From contig CAXXST010000001.1 in NCBI GenBank assembly GCA_963674855.2, forward strand, positions 307,252 through 339,251: DNA of 32,000 nucleotides. Reading direction: 5' to 3'. The notes under the pieces were generated by a model that was not told the origin of the DNA, did not search any database, and saw only the letters and a program-made list of their open reading frames with translations. The stretch is from Dehalococcoidales bacterium. GTDB taxonomy: Bacteria; Chloroflexota; Dehalococcoidia; Dehalococcoidales; G020351185. A program made the position numbers and the translations under genes. Positions within the stretch are counted from its first letter, which is position 1. Every line of letters starts with the position of its first letter. This document shows, in pieces, positions 1 through 32,000 of this stretch.

Positions 1-180
1 TGTTTGCAGCTTTGTCCGTATCTTGCCATATCTTTTGACGAAGAAAAACAGGTCTGCCGTGTAAACGAAGCCCTGTGCAAGGGCTGCGGCACCTGTGTCG
101 CCGGCTGTTTCTCAGATGCCATAAGCCTCAGCCACTACACCAACGAACAGCTTATGGCGCAGCTTGAGGGTATGCTGTAA
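1..180 (+). CDS. 3' end of an HdrA-like Fe-S flavoprotein (heterodisulfide reductase subunit A family); 5' part lies outside the window
   Basis: Frame 1 is open from base 1 to TAA at 178-180. The translation CLQLCPYLAISFDEEKQVCRVNEALCKGCGTCVAGCFSDAISLSHYTNEQLMAQLEGML carries CX3CP and CX2CX2CX3C ferredoxin-type motifs, as at HdrA C-termini. It sits directly upstream of MetF/MetV and opposite an MvhD operon. Confidence 0.5.
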   Translation, partial: CLQLCPYLAISFDEEKQVCRVNEALCKGCGTCVAGCFSDAISLSHYTNEQLMAQLEGML

Positions 181-203
181 CAATATCTTATCAGCCTTAA
201 AAC

Positions 204-268
204 TTGACTTGAAAGGCGTTTTCCCTATAAGGTATTAACCTATTTCTTAAAAACATCCAGTTTATAAT
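204..268 (+). promoter_or_regulatory. candidate promoter region for the metF-metV gene (two alternative -10 elements)
   Basis: TTGACT (204-209), a 16-nt spacer, then TATAAG (226-231). A perfect TATAAT also lies at 263-268 but has no good -35. GAGG Shine-Dalgarno at 279-282 precedes ATG 288. Confidence 0.3.
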
Positions 269-287
269 AACAGATAGCGAGGCAACT

Positions 288-1853
288 ATGGAGAAAGAGA
301 CCAATATACTCAGGGAAGCGATAACCAGCCCCGATACCTTTTGTGTTACCTGGGAACAGATTGCAGGGCGCGGCGCAGTTGAAAAACAACAGACAGAAAT
401 ATTCAGCAATGCCGAACTGGCGGCTAAAGGCGGCAGGATTCACGGCATAAGCGTTACCGATAACCCCAGCGGCAATCCGGCTATCGCCAGCGAAATGTTG
501 TGCGCCGAGGTTAAGAAGCTGGGTATAGAGCCACTGGTGCATTTCGCGTTGAGGGATAAAAACCGCAACGAGGTTGAAAGCCTTCTTTACGGGCTGGCGG
601 CTGCCAACGTGCGCAACATATTGTTTCTTTCAGGGGATTATCCGGCAGAAGGCGGCTTCGCAGGCAAAGCCAAGCCGGTATTTGATATAGATCCCACCCA
701 CGCTTGCCAGCTTGCCGCAGAAATGAACAAGGGGCTGGAATACCAGGCGATGGGCAAGACAGTTGCCCTGTCGCCCACCGATTTCTTTGCCGGCGTTGCC
801 GTTTCACCCTTCAAGCAAACGGAAGCAGAGCTTATGGGGCAGTATTACAAGCTGGACAAGAAGATAAAAGGCGGCGCTTCTTTCGTCATCAGTCAGATTG
901 GCTATGATGCCAGAAAAATGCAGGAGCTTATCCAGTGGCTGAAGCTATATGGAAATAATACGCCCGCGCTGGCGAATATATATGTTTTGAGCTATCCGCC
1001 GGCAAGGCTTATGAACAGCAACCAGATACCTGGCTGCGTGGTTACCGAAGAACTGCTGGCTAAAGTGGCGGAAGAAAGAAAGGCCGAAGATAAGGGCAGG
1101 AATGCCCGTATGCTGCGGGCAGCCAAGATGTATGCCATAACAAAGGGTATGGGTTATGCCGGCGCGCATATCGGCGGACACGGGCTGAAATACGAAGCGG
1201 TTGAATATATAATAGAAAAGGGCGAAGAATTGCTGCCGAAATGGCAGGAACTGCTGCCTGAATTTAATCATCCGCAGAAAGACGGCTTCTATTTCTTCAA
1301 GAAGGATGAAAAAACGGGCTTGAATCTGGAAGAACCATCGGAAAAACTTTCAAAGCCCAGAAAACAGATAAGATATCGTATTTACCGGATGGTGCATGGC
1401 GCATTCTTTGAGCCGGACCATCCTTTCTTCGGTATGTATAAAATGCTGTCTCGCTTCGCAGACAGGCATCGCTGGGCAGAGAGACTGCTTGAATTTGTTG
1501 AGCACCTGGCAAAGGTGGCTTTATTCTCTTGCCAGAACTGCGGAGACTGCGCCCTCTTTGACGCTGCCTATATCTGCCCGATGTCCCAATGTCCCAAGAG
1601 CCAGCGGCTGGGACCCTGCGGCGGCAGTTATGAAGGCTGGTGCGAGGTTTACCCCGGCAAGCAGAAATGCGTCTGGGTGAGGGCTTATGACAGGCTGCGT
1701 GCGTATCGTGAAGAGGATAAAATCGGCGCTTATACCATTCCGCCGTGCAACTGGGAATTATGGCAGACGTCTTCCTGGCTCAATTTCTATCTGGGGAGAG
1801 ACCACACCGCCAAGAGGCTGGGCGTTAAGCCGCCGGTAAAGAAAGAAAAGTAG
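288..1853 (+). CDS. metF: methylenetetrahydrofolate reductase fused to a C-terminal MetV-type Cys-rich (MTHFR_C) domain
   Basis: 521-aa ORF. The N-terminal ~300 aa is MTHFR-like (ISVTDNPSGNP, ILFLSGDYP, VAVSPF). The C-terminal part contains CQNCGDCALFDAAYICPMSQCPKSQRLGPCGG, typical of the small MetV subunit or the MTHFR C-terminal domain of acetogen-type enzymes. Confidence 0.85.
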   Translation: MEKETNILREAITSPDTFCVTWEQIAGRGAVEKQQTEIFSNAELAAKGGRIHGISVTDNPSGNPAIASEMLCAEVKKLGIEPLVHFALRDKNRNEVESLLYGLAAANVRNILFLSGDYPAEGGFAGKAKPVFDIDPTHACQLAAEMNKGLEYQAMGKTVALSPTDFFAGVAVSPFKQTEAELMGQYYKLDKKIKGGASFVISQIGYDARKMQELIQWLKLYGNNTPALANIYVLSYPPARLMNSNQIPGCVVTEELLAKVAEERKAEDKGRNARMLRAAKMYAITKGMGYAGAHIGGHGLKYEAVEYIIEKGEELLPKWQELLPEFNHPQKDGFYFFKKDEKTGLNLEEPSEKLSKPRKQIRYRIYRMVHGAFFEPDHPFFGMYKMLSRFADRHRWAERLLEFVEHLAKVALFSCQNCGDCALFDAAYICPMSQCPKSQRLGPCGGSYEGWCEVYPGKQKCVWVRAYDRLRAYREEDKIGAYTIPPCNWELWQTSSWLNFYLGRDHTAKRLGVKPPVKKEK

Positions 1854-1859
1854 CCGTCT

Positions 1860-2720
1860 TTAGTATTCGCTGGAGACGAAACCCTTTATCTGGGCGTAGC
1901 TGAAAACCGGTCCGTCCTTGCAGACGTAAACATCGCCGATGTTGCAGCGTCCGCACTTGCCGATGCCGCACTTCATGCGCTTTTCCAGCGTGGTAATCAT
2001 CTGCTGCGGTGTGAAACCAAGCTTATCAAGCACCGGGAAGGTGAAGCGTATCATAACCGGCGGTCCGCAGACGATAGCCACGCTGTCCTTGGCTGAAGGG
2101 GCTGCCTGTTCCAGCACCTGCGGCACAAAACCAACCTTGCCCTTCCAGTTCTTGTCTTCCCTGTCTATGGTTATAACGGCGTTCAGGCTTTTATCTTTTT
2201 GCCACGCCTCAAGGTCATAGTCAAAACAAAGGTCCTGCGGGCTGCGCGCGCCGTAGATTATATCTATATTCTTGTAGTCCTTGCGGTTATCTATGGCGTT
2301 CCAGATAAGAGAGCGCAGCGGCGCCAGCCCGATGCCGCCGGCAACAAAAACAAGATTTTTACCTTTTAATTCTTCCAGCGGAAAGCTGTTGCCGAAGGGT
2401 CCGCGAAAGCCTATCTCGGCGCCAACCGGCAGGCGGTGCAAGGCTTCTGTTACCTTGCCGACGCGCTTGACGGCGAACTCAAGGTGGTCTTTGCGGGTGG
2501 GGCTGGAAGATATGCAGAAGGTGGCTTCACCCACGCCGAAAACGGAATATTCGCCGAACTGCCCGGATTCAAAGCCGAACTCTTTTTTGAGCTTTTCATC
2601 CTTGAAGTTGAAGTGAAACGTCCGCGTATCCGGCGTTTCCTCTATAATCTTCTCTATTACGGCTATATGCGGCAGGTAGGCATTGCCCTCTGCCAGAAAA
2701 TCCTTATTATTATTTGGCAT
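1860..2720 (-). CDS. FAD/NAD(P)-binding [2Fe-2S] oxidoreductase subunit (FlxA / HydG / AsrB family)
   Basis: 286-aa ORF with an FNR-like fold: nucleotide-binding LVFVAGGIGLAPLRS and the C-terminal cluster motif CGIGKCGRCNIGDVYVCKDGP. Its start overlaps the stop of the upstream gene by 11 nt. Confidence 0.8.
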   Translation of the reverse strand: MPNNNKDFLAEGNAYLPHIAVIEKIIEETPDTRTFHFNFKDEKLKKEFGFESGQFGEYSVFGVGEATFCISSSPTRKDHLEFAVKRVGKVTEALHRLPVGAEIGFRGPFGNSFPLEELKGKNLVFVAGGIGLAPLRSLIWNAIDNRKDYKNIDIIYGARSPQDLCFDYDLEAWQKDKSLNAVITIDREDKNWKGKVGFVPQVLEQAAPSAKDSVAIVCGPPVMIRFTFPVLDKLGFTPQQMITTLEKRMKCGIGKCGRCNIGDVYVCKDGPVFSYAQIKGFVSSEY

Positions 2721-3753
2721 CCTTTACCTCGCTGGACGGCAGGCTCTCAAGCGTCTGCGTTATATCCCAGTTCACCGGGCACAGGCGGATGCAGCGTCCG
2801 CAGCCGGTACAGGCGATTTCATTAAAAAGCGTCGGGTAAACCTGGTATTTATGGCAGACGCGGTTTCTGACACGTTTCCACTTTTCAGAGCGCGGGTTTT
2901 CCACCGGCATCTTGGTATAGACGGAGAAGGAGCAGCTATCCGGGCTGCGGTATCGGGCGCCGCCTTCCGCCGTAACCTCGTCGTTGATGTCAAAGCAGTA
3001 GCAGGTAGGGCACAGCAGGGTGCAGATGCCGCAGCTTACGCACTTGGCGGCGATATCCTGCCAGAAGGATTCGTCGTCAAAGCACTGCCGCAGTTTTTCG
3101 CTGATACCTTTTACGTCTATTTTGCGGCTTATCTTTTGTATGGCAGCCTGACGGTTGTTCTCAGCTTCAGCTTTGTCATCATCGGTAGCTTCCAGAAGGC
3201 TTTTGGTATTCTGCATAAGCTCTTCGCCGATTTTGCTGACAGATTCAACCAGGAAGCCATCTTTAATATCGGTTAACATAATATCCATACCGCTGGAATC
3301 AGAAGGGCTGCTGCCCAGTGATGTGCAGAAGCAGCAGGCATAGGGGTCTTTGCAGCTTAAGCCGACCAGTATAATATTTTGGCGGCGGTTGAGGTAATAG
3401 GGGTCCTGATAGTCATCCTTAAAAGTCATATCCAACAGGTTAAATGCTTTGGCGTCGCATGGGCGGATGCCGAAAACAAGCTGCTTTTTTTCATCCGGCG
3501 GTGGTGTTTCCAGCTTGTAGCCTTCTTCATTTTTAGTATAGGAAAACATCTTCTCTACCAGTGGCAACAAGATGCTCTTGGGTGGGGTAACGGTATTGCG
3601 GTACCAGTCTGTAAAAGAGGCGTCCTTGCCGTTCCACTCGGTAAAGGCGGCAGCGCCGCTTTCACGTGAGGGCGCCAGCACTTTAAAGCCCTGCTTCCAT
3701 TCCTCAAGCAGTTTGCCTAAATCCTGTTTGCCTATCTTTTTTATAATACTCAT
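2710..3753 (-). CDS. 4Fe-4S dicluster subunit (FlxB / HydB / AsrA family)
   Basis: 347-aa ORF with two CX2CX2CX3CP motifs (CVSCGICTLLCP, CTGCGRCIRLCP) and an N-terminal AsrA/HydB-like region. One nucleotide separates it from the upstream gene. Confidence 0.8.
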   Translation of the reverse strand: MSIIKKIGKQDLGKLLEEWKQGFKVLAPSRESGAAAFTEWNGKDASFTDWYRNTVTPPKSILLPLVEKMFSYTKNEEGYKLETPPPDEKKQLVFGIRPCDAKAFNLLDMTFKDDYQDPYYLNRRQNIILVGLSCKDPYACCFCTSLGSSPSDSSGMDIMLTDIKDGFLVESVSKIGEELMQNTKSLLEATDDDKAEAENNRQAAIQKISRKIDVKGISEKLRQCFDDESFWQDIAAKCVSCGICTLLCPTCYCFDINDEVTAEGGARYRSPDSCSFSVYTKMPVENPRSEKWKRVRNRVCHKYQVYPTLFNEIACTGCGRCIRLCPVNWDITQTLESLPSSEVKDAK

Positions 3754-3754
3754 A

Positions 3755-4714
3755 TTAAAGGAATAAGTCCTCTGCCTCTTCGGATTCGTAAGACGCCATC
3801 AGCGGCGCGTCCTCTTTATCCGTGCCGGCTTTATAATCAAACACATCATCAACGATGTCATACATCTCTTTGGTCAGGCTTCGCAGCGGGATGTTCACCG
3901 GGCAGGCTCTTTCACATTCGCCGCAATCTGTGCATCTGCCGGCAAGATGGATGCTTCTGGTAATCTGAAATAATAGATTGTCTTGCCAGTGGGGAGTTGG
4001 CGAAAGCCACTGCGGCTTGTTTTCCTCTGCGAAACAGCGTGTGCAAAAGCAGGCGGGGCAGACGCTGCGGCAGGCGTAGCAGCGGATACAGTGGCTGAAC
4101 TGTTCCTGCCAGTAAAGCCACCTTTCGGCGGGCAGTTTTTCTTTCAATTCATTCAGTTTATCCTGTGAAACAGGCGGCTTGGGCTTAATCGCCTCGCCGA
4201 TTAGAACATCATATTCGGTGGGGGTGGGCATATCGCAGGCAAGGCAGTTATCAAACAGAACCTCGGTGGTGGCAAACTCTTTTTTACCGCCGTTAAAAGA
4301 GACCAGAACCTTATCACCATTCAGGCTGATATTGTCTATTTTGTCCTTGTCTATGCCGGTCAGTTTTTCAACCTTGGCAAGGTCTATAATGCCGTTGCAG
4401 GGGATACCCAGTATGACGACATCTTCTCTTTTTACCTTGTTGTCCTGTATCAGGCTGACGATAGAACGGCTGTCGCAGCCCTTGGCAACAATTGCCGTTT
4501 TGCCTTTAAGTCCGGTTAAAAAATTGCTTAGATTATTGACGATAAAGGGGTTTATAACCAACCGTTCGGCGGCGTCTGTGTCAGAGGTTATCAGGGGGGT
4601 GACGGTGAAACGCAGGCTGCCTTTTTCAAAGCCGATAATACGCTGCACCTTGCCCTGTTTGAGCAGGTTTTTTGCCTCTTCAATCAACTTATTGCAGTTG
4701 TTTTCTTTTATCAT
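3755..4714 (-). CDS. Fe-S cluster protein, FlxC-like (second HydB-related subunit)
   Basis: 319-aa ORF with CIRCYACRSVCPAC and CTDCGECERACPV ferredoxin motifs. Its start overlaps the mvhD stop by 26 nt, suggesting an operon. Confidence 0.7.
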   Translation of the reverse strand: MIKENNCNKLIEEAKNLLKQGKVQRIIGFEKGSLRFTVTPLITSDTDAAERLVINPFIVNNLSNFLTGLKGKTAIVAKGCDSRSIVSLIQDNKVKREDVVILGIPCNGIIDLAKVEKLTGIDKDKIDNISLNGDKVLVSFNGGKKEFATTEVLFDNCLACDMPTPTEYDVLIGEAIKPKPPVSQDKLNELKEKLPAERWLYWQEQFSHCIRCYACRSVCPACFCTRCFAEENKPQWLSPTPHWQDNLLFQITRSIHLAGRCTDCGECERACPVNIPLRSLTKEMYDIVDDVFDYKAGTDKEDAPLMASYESEEAEDLFL

Positions 4715-5132
4715 CTGTGAACATCTCGTTGGGACCGATTTCTTTAATTTCGTCTATCATTTTGGTGATAACCTCTACGAACTTGCCGCCCTCGGAAGCC
4801 GACACCCAGCTTGCCTGCACGCGGCGAGGGTCAACGCCCATGCTTTCCAGCAGCTTCTTGGTGATGGCAAAGCGGCGGCGGTTGCGATAGTTACCCGTCT
4901 GGTAGTGGCAGTCTCCCGGGTGGCAGCCTGAAACCAGCACGCCGTCAAAACCCAGACGCAGGGCTTTCAATACAAACAACGGGTCAACCCTGCCGGAGCA
5001 GGGGACTTTGATTATGCGTATATTGGCAGGATATTTCTTACGGCTGATGCCGGCGAGGTCTGCGCCGGCGTAGCTGCACCATTTGCACAGAAAGCCAACT
5101 ATTCTGGGTTCCCAGTCAGTATTTTCTTCCAT
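4689..5132 (-). CDS. mvhD: MvhD / FlxD-type (methyl-viologen-reducing hydrogenase delta subunit family) [2Fe-2S] protein
   Basis: The conserved MvhD core is present: IVGFLCKWCSYAGADLAG, KVPCSGRVD, VSGCHPGDCHY. The ATG at 5130-5132 (MEENTDWEPR) is preferred over the ORF-track start at 5198, because the extra 22 aa are hydrophobic and unlike MvhD, and AAGGAAA precedes it. Confidence 0.85.
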   Translation of the reverse strand: MEENTDWEPRIVGFLCKWCSYAGADLAGISRKKYPANIRIIKVPCSGRVDPLFVLKALRLGFDGVLVSGCHPGDCHYQTGNYRNRRRFAITKKLLESMGVDPRRVQASWVSASEGGKFVEVITKMIDEIKEIGPNEMFTDDKRKQLQ

Positions 5133-5265
5133 TATTTCCTTAAAAATGCAGGCATAAAATAACACTAAACTATACCATAACAGGGGGCTTTGCCTCAAAG
5201 TTTGCGCCGCTTTTGCCGCTTTGCCACTATTTCCGATAGCCTGTATACTTCTTATTGAAAAAGCT

Positions 5266-6318
5266 ATGAAAACAGGTGATTTTGATTATTTTCTGCCGCC
5301 GCGGCTTATCGCCCAGACGCCGCTTGAATGCAGGGACAAGTCCCGCCTTATGCTGGTTAACCGCAGGGACGGCTCTGTAGAACACAGCGTACTTTCCAGC
5401 CTTGGTGATTACCTGCAAAAGGGAGATGTGCTGGTCTTTAACGACAGCCGCGTAATACCGGCGCGTCTTAAGGGCAGAAAAAAGGGCAGCGGAGGCAGGG
5501 TGGAGGTGCTGCTGCTGCGGCATATCGGCAACGGCACATGGGAGGCGCTGCTTAAACCGGGCAAGCGGTTTGGCGTCGGCGCAGAAATAGAAATTACCGG
5601 CGATAATAATGCAGACGGGAAGTATGATATAACAGCGGAGATTACCGGCGTTAAGGAAGGCGGCATAAGGCTGGTGCGTTTTTCTGATGAAGAAAGACTA
5701 TTGGCTTTGGGCAGTATGCCGCTGCCGCCCTATATAAAAACGCCGCTTCTGGAACAGGAACGTTACCAGACGGTCTATGCCGCCGAACCGGGCAGCGCCG
5801 CCGCCCCCACCGCCGGGCTGCACTTTACGCCGGAACTTATAGAAAGCCTGCGGCAGAAGGGGGTTGAATGCCTGTTTGTTACGCTGCACATCGGGCTGGA
5901 TACCTTCCGTCCGGTCAAGGAGGAAGACCCTGAAAAACATCCCATCCATCGGGAATACGGTGTAGTAAATAAAGAAACGGCTGACAGGCTGAATCTGGCA
6001 AAAGCAGAGGGCAGAAGGATAATCTGCGTTGGCACCACCGCGGTAAGGCTGCTGGAATATGCGGCTAAAGAAATAGATGAAGAAAAAGCAGATGAAGGTA
6101 TAAAGCCCTTCAGCGGCTGGGTGGATCTGTTCATCCTGCCGGGCTATGGTTTCCGTATGGCGGACGGGATGCTTACCAACTTCCACCTGCCGCGCTCCAC
6201 GCTGCTGATGATGGTCTCGGCTTTTGCAGGGCAGGAATTAATTAAAGAGGCTTACAACGCAGCCATTGAAGAAAAATATCGTTTTTACAGCTTCGGTGAC
6301 TGTATGTTGATTATTTAA
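5266..6318 (+). CDS. queA: S-adenosylmethionine:tRNA ribosyltransferase-isomerase
   Basis: Motifs MKTGDFDYFLPPRLIAQTPLE, GDVLVFNDSRVIPARL, AAPTAGLHFT, CVGTTAVRLLE. The ATG at 5266 gives a typical ~350-aa QueA; the ORF-track TTG at 5221 adds an atypical hydrophobic leader. Confidence 0.9.
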   Translation: MKTGDFDYFLPPRLIAQTPLECRDKSRLMLVNRRDGSVEHSVLSSLGDYLQKGDVLVFNDSRVIPARLKGRKKGSGGRVEVLLLRHIGNGTWEALLKPGKRFGVGAEIEITGDNNADGKYDITAEITGVKEGGIRLVRFSDEERLLALGSMPLPPYIKTPLLEQERYQTVYAAEPGSAAAPTAGLHFTPELIESLRQKGVECLFVTLHIGLDTFRPVKEEDPEKHPIHREYGVVNKETADRLNLAKAEGRRIICVGTTAVRLLEYAAKEIDEEKADEGIKPFSGWVDLFILPGYGFRMADGMLTNFHLPRSTLLMMVSAFAGQELIKEAYNAAIEEKYRFYSFGDCMLII

Positions 6319-6379
6319 ATGCTAACTTTTGGTGGCAAGCGGCGTTATAAGGTGATAGAATTGTCTTTGATCTGGGTTA

Positions 6380-7687
6380 ATGTATTACGACAGGCTTAAA
6401 CTTGCAATAGACTGGCTGCGCCGGCAGCCTTTTGCGGTCTTTGTGTTTCTGCATGCCATACTCCTGCTGGGCATCTTTTCCGTCTTTGACTATAACGTAA
6501 TGGGGCATGGGCTTGAGTATTCAATCGCCGATAGAATACTGGGCGGCGAGATACCTTACCAGGGGGGTTTTCTGGTTGAATACCCGCCGCTGGCTCTTTT
6601 CAGCTTCCTGCTGCCGGCATTAGTATCCTCTACACTGGCTGCCTATGGCTTTCTGTTTGCCCTGCAGATATTCCTGCTGGACATAGTGATTCTTTATATA
6701 ATGTGGAAGCTTGCCAGCCGTCTTAAGCTGAATGTGTGGTATGTTCTGGGCGCTTATACTCTTTGCCTGGCTGCCGCCGGCACGATTGTAACCGGGCGTT
6801 TTGATATGCTGCCGACGGCATTGGTTATGGTTGCCCTGTATGCCTTCATAAATGGAAAAAACAAGACCGCCTGGGCGGTGCTGGCGCTGGGCTTGAGCAC
6901 CAAGCTCTACCCCGTAATAATAGCGCCGCTTTTTGCGCTATACCTGTTGCGGCAAAAGCAGTACCGGCAACTGGCAATGGGCATCGCTGTTTTTGCGGTC
7001 GTTGTTCTGGCGCTTAATCTGCCCTGGGTAATTATGGACGCCGAAGGCTACTGGTATTCACTGGAATACCACATGCTGCGCGGGTTGCATTCCGAAAGCA
7101 GCTACGCCTCGGTAATTCTGCTGGGGCAGTCTATGGGGCTGACACAGGTTGACGGCGCCGCTTTAACCTATGGCTCCTGGAATATTACCTCTCCGTTGGC
7201 GGATACGCTGGCTAAATCATCTTTCTATATAACCGCCGTCTTTCTGTTATCCGCCTATGGATTATATGCGCGGCAGCTGTGGCAGAAACCGAAAGATGAA
7301 GGCGAAGGGCTGGCGCTGGACGACAATGCGATAAGGCAGTTGCTGCTGTTTTCACTGCTGGCGATTCTTATAATGCTGCTTGCCAGCAAGGTCTTTTCGC
7401 CGCAGTATCTGGTATGGATTTGCCCGCTGATACCGCTGGTTATGCGGCGCGGGCTTTACAGTTCGCTGATGATGTTTCTGGTGGCTGCCGCTATAAGCCA
7501 GTATATCTACCCGCATCACTACCTGGATTTTGAGTGGGCCACCTTCGGCACGCAATACGGATACCAGAATATGATAGCGCTGCTTTTTATACGCAATCTG
7601 CTTATACTGGCTATAACGATACAGGCTTTTGTTATGGCTTTCGGCTCCCGTTCGCCAAAGAAGATTATTCCCAGCGGAACAGCCTGA
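6380..7687 (+). CDS. polytopic integral membrane protein, GT-C/DUF2029-like glycosyltransferase candidate
   Basis: 435-aa ORF with at least 10 hydrophobic segments. The overall layout resembles polyprenol-phosphate-dependent glycosyltransferases; the family assignment is tentative. Its 3' end overlaps the convergent ABC permease by 23 nt. Confidence 0.65.
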   Translation: MYYDRLKLAIDWLRRQPFAVFVFLHAILLLGIFSVFDYNVMGHGLEYSIADRILGGEIPYQGGFLVEYPPLALFSFLLPALVSSTLAAYGFLFALQIFLLDIVILYIMWKLASRLKLNVWYVLGAYTLCLAAAGTIVTGRFDMLPTALVMVALYAFINGKNKTAWAVLALGLSTKLYPVIIAPLFALYLLRQKQYRQLAMGIAVFAVVVLALNLPWVIMDAEGYWYSLEYHMLRGLHSESSYASVILLGQSMGLTQVDGAALTYGSWNITSPLADTLAKSSFYITAVFLLSAYGLYARQLWQKPKDEGEGLALDDNAIRQLLLFSLLAILIMLLASKVFSPQYLVWICPLIPLVMRRGLYSSLMMFLVAAAISQYIYPHHYLDFEWATFGTQYGYQNMIALLFIRNLLILAITIQAFVMAFGSRSPKKIIPSGTA

Positions 7688-8747
7688 TTGCCAACATCAT
7701 GCAGATGACAAACCAGGCTGCCAGCACACCTATATCCAGCATCAGCGGATAGGATGGCGTGGCATCCACCATCACCTGGCGGAAGGCATCTCCCAGATAG
7801 GTCAGCGGGATGATTGAAACTATGGGGCGCATAAAGTCCGGCATTATTTCAAGCGGGAAGAAAATGCCGGAAAGAAAAAGCATGGGGAATTGTATTATCT
7901 GGATGATGGGCATGGCGCCCTCTACGGTTTTAGCGCGCGAAACAGCAAAATAGCCGATGCTTATAAAGGTCAGCGCACCCAGCAGCACCAGCAGAAGCAG
8001 CAAAAACCAGTTGCCCACCATCTGGACGTCAAAAACGAAAAAGGCGATGGCGATTATAATCAGCGTTTGCATCAGCGCCAGTATCAGGCGGTAAACAACC
8101 TGGCTGGAAACCATCATATGGCGTGGCAGCGGCGTTGCCCCAAAGCGTTTAAGCACCTTCTTTTCACGCCATTCCACCAGCGTAAGAGAGCCGAAAAGCC
8201 CCAGAAACAGGATAGACATTGCCAGTATACCCGGCACCAGATTGTCTATATAGCTGAGTTCATGCGTCTGGATGGATTCCTGGGTAAGCCCGAAAATGAC
8301 CGGCTGTCCGGTCATCTGTATATTAACGGCATCAATTACCTGCTGCAGCACCGGCAAAATTATCTGCACCGATGTTGTCTTGGAAGGGTCATAGTAAACG
8401 CTGATATCTACCGTTTCACCCCTGCCGATGCTGGCTTCTACGCCAGACGGGATTGTGACAACGGCATCAAGATCACCATTGCGGAGTTCTTCCAGCCCGG
8501 CTTCCAGTTCACCGGGGTTAATTTCAAAAATGGGTATCTCCTGCAAAGCCATAGTGATACCCTGGCTGGCGGCTGAATTATCCTGGTTAGCCAGACCGAT
8601 GTTATAACTGACATCATCAACACCGCTGAAAACAAAGCCGAAGATGAGCATAAAAAGCAACGGAAAAGCAAAGGTGAAGAACAGCGCCGTCCTGTCACGC
8701 ACAAACTGCTTGAAATCTGCCACCAGTAAACGGTAAAAGGCTTTCAT
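7665..8747 (-). CDS. ABC-2 type transporter permease
   Basis: 360-aa ORF with an N-terminal TM segment, a large extracytoplasmic loop, then five C-terminal TM segments, as in the ABC-2 family. A 4-nt overlap links it to the upstream ATPase gene. Confidence 0.85.
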   Translation of the reverse strand: MKAFYRLLVADFKQFVRDRTALFFTFAFPLLFMLIFGFVFSGVDDVSYNIGLANQDNSAASQGITMALQEIPIFEINPGELEAGLEELRNGDLDAVVTIPSGVEASIGRGETVDISVYYDPSKTTSVQIILPVLQQVIDAVNIQMTGQPVIFGLTQESIQTHELSYIDNLVPGILAMSILFLGLFGSLTLVEWREKKVLKRFGATPLPRHMMVSSQVVYRLILALMQTLIIIAIAFFVFDVQMVGNWFLLLLLVLLGALTFISIGYFAVSRAKTVEGAMPIIQIIQFPMLFLSGIFFPLEIMPDFMRPIVSIIPLTYLGDAFRQVMVDATPSYPLMLDIGVLAAWFVICMMLAIRLFRWE

Positions 8748-9676
8748 TCTCTTATCTTCCTGCCGGTAAGTTTAAGAAACACGTCTTCAAGGGTGGCTTC
8801 GCGCACATGCAGGTTCTTAAGCTGGTCGGTAATATCCGTTTTTTCGGCGTGTTTTAGTATAGCGGACATAGTCACCGGTATATTTTCGGAATACATAATA
8901 ACTTCGTTTCCGCTGATTACCACTTCTTTGGCGCCGGGGAATGATTTAAGTATAACCTCCGGCGGCGTTGGCTCCAGTTCAAACTGGATGGCGCTTTCAT
9001 GAAAGTATTCGTTTATAAGCTCTCTGGGAGAGCCGATGGCGATAATCTTGCCGTGGTCAACTACCGCTACGCGGTCGCACAGCTTTTCAGCTTCCTCCAT
9101 ATAGTGGGTGGTCAGAAAGACCGTCTTGCCCTGGTTGCGCATATTCTCAATAACCGACCAAAGGCTGCGGCGCGCCTGCGGGTCCAGACCGGTGGTTGGC
9201 TCATCAAGGAAGGCAATATCGGGTTCATTTATAAGCGCCATAGCTACCGAAAGGCGCTGCTGCTGCCCGCCAGACAGGTTTTTTACCAGCACCTTGCGGC
9301 TTTCCTTAAGCGCCAGCATCTCAAGCAGGTCTTCCACCGGCAGAGAGCGCTGGTAGAAGCTGCCGAATAAAACCAGTATTTCCTGAACGGTTACCAGTGA
9401 CAACAGCGAAGGCGCCTGCAACTGGATGCCGATTTTCTGTTTAACCTTGGCGGGGACTTTGGCAACATCCATGTCAAGAACGGTAATATTGCCGGAATCT
9501 GCCTTACGCAGCCCCTCTATAATTTCAACGGTGGTAGTCTTGCCGGCGCCGTTGGGTCCCAGCATACCGAAGGCTTCACCCTCTTTTACCTGGAAGCTAA
9601 TGCCGTCAACGGCGGTAATATCAGCGTAGCGTTTTACAAGATTGGCGACGTCAATAACAACAGAGGGATTTTTCAT
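8744..9676 (-). CDS. ABC transporter ATP-binding protein (DrrA/ABC-2 subfamily)
   Basis: Walker A GPNGAGKTT, signature LSGGQQQR, Walker B IAFLDEPTTGLD, H-loop TTHYMEE. Confidence 0.9.
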   Translation of the reverse strand: MKNPSVVIDVANLVKRYADITAVDGISFQVKEGEAFGMLGPNGAGKTTTVEIIEGLRKADSGNITVLDMDVAKVPAKVKQKIGIQLQAPSLLSLVTVQEILVLFGSFYQRSLPVEDLLEMLALKESRKVLVKNLSGGQQQRLSVAMALINEPDIAFLDEPTTGLDPQARRSLWSVIENMRNQGKTVFLTTHYMEEAEKLCDRVAVVDHGKIIAIGSPRELINEYFHESAIQFELEPTPPEVILKSFPGAKEVVISGNEVIMYSENIPVTMSAILKHAEKTDITDQLKNLHVREATLEDVFLKLTGRKIRE

Positions 9677-9682
9677 AGCCGT

Positions 9683-10156
9683 TTAGTCTTCGTCTTCGCC
9701 GGAATCCTGCACTGGCTTGTGTTGTTCGGTTTTTTCAGTAGCCGACATCTGCTTCAGTTCATCTATACTGGGGACTTCATCGGGGGGAAGCTCTGAAAAC
9801 TCCGCCCACTGTTCATAGAGCTTTTTTATCTTGCGTTCGCGCCCGAAGATACCCCTTATCTTTCTTGCCAGCGGCTTGGCGGTGTTGTCTATAAAGTCCT
9901 TGCCGGCTTGCTGGATATCTTGCAGGTTGTGGATGTCCGGCATACTGCCGCCCTTCGGCTCATCGGATAAAAGCTTTTTACCGCAATGCGGGCAGAAGCT
10001 GCTGTGTTCGGCAAGTTTCTTGCCGCAGTAGGGGCAGAATTGCAGGTTTACGCCGATGCTGGCAGACCCCATCTCCTCGCCGCAGTAGGGGCAATAGGCT
10101 AAATCTTCGGGAAACTGAGATGTGTCTATTTCACGGTTGCAGTTCAAACATTTCAT
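9683..10156 (-). CDS. double zinc-ribbon protein with acidic C-terminal tail, first gene of the ABC-2 operon
   Basis: Four CxxC pairs (CLNC, CPYC, CPYC, CPHC). The ATG at 10154-10156 (MKCLNC) is preceded by AAGAGG. The stop lies 6 nt before the ABC ATPase start. Confidence 0.7.
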   Translation of the reverse strand: MKCLNCNREIDTSQFPEDLAYCPYCGEEMGSASIGVNLQFCPYCGKKLAEHSSFCPHCGKKLLSDEPKGGSMPDIHNLQDIQQAGKDFIDNTAKPLARKIRGIFGRERKIKKLYEQWAEFSELPPDEVPSIDELKQMSATEKTEQHKPVQDSGEDED

Positions 10157-10236
10157 CTTTGGCGCCTCTTTGATTGAAAAAGCTTTACAGGAAACTATTA
10201 TAGCACGCAGCCATGGTGTTTTGAACATTATTTTGC

Positions 10237-10265
10237 TAGACAATGGTAATATCAGCCACTATAAT
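10237..10265 (+). promoter_or_regulatory. candidate sigma70-type promoter of hpt-ade
   Basis: TAGACA (10237-10242), a 17-nt spacer, then a perfect TATAAT (10260-10265). The hpt ATG is only 12 nt downstream of the -10, and no Shine-Dalgarno lies between them. Confidence 0.35.
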
Positions 10266-10276
10266 CTGTGATAACC

Positions 10277-10804
10277 ATGAATACCGAAGCTACACCAAAA
10301 GTTCTGATAAAACGAAACGAAATAGAAGACGCCGTCAACCGTCTGGCAGGGCAGATAAAAAAAGACTACAGGGGCAAACCCCCCGTGCTGGTGGCTGTCC
10401 TTAAGGGAGCATTTGTTTTTATGGCAGACCTTATACGGCGGCTGGATATGCCGCTGGAGGTTGAGTTTGTGGGGCTTTCCAGCTATGGTAGCGGCACGCA
10501 AAACTGCGGTGAAATCAGCGTAACGCTGGAGCTTGGCTGCGATATAAGCGGCAGAGACGTAATTATAATTGAAGATATAATAGACAGCGGTCTGACCACC
10601 GCCTTTTTGCTGGATTACCTGTTGGAGCGTCAACCGGCTTCCGTGAAAATCTGCGCCCTTACGGATAAACCTTCACGCCGTAAAAAGGAAGTAAAAATAG
10701 ACTATCTGGGCTTTACAGTGCCGGATAGATTTGTTGTTGGTTACGGGATGGATTGCAATGGAAAATACCGCAACCTTTCGGATATATGTTTTATTGAAGA
10801 ATAG
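10277..10804 (+). CDS. hpt: hypoxanthine(-guanine) phosphoribosyltransferase
   Basis: PRPP-binding motif VIIIEDIIDSGLT and the HPRT-typical C-terminus DRFVVGYGMDCNGKYRNL. The alternative GTG at 10268 would lie inside the predicted promoter-to-transcription-start interval. Confidence 0.9.
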   Translation: MNTEATPKVLIKRNEIEDAVNRLAGQIKKDYRGKPPVLVAVLKGAFVFMADLIRRLDMPLEVEFVGLSSYGSGTQNCGEISVTLELGCDISGRDVIIIEDIIDSGLTTAFLLDYLLERQPASVKICALTDKPSRRKKEVKIDYLGFTVPDRFVVGYGMDCNGKYRNLSDICFIEE

Positions 10805-10820
10805 TTTCAAGGAGTAAAAA

Positions 10821-12527
10821 ATGTCTTCGCAGCTTAGTGATTTAATAGCGGTAGCCAGAGGGGAAAAAGCGGCGGATTTAGTGCTGTCTAATGCTGCTGT
10901 AATCAACGTCTTCAGCGGTGAAGTGGAAAAGAGTAATGTAGCCATACACGGCGGCAAAATCGCCGGTATCGGCGATTACAGACAGGCTGAAGAGGTGCTG
11001 GATTTGGGCGGCAGCTATCTGGCGCCCGGTCTTATCAACGGGCATACTCATATTGAAAGCTCTATGCTGGACATCGGGCAGTATGCGCGGGCGGTGGTTG
11101 CACGCGGCACGCTGGCGGTGGTTACAGATTTGCACGAACTCAGCAACGTCTGCGGCATGGCTGCCATAGATTATATACTCGGCGCTTCAAGAGAATTACC
11201 TATGGATTTATTCCTGATGGCGCCTTCTTGTGTTCCGGCAACACATCTGGAAACTTCCGGCGCCTGTATGGGCGCGGCAGAGATAAAAGAAGTATTAGGG
11301 CGGCAGAAAGTAATTGGGTTGGGAGAGATGATGAACTTCCCCGGCGTAATCAACGCTTTTGAAGATGTTACCGGCAAGATAGATATGGCGGACGGCAGGC
11401 TGATAGACGGGCATGCCCCCGGTTTGGGCGGCAGGGATTTGAATGCCTACATTGCCGCCGGCATTTATTCAGACCACGAATCCGTAACGCTTGAGGAAGC
11501 TGATGAAAAGCTGAAGCGCGGTATGCATATTATGATACGCGAAGGCTCTTCGGAAAAGAATCTGGAAGCCCTATTGCCATTGGTGACTGATAAAACATAT
11601 AAGCGTTGCCTGTTTGTGGTGGACGACAGGAGCTGCGCAGATTTGCTGCGGGACGGCGATATAGATGCCGTGGTGAGAAAAGCCATAAAACTGGGGCTGG
11701 AGCCGGTGCGGGCAATACAAATGGCAACCATAAACGCTGCCGAATACTTCGGGTTGAAGGGGTTGGGGGCTATCGCCCCCGGTTATGACGCCAGTTTAAT
11801 CGTGGTTGATAACATGGCAGGCTTCAACATCTCAAAGGCTTTTTATAAGGGCAAGCTGGTGGCGGAAGACGGCAAAGCCCTGTTTAACGCCCCTGAATAC
11901 AAGGGTGAAAAACCGCTGCATACAGTTAACATAAAGCCATTCAGTATAGATGGCTTAAAGCTTAAAGCAAAAGGGGGTAGCCTGCCTGTTATCGGTGTTG
12001 TTCCGGGGCAGATAGTTACGCAAAAACTTGAAGAAGAAGTAAAGGTTGTTGACGGGGCGGTGGTGGCGGATACAGAACGGGATTTGTTGAAGCTGGTGGT
12101 GGTGGAACGCCACAAAGCCAGCGGCAATATCGGCATCGGGCTGGTTAAAGGCTTCGGCTTAAAGAGGGGAGCGCTGGCTTCCTCTGTGGCTCACGATTCA
12201 CATAATATCATTGCCGTTGGCACAAACGACGAGGATATTTTTGCTGCCATAAAACATATCTCAAAAATGCAGGGCGGGCTGGTGGTGGTGGCAGGCGGCA
12301 AAGTTCAGGCAGATTTACCGCTGCCCATCGGCGGCTTGCTTTCAGACCAGCCGTTGGAGGGAGTGGTAACGCAGCTTGAAAAACTGAAAACGCAAGCGGC
12401 GGAACTGGGCAGCAAATTGCAATCCCCCTTCGCCACCCTCTCCTTTATGGCGCTGCCGGTAATCCCTGAACTGCGGCTGACGGACTTGGGGCTGGTGGAC
12501 GTGGGGCGGTTTGAGATTATAGCGTAA
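10821..12527 (+). CDS. ade: adenine deaminase
   Basis: 568 aa with an amidohydrolase metal site (GLINGHTHIESSM), plus DGHAPG and YSDHES. AAGGAG lies 7 nt before the ATG. Confidence 0.9.
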   Translation: MSSQLSDLIAVARGEKAADLVLSNAAVINVFSGEVEKSNVAIHGGKIAGIGDYRQAEEVLDLGGSYLAPGLINGHTHIESSMLDIGQYARAVVARGTLAVVTDLHELSNVCGMAAIDYILGASRELPMDLFLMAPSCVPATHLETSGACMGAAEIKEVLGRQKVIGLGEMMNFPGVINAFEDVTGKIDMADGRLIDGHAPGLGGRDLNAYIAAGIYSDHESVTLEEADEKLKRGMHIMIREGSSEKNLEALLPLVTDKTYKRCLFVVDDRSCADLLRDGDIDAVVRKAIKLGLEPVRAIQMATINAAEYFGLKGLGAIAPGYDASLIVVDNMAGFNISKAFYKGKLVAEDGKALFNAPEYKGEKPLHTVNIKPFSIDGLKLKAKGGSLPVIGVVPGQIVTQKLEEEVKVVDGAVVADTERDLLKLVVVERHKASGNIGIGLVKGFGLKRGALASSVAHDSHNIIAVGTNDEDIFAAIKHISKMQGGLVVVAGGKVQADLPLPIGGLLSDQPLEGVVTQLEKLKTQAAELGSKLQSPFATLSFMALPVIPELRLTDLGLVDVGRFEIIA

Positions 12528-12531
12528 GCTA

Positions 12532-13632
12532 CTAAATATCGCTATCGTGCTTTGGTAGATGTTGGAATACACTAACAAAGTCTTCTATAGTGATATTTCT
12601 TTTAAGAATATCTTGAAGTAAGGCTTTCCTATGCCTATCAAATTGAACAATGTTCATAGGGGATGCCCTCGAAGCAATGAAATAGTTTGTTGGAGCCAGA
12701 TAGCGAATCCTTAATTCGGGATTGACTAATGGTATTATTTTCCCATTACGATACATAGAACCATCATTATATTCTTGACGGCTGACAAGCTCTCCATTGC
12801 CATTAATAGCATACTCCTCGTCTTTTGCATCTGTGTTATATAAACCTGTAGGTATATCCTTCTCGCATTCTAGATATATAAAGTATTGCCAGTATAATTC
12901 TGGGCGATAAACAATAAGCCTCTTGGGAACTAGTTCACTATAATGTATTAGGATTCTTTTTTTATCAAGCCTTCTATAGCGGCCAATATTGAAAAGGCCG
13001 CGCATAGTATATAGATTGAGGGGCGGGTAGAATCCTTTAAACTCCAATGGTTCTTGTAACACGGTGTTTAATCTTTCTATTATCTCTTCCTTATTTTCTA
13101 TACTGTGAATGCCTCTGATACCTGGGAATGCTTCAGCAACACGGTCTTCAAAAAATGCCGTAGGATATAAATAAGCTCTTTGATTGCTATCATCTTCTTT
13201 TATGGCTGATGTATCGTTCTCTTGTTTAATTACTGATATAAGTTCATTAACCACAAATTCTATGCCCTTAGAAGCATCTGCGGCATAAAGGTCAGTTAAG
13301 GTTGGATACTTATGTTTTATATCTTCTACATCTAACCCCAAATATATGGGCAATATTTTCTTTTCACCAGGCTTTTCAAGAGCTGATAAACCTGCCAATT
13401 CCCTTTCCGTCCATTGCTTCTCGAAAAAAGCTTTACTAAATATGACAATTCCATATTTTGATTGTAATAAACCTTCGCTAATCTTCTTTAATAGACTATC
13501 GCCGATTTTGAGAGTAAATTCATCATACCAGATATTGAATCCCCTTTTCTGAAGTCTTTCCGCTAGTTCTCGGACAAACTTGTCTTTATCTTCACTGGCA
13601 TGACATATAAAAGCATCATAAGTGTAATTCAT
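12532..13632 (-). CDS. TIR-domain protein with uncharacterised C-terminal domain of about 220 aa
   Basis: The N-terminus (YDAFICHASEDKDKFVRELAERLQKRGFNIWYDEFTLKIGDSL...IVIFSKAFFEKQWTERELAGL) is a canonical TIR domain with the W-x3-E-L catalytic-Glu motif. Residues ~150-366 match nothing I can name. Hand counts on 60-nt samples give 35-40% GC, against ~52% in the adjacent PRTase gene. The start is ATG 13632 or TTG 13644. Confidence 0.85.
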   Translation of the reverse strand: MNYTYDAFICHASEDKDKFVRELAERLQKRGFNIWYDEFTLKIGDSLLKKISEGLLQSKYGIVIFSKAFFEKQWTERELAGLSALEKPGEKKILPIYLGLDVEDIKHKYPTLTDLYAADASKGIEFVVNELISVIKQENDTSAIKEDDSNQRAYLYPTAFFEDRVAEAFPGIRGIHSIENKEEIIERLNTVLQEPLEFKGFYPPLNLYTMRGLFNIGRYRRLDKKRILIHYSELVPKRLIVYRPELYWQYFIYLECEKDIPTGLYNTDAKDEEYAINGNGELVSRQEYNDGSMYRNGKIIPLVNPELRIRYLAPTNYFIASRASPMNIVQFDRHRKALLQDILKRNITIEDFVSVFQHLPKHDSDI

Positions 13633-13670
13633 GTTATTTAACAACCATTTATTGCTCTCTTAGTTAATCT

Positions 13671-14369
13671 TTACTTCCCCGCCTGTGGGTTGATGCGGGA
13701 TTGGTAGCGGCGCATTTTCCAATCCTGATAGCATTTTACCCCTTCGTCATCGCTTAAAACATTCCAGTAGCGGTAAAAATCTGAAACGTAGAACTTGGGT
13801 ACGAGGGCGGTAACCACCGTTATCACCCTGTCTGCCGTCTTTTCAACCTCTCTCACGGCTGTGGCAGAGGCTGCCGGAACGGCGGCGATTATGTGCTTCG
13901 GCTGGCGGCGGCGCACAGATTCTATGGCTGCCATCATGGTATAACCGGAAGCCAGCCCGTCATCCACCACAATGGCTATCTTGTCCTTGCAGATGGAAAG
14001 AGGCTTGCTGCCGCGGTAAAGCAGGCTGCGCTGGCGGATGTCTGCGCGCACTTTGTTCACCTGGTAATGCACCTGTTTTTCTGTAAGGTTTATGGATTTA
14101 AGCACCGGCTGGTTAAGGATGGTGGTGCCGTCATCAGCCACAGCGCCGAAACCGCCCTCCGGGCGAAGGGGGATGGGAATCTTGCGTGAAATAACCATAT
14201 CAAGTTCAGCATTAAGGGCAAGGGCTACCTGCATGCCAACCGGTATACCGCCGTTGGGGATTGCCAGCACGATAACAGCCTCTTTTTTATAAGCTGTCAG
14301 CTTTTCTGCCAACTGCCGCCCGGCGTCATATCTGTTTTCAAAAATTGGTTTCTGCCTTGGGTGTTCCAC
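13671..14369 (-). CDS. type I phosphoribosyltransferase-family protein of unknown specificity
   Basis: 232 aa with the PRPP loop IAIVVDDGLASGYTM and an N-terminal FENRYDAGRQLA typical of the 'putative phosphoribosyl transferase' family. GTG start at 14369 with AAGGAG 6 nt upstream. Confidence 0.8.
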   Translation of the reverse strand: MEHPRQKPIFENRYDAGRQLAEKLTAYKKEAVIVLAIPNGGIPVGMQVALALNAELDMVISRKIPIPLRPEGGFGAVADDGTTILNQPVLKSINLTEKQVHYQVNKVRADIRQRSLLYRGSKPLSICKDKIAIVVDDGLASGYTMMAAIESVRRRQPKHIIAAVPAASATAVREVEKTADRVITVVTALVPKFYVSDFYRYWNVLSDDEGVKCYQDWKMRRYQSRINPQAGK

Positions 14370-14399
14370 GCTTTTCTCCTTGTTTATTATACTCTTTTT

Positions 14400-15641
14400 C
14401 TAAAGCGGCTCACCGGAAGCCTGCTCTATTATAAGCTCTTTGCCGTATTTCAGCAGTGTCTTGCCATAGCTTTTGGAAAACTTCTTATCTTCAATATAGG
14501 CTTTAAGGGCATCAACCGGCGTTATTTCTTCGGCGTTGCAGCCTTCCAGTCTGGCGCGGTTTTCACGCTTGATGTCCCAGGCAACGGCGAAGTAATACGC
14601 ATCTTTAACGGCGTCTCTGATTTCATTGTTTATAATCTGCCCGTTGCTTTCCTGCGAAAGGCTGATATGCAGGCGCACGATGGCGTCTTTTATATCGTGT
14701 TTGGCGATGGCTTCAAGTATCGTTGCCGTTGGCTGCTGGTTGTCCGGTTTTATATCTACCTTGATGGTTAAAAAGCGGCGCCCCTCCAGCTTGTGAAAGT
14801 TGTAAGAAACCTGGCGGCTGCCGGTTTTTTTATCGGTTTTTATTTCAACAAGATAGAAACCCTTTTCGTCTTTTTCGTCACCGAAGTCCAGCCTTTCAAG
14901 GCTGCCGGCATAAATTACCGGCGGCGTTTCGTTAAGCACCTGGTGGCGGTGGATATGCCCCAGTGCGATATAATCAAAGGCGGGGTTTGAAACGTTGCCC
15001 GGCAGCAGCACCTGTTCCTGCCCGATGGTCATTGAATCCTCGCTGCCGATGCGCGCGCCAGATACCCAGATATGAGCCGCCAGTATGGAAGGCAAAGCCG
15101 TGTCTAGCTTTTCAGCCTCGGTCTTTATTATGCGTGTCAGCACGTCCTGCATCTTGTGGTTAAGCTGCTCAAAATTGAGGTTTTTGGCATCTTCCTTGCT
15201 GAGCAGCGCACTGCGCCTCAGCCAGGGGAGAGCTGTAATCTGGACGATGCCGCCTTTTGTTTTAACCTTGTGGGTGGTGGGGCGATCAGCGACATAGACA
15301 TTTTCAACCGAAAGCGTATCATATATCTCTGTAGTGGTGGCGCGCCCAGTGGCGTTGGGCAGGTCGTGGTTGCCGATGAGCAGAAAAACAGAGATGCCGT
15401 TTTCTGAAAGGCGTTTTATACGGCGGGCGAACTCGCGCTGCTGGGTTTGGCTGGGGTCCCGGCTTTTAAAAGCATCGCCGCAGAAAAGAACCAGGTCCAC
15501 CTTTTTATCAACGGCAAAGTCCACCAGTTTGTCAAAGGTAGCCAAAAAATCATGAAAGCGGGTTGAAAGACCGCTGGCGGAATCTATCTTCCCGTAGCTT
15601 TCAACTCCCAGGTGCAAATCTGCGAAGTGGATTATTTTCAC
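14400..15641 (-). CDS. sbcD: Mre11/SbcD-type metallophosphoesterase nuclease
   Basis: Calcineurin-like nuclease motifs are present: HFADLHLG, CGDAFKS, IGNHD, GHIHRHQ. The C-terminal capping region is SbcD-like. GTG start. No SbcC/Rad50 ATPase gene lies on either side. Confidence 0.85.
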   Translation of the reverse strand: MKIIHFADLHLGVESYGKIDSASGLSTRFHDFLATFDKLVDFAVDKKVDLVLFCGDAFKSRDPSQTQQREFARRIKRLSENGISVFLLIGNHDLPNATGRATTTEIYDTLSVENVYVADRPTTHKVKTKGGIVQITALPWLRRSALLSKEDAKNLNFEQLNHKMQDVLTRIIKTEAEKLDTALPSILAAHIWVSGARIGSEDSMTIGQEQVLLPGNVSNPAFDYIALGHIHRHQVLNETPPVIYAGSLERLDFGDEKDEKGFYLVEIKTDKKTGSRQVSYNFHKLEGRRFLTIKVDIKPDNQQPTATILEAIAKHDIKDAIVRLHISLSQESNGQIINNEIRDAVKDAYYFAVAWDIKRENRARLEGCNAEEITPVDALKAYIEDKKFSKSYGKTLLKYGKELIIEQASGEPL

Positions 15642-15668
15642 GAGTTAAATCCTATACCCCATTTTATA

Positions 15669-15767
15669 AAATCTCCCTTAATCCCTCTTTATTAAAGAGG
15701 GAAACAAATAACCTCTCCCTTTATTAAAGGGAGAATGAGAGGGATTTTACTAAGGGGCTTTTCCCCT
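15669..15767. repeat. mosaic hairpin repeat, locus A (M3 unit plus degenerate M2 hairpin)
   Basis: M3 unit spans 15669-15747 and contains two 9-bp/3-nt-loop hairpins: tccctctttATTaaagaggga (15682-15702) and tctccctttATTaaagggaga (15714-15734). It is followed by aggggcttttcccct (15753-15767). The M3 unit matches locus B in the same orientation. Confidence 0.85.
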
Positions 15768-15794
15768 GTGCGCCCCCTTTTCACCATAATTATA

Positions 15795-16172
15795 CTATAC
15801 TACAGCCGAAATGATAGCGCCGGCAATATAGGCGACAACCCACCAGCCGTAGGCAAATCTGGTATACATATGCAGGCGGTGCGGCACGGCGCCGGTTTTA
15901 TTCTTAAGCCAGTGTTTCCATATCAACACGGCGTCAATCAGCATAACCAGCAGTGCTGAATACCCCAGCAGCCCATGAAAGGTAATGGGGATATTAGAAG
16001 AATTTATAATCATAAGGGCGGTGGCGCTGATATCCAGCGTGACACCGACGGTGAGGTAAAAAAGAATGCGTTTATCAAGCATCCCTTTTCTTTGCTCATT
16101 GATAACGCCCGCCGAATAGAATATAAGGGCGCATGTAACCACAACAACAGCTTGCATAAGGCCAGAATTCAA
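15795..16172 (-). CDS. small four-TM integral membrane protein (HsmA/TIGR03987-like, tentative)
   Basis: 125-aa ORF with four hydrophobic helices. TTG start at 16172 with AAGGAG 6 nt upstream. Repeat loci A and B flank it on both sides. Confidence 0.7.
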   Translation of the reverse strand: MNSGLMQAVVVVTCALIFYSAGVINEQRKGMLDKRILFYLTVGVTLDISATALMIINSSNIPITFHGLLGYSALLVMLIDAVLIWKHWLKNKTGAVPHRLHMYTRFAYGWWVVAYIAGAIISAVV

Positions 16173-16217
16173 TGCAGTCTCCTTAAAATATTATAGATAT
16201 AATCCTATCCCCCTGTA

Positions 16218-16405
16218 TCCCCCTTCCCCTTGGGAAGGGGGAGGAGTTTATTGAGGGGCTTCGCCCCTCAAACTCCCCTTTACCCCTAATTCAGGAAAGG
16301 GCGGCGGGTGGGAATAGATAAAGTTTTAAATCTCCATTAATTCCTCTTTTATAAAGAGGGAAATAAATAGCTTCTCCCTTTATTAAAAGGAGAATGAGTG
16401 GATTT
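16218..16405. repeat. mosaic hairpin repeat, locus B (M1 + M2 + M3)
   Basis: M1: 11-bp stem tcccccttccc/gggaaggggga (16218-16242). M2: 9-bp stem ttgaggggc-ttc-gcccctcaa (16251-16271). M3: 16328-16405, which differs from locus A by 9 substitutions and 1 indel over 79 nt by hand alignment. Confidence 0.85.
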
Positions 16406-16409
16406 ATTT

Positions 16410-17774
16410 CTAAAAACCGGTTCCGTGGCTGCCGCCGGGGGGTAAAATCTCAAAGGATTCGCCGCCCAGCTTGGCAGCCAGTGTATTGCTTAATTCGCTG
16501 ATGGGGATACGCAGTTGCTTCATGCTGTCTCGCTCGCGCAGGGTAACCTGTTTGTCATCAAGGGACTGGAAATCAACTGTTATACAGTATGGCGTGCCGA
16601 TTTCATCCTGCCTTCGATAACGCCGCCCGATGCTTTGGGCGGTGTCATAGCCAATCATCCAGCGTTGGCGCAGCTCGGCGTGAATCTCGTCGGCTATCTT
16701 TAACAGCGGTTCCTTCTTGCTCAATGGCAGAATGGTGGCTTTATAGGGCGCCAGCGACGGGTGCAGCTTCATTACCACCCGGATATCATCTTTGTCTGGC
16801 TCTTCCGTATAGGCGTCATGCAAAAACGCCAACACAGAGCGGTCAACACCGGCAGATGGCTCTATTATATATGGGTATATGTGCTGGTTGGATTCTTCGT
16901 CCAGAAGCGTCAGGCTTTTGCCGCTGGATTCGGCGTGCTTCACCAGGTCAAAATCGCCGCGGTTGGCGATGCCTTCAAGCTCTGACCAGCCCATCGGGAA
17001 TAAATATTCAATATCGCTGCAACCACGGGCATAATGCGCCAGCTCTTCTTCGCCGTGGCAGCGCAGTTTCAGGTTTTCTTTTTTAATGCCCAATCCCAGA
17101 TACCAGTTGAGGCGTTCGTTCTGCCAGTAATCAAACCATTCCTTATCCGTATCCGGCTTGACGAAAAACTCCATCTCCATCTGCTCAAACTCGCGGCTGC
17201 GGAAAATAAAGTTGCCGGTGGTTATCTCGTTGCGGAAGGACTTGCCAATCTGGGCGATGCCGAAAGGCAGTTTTTTACGGGTGGTGTTAACAACGTTCTG
17301 GAAGTTTACGAAGATACCCTGGGCGGTTTCCGGGCGCAGGTAAACAATACCGGCGTCGTCTTCAACGGGTCCCATAAAGGTCTTGAACATCAGGTTGAAC
17401 TGGCGCTCTTCGGTAAGCTCACCGCCGCAGGAGGGGCAGACATCACCCTCAAGTTCATCTGCGCGCCACCTCATCTTGCATTCTTTGCAGTCCACCATCG
17501 GGTCTGAAAAGCCCTTGAGGTGCCCGCTGGCTTCCCATACCTGCGGGTGCATCAGTATGCTGCTGTCCAGCCCCACGATATCACTGCGTTTTTGAACCAT
17601 TGCCTGCCACCACGCCTGTTTTACGTTGCGTTTGAGCTCTGCCCCCAGCGGACCGTAGTCCCAACAGCTGGATAAACCGCCGTAGATTTCACTGCTGGGG
17701 AAAATAAAGCCGCGCCGGCGGCAAAGGGAAACAAGTTTTTCCATGCTGGTTTTATCTGGATTAAAGTCAGGCAA
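16410..17774 (-). CDS. glyQS: glycine--tRNA ligase (homodimeric GlyQS type)
   Basis: 454 aa with [14 protein letters not shown] and class II synthetase motifs. TTG start at 17774 with AAGGAG 6 nt upstream. Confidence 0.92.
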
Positions 17775-17803
17775 GTAAAACTCCTTATATAATAAAAATC
17801 ATG

Positions 17804-18388
17804 TTAAGAGGCGTTGCGTGAACGCCTGTATGTGCTTACAAGAAACAGCGTTAAAACAATGCCGCCGATAATCATAACGATAACGGCGAACAACCACACC
17901 GGCATAAGGTGGCTGCCGTTTATATTATAGCTGAAAATATCCAGCATAATAAAACTGAAGACAATCTGCGGCAGGACTATTATGTTGCCAATCAGCATAA
18001 TCAGCCGTTCCGGGTTAAGTGACTGGCTTAATTCTCCAAGAGAGCCGCCGATTTTTATTATCGTGCCGCTTACGCCGCCGCCCAGAAGGACGAATATCAG
18101 ATGCGGCAGCAGCATATAAGCAGCCAGCATTCCGCGGCTGGCGGTGCTTGTGGACAAGCCGTCCGCGCTAAAGCGGTAAGCCACCTGCGGGCTGAGCTGG
18201 AAATAGAAAATAGCAAACAGGATTACGCTTAAGAAAAGAACTGCCAGCGGCAGCAGGACATATTTCAAGTGGAACTTCAGCTCTACTGTTCTGGTTTCGG
18301 CGGGTGTTTCTTTTGTTTCTTCTGTCATTGGCATATAAAAGTTATCAGCTTTACTTCCGTATGTCAAAAGACGGCGGATTTCTGGCAT
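17804..18388 (-). CDS. hypothetical integral membrane protein (about 5 TM)
   Basis: 194-aa ORF with several long hydrophobic segments. The start is uncertain: ATG at 18388, 18334 or 18328, none with a clear Shine-Dalgarno. Confidence 0.6.
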   Translation of the reverse strand: MPEIRRLLTYGSKADNFYMPMTEETKETPAETRTVELKFHLKYVLLPLAVLFLSVILFAIFYFQLSPQVAYRFSADGLSTSTASRGMLAAYMLLPHLIFVLLGGGVSGTIIKIGGSLGELSQSLNPERLIMLIGNIIVLPQIVFSFIMLDIFSYNINGSHLMPVWLFAVIVMIIGGIVLTLFLVSTYRRSRNAS

Positions 18389-18437
18389 ACTTTGCCGTTA
18401 TGGTAGAATTAAAGACCGCGTAAAAAGGCAGGAACAA

Positions 18438-19061
18438 ATGATAATTAGAAAACTTGAAGTCGGCTCTTTTGCATCCAATTGCTATATCGTGTCTTCGGAA
18501 AAAAATAAAGAGGGGATGATTGTAGACCCCGGCGGCGAAGCCGAAAGGATAATGACAGAGGTGAAGCGGGATGGGCTGGATATAAAAATAATCGTTTTAA
18601 CACACGGGCATCTTGACCACACCGCCGCTCTGAAAGAGGTTGCGGAAGCCACCGGTGCAAAGGTAGCCATTCACAAAGACGAAGTGGAGATATTGAACAA
18701 CAAGTTCGTCAGCATATTTCTGGGGATGCGTCACCGCACCCCGCCAAAGGCGGACAGGCTGCTTGAAGACGGTGATGTAATATCCGTGGGTGAAATGGAA
18801 TTCACTGTGATTCATACCCCGGGACACACGCCGGGCGGTATCTGCCTGCTGGGAGAGGGGGCTTTGTTCAGCGGCGATACGCTGTTTTACTCTAGCGTAG
18901 GGCGTTCTGATATTCCTACCTCCGGCGGCAATCATCAGCAGCTTATAGAAAGCATTAAAAACAAGCTGCTGGTATTAGAAGACGGCATAAAAGTTTACCC
19001 CGGGCACGGTCCTGAAACTACTATCGGAGCCGAGCGCCGGGGTAATCCATTTTTAGTCTAG
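18438..19061 (+). CDS. MBL-fold metallo-hydrolase (glyoxalase II-like)
   Basis: THGHLDH metal motif, HTPGHTPG, and GDTLF...GR in a 207-aa ORF. Confidence 0.85.
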
Positions 19062-19064
19062 TGG

Positions 19065-21107
19065 TTATATAAGACCGCTGAAATCCACCAGCACCGGCGC
19101 AATTACCAATGCTATTATTGATATCAGCTTAATCATTATATTCAGCGAAGGACCGGAAGTGTCTTTCATCGGGTCTCCCACAGTATCGCCGACGACAGCC
19201 GCCTTGTGGGAATCTGAACCCTTGCCGCCGTAAGCCCCGGTCTCAATATATTTCTTGGCGTTGTCCCAGGAACCGCCGGCGTTGGAAAAGGTTATCGCCA
19301 GTATAAAGCCGGTGATTATAGCTCCCACCAGGAAGCCGCCCAGAGCCAGAGGTCCTAAAAGCAAGCCGACAACAACCGGCGATGCGATGGTGATTATGCC
19401 GGGTACAATCATCTGCTTGATGGAATCGCGTGCGCAGATGTCCACGCAGCGGGCATAATCCGGCTTGCCTGTGCCGTCCATGATACCTTTGATTTCACGG
19501 AACTGGCGGCGGACTTCATTGACGATAGAAAAGCTGGTCTTGCTGACGGCATTCAGCGTTAAAGCGCAGAAAAGCGCCGGCAGCAAAGCCCCCAGGAACA
19601 ACCCGGCGATAACACGCGGGTCAAGCAGGCTGATATCTGCCATTTCAATACCCACCGCCTGAACGTATGAAAGCAGCAGCGCCATGGCTGTCAGCCCGGC
19701 GGCGCCGATGGCAAAACCCTTGCCGGTGGCGGCGGTGGTGTTACCCAGCGAATCAAGGGCGTCTGTCCTGTCCCTTATCTCCGGGGGCATACCTGCCATT
19801 TCTACGATACCGCCTGCGTTATCGGCAACTGGTCCATAAGCGTCTGTGGCGTCCTGGATACCTAGTGTCGCCAGCATGCCCACGCCGGCGATAGCCACGC
19901 CGTAAACATCAGCAAATTGGTGCGCCGCCACGATGGCGATGGCTATTATGATTACAGGCGGCACAGTACTCATAAGTCCGTTAGCGAAGCCGCTGACAAT
20001 ATTCGTGCCTGCGCCTGTCTGGGATGCCTCTGCTATATTCAGGGTTGGTTTATTGGTATAAGAAGTGAAGTAATTGGTGCTTTCGCCGATAAGAACACCG
20101 GCAACCAGCCCCACAAGTATTGCCCAGAAGATGTTTATGTTGGCGTCCATGAAATAGACTGCCAGGAAAGAAAATCCCGCCGTCAGGATAGAGGCGGCGA
20201 AGGTGCCGCGCCGCAGGGCGTTCAGCAGGGCTTCCATCTTCAGCTTTTCACTGACCCTGACCATAAAGATACCGATAATAGAAGCCAGAATGCCTCCGGC
20301 GGCGACAAGTATCGGTATAAACCAGGCGGTTTCCAGATCTCCCACCAGGGATTTGTCCAGGGTGGTAGAGAAGACGGCTATCATTCCCAGCGTCATGGTG
20401 GCGATGATTGAATCTACATAAGATTCAAATAAATCTGCGCCCATACCGGCAACATCACCTACGTTATCGCCAACAAAGTCTGCGATAACGGCGGCGTTGC
20501 GTGGGTCGTCTTCGGGGATGCCTTTTTCAACCTTGCCGACGATATCGGCGCCGGTGTCAGCCGCCTTTGTGAAGATACCTCCGCCGACACGGGCGAAAAT
20601 GGCTACCGAAGAAGCGCCGAAGCCAAAGCCGGGGATAATCTTCAAAAAGTCTTCATTGCCGTTGAAGACGAGGTAAAGTATGCTTAAGCCGAGGATGCCG
20701 ATACCGACGACACTCAGCCCCATTACCGCCCCGCCGCGGAAGGAAACCCGCAGCCCTTGATTGAGGCTTTTCTGGGCGGCGGCTGCCGTGCGTGAGTTGG
20801 AGCGGATGGCGATGCTCATGCCGACGAAGCCGGCAAAGCCGGAACAAACGGCGCCGAAAACGAAAGCCAGCGCCACGAACCAGCCGAGTGCGGGGACTAC
20901 CCCCAGTATGACGGTAACCACCGCTACGAATATCGCCAGTATGCGGTATTCCCGTCCCAGGAAGGCTAACGCCCCCTCCTTGATTGCGCTTGATATTTCT
21001 ACCACTTTCTTGGAACCCTGGGGCTGTTTCAGCACGTAATATGCCAGAAAAGCAGCCACAACTATTCCCAGAACTCCGGATAGAATTGCGATTAGTATTG
21101 GGTTCAA
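19065..21107 (-). CDS. hppA: membrane-bound ion-translocating pyrophosphatase (K+-dependent type)
   Basis: 680 aa with [40 protein letters not shown] and [10 protein letters not shown]. Ala rather than Lys in GNTTAA is the established signature of K+-dependent enzymes. TTG start with AAGGAG 9 nt upstream, immediately after the stop of the upstream gene. Confidence 0.92.
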
Positions 21108-21752
21108 CTATTTGTTCTCCTTTCTGTTTAATATATCCAGTTTATTTTCAAGGCTTTTTTGCTGTTTTGCCAGCGTTAAATCGCTGCGTGTCCTCTCCAG
21201 AACGCCGCGCACCATATCTGTATTATGGCGCAGGTTATTGGTTATGGCGTCCGGAAAGTCCATCGTCACCAGCACATCATAGATGTCGTTCATAGCCTGT
21301 AATAGCTCTTCGCTTCTTGAATAATCCTCATTGCGCAACCCGTCCACTATATAGCGCCTCATTTCGCCGGCGGCTTCGCCCAGCCCGTTAAGCCATGCGG
21401 CGTATTCAACCCCCAGTTCGTCTGGGGTGGGCAGCTTTTGTTGTGTTATCAGGGCAAGCGTAATACTGCCTTCGGCATACTCCTTCTGGGCGTCCAGAAA
21501 AAAGCGCGGGTAGGGCATGCGTTTGCAGTCATCCAGTATCAGCCTGGCTTCGCTAACCAGTTTTTGCGCCGAACACAGCATATCTTTGCCGGCATCAAAC
21601 TCCTGGCGGTGCATGGCGCGGATAGCCCGGCTGCAATGGCGGATTGTTTCACGGCACAGCGGTATCACCTTTTCACGGGCGGCGTCCTTGGCCATAAAAT
21701 CAGCCCTTATCTTTTCGGCTATATTTTCCAGCTTATCGGTCGGCTTGCTCAA
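21108..21752 (-). CDS. translin-family (COG2178-like) nucleic-acid-binding protein
   Basis: 214-aa all-helical ORF. The C-terminal pattern EYAAWLNGLGEAAGEMRRYIVDGLRNEDYSRSEELLQAMNDIYDVLVTMDFPDAITNNLRHNTDMVRGVLERTRSDL follows the translin DY..G..DL.GEL.R...GDY...LR.K.D consensus. Its TTG start overlaps the thiE stop (TTGA). Confidence 0.6.
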   Translation of the reverse strand: MSKPTDKLENIAEKIRADFMAKDAAREKVIPLCRETIRHCSRAIRAMHRQEFDAGKDMLCSAQKLVSEARLILDDCKRMPYPRFFLDAQKEYAEGSITLALITQQKLPTPDELGVEYAAWLNGLGEAAGEMRRYIVDGLRNEDYSRSEELLQAMNDIYDVLVTMDFPDAITNNLRHNTDMVRGVLERTRSDLTLAKQQKSLENKLDILNRKENK

Positions 21753-22816
21753 CTATCCATCTCCAGTTTCTTTATAAGCTGCCGGGTGGCTTCACCGGGA
21801 GATTCCGCCTGCATTATGGCGCTTATAACGGCAACGCTGTCTGCGCCGGCGGCTGAAACCTCAATGGCATTATCAATATTTATGCCGCCGATGGCTACCA
21901 GCGGCAGCTTTGTTTGCCTTCTTATCTCTTTCAATGCTTTTAAACCGGCGATATCAACATCCTTCTTTGACGCCGTTGGGAAGACGGCGCTGGCAGCCAG
22001 ATAATCCGCGCCTTTGGATTCGGCTTCTTTTGCCTGTTCAACGGTGGCTACAGAATATCCGATGATTCTATCTATCGGCAGCAGGCGGCGGGCTTCTTCA
22101 AGCGGCAGGTCATCCGGGCCGATATGCAATCCGTCCGCGTCAACCGCAAGGGCTATATCAAGATAGTCATTCATAATAAATAACGCGCCGTTTTCAGCGC
22201 ACAATCTTTTAAGGCTTACGGCTATACCAAAAAGCTCCTTTGCGGGTGTATCCTTAGCCCGCAATTGCACTATTTTAACGCCACTATTAAGAATTTCTGC
22301 CGCAATGCTCTCATAGCTGCGGTTTTCTAAATATTGAGTATCTATAATAGCATATAAACCCTTTATTTTTCCTGCCTTGTCTTTACGAAGCAGTTTTGAC
22401 AGCAGGCTTTTTTCAATATCATAAAGCTCAAACCTGGCTTCCTTGAAGGCTTCACCTGCCAGATTTACAGACGGAACTTTTGCCAGCTCTTCAATAACCC
22501 GCAGCGATTCCTGAATCCGCCTGGCGTTGGCAATAATGGTTGAAGGCAACTCCCTTTCCTTCGTTTGCTGGCTGACCTCTATATCAATGCCGATATCGCC
22601 ACGGCTGTCGCGCGCCCGGAGCAGCCGTTTTTTATCAGCTAAATCCTTTACCGCCAGTGTATGGCGCATCGCTTTTAAATTCTCGGACAGGGCGGTATCG
22701 TTCAATATAAACCTGGCGGTATCTTCCAGCAGGCGCAGGCTCTCGCCGATGCGGTTCAGGTTGGCATCTATTATACGCAGTATTTGCTGGCCAGCCTTTT
22801 CTGATGAATAATCCAT
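21749..22816 (-). CDS. thiE: thiamine-phosphate synthase with N-terminal extension of about 140 aa
   Basis: The C-terminal ~210 aa is the TMP-synthase TIM barrel (IVQLRAKD, LHIGPDDLP, VAIGGINIDN). The N-terminal domain (ILRIIDANLNRIGESLRLLEDTARF...) has unknown function but recurs in long ThiE forms. Confidence 0.85.
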   Translation of the reverse strand: MDYSSEKAGQQILRIIDANLNRIGESLRLLEDTARFILNDTALSENLKAMRHTLAVKDLADKKRLLRARDSRGDIGIDIEVSQQTKERELPSTIIANARRIQESLRVIEELAKVPSVNLAGEAFKEARFELYDIEKSLLSKLLRKDKAGKIKGLYAIIDTQYLENRSYESIAAEILNSGVKIVQLRAKDTPAKELFGIAVSLKRLCAENGALFIMNDYLDIALAVDADGLHIGPDDLPLEEARRLLPIDRIIGYSVATVEQAKEAESKGADYLAASAVFPTASKKDVDIAGLKALKEIRRQTKLPLVAIGGINIDNAIEVSAAGADSVAVISAIMQAESPGEATRQLIKKLEMDS

Positions 22817-22863
22817 TTATAAGCCCGGTGTTTGGCTACAGGCAGCCTGAAATTAAACGGCTG

Positions 22864-22889
22864 ATTTTAACATAATATTTTAACATAAT
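22864..22889 (-). promoter_or_regulatory. perfect tandem 13-nt duplication carrying extended -10-like boxes upstream of thiE
   Basis: attttaacataat occurs at 22864-22876 and again at 22877-22889. On the thiE strand each copy reads attaTGtTAAAAT, an extended -10 form, 48-60 nt upstream of ATG 22816. Confidence 0.3.
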
Positions 22890-22913
22890 AGAGGTATATG
22901 GGTAAATACAGGC

Positions 22914-23279
22914 TTACATTTCGCCGATGGCGTTTTCAAAAAGCTCTATACGCAGAGGTTTGTTATTGTTATCCAGTTCTACGGCGATAAAATCTATGCG
23001 CCAGTCCGGCGGTTGCTCAAACTTGCTTTGCAGGTAACGCCGGGCGGTGGTTACCATCCTCCTTTTTTTGGCACGGGTTATGGATTCCTCCGGGCTGCCG
23101 AAGCTGTGGCTGGTTTTTGTTCTGACTTCTACGAAAGAAAGCGTGTCTTTATTACGCGCTATAATATCAATCTCGCCTTCGGGGCAGCGGTAGTTGGTTT
23201 CAACTATTTTGAATCCCTTTTTCCTGAGGAAATCCGCCGCCAGGTCTTCGCCCAGCCTGCCGGTGTCGTTGCGCTTCAT
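22914..23279 (-). CDS. yraN: YraN-family (UPF0102) endonuclease-like protein
   Basis: MKRNDTGRLGEDLAADFLRKKGFKIVETNYRCPEGEIDIIARNKDTLSFVEVRT matches the YraN signature. The ATG at 23277-23279 overlaps the rnhB TGA (ATGA). The longer ORF-track version is rejected (see noticed_but_rejected). Confidence 0.8.
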   Translation of the reverse strand: MKRNDTGRLGEDLAADFLRKKGFKIVETNYRCPEGEIDIIARNKDTLSFVEVRTKTSHSFGSPEESITRAKKRRMVTTARRYLQSKFEQPPDWRIDFIAVELDNNNKPLRIELFENAIGEM

Positions 23280-23908
23280 ACCTGCCATAATACCAGGTCT
23301 TTTACCGGGCGGAATGAAAGGCGGTGAATGGGGGAAGGTCCCAGCCGCCGCAGGTTGGCGGTGTGTTGCTGGGTGCAATAGCCCTTGTGCCTTGCCAGCC
23401 CGTAGCCGGGGTGAACAGCGTCCATTTCCACCATCAGGCGGTCTCGGGTTACCTTGGCGATGATAGAAGCGCAGGCGATAGAAAGGCAAAGGCTGTCCCC
23501 GTTGGTGATGCCCTTCTGGGGCAGGGGTATTTCCGGCAGCCGCAGGTAGTCTATAAGCAGGCTGTCTGCGGGCGGGCATAGCTTTTCTACTGCCTGCCGC
23601 ATCGCCAGTTTGGTTGCCCTGAGGATATTGCCCTTATCTATGACATCATGGGCGATTATACCGATACCTACCGAAATGGCTGTTTCAAGGATACAGCCGA
23701 ACAGGATTTCACGTATTTCAGGCTTTAAGAGCTTACTGTCATTTACATCCTGCAGCCAGCCGCCTTCCGGGTGGCGGGGCAGTATAACGGCGGCGGCAAC
23801 CACCGGACCGGCAAGAGCGCCGCGCCCTGCCTCGTCTATGCCGGCGGTGTATTTATAGCCCTGTTCCGCCAGACTGGTTTCTTCCGTAAAAGTTGGCTTG
23901 CCGTTAAT
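23276..23908 (-). CDS. rnhB: ribonuclease HII; start codon non-canonical (AUU 23906-23908 proposed)
   Basis: The ORF-track GTG at 23803 begins at VVAAAVIL, but the same frame stays open upstream and encodes ...AEQGYKYTAGIDEAGRGALAGP, the catalytic RNase HII motif. No ATG, GTG or TTG occurs between the in-frame TAG (23942-23944) and 23803. An ATT at 23906-23908 sits 9 nt after AGGAGG and 1 nt after the mnmA stop. Confidence 0.75.
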   Translation of the reverse strand: MNGKPTFTEETSLAEQGYKYTAGIDEAGRGALAGPVVAAAVILPRHPEGGWLQDVNDSKLLKPEIREILFGCILETAISVGIGIIAHDVIDKGNILRATKLAMRQAVEKLCPPADSLLIDYLRLPEIPLPQKGITNGDSLCLSIACASIIAKVTRDRLMVEMDAVHPGYGLARHKGYCTQQHTANLRRLGPSPIHRLSFRPVKDLVLWQV

Positions 23909-23909
23909 T

Positions 23910-24971
23910 TTACCCTTCCTCCTCTTCCGTAAAAGTCTCTTCTATAACCCCCCCGCCCAGCACCTCCTCCTTGCGGTAAAAAACGATAGATTGCCCCGGG
24001 GCGGCAGCCATTTGCGGCTGGGCGAGTTTTATATAAGCTGTGCCGTCATCTACATACATACCGATATTGCTTTCAGCGGATTTATAGCGAATCCTGGCTG
24101 TTATACCCGTTATGCTCTGCGGGATTATTTCGCCGGATATCCAGTTCAGGCGGCTGGCGGATAGCTGGCTTGTAAAAAGCTGCTCCTGTGTGCCGGCAAC
24201 CAGCTTGTTGTTAGCGAAATCAATACGTAAAACATAGAGACGGTTGTCTGCGGATAATCCCAGCCCCTGCCTTTGCCCGATAGTATAATGAGACAGCCCC
24301 TTGTGCTTACCCAGCACCTTGCCGTCTGTATCAACTATATCTCCGGGGCTGGATGGAACTTTTTCGTTTATAAAAGCGTGGTGGTCATTATCGGGTATAA
24401 AACATATATCCTGGCTTTCCTTTTTAAGAAAATCATTAAAGCCAATCTCCTTTGCCATTCTTTTGACCTGGCTTTTATACAATCTCCCCAGCGGAAACAT
24501 CAGATGGCGCAACTGCTCCTGTTTCAGGGTGTAAAGAAAGTAAGACTGGTCTTTATTATGGTCAACACCTTTAAACAGGCGGTAGATATTATCACAAAGC
24601 TCAATGCGCGCGTAATGACCGGTAGCCATGAAATCCGCCCCAAGCTCCAGCACCTTTTTAAGCAGGGCGTCTAATTTTACATAATGATTACAAACAACGC
24701 AGGGGTTGGGTGTTCTGCCTTGCCTGTACTCGTCGCAGAAGGGAATAATCACCCTCTCTCTGAAAAACCGGCGTAAATCTACCGTATGGTGCTCAATGGA
24801 CAGTTTTTCAGCGACCTTGCGCGCGTTTTCAAGGTCTTTGTTATCTTCATCATGTTTAAGCAGCATGCTGACGCCGATAACCCGGTAGCATTGCTCCTTG
24901 AGAATAGCCGCCGTTACAGAGGAATCCACCCCTCCGCTCATGGCTACGGCAACACATTTCTGGGGCATCAT
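23910..24971 (-). CDS. mnmA: tRNA 2-thiouridine(34) synthase
   Basis: PP-loop VAVAMSGGVDSSV, GRTPNPCVVCN and ATGHYAR in 353 aa. ATGA overlap with the tmk stop. Confidence 0.92.
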   Translation of the reverse strand: MMPQKCVAVAMSGGVDSSVTAAILKEQCYRVIGVSMLLKHDEDNKDLENARKVAEKLSIEHHTVDLRRFFRERVIIPFCDEYRQGRTPNPCVVCNHYVKLDALLKKVLELGADFMATGHYARIELCDNIYRLFKGVDHNKDQSYFLYTLKQEQLRHLMFPLGRLYKSQVKRMAKEIGFNDFLKKESQDICFIPDNDHHAFINEKVPSSPGDIVDTDGKVLGKHKGLSHYTIGQRQGLGLSADNRLYVLRIDFANNKLVAGTQEQLFTSQLSASRLNWISGEIIPQSITGITARIRYKSAESNIGMYVDDGTAYIKLAQPQMAAAPGQSIVFYRKEEVLGGGVIEETFTEEEEG

Positions 24972-25588
24972 TTCCTCCGTGGCAGCAGGGGGGTTACTTT
25001 TTGCCAGATTATTTCAGCTATTTTATCTATATCCTGTGCGGCGTCTATTATAAAAAAACGTTCGGGTTCTGCGGCTGCCAGTTCAAGATAACCCTGCCGC
25101 ACTTTTTGGTGGAATACGGCGTCTTCTTTTTCAAAGCGGTCCGGTTTTTCATTCTTGCGGTTAAAGCCTTCTTCTACGGACAAATCCAGCAGAATCGTCA
25201 GGGCTGGTTTCAAGCCCTGTCTGGCGGTATTGTTAATTGCCCTGACTGTTTCAAGGTCAAGCCCGCGGGCATAGCCCTGATAGACAGTGGTGGAATCATC
25301 AAAGCGGTCACAGATAACAATCCTGCCATTCGCCAGCTCGGGCTTTATAACTCCTTCAACAAGCTGGCTGCGGGCGGCGTTGAAAAGAAAAAGCTCGGCA
25401 AGGGGGGTAATGTGCATATCCTCCGCCCATTTCAACAGGCGGCATATTTCATCACCTATGGGCGTTCCGCCGGGTTCAAATGTTAAAATGGCGGGGATAC
25501 CCTCACGGCACAGCCTTTTATAAAGAAGTTTAGATTGCAGGCTTTTGCCGCAACCCTCGCCGCCTTCAAATGTTATAAACAGGGACAA
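24968..25588 (-). CDS. tmk: thymidylate kinase
   Basis: P-loop FITFEGGEGCGKS plus DRF and LID-region motifs. TTG start at 25588 with AAGGAG (25595-25600) 6 nt upstream. Confidence 0.9.
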   Translation of the reverse strand: MSLFITFEGGEGCGKSLQSKLLYKRLCREGIPAILTFEPGGTPIGDEICRLLKWAEDMHITPLAELFLFNAARSQLVEGVIKPELANGRIVICDRFDDSTTVYQGYARGLDLETVRAINNTARQGLKPALTILLDLSVEEGFNRKNEKPDRFEKEDAVFHQKVRQGYLELAAAEPERFFIIDAAQDIDKIAEIIWQKVTPLLPRRK

Positions 25589-25604
25589 ATCCCTCTCCTT
25601 TAAT

Positions 25605-25730
25605 CCTCTCCCTTTGGAAAAGGGAGAGGGAATATTTTATTAAAGGGGCTTTGCCCCTTTAGAACCCCTTTAAAATCCCCTTCTTTATGATGCCCCGTTT
25701 TTTAATAAAGGCAGGGGAAATATTATAAAA
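25605..25730. repeat. mosaic hairpin repeat, locus C (M1 + M2 + degenerate M3-like tail)
   Basis: M1: 11-bp stem cctctcccttt-gga-aaagggagagg (25605-25629). M2: 9-bp stem taaaggggc-ttt-gcccctta (25641-25661) followed by GAAC. The tail aaaatcccc...aataaaggcagggga is a weak M3 relative. Confidence 0.8.
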
Positions 25731-25759
25731 AGTGCCTTACCCTTTCAGGCTGTTCTTGT

Positions 25760-27340
25760 TTACTCTCTATATATTCTGACCCGCCGGTTGGGGTCTTTGC
25801 CGCTGCTGCTGGAGGCAAGCTGGTTTCTTTCGGCAATCAGGTGCTGCAAACGGCGTATATAGGCGCTCTGCGGGCTAAGCTCAACCGTATCGCTTTCCCG
25901 CATAACCTGGCTGGCGGCTTCCTCGGCTTCACGCAGGGCATAATTCAGCGCGCCGGAGCCCCGATTGCTTTTAACGTTATTACCGCCGCCGGGGTGAACG
26001 GTAGCCAGCATCTGCTTCAACTGCAGCGGCGTATGCTTGCGCAGCACGTAAATGGGTAGATTGGCGGCTTCGGCGTCACGGATTTTCTGCGGTTTGCGGC
26101 GATAGTAACTCTTGGAAGTTACCATAAGCTCTGCGTCATTCAGGCTGTCCGCCAGATTGATGTTTATGTGCATTTCCCTGGCTGCCTGCTCCAGCCTGAC
26201 CCGGTTTATACCAAAGGGATAGAGCCTGGGGGTAGCTTTATCAGCGGCTGGAGGGGCTTTATCTGACGGGGCTTTTGTCTTTTTTAGCGGTTTATCTATC
26301 TTGACGCTAACTTCGCCTTCTTCTTCCAGCCAGCGTGTTTCGGTGGCGCTGGGTTGACCGCGCAGCGTATCATCTACCGCCTGAGAAACATCCGGGTGGA
26401 CGGCGACCTTATATCTGTCCTGTATCTCAACCACGATGTCAAAGGTGGGCGGAGATTTGCGCTCCAGTATTGTCTTGCGGCTGTGCCGTCTTTTGGCTTC
26501 CTCGTCTCCCAGGGTTACCGCCTGTATGCCGCCGACAAGGTCTGAAAGCGTCGGGTTGAGCATCAAGTTTTCCAGTGTGTTGCCGTGGGCGGTGCCGATG
26601 AGCTGCACGCCGCGCTCGGCGATGGTGCGTGCCGCCAGAGATTCAAGTTCGGTGCCGATTTCATCAATAATAATAACTTCCGGCATATGGTTTTCAACGG
26701 CTTCAATCATAACCGCGTGCTGCATTGACGGCGTGGCTACCTGCATGCGCCTTGCATGACCGATAGAGGGGTGGGGGATATCGCCGTCTCCGGCTATCTC
26801 ATTGGAAGTATCAACGATTACCACACGTTTTTTAAGGTCATCTGCCAGCACACGGGCAGCTTCGCGAAGCATGGTTGTCTTGCCGATGCCGGGTTTGCCC
26901 AGCAGTAAGATGCTTTTACCGGACTGGATAAGGTCTTCAATAATCTTTATAGTGCCGAAAACCGCCCGCCCCACGCGGCAACTTAACCCAACAATATCTC
27001 CCTTGCGGTTGCGGATGGCTGAAATGCGGTGCAGGGTGCGCTCTATACCTGCCCTGTTATCGCCGCCGAAGCTGCCGATGCGGGAGGTAACGTAATCAAT
27101 ATCCTCCTGGCTTATCTCCTGCGGGCTTATGATAATTTCACGGTTTAGGAAACGGGCGTCGGAGGGACGCCCCAGGTCAAGAACTACCTCCAGTAAATCA
27201 CTGATGTCTTCCTGCTGCCGCAATGGCTTGCGGATATGCGGCGGCAGGATATCAAGCAGGGCGTCCAGATCATCATTGGTTACTTTTGGCAAAGTCAGCC
27301 TCTTCTTACTACCATCCTCTTTGCGCCAGCAGTTCCTCAT
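25760..27340 (-). CDS. AAA ATPase with C-terminal R3H nucleic-acid-binding domain (SpoIIIAA/ycf45-like)
   Basis: Walker [10 protein letters not shown] and Walker B VIIIDEIG. The N-terminal [13 protein letters not shown]...VVLDLGRP is SpoIIIAA-like. The C-terminal [31 protein letters not shown] is an R-x3-H (R3H) motif. ATG 27340 overlaps pdxS by 32 nt; the alternative TTG 27292 follows GAAGAGG and avoids the overlap. Confidence 0.8.
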
Positions 27341-28190
27341 CCGGGATTTGCTTTATATCCAAACCGGGCATGGCATCACCCAGCCCTTTGCTTACCTCTG
27401 CAATGATACCGGCATCCTGGTAATGCGTTACCGCCTTAACAACCGCCTTTGCCATCTTCTGCGGTTCAGAAGACTTAAAGATACCAGAGCCAACAAATAC
27501 CCCTTCCGCCCCCAGTTTCATCATAAGGGCGGCATCGGCAGGCGTAGCCACACCACCGGCGGCAAAGTTAACCACCGGCAGCCTGCCGCTATCATGCACC
27601 TGCTTCACCAGTTCCAGCGGCGCCCCCAGTTCCTTGGATATAGCCATCAGCTCGCTATCACAGGCTGAAACAACCCGTTTAATATCACCCATAACCGTGC
27701 GCATATGCCTCACCGCTTCTACTACATTACCCGTACCGGCTTCCCCCTTGGTCCTCATCATCGCCGCCCCTTCCCCGATACGCCGCAGTGCCTCTCCCAG
27801 GTTACGGCATCCGCAGACAAAAGGCACTTTAAAATCATGCTTCCACACATGGTTAACCTCATCGGCAGGGGTTAATACCTCTGATTCGTCTATATAATCC
27901 ACACCGATAGCCTGAAGCACCTCTGCTTCAACAAAATGCCCGATACGGCATTTAGCCATAACCGGTATGGTTACCGCTTTCATAATATCTTCTATAATCC
28001 TGATATCCGCCATCCGCGCCACACCGCCGGCAGCCCTTATATCCGAAGGCACCCTCTCCAGCGCCATCACGGCACAAGCCCCGGCATCTTCGGCTATCTT
28101 AGCCTGCTCGGCATTAATAATATCCATAATGACGCCGCCCTTAAGCATCTGCGCCAATCCTGTCTTAACCTTCCATGTGCCGCTTTCCAT
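27309..28190 (-). CDS. pdxS: pyridoxal 5'-phosphate synthase lyase subunit
   Basis: 293 aa with [40 protein letters not shown] and [16 protein letters not shown]. No pdxT is adjacent. Confidence 0.93.
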
Positions 28191-28285
28191 AGCTATATAA
28201 CTCCTTATCCCCAGACAAGCCTATTTTACTCTCTGAACACCCCTGTTATCAAGCCGATATATACTAATCAGAACAACCTCTCCCC

Positions 28286-28503
28286 CTTAATCTCCCCTAT
28301 CCTTACTAGGATAGGGGAGATTAAGAAAAGGGGCTGCGCCCCTTTAGAACCTGCTTTATATATTTCAGGCGAAATCCCCTTATTTTATAAAATCTCCCCT
28401 AATCCCTATTTAACAAAGATGGGGAATAATAGCTTATCCCTTAAAATCCACCTAACCCTTCTAAAGATGGAAACAGATAACTTCTCCTTTTGTTAAAGGG
28501 AAG
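28286..28503. repeat. mosaic hairpin repeat, locus D (long M1 palindrome + M2 + duplicated M3-like units)
   Basis: M1: perfect 18-bp stem with a 4-nt loop, cttaatctcccctatcct-tact-aggataggggagattaag (28286-28325). M2: aaaggggc-tgc-gccccttt (28327-28345) followed by AGAAC. M3-like region: 28389-28503, opening with ataaaatctccc as in locus A and containing two sub-units that share ...aaagatgg(g/a)aa.a.ata(g/a)ctt.tcc. Confidence 0.85.
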
Positions 28504-28851
28504 TACACTATTGACAGTGAAATTCTTAATTGAATTACCCAAGGGTAAGAGCCATAGATTATTGCCAAACCATTAAATAGTATCTGTGAAAGCATTCATT
28601 TGGTGCTAATCCATACTTATTGCCTTTGTTTAATCCATCCTGAATTAAAAAAATGCTTTATCTACCAGTGGTTAATCCCTGTTTTGATTTGTGATACAAT
28701 TCTAACTGCGAGGCAAAAGTATATGGTGATAAAGCCCACAACCACGACGCCACAATGCCTTTACTAACATTTAGAGGGAGAGATTAGAGTTCTTATATTA
28801 GGTTAAGGTAACATTCCAGAGGTCTGTTAGCCTTTCTAACACACGTCCCCA

Positions 28852-28881
28852 TTGACAATATTTGCCATCAGGTAATACTAT
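28852..28881 (+). promoter_or_regulatory. candidate promoter of the histidine kinase / response regulator operon
   Basis: TTGACA (28852-28857), an 18-nt spacer, then TACTAT (28876-28881), about 66 nt upstream of ATG 28948. Confidence 0.3.
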
Positions 28882-28947
28882 AAAAGTATATACTTACTAA
28901 TAATCTCATAATTATTATACCAGAGATAGCTTATCCTGCAGGTACTT

Positions 28948-31116
28948 ATGGACAAGATTGATACAAAAAGCGATAAAGAAAATCTTCTTAAAGAATTGAC
29001 ATTACTGCGCAAGCGTGTGACTGAACTTGAAGAGTTCAAAAAGCATAATGGCAGGTTAAACGATATCTTCTCCTCTCTTAAAGACCTGGTCTTTGTCTTG
29101 GATAGGGACGGGGTATTTACCGAATTCTATGCTCCCAGTGAGGAACTATACCTGCCTCCTGAAGATTTCATAGGCAGGAAATACTTCGATGTTATGCCTC
29201 CCCACCTTAATACTCTTTTTAGTAAAGCATTTAAAAAGAATAAGAATGGTAAGGTAGACGAATATTCGTATACGCTCGAGATGGCAGGCAAGCAGCAATG
29301 GTATTATGCCAAACAGTCTCCATTATTTACGGAAGGTCAATTTGCTGGCGCAGTAGCTGTAATCAGGAATATCACTGAGCATAAACAGCTTGATGAAAAG
29401 TTGAAAGAAACCGAAGACAGGTATCGTACTCTTATTGAACTTGGCAACAAGATAGGCGAAGCCGTTATCATGCTCCAAGACATTAATGGCAAAGAGGGTA
29501 TACATACCTATGTAAGTGCCCAATGGCCTCAAATCACAGGCTACTCCAAAAAAGAACTGTTGGGAATGTCTTTCTTTGGACTGGTAAGCCCTCAATTCCG
29601 AGGAGCTTCATTAAAGAGGCATCGGACAAGGATGCACGGTAAGACCATTCCGGATCTTTTTGAATCAGCCATTACCCGCAAGGACGGCGCCGAGATATCA
29701 ATAGAACTTACCAGCGCAGTTACCATCTATAAAAATAAACCAACCAATGTTGTGTATATAAGAGATATAACCGAGCGGAAAAATATGCAGGCAGAATTAA
29801 AAAAATATCATTCATACCTTGAAGAGATAATAGAAGAACGAACCCGGGAACTTGAAGAAACTAAAAATGAACTGGAACGAAAGATAAAAGAGTATGAAGA
29901 TTTGCAGGATGATATGAATTTTATGATGGATAATATACCGCTTTGCCTCATTATCAAGGATAAGAACGGCAGGTTTTTACGTATGGACAAGAGGAGCAGG
30001 GACAGCTTAATGCCAGCTGATGTTATTGGCAAAACTGTATACGATATTCCTGCGTTAGATAGAGACTATTGTGATTTTGAGAATAGATGTGACCAGCAAG
30101 TAATAGAAACCGGCGAACCGCAGGAAGTCATATTTAGCTTTAAAGCAGATAACAGGCAAGGTTTACGGCGTTCCTCTACAGGCCAGCCTAAAGAAGTTCA
30201 ATTTAACGTTGGAGCTAAAATTAGAAAAAGCGCCGAGAAATGGCGTAAAATTGTTAGAATTCCTCACAAAGACAAGAATGGTAATGTTGACCAATTTATT
30301 TTGCTTTCTTTCGATATTAATGATATCAAATATGCAGAGAAAGAGATTAACAGGCTCTACAATGAGGAAAAGAGGTTAAGGAAAAAGTTAGAAAAGCAAA
30401 TGGAGCAAAAACGTGATTTTATCCGGTCTTTAGTGCATGAATTAAAGACCCCGCTTGTGCCACTTATCGGTGCAAGTAGTATGCTGGCGGATAATCTAGG
30501 TGAAGAAGCGAGGCAAAACGCCGCCAGGGTTGTGCTTACAGGCGCCCATAAACTGGAAAAAAGGATTGACGAACTTCTTGACCAGACCAGATTGGAATTA
30601 GGCACCATGAATCTTTCTTTGGGACAGGTAGATGCAGAAAAACTGTTAATCCAGATATTCGATTATATGCAATATCGCGCCGCTAATAAAAAGCAGGTTT
30701 TTAAACTGGATATACCCTCATCATTACCTGAAATATGGGCGGATGAAGACAGATTGGGGCAGGTCATTGTTAACCTGCTGGAAAACGCGTTCAGATATAC
30801 GCCGGAAAAAGGACTGATTACACTGGGCGCAAGCTGCTCAAATAACGAATTGATAATTTATGTTAGGGATAATGGCATCGGCATAAGCAATCACAGGCAA
30901 AAAAACATTTTTCTTTCATACAATAGAGTATCCAGCAAGAAAGATAAATTAAGCGGATTGGGGCTCGGTTTAAACCTATGTAAAATGCTGATAGAACTTC
31001 ACGGGGGGAGCATATGGGTTGAAAGCCAAAAGGGCAAAGGCAGTGTCTTCAGTTTTACCATGCCACTTAAAAGTGAAACTAAGGATAACATTATAATTAA
31101 AGGAGCTTCACTTTGA
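28948..31116 (+). CDS. soluble multi-PAS sensor histidine kinase
   Basis: 722 aa with no hydrophobic TM segment. It has coiled-coil stretches and PAS-like blocks, then H-box HELKTPLVPLIG, N-box LLENAFRYT, G1 VRDNGIGIS and G2 GLGLGLNLCK. About 40% GC on a 60-nt sample. Confidence 0.88.
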   Translation: MDKIDTKSDKENLLKELTLLRKRVTELEEFKKHNGRLNDIFSSLKDLVFVLDRDGVFTEFYAPSEELYLPPEDFIGRKYFDVMPPHLNTLFSKAFKKNKNGKVDEYSYTLEMAGKQQWYYAKQSPLFTEGQFAGAVAVIRNITEHKQLDEKLKETEDRYRTLIELGNKIGEAVIMLQDINGKEGIHTYVSAQWPQITGYSKKELLGMSFFGLVSPQFRGASLKRHRTRMHGKTIPDLFESAITRKDGAEISIELTSAVTIYKNKPTNVVYIRDITERKNMQAELKKYHSYLEEIIEERTRELEETKNELERKIKEYEDLQDDMNFMMDNIPLCLIIKDKNGRFLRMDKRSRDSLMPADVIGKTVYDIPALDRDYCDFENRCDQQVIETGEPQEVIFSFKADNRQGLRRSSTGQPKEVQFNVGAKIRKSAEKWRKIVRIPHKDKNGNVDQFILLSFDINDIKYAEKEINRLYNEEKRLRKKLEKQMEQKRDFIRSLVHELKTPLVPLIGASSMLADNLGEEARQNAARVVLTGAHKLEKRIDELLDQTRLELGTMNLSLGQVDAEKLLIQIFDYMQYRAANKKQVFKLDIPSSLPEIWADEDRLGQVIVNLLENAFRYTPEKGLITLGASCSNNELIIYVRDNGIGISNHRQKNIFLSYNRVSSKKDKLSGLGLGLNLCKMLIELHGGSIWVESQKGKGSVFSFTMPLKSETKDNIIIKGASL

Positions 31117-31799
31117 AGATCCTTATCATTGAAGACGACCAAGAGATAATTGACTTCGTTTCCCTGGCTTTCAAAGTGGGGTGGCCGGCAACCACTTTGC
31201 TTAATACAGATTTCGGGTCAAAAGGTGTAGAGATAGTAGAAACAGAAGAACCAGATATTGTAATTGTTGATCTGGGATTGCCGGACATAAGCGGCTTTGA
31301 AGCAATTAAACAGATACGCCTGTTTTCCTCGGTTCCTATCATTGTTCTAACCGTAAGGTCAGAGGAAGGTTATATAGTGAAAGCGCTGGAATACGGGGCT
31401 GACGATTATATTATAAAACCTTTTAAGCAAATGGAGCTGATAGCGCGCATAAAAGCCATAAGAAGAAGATACCACCAAAGCTCTATTGGGCAGCCCGTTA
31501 TTGATATTGGCAGCCTTCAGTTTGATTCAAGTAGCAGGGAAATTTTCAATGGCAAATCAAGATTATCTTTGACCTTCACCGAGGGCATTATTCTTTCTCA
31601 TCTGGTGAGGAGTGCGGGTAATGTTGTAAGTTATGCCAGCCTGGCTAAAAATATATGGGGAGAAGACCACTCCGATTCTAAAGGCGCTATAAAAGTTTAT
31701 ATCCGCAGGCTTAGGCAAAAACTAGAGATATCATTAAAACAACCAAGGTTTATACTAAACAAGCCCGGTGTCGGCTATTATATATCAAAGGAATCATAA
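31113..31799 (+). CDS. OmpR/PhoB-family response regulator
   Basis: Receiver domain (IIEDD, phospho-acceptor in IVIVDLGLPD, KPF) plus a winged-helix output (VYIRRLRQKL...GVGYYI). TTG start at 31113 overlaps the HK TGA (TTGA), with AAGGAG at 31100-31105. Confidence 0.9.
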   Translation: MKILIIEDDQEIIDFVSLAFKVGWPATTLLNTDFGSKGVEIVETEEPDIVIVDLGLPDISGFEAIKQIRLFSSVPIIVLTVRSEEGYIVKALEYGADDYIIKPFKQMELIARIKAIRRRYHQSSIGQPVIDIGSLQFDSSSREIFNGKSRLSLTFTEGIILSHLVRSAGNVVSYASLAKNIWGEDHSDSKGAIKVYIRRLRQKLEISLKQPRFILNKPGVGYYISKES

Positions 31800-31904
31800 A
31801 GGTGTAATAACGCGATCAACTTTGCGTTTCTTTGTCACTACACCAATCCCCTATTAAACTGCCTCACTATTAAATAGTATATATACATTTCTGTTCATAA
31901 CAAT

Positions 31905-31943
31905 GTAACTATTAGTAACTAATATTCACCTGTTTTGTAACAA
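31905..31943 (+). promoter_or_regulatory. phased GTAAC(T/A)A direct repeats, candidate OmpR-type regulator binding site
   Basis: GTAACTA at 31905-31911 and 31915-31921 (10-bp phasing), plus GTAACAA at 31937-31943 (22 bp further on), in the AT-rich stretch downstream of the regulator gene. Confidence 0.25.
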
Positions 31944-32000
31944 CAATTTATTATTATTACTAGTTATAAATACAAATGCTTTTATTCAAACCCGCTTTTA

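Follow-up and report, generated by a model that had tools for sequence, protein, structure and literature searches.

In an uncultured Dehalococcoidia bacterium of the Dehalococcoidales (genome G000, 100% complete), a methylene-THF reductase (MTHFR) gene encoding MetF fused to part of MetV lies between the two convergent halves of an Hdr–Flx system, in the order hdrC-hdrB-hdrA-metF/V →← flxA-B-C-D. Comparison with related genomes makes a functional link between the MTHFR and Hdr/Flx likely, and suggests that Hdr–Flx uses this carbon-fixation step as an electron sink. Our preferred reading, held tentatively and a little short of an even chance, is that HdrABC-FlxABCD works with the adjacent MTHFR as its high-potential partner, serving the Wood-Ljungdahl methyl branch; we have similarly guarded confidence in a physical bifurcating complex at the locus. 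The features of the window, the whole stretch of 32,000 nucleotides analysed here, and the genes upstream of it are listed in Table 1.

Table 1. Features of the Hdr–MTHFR–Flx locus; positions refer to the window unless a contig is given.
Feature	Position	Strand	Description
hdrC	G000 C1:302650-303207		upstream of window
hdrB	G000 C1:303204-304103		upstream of window; two CCG domains, all cysteines kept
hdrA (HdrL type, 1114 aa)	G000:C1:304087-307431	+	3' end at window 1..180
spacer hdrA/metF/V	181..287	+	107 nt, AT-rich
MetF-MetV (C-terminal half) fusion, 521 aa	288..1853	+	MTHFR + PF12225
flxA	1860..2720	-	FAD/NAD(P)H-binding FNR-type subunit, C-terminal [2Fe-2S] motif
flxB (347 aa)	2710..3753	-	HydB/AsrA-like 2x[4Fe-4S] subunit
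flxC (319 aa)	3755..4714	-	FdhB/FrhB-like 2x[4Fe-4S] subunit
flxD	4689..5132	-	MvhD-type [2Fe-2S] adaptor, ATG at 5132
queA	5221..6318	+	conserved flanking marker, outside the system

The sequence-only reading had placed an HdrA gene at the window start and suspected hdrB and hdrC upstream of base 1. Upstream extension bore out both, the first 180 positions encoding the C-terminal ferredoxin domain of HdrA. The open reading frames and junctions also proved to be as described, with a 26-nt overlap of flxD and flxC, a 1-nt gap between flxC and flxB, and an 11-nt overlap of flxB and flxA. The hdrCBA, mvhD, metV and metF genes are clustered within about 10 kb, MetV being present as its C-terminal half only, and surE marks the side of the locus opposite queA. 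Since mvhD (flxD) is on the strand opposite to hdrCBA-metF/V, the genes do not form one transcription unit; hdr and flx are convergent, not co-directional, in most of 60 orthologous loci as well. The stop codons of metF/V and flxA are 6 nt apart, a tail-to-tail spacing which we discarded as evidence of coupling because tight convergent junctions are common in this genome, three other convergent pairs in the window being either 3-4 nt apart or overlapping. The spacer preceding metF/V contains a TTGACT-N16-TATAAG look-alike that falls below the threshold of the promoter scan, so that an internal metF/V promoter may be regarded as possible at most. Scanning the junctions for promoters and terminators gave nothing above shuffles, and comparing the spacer with relatives by alignment added no information.

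In the metF/V product, the domain search identified MTHFR and PF12225, with PF02219 above its cut-off, and the protein is organized as an MTHFR TIM barrel, a helical linker and an 8-Cys Fe-S domain. The barrel shares the MTHFR fold, matching MetF of T. thermophilus and of E. coli with TM(target) ~0.8, and has the invariant residues E23, T57, H85, G116-D117, and Q203, among which we take the Glu, Gly-Asp, and Gln, from the motifs, to be the counterparts of E. coli E28, D120, and Q183. The MetF-MetV fusion proposed earlier therefore stands as an MTHFR barrel with an Fe-S domain, but of MetV it comprises just the cysteine-rich C-terminal half, at aa 402-490 with 8 invariant Cys. MetF-V misses the equivalog cut-off of the type I NAD(P)H MetF (TIGR00676; 47.8 vs 293.7 bits). 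A complex prediction for HdrB, HdrC, and MetF-V scored 0.00 and was counted neither for nor against an association.

HdrA has a FAD domain with residues E821/K872, corresponding to E356/K409 of 5ODC_A, the HdrA bifurcation signature (PMC9430772), and this signature is kept in 33/33 neighbouring HdrAs. A GltD/Nfn-like FAD and 2x[4Fe-4S] NAD(P)H module (aa ~290-755), carrying GGGNAA/YRRS motifs, is inserted into the internal ferredoxin domain of HdrA. Its closest counterparts are those FAD modules in NfnABC-type enzymes that bind NADP(H) and do not bifurcate. As in Moorella, HdrA thus comes with a pyridine-nucleotide module of its own, which would make Flx a second site and not the missing NAD(P)H input; that part of the proposed bifurcating NAD(P)H/methylene-THF locus falls, while hdrCBA, the Flx module and the MTHFR link remain. 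HdrB, in which every CCG cysteine is kept, looks like an intact disulfide reductase.

On the minus strand, the flxD product matches MvhD/FlpD (E 2e-54), as anticipated. Of the two proteins initially described as HydB/AsrA-like, only FlxB fits that description; FlxC has a FrhB_FdhB_C domain, finds methanogen FdhB as its best PDB matches, and is homologous to the FdhB of Fdh-Hdr complexes. FlxA shows an Asp as in NADH-specific relatives, absent from the NADPH-specific sulfhydrogenase gamma subunit, a hint that FlxA may prefer NADH. The best NCBIfam and PDB matches of FlxA and FlxB are HydG/AsrB and HydB/AsrA, which might indicate part of an AsrABC sulfite reductase or a group 3b sulfhydrogenase, but the scores are far under the curated cut-offs for AsrA (144 vs 323), AsrB (214 vs 289), HydB (146 vs 750) and HydG (220 vs 650). 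Moreover, the operon is headed by an MvhD gene and an FdhB-like gene, and the sole true NiFe large subunit is encoded, together with a small subunit of its own, elsewhere in the genome. No DsrC, siroheme domain or siroheme sulfite reductase was found in G000, and therefore the AsrAB reading fails; altogether this alternative is already largely refuted and very improbable. The assignment as a Flx-type module, which agrees with the earlier one, rests on domains, gene order, and context.

The locus combines the Moorella type IV MTHFR with the Desulfovibrio Flx-Hdr, both halves being known systems. As in HdrCBA-MvhD-MetVF of Moorella thermoacetica and Sporomusa ovata (Mock 2014, as presented in PMC8760232 and PMC9430772), hdrC-hdrB-hdrA, MvhD, MetF, and the MetV Fe-S domain occur at one locus in a Wood-Ljungdahl host, and as in Moorella, a GltD-type insert for NAD(P)H is present in HdrA, along with the E/K signature (PMC9430772). 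The DscP3 marine Chloroflexi provide another type IV comparison (PMC5736913). Unlike in these type IV enzymes, MetF and the MetV C-terminal half form one polypeptide here, MetF belongs to a distant lineage (30% to the MetVF type), and HdrA has one HdrA-type flavin domain, compared to two in Moorella/Sporomusa. Instead of a single transcription unit, we observe a 107-nt gap before metF/V, and mvhD on the opposite strand together with flxCBA, which adds a second pyridine-nucleotide site that the Moorella operon lacks. The seven subunits of D. vulgaris FlxABCD-HdrABC (Ramos 2015, as cited in PMC4759654 and PMC6470260; "Hdr-IFO" in PMC5736913), namely HdrABC, an MvhD-like adaptor, two Fe-S proteins and a FAD/NAD [2Fe-2S] protein, are all present. 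Nevertheless, the genes form two convergent transcription units, HdrA is of the long HdrL type, an MTHFR lies between the halves, and DsrC and DsrAB were not found in this genome. HdrL of Desulfobacterium autotrophicum, an HdrA/glutamate-synthase fusion (PMC2702500), similarly joins HdrA to an NAD(P)H-binding GltD-like module and is associated with MvhD, whereas here it occurs with hdrCB, flxCBA, and an MTHFR, and no sulfite reductase was found in the genome. Our literature search, with most subscription journals outside its reach, returned no paper with Flx, Hdr, and MetF at one locus.

Among the 60 orthologous flx loci, flxA most commonly faces hdrA (29/60) and faces an MTHFR in 17, spread over at least 10 families; these MTHFRs are of three unrelated types or lineages (24-30% identity). 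The Wood-Ljungdahl operon of G000 lacks metF. Where an MTHFR faces flx, this operon is without metF in 7/7 cases, whereas metF is present in 7/9 operons where hdrA faces flx. An MTHFR at flx and a metF in the Wood-Ljungdahl operon are thus mutually exclusive (0/7 vs 7/9), with a nominal Fisher p of 0.003 that is overstated because kin are not independent. It is this recurrence, together with the missing metF, that makes the functional link likely and agrees with the earlier tying of an MTHFR to this locus. That unrelated MTHFRs repeatedly face flxA, replacing the operon metF, points to Flx as a probable MTHFR partner across Dehalococcoidales. Two trees, one of MetF (FastTree, which gave long-branch warnings) and a quick, unrooted one of Flx, show apparently distinct MetF lineages and repeated slot changes, the order of events being outside their reach. 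The complete layout is kept in G005, G020, and L056, and only 3/80 fusion loci lie between hdr and flx. For genomes with hdrA facing flx without hdrBC, an HdrB-less complex was rejected because five of them carry hdrB elsewhere, behind hdrA and hdrC.

Two separate enzymes might instead be co-located for regulation, because both serve Wood-Ljungdahl redox balance. HdrABC-FlxABCD would then bifurcate electrons in the usual NADH:ferredoxin/disulfide manner, with some thiol carrier as its substrate, and MetF-V would work alone as a type II-like enzyme dependent on ferredoxin or another carrier. We regard this as a serious possibility, although not our first choice. Three genomes that are 96-99% complete, G040, G022, and G015, encode this fusion too and gave no match to HdrA or FlxB (nor, in G015 and G022, to ACS), and the slot in G025 is filled by a type I, NAD(P)H-using MetF that, being without an Fe-S domain, needs no Hdr wiring. 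These two features and the intact-looking HdrB would also speak against a complex, and the conserved core is hdrA →← flxA. The genome also encodes other CCG proteins and a TusA/DsrE-like operon. However, DsrC (PF04358) was not found in G000 or four relatives (E. coli control positive), G000 has no full-length GcvH, only a weak 58-aa match, and the TusA/DsrK-like operon differs from Hdr-Flx in its distribution: no such operon was found in G005 and G020, where the cluster is complete, and congeners without the cluster have one. None of the three is a conserved companion, and all were rejected as HdrB partners. Furthermore, four congeners without hdr and flx at the locus fill the slot with EtfBA and a membrane NarI-type HdrF, and the redox modules recurring beside the slot MTHFR (Etf-HdrF, hydrogenase, NuoEFG-like) are less well explained by co-regulation alone.

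If the MTHFR is the partner of Hdr–Flx, as we prefer, it would take the place of DsrC, the Desulfovibrio partner. The subunit set, cofactor motifs, bifurcation signature, genomic coupling, and lack of a DsrC match are observed, and the electron wiring is predicted by homology to Mvh/Fdh-Hdr structures. Electrons from NADH would pass through FlxA (FAD, [2Fe-2S]), FlxB, FlxC, and FlxD/MvhD to the HdrA FAD, and a high-potential branch would lead through HdrC, HdrB, the MetV domain, and the MetF flavin to methylene-THF (-200 mV). On the low-potential side, electrons would leave via the inserted ferredoxin domain of HdrA; as this domain holds the NADP(H)-type GltD/Nfn insertion, they could end up on NADP+ or ferredoxin. 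Either direction, reductive bifurcation or reverse confurcation, is conceivable: reduction of methylene-THF and NADP+ by NADH lies close to equilibrium under cellular potentials (-15 +17 kJ), bifurcation from NADH to ferredoxin on methylene-THF is marginal or uphill (-23 plus +25 to +35 kJ), and confurcation of methyl-THF and reduced ferredoxin into 2 NADH is favourable, about -12 kJ (Fd at -500 mV). In Sporomusa, a MetVF pull-down brings HdrA, HdrB, and MvhD (PMC9430772). Bifurcation has never been demonstrated for type IV MTHFRs, and ferredoxin is not used in Moorella (PMC8760232, PMC13391211). Against the putative complex, its genes lie on two opposite transcripts, hdrA facing flxA without an MTHFR is the commonest layout, the fusion seldom lies between hdr and flx, and the genome carries a second mvhD-metV-metF cluster; in this uncultured host we infer the coupling of Hdr/Flx and MetF-V from gene order only.

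The proteins could also be wired together with a membrane quinone as third carrier, or simply transfer electrons from NAD(P)H to MetF without bifurcation, which we find quite unlikely. Confurcation of NADH and menaquinol was recently proposed for Moorella, PMC13391211 and PMC9430772 propose a quinone-linked type IV MTHFR, and the EtfBA and membrane HdrF in the congeners' slot would fit, but the locus is without a membrane subunit and the bifurcation signature is fully conserved. By eye, we spotted menA-like and ubiE-like ORFs at C2:99807-101429.

A more specific form of our preferred reading, which we consider unlikely as a whole, is an eight-protein soluble MTHFR in which FlxA would bind NADH and the HdrA insert NADP(H), giving two different pyridine-nucleotide sites; it would bifurcate NADH to methylene-THF and NADP+ or confurcate in the opposite direction. 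In a broader version, FlxCBA would dock on the MvhD of type IV MTHFRs, otherwise an orphan, as its missing partner. A separate cluster of the Hdr-Flx type is encoded in Moorella (PMC5736913), with Flx subunits among Mothe_RS03705-03675 of M. thermoacetica; if FlxCBA docks on MvhD, this could explain the lack of coupling between NADH and methylene-THF in the enriched Moorella complex. Which third electron carrier type IV MTHFRs use has been an unsolved question since 2014 and is still described as such in 2026 (PMC13391211); this carrier determines how much ATP acetogenesis and reverse Wood-Ljungdahl metabolism yield. For bacteria without DsrC, the present locus suggests that Hdr-Flx may have a role.

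The gene truncated at the start of the window is a 1114-aa hdrA, as the sequence-only reading had proposed, and the hdrB and hdrC that it suspected further upstream are both there, in the order hdrC-hdrB-hdrA behind a divergent surE. Its reading frames and junctions agree exactly with ours (26-nt overlap, 1-nt gap and 11-nt overlap, from flxD to flxA along the four minus-strand flx genes). The MetF-MetV protein is indeed fused, but MetV is present only as a C-terminal, eight-cysteine half, and of the two proteins described as HydB/AsrA-like, the 319-aa one is instead FdhB-like. An Asr or sulfhydrogenase identity is highly improbable, FlxA and FlxB falling far under both sets of cut-offs; no siroheme sulfite reductase was found in the 1.53-Mb, 100% complete source genome (G000), where the window corresponds to C1:307252-339251. 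Tight tail-to-tail packing is general in the window, since other convergent pairs (7665-7687, 12528-12531, 19062-19064) overlap or lie 3-4 nt apart.

Features of the window, of the source genome (G000; contigs C1, C2) and of further loci (L)
Feature	Position	Strand	Basis
hdrA 3' end	window 1-180	+	
metF/V fusion, MTHFR + PF12225	window 288-1853	+	Pfam
flxA, FAD/NAD binding + [2Fe-2S] tail	window 1860-2720	-	Pfam
flxB, Fer4_22	window 2710-3753	-	Pfam
flxC, FrhB_FdhB_C with Fe-S, 319 aa	window 3755-4714	-	Pfam
flxD, MvhD	window 4689-5132	-	Pfam
TIR-domain protein, possibly defence-related	window 12532-13644	-	
Membrane H+/Na+ pyrophosphatase	window 19065-21107	-	
Second MTHFR cluster	L171:3181-10789 (G000:C2:87180-94788); also L185		
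NuoI-GltD/Nfn-like NAD(P)H module fusion	L174:5930-7813 (G000:C1:505929-507812)		
arsR-dsrE2-tusA-dsrM-like-dsrK-like operon	L173:8087-11234 (G000:C2:408086-411233)		
Two predicted selenocysteine tRNAs	G000:C1:33861-33955; C2:104610-104703		ARAGORN
etfB, ferredoxin-fused etfA, membrane HdrF facing MetF-V fusion	L017:4461-8737; L018, L019, L020		
Fusions with N-terminal receiver-like domain	L023:8269-10317; many of L057-L130		

The complete layout, in which hdrCBA-metF/V converges on flxABCD between surE and queA, also occurs in genomes G005 and G020 and, up to the contig limit, at L056. Among 60 orthologous flx loci within the order, the gene facing flxA (counted if <=1.5 kb away) is hdrA in 29/60 and an MTHFR in 17/60, the other 14/60 having another gene or a contig end. 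These MTHFRs are of three kinds, namely the fusion, MetVF-type MetF (seven families) and a single type I MetF that passes TIGR00676, which share 24-30% identity and form separate clades. On a quick, unrooted Flx tree, loci with hdrA opposite flxA are mixed among those with MetVF, which implies that this position must have changed repeatedly. Where an MTHFR faces flx, metF follows acsE in the Wood-Ljungdahl operon in 0/7 cases, against 7/9 where hdrA does; the G000 operon (fhs, folD, acsD, CODH, acsB, acsC, acsE) ends without metF. Moreover, a hydrogenase-metV-metF block lies within the Wood-Ljungdahl operon in G032 and G030 and opposite flxA in G033, G067, and G216. This absence and this relocation suggest that the MTHFR facing flxA is the pathway's own. 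In such blocks, found in either position, a [NiFe]-hydrogenase small/large pair stands immediately 5' of metV-metF (L040, L132, L138, L204, L218), a candidate H2-linked MTHFR.

Several observations count against an obligatory complex. The fusion, whose nearest homologues are from Dehalococcoidia MAGs, is found by itself, flanked by surE and queA, in G040, G022, G015, and G059; FlxB was found in none of these four, G040, G022, and G015 gave no HdrA match, and G015 and G022 no ACS match. Both hdr and flx flank the fusion at only 3/80 fusion loci, many of which have an N-terminal receiver-like domain and signalling genes nearby. In G025, a type I MetF, an enzyme that works without an Fe-S partner, occupies the position behind an intact hdrCBA. 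HdrB retains every CCG cysteine and looks like a working disulfide reductase. Separate, co-regulated enzymes are a serious alternative, though less favored than a complex; neither DsrC nor a full-length GcvH was found in G000, and the distribution of the only candidate sulfur-carrier operon (tusA/dsrK-like) does not track the Hdr-Flx cluster. Receiver-bearing fusions occur in Chloroflexota, Acidobacteriota, and Desulfobacterota-like MAGs, often beside response regulators, kinase-like genes, and a second metF.

A GltD/Nfn module with GGGNAA and YRRS motifs sits within the internal ferredoxin domain of HdrA and is nearest to those FAD domains of NfnABC-type enzymes that bind NADP(H) and transfer electrons; Moorella HdrA has an insert of the same kind (PMC9430772). 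A conserved Asp occurs in FlxA within a stretch where NADH-specific relatives also have Asp and the NADPH-specific sulfhydrogenase subunit has none. In the FNR family, an Asp in that stretch hints at NADH preference. With the HdrA insert and FlxA, the locus has two pyridine-nucleotide sites, probably differing in specificity. Quinone-linked or non-bifurcating wiring, for which four congeners lacking hdr and flx at this locus offer a model (etfB-etfA-hdrF in the flx position, a candidate quinone-linked MTHFR), is unlikely here, where HdrA keeps E821 and K872, equivalent to the reported bifurcation signature E356/K409 of 5ODC_A (PMC9430772).

Our best reading, still tentative, is an Hdr-Flx complex wired to MTHFR and bifurcating NADH. 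NADH would enter at FlxA and electrons would pass through FlxB, FlxC, and FlxD to the HdrA flavin. There the path would split, with methylene-THF reduced through HdrC/B and the MetV domain, and NADP+ or ferredoxin reduced through the inserted ferredoxin domain. By simple energetics, NADH reduction of ferredoxin and methylene-THF is marginal or uphill, that of NADP+ and methylene-THF is near equilibrium, and NADPH reduction of ferredoxin and methylene-THF is favourable. The reverse, confurcating reaction, in which methyl-THF and reduced ferredoxin together reduce NAD+, is also favourable when ferredoxin stands at -500 mV. NADP has already been floated as second acceptor in marine Chloroflexi (PMC5736913).

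The subunits of both type IV MTHFR and Flx-Hdr are present, and by gene content the locus appears to be a hybrid-like variant rather than a plain member of either, because it lacks the single operon of both systems and the DsrC of Flx-Hdr. The literature searched, with partial journal coverage, yielded no description of Flx, Hdr, and MetF at one locus. What makes the locus valuable is the testable idea that FlxCBA may be the partner docking on MvhD of type IV enzymes.

G000 also encodes Rnf, NAD-linked and periplasmic formate dehydrogenases, one NiFe hydrogenase, and a complex-I-like operon (several assigned by eye). This last operon lacks nuoEFG and contains the NuoI-GltD/Nfn fusion, possibly forming an NADPH-input complex I. 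The arsR-dsrE2-tusA-dsrM-like-dsrK-like operon occurs although neither DsrC nor DsrAB was found in G000. In the second MTHFR cluster, mvhD-metV-metF precedes three split glutamate-synthase genes (FMN, FMN, GATase+GXGXG), an order repeated in G120.

Follow-up and report, generated by a model that had tools for sequence, protein, structure and literature searches.

Candidate intrastrand triplex motifs in the intergenic repeats of a Dehalococcoidales genome

What kind of element places the same hairpins, with pyrimidines in one arm and purines in the other, in four separate intergenic gaps of a Dehalococcoidales genome? The window, i.e., the whole stretch of 32,000 nt under analysis, had been read once before, and the earlier note reported three building blocks, M1, M2 and M3, in the gaps at 15642-15794, 16173-16409, 25589-25759 and 28191-28510 (loci A to D). 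The blocks are present in all four. M3 is a dispersed repeat of ~81 nt, for which nhmmer finds 59 loci in the 1.53-Mb genome, 35 of them full-length, and the copies at loci A and B (M3_A and M3_B) are 88% identical across 74 nt. The idea of a family was to be given up if no further copies existed, a condition that fails because copies were found genome-wide and in relatives. A dispersed, modular, mosaic family of intergenic repeats is confirmed as real and genome-wide. Within the window, no Rfam match was obtained at gathering score, and E values up to 5 gave sub-threshold chance matches only; a literature search did not find such repeats described in Dehalococcoidia.

The separation of base classes between the arms had been described as strict and as unusual. 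A genome-wide scan for perfect stems of at least 8 bp gave 157 records with an all-pyrimidine 5′ arm vs. 17 with an all-purine 5′ arm, whereas the equivalent scan of a Markov shuffle gave three of each; the genomic records collapse to 89 distinct hairpins, near-pure arms counted. This asymmetry is independent of strand, since a palindrome with a pyrimidine arm and a purine arm is identical read from either strand. The described strictness fails at 28286-28325 in locus D, where the left arm contains A's. M3 as a whole is near-palindromic, scoring 81 vs. 65 bits on the two strands, so that the reported common orientation of all copies says little.

A third, mirror purine tract, which comes after the purine arms, was overlooked in the first reading. 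Each module comprises three blocks on a single DNA strand, namely a pyrimidine arm (Y), its Watson–Crick purine arm (R) and a second purine-rich tract, and both loops between the blocks are usually 3 nt. The second purine tract runs antiparallel to the purine arm, with G facing G and A or T facing A, and this layout corresponds to the sequence needed for one strand to fold into a purine-motif (reverse-Hoogsteen) triple helix. We refer to the tract as the third strand, and to modules that carry it downstream as class II and upstream as class I. M3 consists of two different 9-triple modules on opposite strands, M1 is a single longer module of 11-12 triples, and M2 has its third strand upstream with 6-8 triples. 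Locus A and the adjoining gene read as follows.

15667..15749, unstranded: M3_A, inverted pair of two different 9-triple motifs with third strands outermost, nhmmer 81 bits, between the sbcD start and the hsmA stop
15670..15702, minus strand: class II motif, Y TCCCTCTTT, loop AAT, R AAAGAGGGA, loop TTA, third strand AGGGAGATT; nine perfect triples, zero mismatches
15714..15746, plus strand: class II motif, Y TCTCCCTTT, loop ATT, R AAAGGGAGA, loop ATG, third strand AGAGGGATT; nine perfect triples
15751..15786, unstranded: decayed M2-like remnant, 5-bp hairpin inside AAGGGGCTTTTCCCCTG, then C-rich run GCGCCCCCTTTT; read from the sequence, with direct-repeat families D7 and D10, and absent from strict triplex scans
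15795..16172, minus strand: gene for an HsmA-family small membrane protein (TIGR03987, E = 1.8e-15, below the curated cut-off)

In ViennaRNA, whose model holds Watson–Crick pairs only, M3_A folds as DNA at −16.7 kcal/mol (z = −3.7). Perfect class II motifs with at least 8 triples number 66 in the genome vs. 0, 0 and 0 in three Markov shuffles, and class I (M2-type) motifs, whose types co-vary, number 14 vs. 1, 1 and 0. Most motifs of this genome have 3-nt loops, and the same length is found for the first loop in 201 and for the second in 208 of the 239 motifs at loci from other genomes; repeats of the PIT/BoxC/TMECO kind are delimited by stems of 6-15 nt and loops of 1-6 nt. The commonest type is TCTCCCTTT / AAAGGGAGA / AGAGGGATT (24 copies), and 19 inverted pairs join two different types with their third strands outward. 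Since the copies are related, motif counts exceed the number of independent events, and independent evidence comes from the distinct stem types and a few paired changes, some of which are found at locus B.

16204..16242, minus strand: M1_B, class II, Y TCCCCCTTCCC, loop AAG, R GGGAAGGGGGA, loop TAC, third strand AGGGGGATAGG; stem of 11 bp, 10/11 triples, of which the strict scan gives 8 perfect; orthologous motifs in the matching gap of relatives G001 and G005
16251..16278, minus strand: M2_B, class I, third strand GGGGAG, loop TTT, R GAGGGGC, loop GAA, Y GCCCCTCAA; six triples, with a Watson–Crick stem extension as a competing alternative to the third-strand reading
16329..16405, unstranded: M3_B, decayed inverted pair (16329-16361 minus, 16373-16405 plus)

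In both halves of M3_B, the purine arm and the third strand have changed jointly, with the pyrimidine arm lagging behind, from AAAGGGAGA/AGAGGGATT to AAAAGGAGA/AGTGGATTT in one half and from AAAGAGGGA/AGGGAGATT to AAAGAGGAA/ATGGAGATT in the other; 9/9 triples are thus kept in each half despite one Watson–Crick mismatch each. The orthologous M1 copies of G001 and G005 differ by one matched change from G/G to A/A. In total, 15 distinct purine-arm/third-strand pairs were found here and 48 in other genomes, e.g., AAAGGGAGA/AGAGGGATT, AAAGAGGGA/AGGGAGATT and AAAGGAAGGGGG/GGGGGATGGATT, and all of them obey the pairing rule.

The register is equally sharp. With hairpin sides chosen from the hairpin alone, a perfect full-length third strand lies at exactly 3 nt in 55 of 161 sides in this genome and 225 of 622 in other genomes, and at other spacings there are almost none. 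A control in which the third strand is read parallel to the purine arm shows no 3-nt peak. Across all hairpin sides, G faces G in 51-55% of cases, vs. 15-21% in a control shifted by 10 nt. T is frequent opposite A in the third strand (e.g., in the ATT ends and in GATGG), which is permitted in the purine motif and would break a pyrimidine-motif triplex of the other strand. The co-variation of purine arm and third strand, over many stem types and several phyla, offers evidence from evolution for a role of the third strand in vivo.

Two other causes were considered for the third tract and rejected. The outer stem, i.e., the terminal inverted repeat, does not account for the conservation of the third strands, since every third strand mirrors its own hairpin even though the outer stem then has 1-2 mismatches, and modules that occur singly retain the tract as well. 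A triplex in RNA or of the pyrimidine motif, in which the 5′ leader would be the Hoogsteen strand, was dropped because the frequent third-strand T opposite A puts A in the leader, a pattern compatible only with the purine motif of the opposite strand.

The third strand and the purine arm (read on the opposite strand, the 5′ leader and the pyrimidine arm) also form a homopurine–homopyrimidine mirror repeat with a 3-nt spacer, as H-DNA requires, and the stem sequence is conserved across genomes. Both would be expected of a feature of duplex DNA, whether H-DNA formed at the mirror repeats under supercoiling or a platform bound by nucleoid or other proteins. However, H-DNA requires the mirror repeat only, and here the inverted repeat is kept too; the mirror arms, at 8-12 nt, are short for such a structure; duplex-binding proteins recognise direct or inverted rather than mirror symmetry; and many stem sequences are tolerated provided that the three blocks match. 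An explanation in the duplex is thus extremely improbable.

Locus C brings in the genes and the possibility of an element acting in RNA.

24968..25588: tmk, dTMP kinase (open reading frame)
25588..25629, minus strand: M1_C, class II, Y CCTCTCCCTTT, loop TCC, R AAAGGGAGAGG, loop ATTAAA, third strand GGAGAGGGATT; eleven perfect triples
25641..25668, minus strand: M2_C, class I, third strand GGGGTT, loop CTA, R AAGGGGC, loop AAA, Y GCCCCTTTA; six triples

The M2 consensus proposed earlier, (A/T)AAGGGGC-NNN-GCCCCTT(T/A), survives as a hairpin in loci B, C and D, with corrections: the stems close with a G-C pair, and the arm in B is GAGGGGC, not AAGGGGC. The AGAAC noted after M2 is accounted for by the third strand of M2_C. 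The order M1-M2-M3, first reported for B, C and D, is limited to B and D because no M3 copy is detectable after M2 in C.

In M1_C, the third strand runs up to the putative TTG start of tmk, just where the ribosome-binding site of this gene is needed, and could serve as that site. Purine tracts of this kind resemble ribosome-binding sites in general and could be kept for reasons at the RNA level. On such an explanation, the hairpins would act in transcripts as terminators, 3′-end stabilisers or switches that hide a ribosome-binding site, and the purine tracts as ribosome-binding sites. REP and ERIC repeats are known to stabilise mRNA, and in a loose scan for terminators the second M3 hairpin is picked up, on the minus strand, immediately past the stops of glyS and hsmA. 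This explanation is nevertheless very doubtful. The M3 loci lie between crude ORF calls in 51 of 59 cases, and the other 8 overlap only short unverified ORFs (72-165 aa). Gaps that hold repeats are tandem in 27 cases, convergent in 9 and divergent in 7, roughly in proportion to the numbers of each gap type, and in tandem gaps 18 repeats are antisense and 11 sense to the genes (hand-tallied); the placement is thus intergenic, without orientation or gap-type bias. Divergent gaps need no terminator, and the T-tracts are interrupted rather than clean, both of which argue against the bidirectional terminators that had been suggested. Further, the spacer is unconserved across genomes, the A/T choices break a pyrimidine-motif reading of the other strand, the hairpin alone leaves the co-varying third tract unexplained, and Rfam provides no match. 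Purine-motif triplexes do not form in RNA, and the comparable PIT elements of E. coli showed neither promoter nor terminator activity (PMC4666352).

How such a family spreads is a separate question, and its occurrence elsewhere bears on it. First-look candidates range from 0 to ~120 per genome, patchily among relatives, and a match is present in 16 of 31 genomes (G000 included) and in 15 of 301 class members. Copies in 'same class' genomes outside the order are 86-87% identical, and MAGs of other phyla as well as plasmids of Acinetobacter carry near-identical modules, with one copy inside a pca operon on a plasmid of Acinetobacter indicus. Betaproteobacteria MAGs contain pairs with third strands inward and a spacer of ~27 nt, and GGGAGAGGG/GGGTGAGGG-type motifs are found at some loci fetched from other genomes. 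One relative, G002, was rejected as an 'empty-site' genome: its single contig is a scaffold joined by runs of 100 N, and its repeats are probably unassembled for that reason.

The patchy copy number, the modules shared with other phyla and with plasmids, the identity to copies outside the order, and terminal inverted repeats of 7-13 bp are all in keeping with a MITE- or REP-like non-autonomous mobile element, in which a transposase acting in trans would recognise the AAATCCC...GGGATTT ends and the subterminal hairpins. The mirror tracts would then be part of the recognition site, which is compatible with a triplex reading. We consider such an element unlikely. Target-site duplications, looked for in aligned flanks, were not seen at the ends of the 35 full-length copies or of ~40 copies from other genomes. 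The genome, which is 100% complete, has no Y1/RAYT, DDE_Tnp_1 or TnpB-type gene: the RAYT search that had been asked for, with PF01797 in six frames, returned 0 matches in this genome, and the control search gave matches in 6 of 14 named genomes. The sole multi-copy transposase, of the rve family with 3 copies, is flanked by ends that bear no relation to AAATCCC. No neighbouring gene family recurs at 119 loci from many taxa; when ORFs at these loci were clustered, the largest cluster covered 7 loci, and nine recurrent clusters, judged by eye, were mostly housekeeping-like, with one DUF559-like endonuclease and none transposase-like. Finally, the copies differ chiefly in the loops and the spacer, not evenly over the length of the element, and their stems are kept.

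The likeness to REP/BIME elements drawn in the earlier note stands for the architecture, and membership of the REP/RAYT class does not. With REP, BIME and REPIN elements the repeats share a short palindromic unit, located between genes and bearing a conserved tail next to its hairpin, and three modes of occurrence: alone, in inverted pairs separated by characteristic spacers, and in mosaic arrays together with other motifs. Unlike RAYT-mobilised REPs, they occur in a genome without a RAYT gene and have no GTAG-type head; their stems are purine/pyrimidine, with a co-varying mirror strand that REPs lack, and one sequence is found in several phyla, in contrast to REPs, which are usually confined to a species. 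MITEs such as Correia, RUP and ERIC/IRU are likewise intergenic elements of ~80-200 nt with terminal inverted repeats, long stem-loops and variable copy number; here, in contrast, no target-site duplication and no parent insertion sequence with matching ends were seen, and conservation is concentrated in the three matched blocks.

A closer counterpart is found in the little-studied BoxC/PIT/TMECO repeats of E. coli, which are purine-motif intrastrand triplex repeats (Holder et al. 2015, Nucleic Acids Res 43:10126, PMC4666352). Both sets have three blocks on one strand with stems of ~9 nt, a first loop of 3-6 nt and a second of 3 nt, follow the purine-motif pairing rule, and are strongly over-represented relative to shuffled genomes. 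Both are intergenic without orientation bias, have loops less conserved than stems, frequently form inverted pairs of two types, vary greatly in copy number among relatives, and have no known associated transposase. The E. coli repeats are also found at variable genome sites, and three loci suggest that this may hold here. The window modules do not match the TMECO consensus CCCTCNCCC-N3-6-GGGNGAGGG-N3-GGGNGAGGG, as their stems are different: TMECO has the blocks CCCTCNCCC / GGGNGAGGG / GGGNGAGGG, whereas the window has TCTCCCTTT / AAAGGGAGA / AGAGGGATT and variants, which contain A-T triples and a constant end, ATT(T). They also differ in forming a mosaic of pairs with 9 triples, singles with 11-12, and modules of 6-8 triples whose third strand lies upstream, and in their host, an uncultured member of the Dehalococcoidales rather than E. 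coli and other Proteobacteria, with near-identical modules in several phyla. The TMECO triplex was demonstrated for isolated single strands only, and it escaped detection by DMS footprinting in vivo (PMC4666352); here, the triplex is predicted from sequence. The co-variation evidence is independent of the in vitro triplex data for BoxC/TMECO.

The repeats thus appear to be of the same kind as BoxC/PIT/TMECO. The stems once called unusual are probably explained by an intrastrand purine-motif triplex layout, as in the E. coli elements (PMC4666352), and it is likely that loci A to D are built from dispersed 'intrastrand triplex motif' repeats, whose folding and effect in cells we infer. Under this triplex reading, a module in DNA that is transiently single-stranded during replication, repair or recombination would fold as a hairpin clamped by the third strand, and selection or the mode of spread would keep the three blocks matched. 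By analogy with BoxC/PIT/TMECO, the repeats would be neither terminators nor regulators, and probably self-propagating or tolerated structural repeats. The ~60 loci of this streamlined 1.5-Mb genome may then be annotated as members of a triplex-motif repeat family, and similar repeats in many uncultured bacteria could otherwise pass for terminators, small RNAs or REP elements. Defined oligonucleotides of the family are the 33-mer TCTCCCTTTATTAAAGGGAGAATGAGAGGGATT and the 42-mer M1 module CCCCCTTCCTTT-CCG-AAAGGAAGGGGG-CTA-GGGGGATGGATT. GC skew, considered for the placement of motifs on leading or lagging strands, was too weak in this genome, which is in two contigs.

Lineages under at least eight different labels keep the three-way block matching, over dozens of stem sequences. 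A bolder proposal, which we regard as quite improbable, is that this matching is a natural signature of triple helices formed and selected in living bacteria, and that the modules serve as working ends for a class of element not yet described, spreading or recombining via folded single-stranded DNA and recognised by a widely conserved replication or repair enzyme rather than by a transposase of their own.

Intergenic sites that bear such folding repeats would be prone to stalling, breakage and illegitimate recombination, which would explain why accessory genes and duplications end beside them. A tentative link to variable sites comes from three loci (the glyS-sbcD gap, the FAH-HAD gap and the end of a pdxS duplication). 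The glyS-sbcD gap has four states in five relatives and is 17 nt long in G003 and G004. In this gap, hsmA is missing from all four relatives examined (G001, G003, G004 and G005), and tblastn of hsmA against L009-L013 gave no match. In the window, hsmA is bracketed by the repeats of loci A and B. Comparison of the FAH-HAD gap in G000, G003 and G005 shows three different gene contents. The repeats may mark gaps of accessory-gene turnover, involving hsmA, a nuclease-like gene and a DNA-alkylation-repair-like gene, and of a duplication end, and they are candidate plasticity hot spots in Dehalococcoidia.

The third of these sites is locus D, whose features are the following.

28286..28351, unstranded: hairpin 28286-28325, 18 bp of mixed sequence without a third strand, and M2_D 28327-28345, with its third strand decayed to 4 triples (hand-counted from the sequence)
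28388..28501, plus strand: two decayed tandem M3-like copies, nhmmer 31 bits each

The first interval folds at −27 kcal/mol (z = −8.8), and triplex scans with the third strand downstream or upstream found no motif in it. The second bears out the description of M3 in this locus as diverged and duplicated, and adds that the array is truncated at 28500. Window positions 27299-28500 belong to a 1.2-kb pdxS duplication, 98.9% identical to a stretch of contig C2; the identity ends at AAAGGG (28500), and the end of the duplication cuts the second M3-like copy inside the purine arm of its second hairpin.

The repeat blocks that the earlier note described are confirmed in four intergenic gaps of the window, which occupies positions 307252-339251 of contig C1 in a 1.53-Mb, two-contig genome (G000). 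These gaps, loci A to D (15642-15794, 16173-16409, 25589-25759 and 28191-28510), lie among the following genes:

14400-15641, minus strand, sbcD
15795-16172, minus strand, HsmA-family membrane protein gene (hsmA)
16410-17774, minus strand, glyS
24968-25588, minus strand, tmk
25760-27340, minus strand, SpoIIIAA-like ATPase gene
27309-28190, minus strand, pdxS
28948, histidine kinase gene, divergent from the minus-strand genes

Further copies, which the note had proposed to seek, exist genome-wide: an nhmmer profile seeded with M3_A, the locus A copy of the ~81-nt inverted pair M3, found 59 M3 loci in G000, 35 of them full length. The profile matches both strands, as expected of a nearly palindromic unit. 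A scan for perfect stems of at least 8 bp returned, counted as scan records, 157 hairpins with an all-pyrimidine 5′ arm vs. 17 with an all-purine 5′ arm, and a Markov shuffle control gave 3 of each. Since a palindrome of pyrimidine arm and purine arm is identical on either strand, this asymmetry is a real property of the duplex rather than a matter of strand choice.

Alignment of the copies showed that the tract flanking each hairpin varies jointly with the hairpin arm and mirrors it rather than complementing it. Holder et al. 2015 (PMC4666352) described "intrastrand triplex motifs" in bacteria, among them the E. coli BoxC/PIT/TMECO repeat, CCCTCNCCC-N3-6-GGGNGAGGG-N3-GGGNGAGGG, which runs from a pyrimidine arm through a purine arm to a reverse-Hoogsteen purine strand ("class II"). 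Motifs with the third strand first are termed "class I", and triplex folding of the isolated TMECO strand was observed by NMR (PMC4666352). The geometry of the Dehalococcoidales units is identical to that of TMECO; for example, the unit TCTCCCTTT-ATT-AAAGGGAGA-ATG-AGAGGGATT comprises nine triples of the types G.G–C, A.A–T and T.A–T. The constant ...GGGATTT end is accounted for by T.A–T triples involving the purine-arm AAA next to the loop, and an apparent mismatch in M1, the longer single module (GGGGGATGGATT vs. AAAGGAAGGGGG), is permitted because either A or T may face A. The family belongs to the intrastrand purine-motif triplex repeats of the BoxC/PIT/TMECO kind, which is known but little studied; the sequence family is new, has three module types and spreads widely across taxa.

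Perfect class II motifs, scanned for with a minimum of 8 triples, a first loop of 3-8 nt and a second loop of 1-6 nt, number 66 in G000 and fall into 15 purine-arm/third-strand types, vs. 0, 0 and 0 motifs in three second-order Markov shuffles. The 802 kb surrounding 119 loci from other genomes yielded 239 perfect motifs of 48 types. When units were picked by hairpin alone, a full-length perfect third strand stood at exactly 3-nt spacing on 55 of 161 hairpin sides in G000 and on 225 of 622 in the loci from other genomes, vs. 0-17 at other spacings; in a control that took the third strand as parallel to the purine arm, no peak appeared at 3 nt. A and T are used about equally opposite A. A T facing A would place an A inside a pyrimidine-motif third strand of the complementary strand, so the selected reading is the purine motif, a triplex that forms in DNA and not in RNA (PMC4666352). 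Anatomy, over-representation, co-variation and distribution are observed directly; we infer that the modules fold in single-stranded DNA in vivo. Pairing between the terminal repeats of M3 was considered as the cause of third-strand conservation and rejected, since every third strand in M3 tracks its own hairpin at the cost of one or two tolerated outer-stem mismatches, and single modules likewise retain their third strands.

Paired changes are seen in individual copies. The decayed locus B copy, M3_B, keeps 9/9 triples in both halves with one Watson–Crick mismatch per half, and its purine arm and third strand have changed jointly from AAAGGGAGA/AGAGGGATT to AAAAGGAGA/AGTGGATTT and from AAAGAGGGA/AGGGAGATT to AAAGAGGAA/ATGGAGATT. 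In the glyS-sbcD gap, the M1 orthologues of two relatives (G001 and G005) are set apart by a matched change, G/G to A/A. M2 shows the class I arrangement on the minus strand, third strand upstream:

Locus B, minus strand, M2, GGGGAG-TTT-GAGGGGC-GAA-GCCCCTC
Locus C, minus strand, M2, GGGGTT-CTA-AAGGGGC-AAA-GCCCCTT

The AAAC/AGAAC tails recorded after M2 by the note are accounted for by this arrangement. Third-strand-upstream motifs number 14 in G000 vs. 0-1 in shuffles, and the M2-type motifs co-vary among types as in class II; at locus B, this reading competes with a Watson–Crick extension of the stem. The locus D repeats are decayed, and triplex scans found no third strand for its 18-bp hairpin.

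Within G000, 51 of the 59 M3 loci lie between crude ORF calls and 8 overlap just short, unverified ORFs; adjacent pairs carry their third strands outward in 19 of 19 cases. The note had also offered a bidirectional-terminator reading, and a loose terminator scan did flag some hairpins. However, the tails of these hairpins are interrupted, and many of the hairpins lie at places needing no terminator. The repeat-holding gaps (27 tandem, 9 convergent and 7 divergent), compared with all gaps (1081, 227 and 228, respectively), show no preference for transcription-unit ends; by hand count, repeats in tandem gaps are antisense to the genes in 18 cases vs. sense in 11. Rfam gave no match. The third strand of M1_C, the locus C copy, may also serve tmk as its ribosome-binding site, which would be a secondary use. 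A second, unrelated G000 repeat, ...TCAGTCATATTATTTATATGA(A/T)CTCCTTTTCGACCTTT..., occurs at 20 sites (e.g., C1:39122, 117347 and 124654; C2:296945 and 574267); its reverse strand reads as a conserved leader that includes the ribosome-binding site AAGGAG and the ATG start of MTEKE..., so that the repeat probably represents the common 5′ region of a family of ~20 paralogous genes.

The mosaic, REP/BIME-like description holds at the level of architecture, whereas RAYT-linked membership is not borne out: G000 has no RAYT/Y1, DDE_Tnp_1 or TnpB-type gene. No target-site duplication, for which the note had proposed to look, was seen at M3 copies, and no recurrent neighbour gene family adjoins the element in the 119 loci. 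These negatives match TMECO, which has no association with transposons, phages or plasmids (PMC4666352). Three copies of an rve-family IS, 1146 nt long and 99.9-100% identical (C1:100177-100467, C2:708917-709207 and C2:721119-721409), were rejected as the M3 source, their ends being unrelated to the repeats; two copies have an extra 49 nt in common on one side.

Three anecdotal loci, taken without a matched control, are variable. First, the glyS-sbcD distance is 17 nt in G003 and G004, ~260 nt in G001 (M1-M2 only), ~1170 nt in G005 (M1-M2 and a 275-aa gene) and 768 nt in G000 (M3-M2′|hsmA|M1-M2-M3). The 275-aa gene of G005, a genome from a sister genus (L012 527-1354), has by eye a nuclease-like D...E.K motif and occupies the same repeat-bearing gap as hsmA in G000. 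Second, a near-identical inverted M3 pair sharing extra flanks, at C1:392578 and 393943, surrounds two genes (L014 1079-2526; G000:C1:392578-394025), for a 126-aa membrane protein and a 226-aa protein that is DNA-alkylation-repair-like by eye; relatives have different genes in the equivalent gap. The second M3 copy here is adjoined by arrays of leader-plus-pyrimidine-arm fragments without purine arms. Third, pdxS and ~310 nt upstream are duplicated (window 27299-28500 vs. G000:C2:350495-351696, 98.9% identity over 1202 nt). The breakpoint, window 28500, lies within the purine arm of an M3 hairpin, beyond which the C2 copy has a complete M3 end and then a different downstream region. These loci agree with the finding that sites of TMECO vary more than control intergenic sites do (PMC4666352). 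The repeats are candidate rearrangement hot spots.

M3 occurs in 16 of the 31 genomes of the relatives search including G000, i.e., 15 of 30 relatives, spread across many families of the order. G002, of the same genus, was rejected as a repeat-free genome: its "single contig" is a scaffold in which runs of 100 N connect the pieces (L013, L019), and one such run interrupts glyS, so its lack of matches is no evidence of absence. In the class, 15 of 301 sampled genomes carry M3 (E of 1e-6 or lower) in widely varying candidate numbers, and identity to copies outside the order (genomes listed as "same class" only) reaches 86-87%. Class-wide, sequence conservation covers the stems and both flanks, namely the 5′ leader, which is complementary to the third strand of the left module, and the 3′ trailer, which is the third strand of the right module; the loops and spacer vary.

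When one genome per species was scanned for the exact pattern, at least 119 stretches matched. Among the matches listed, the majority are Dehalococcoidia or Chloroflexota; other MAG labels are Betaproteobacteria, Burkholderiales, Usitatibacteraceae, Gammaproteobacteria, Syntrophaceae, Elusimicrobiaceae, Omnitrophota, Dadabacteria and Moraniibacteriota, and one match lies in a closed Gemmatimonadota chromosome. The loci from other genomes also include E. coli-type motifs (GGGAGAGGG/GGGTGAGGG). Proteobacterial contigs (58-64% G+C) carry the same two module types with third strands inward, ~27 nt apart, embedded in a larger palindromic repeat of ~200 nt (L069, L072, L076, L104, L111 and L117; Betaproteobacteria/Burkholderiales MAGs) with outer arms TTGAAATTC...GAATTTCAA and inner arms GGCACTT...AAGTGCC, which argues against mis-binning. 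The triplex rule leaves just ~9 purine-arm bases free to vary, so the occurrence of identical modules in distant phyla is less improbable than a match of 29 fixed bases would imply; the shared pairing of the two module types nevertheless favours common descent or transfer. Acinetobacter indicus plasmids hold a decayed, full-length copy inside a pca operon; in pAI01 (NZ_CP044019.1, L180 1490-1575), this M3-like element lies in the 96 nt separating pcaF from a gene for CoA-transferase subunit B, in a catabolic operon of a cultured bacterium.
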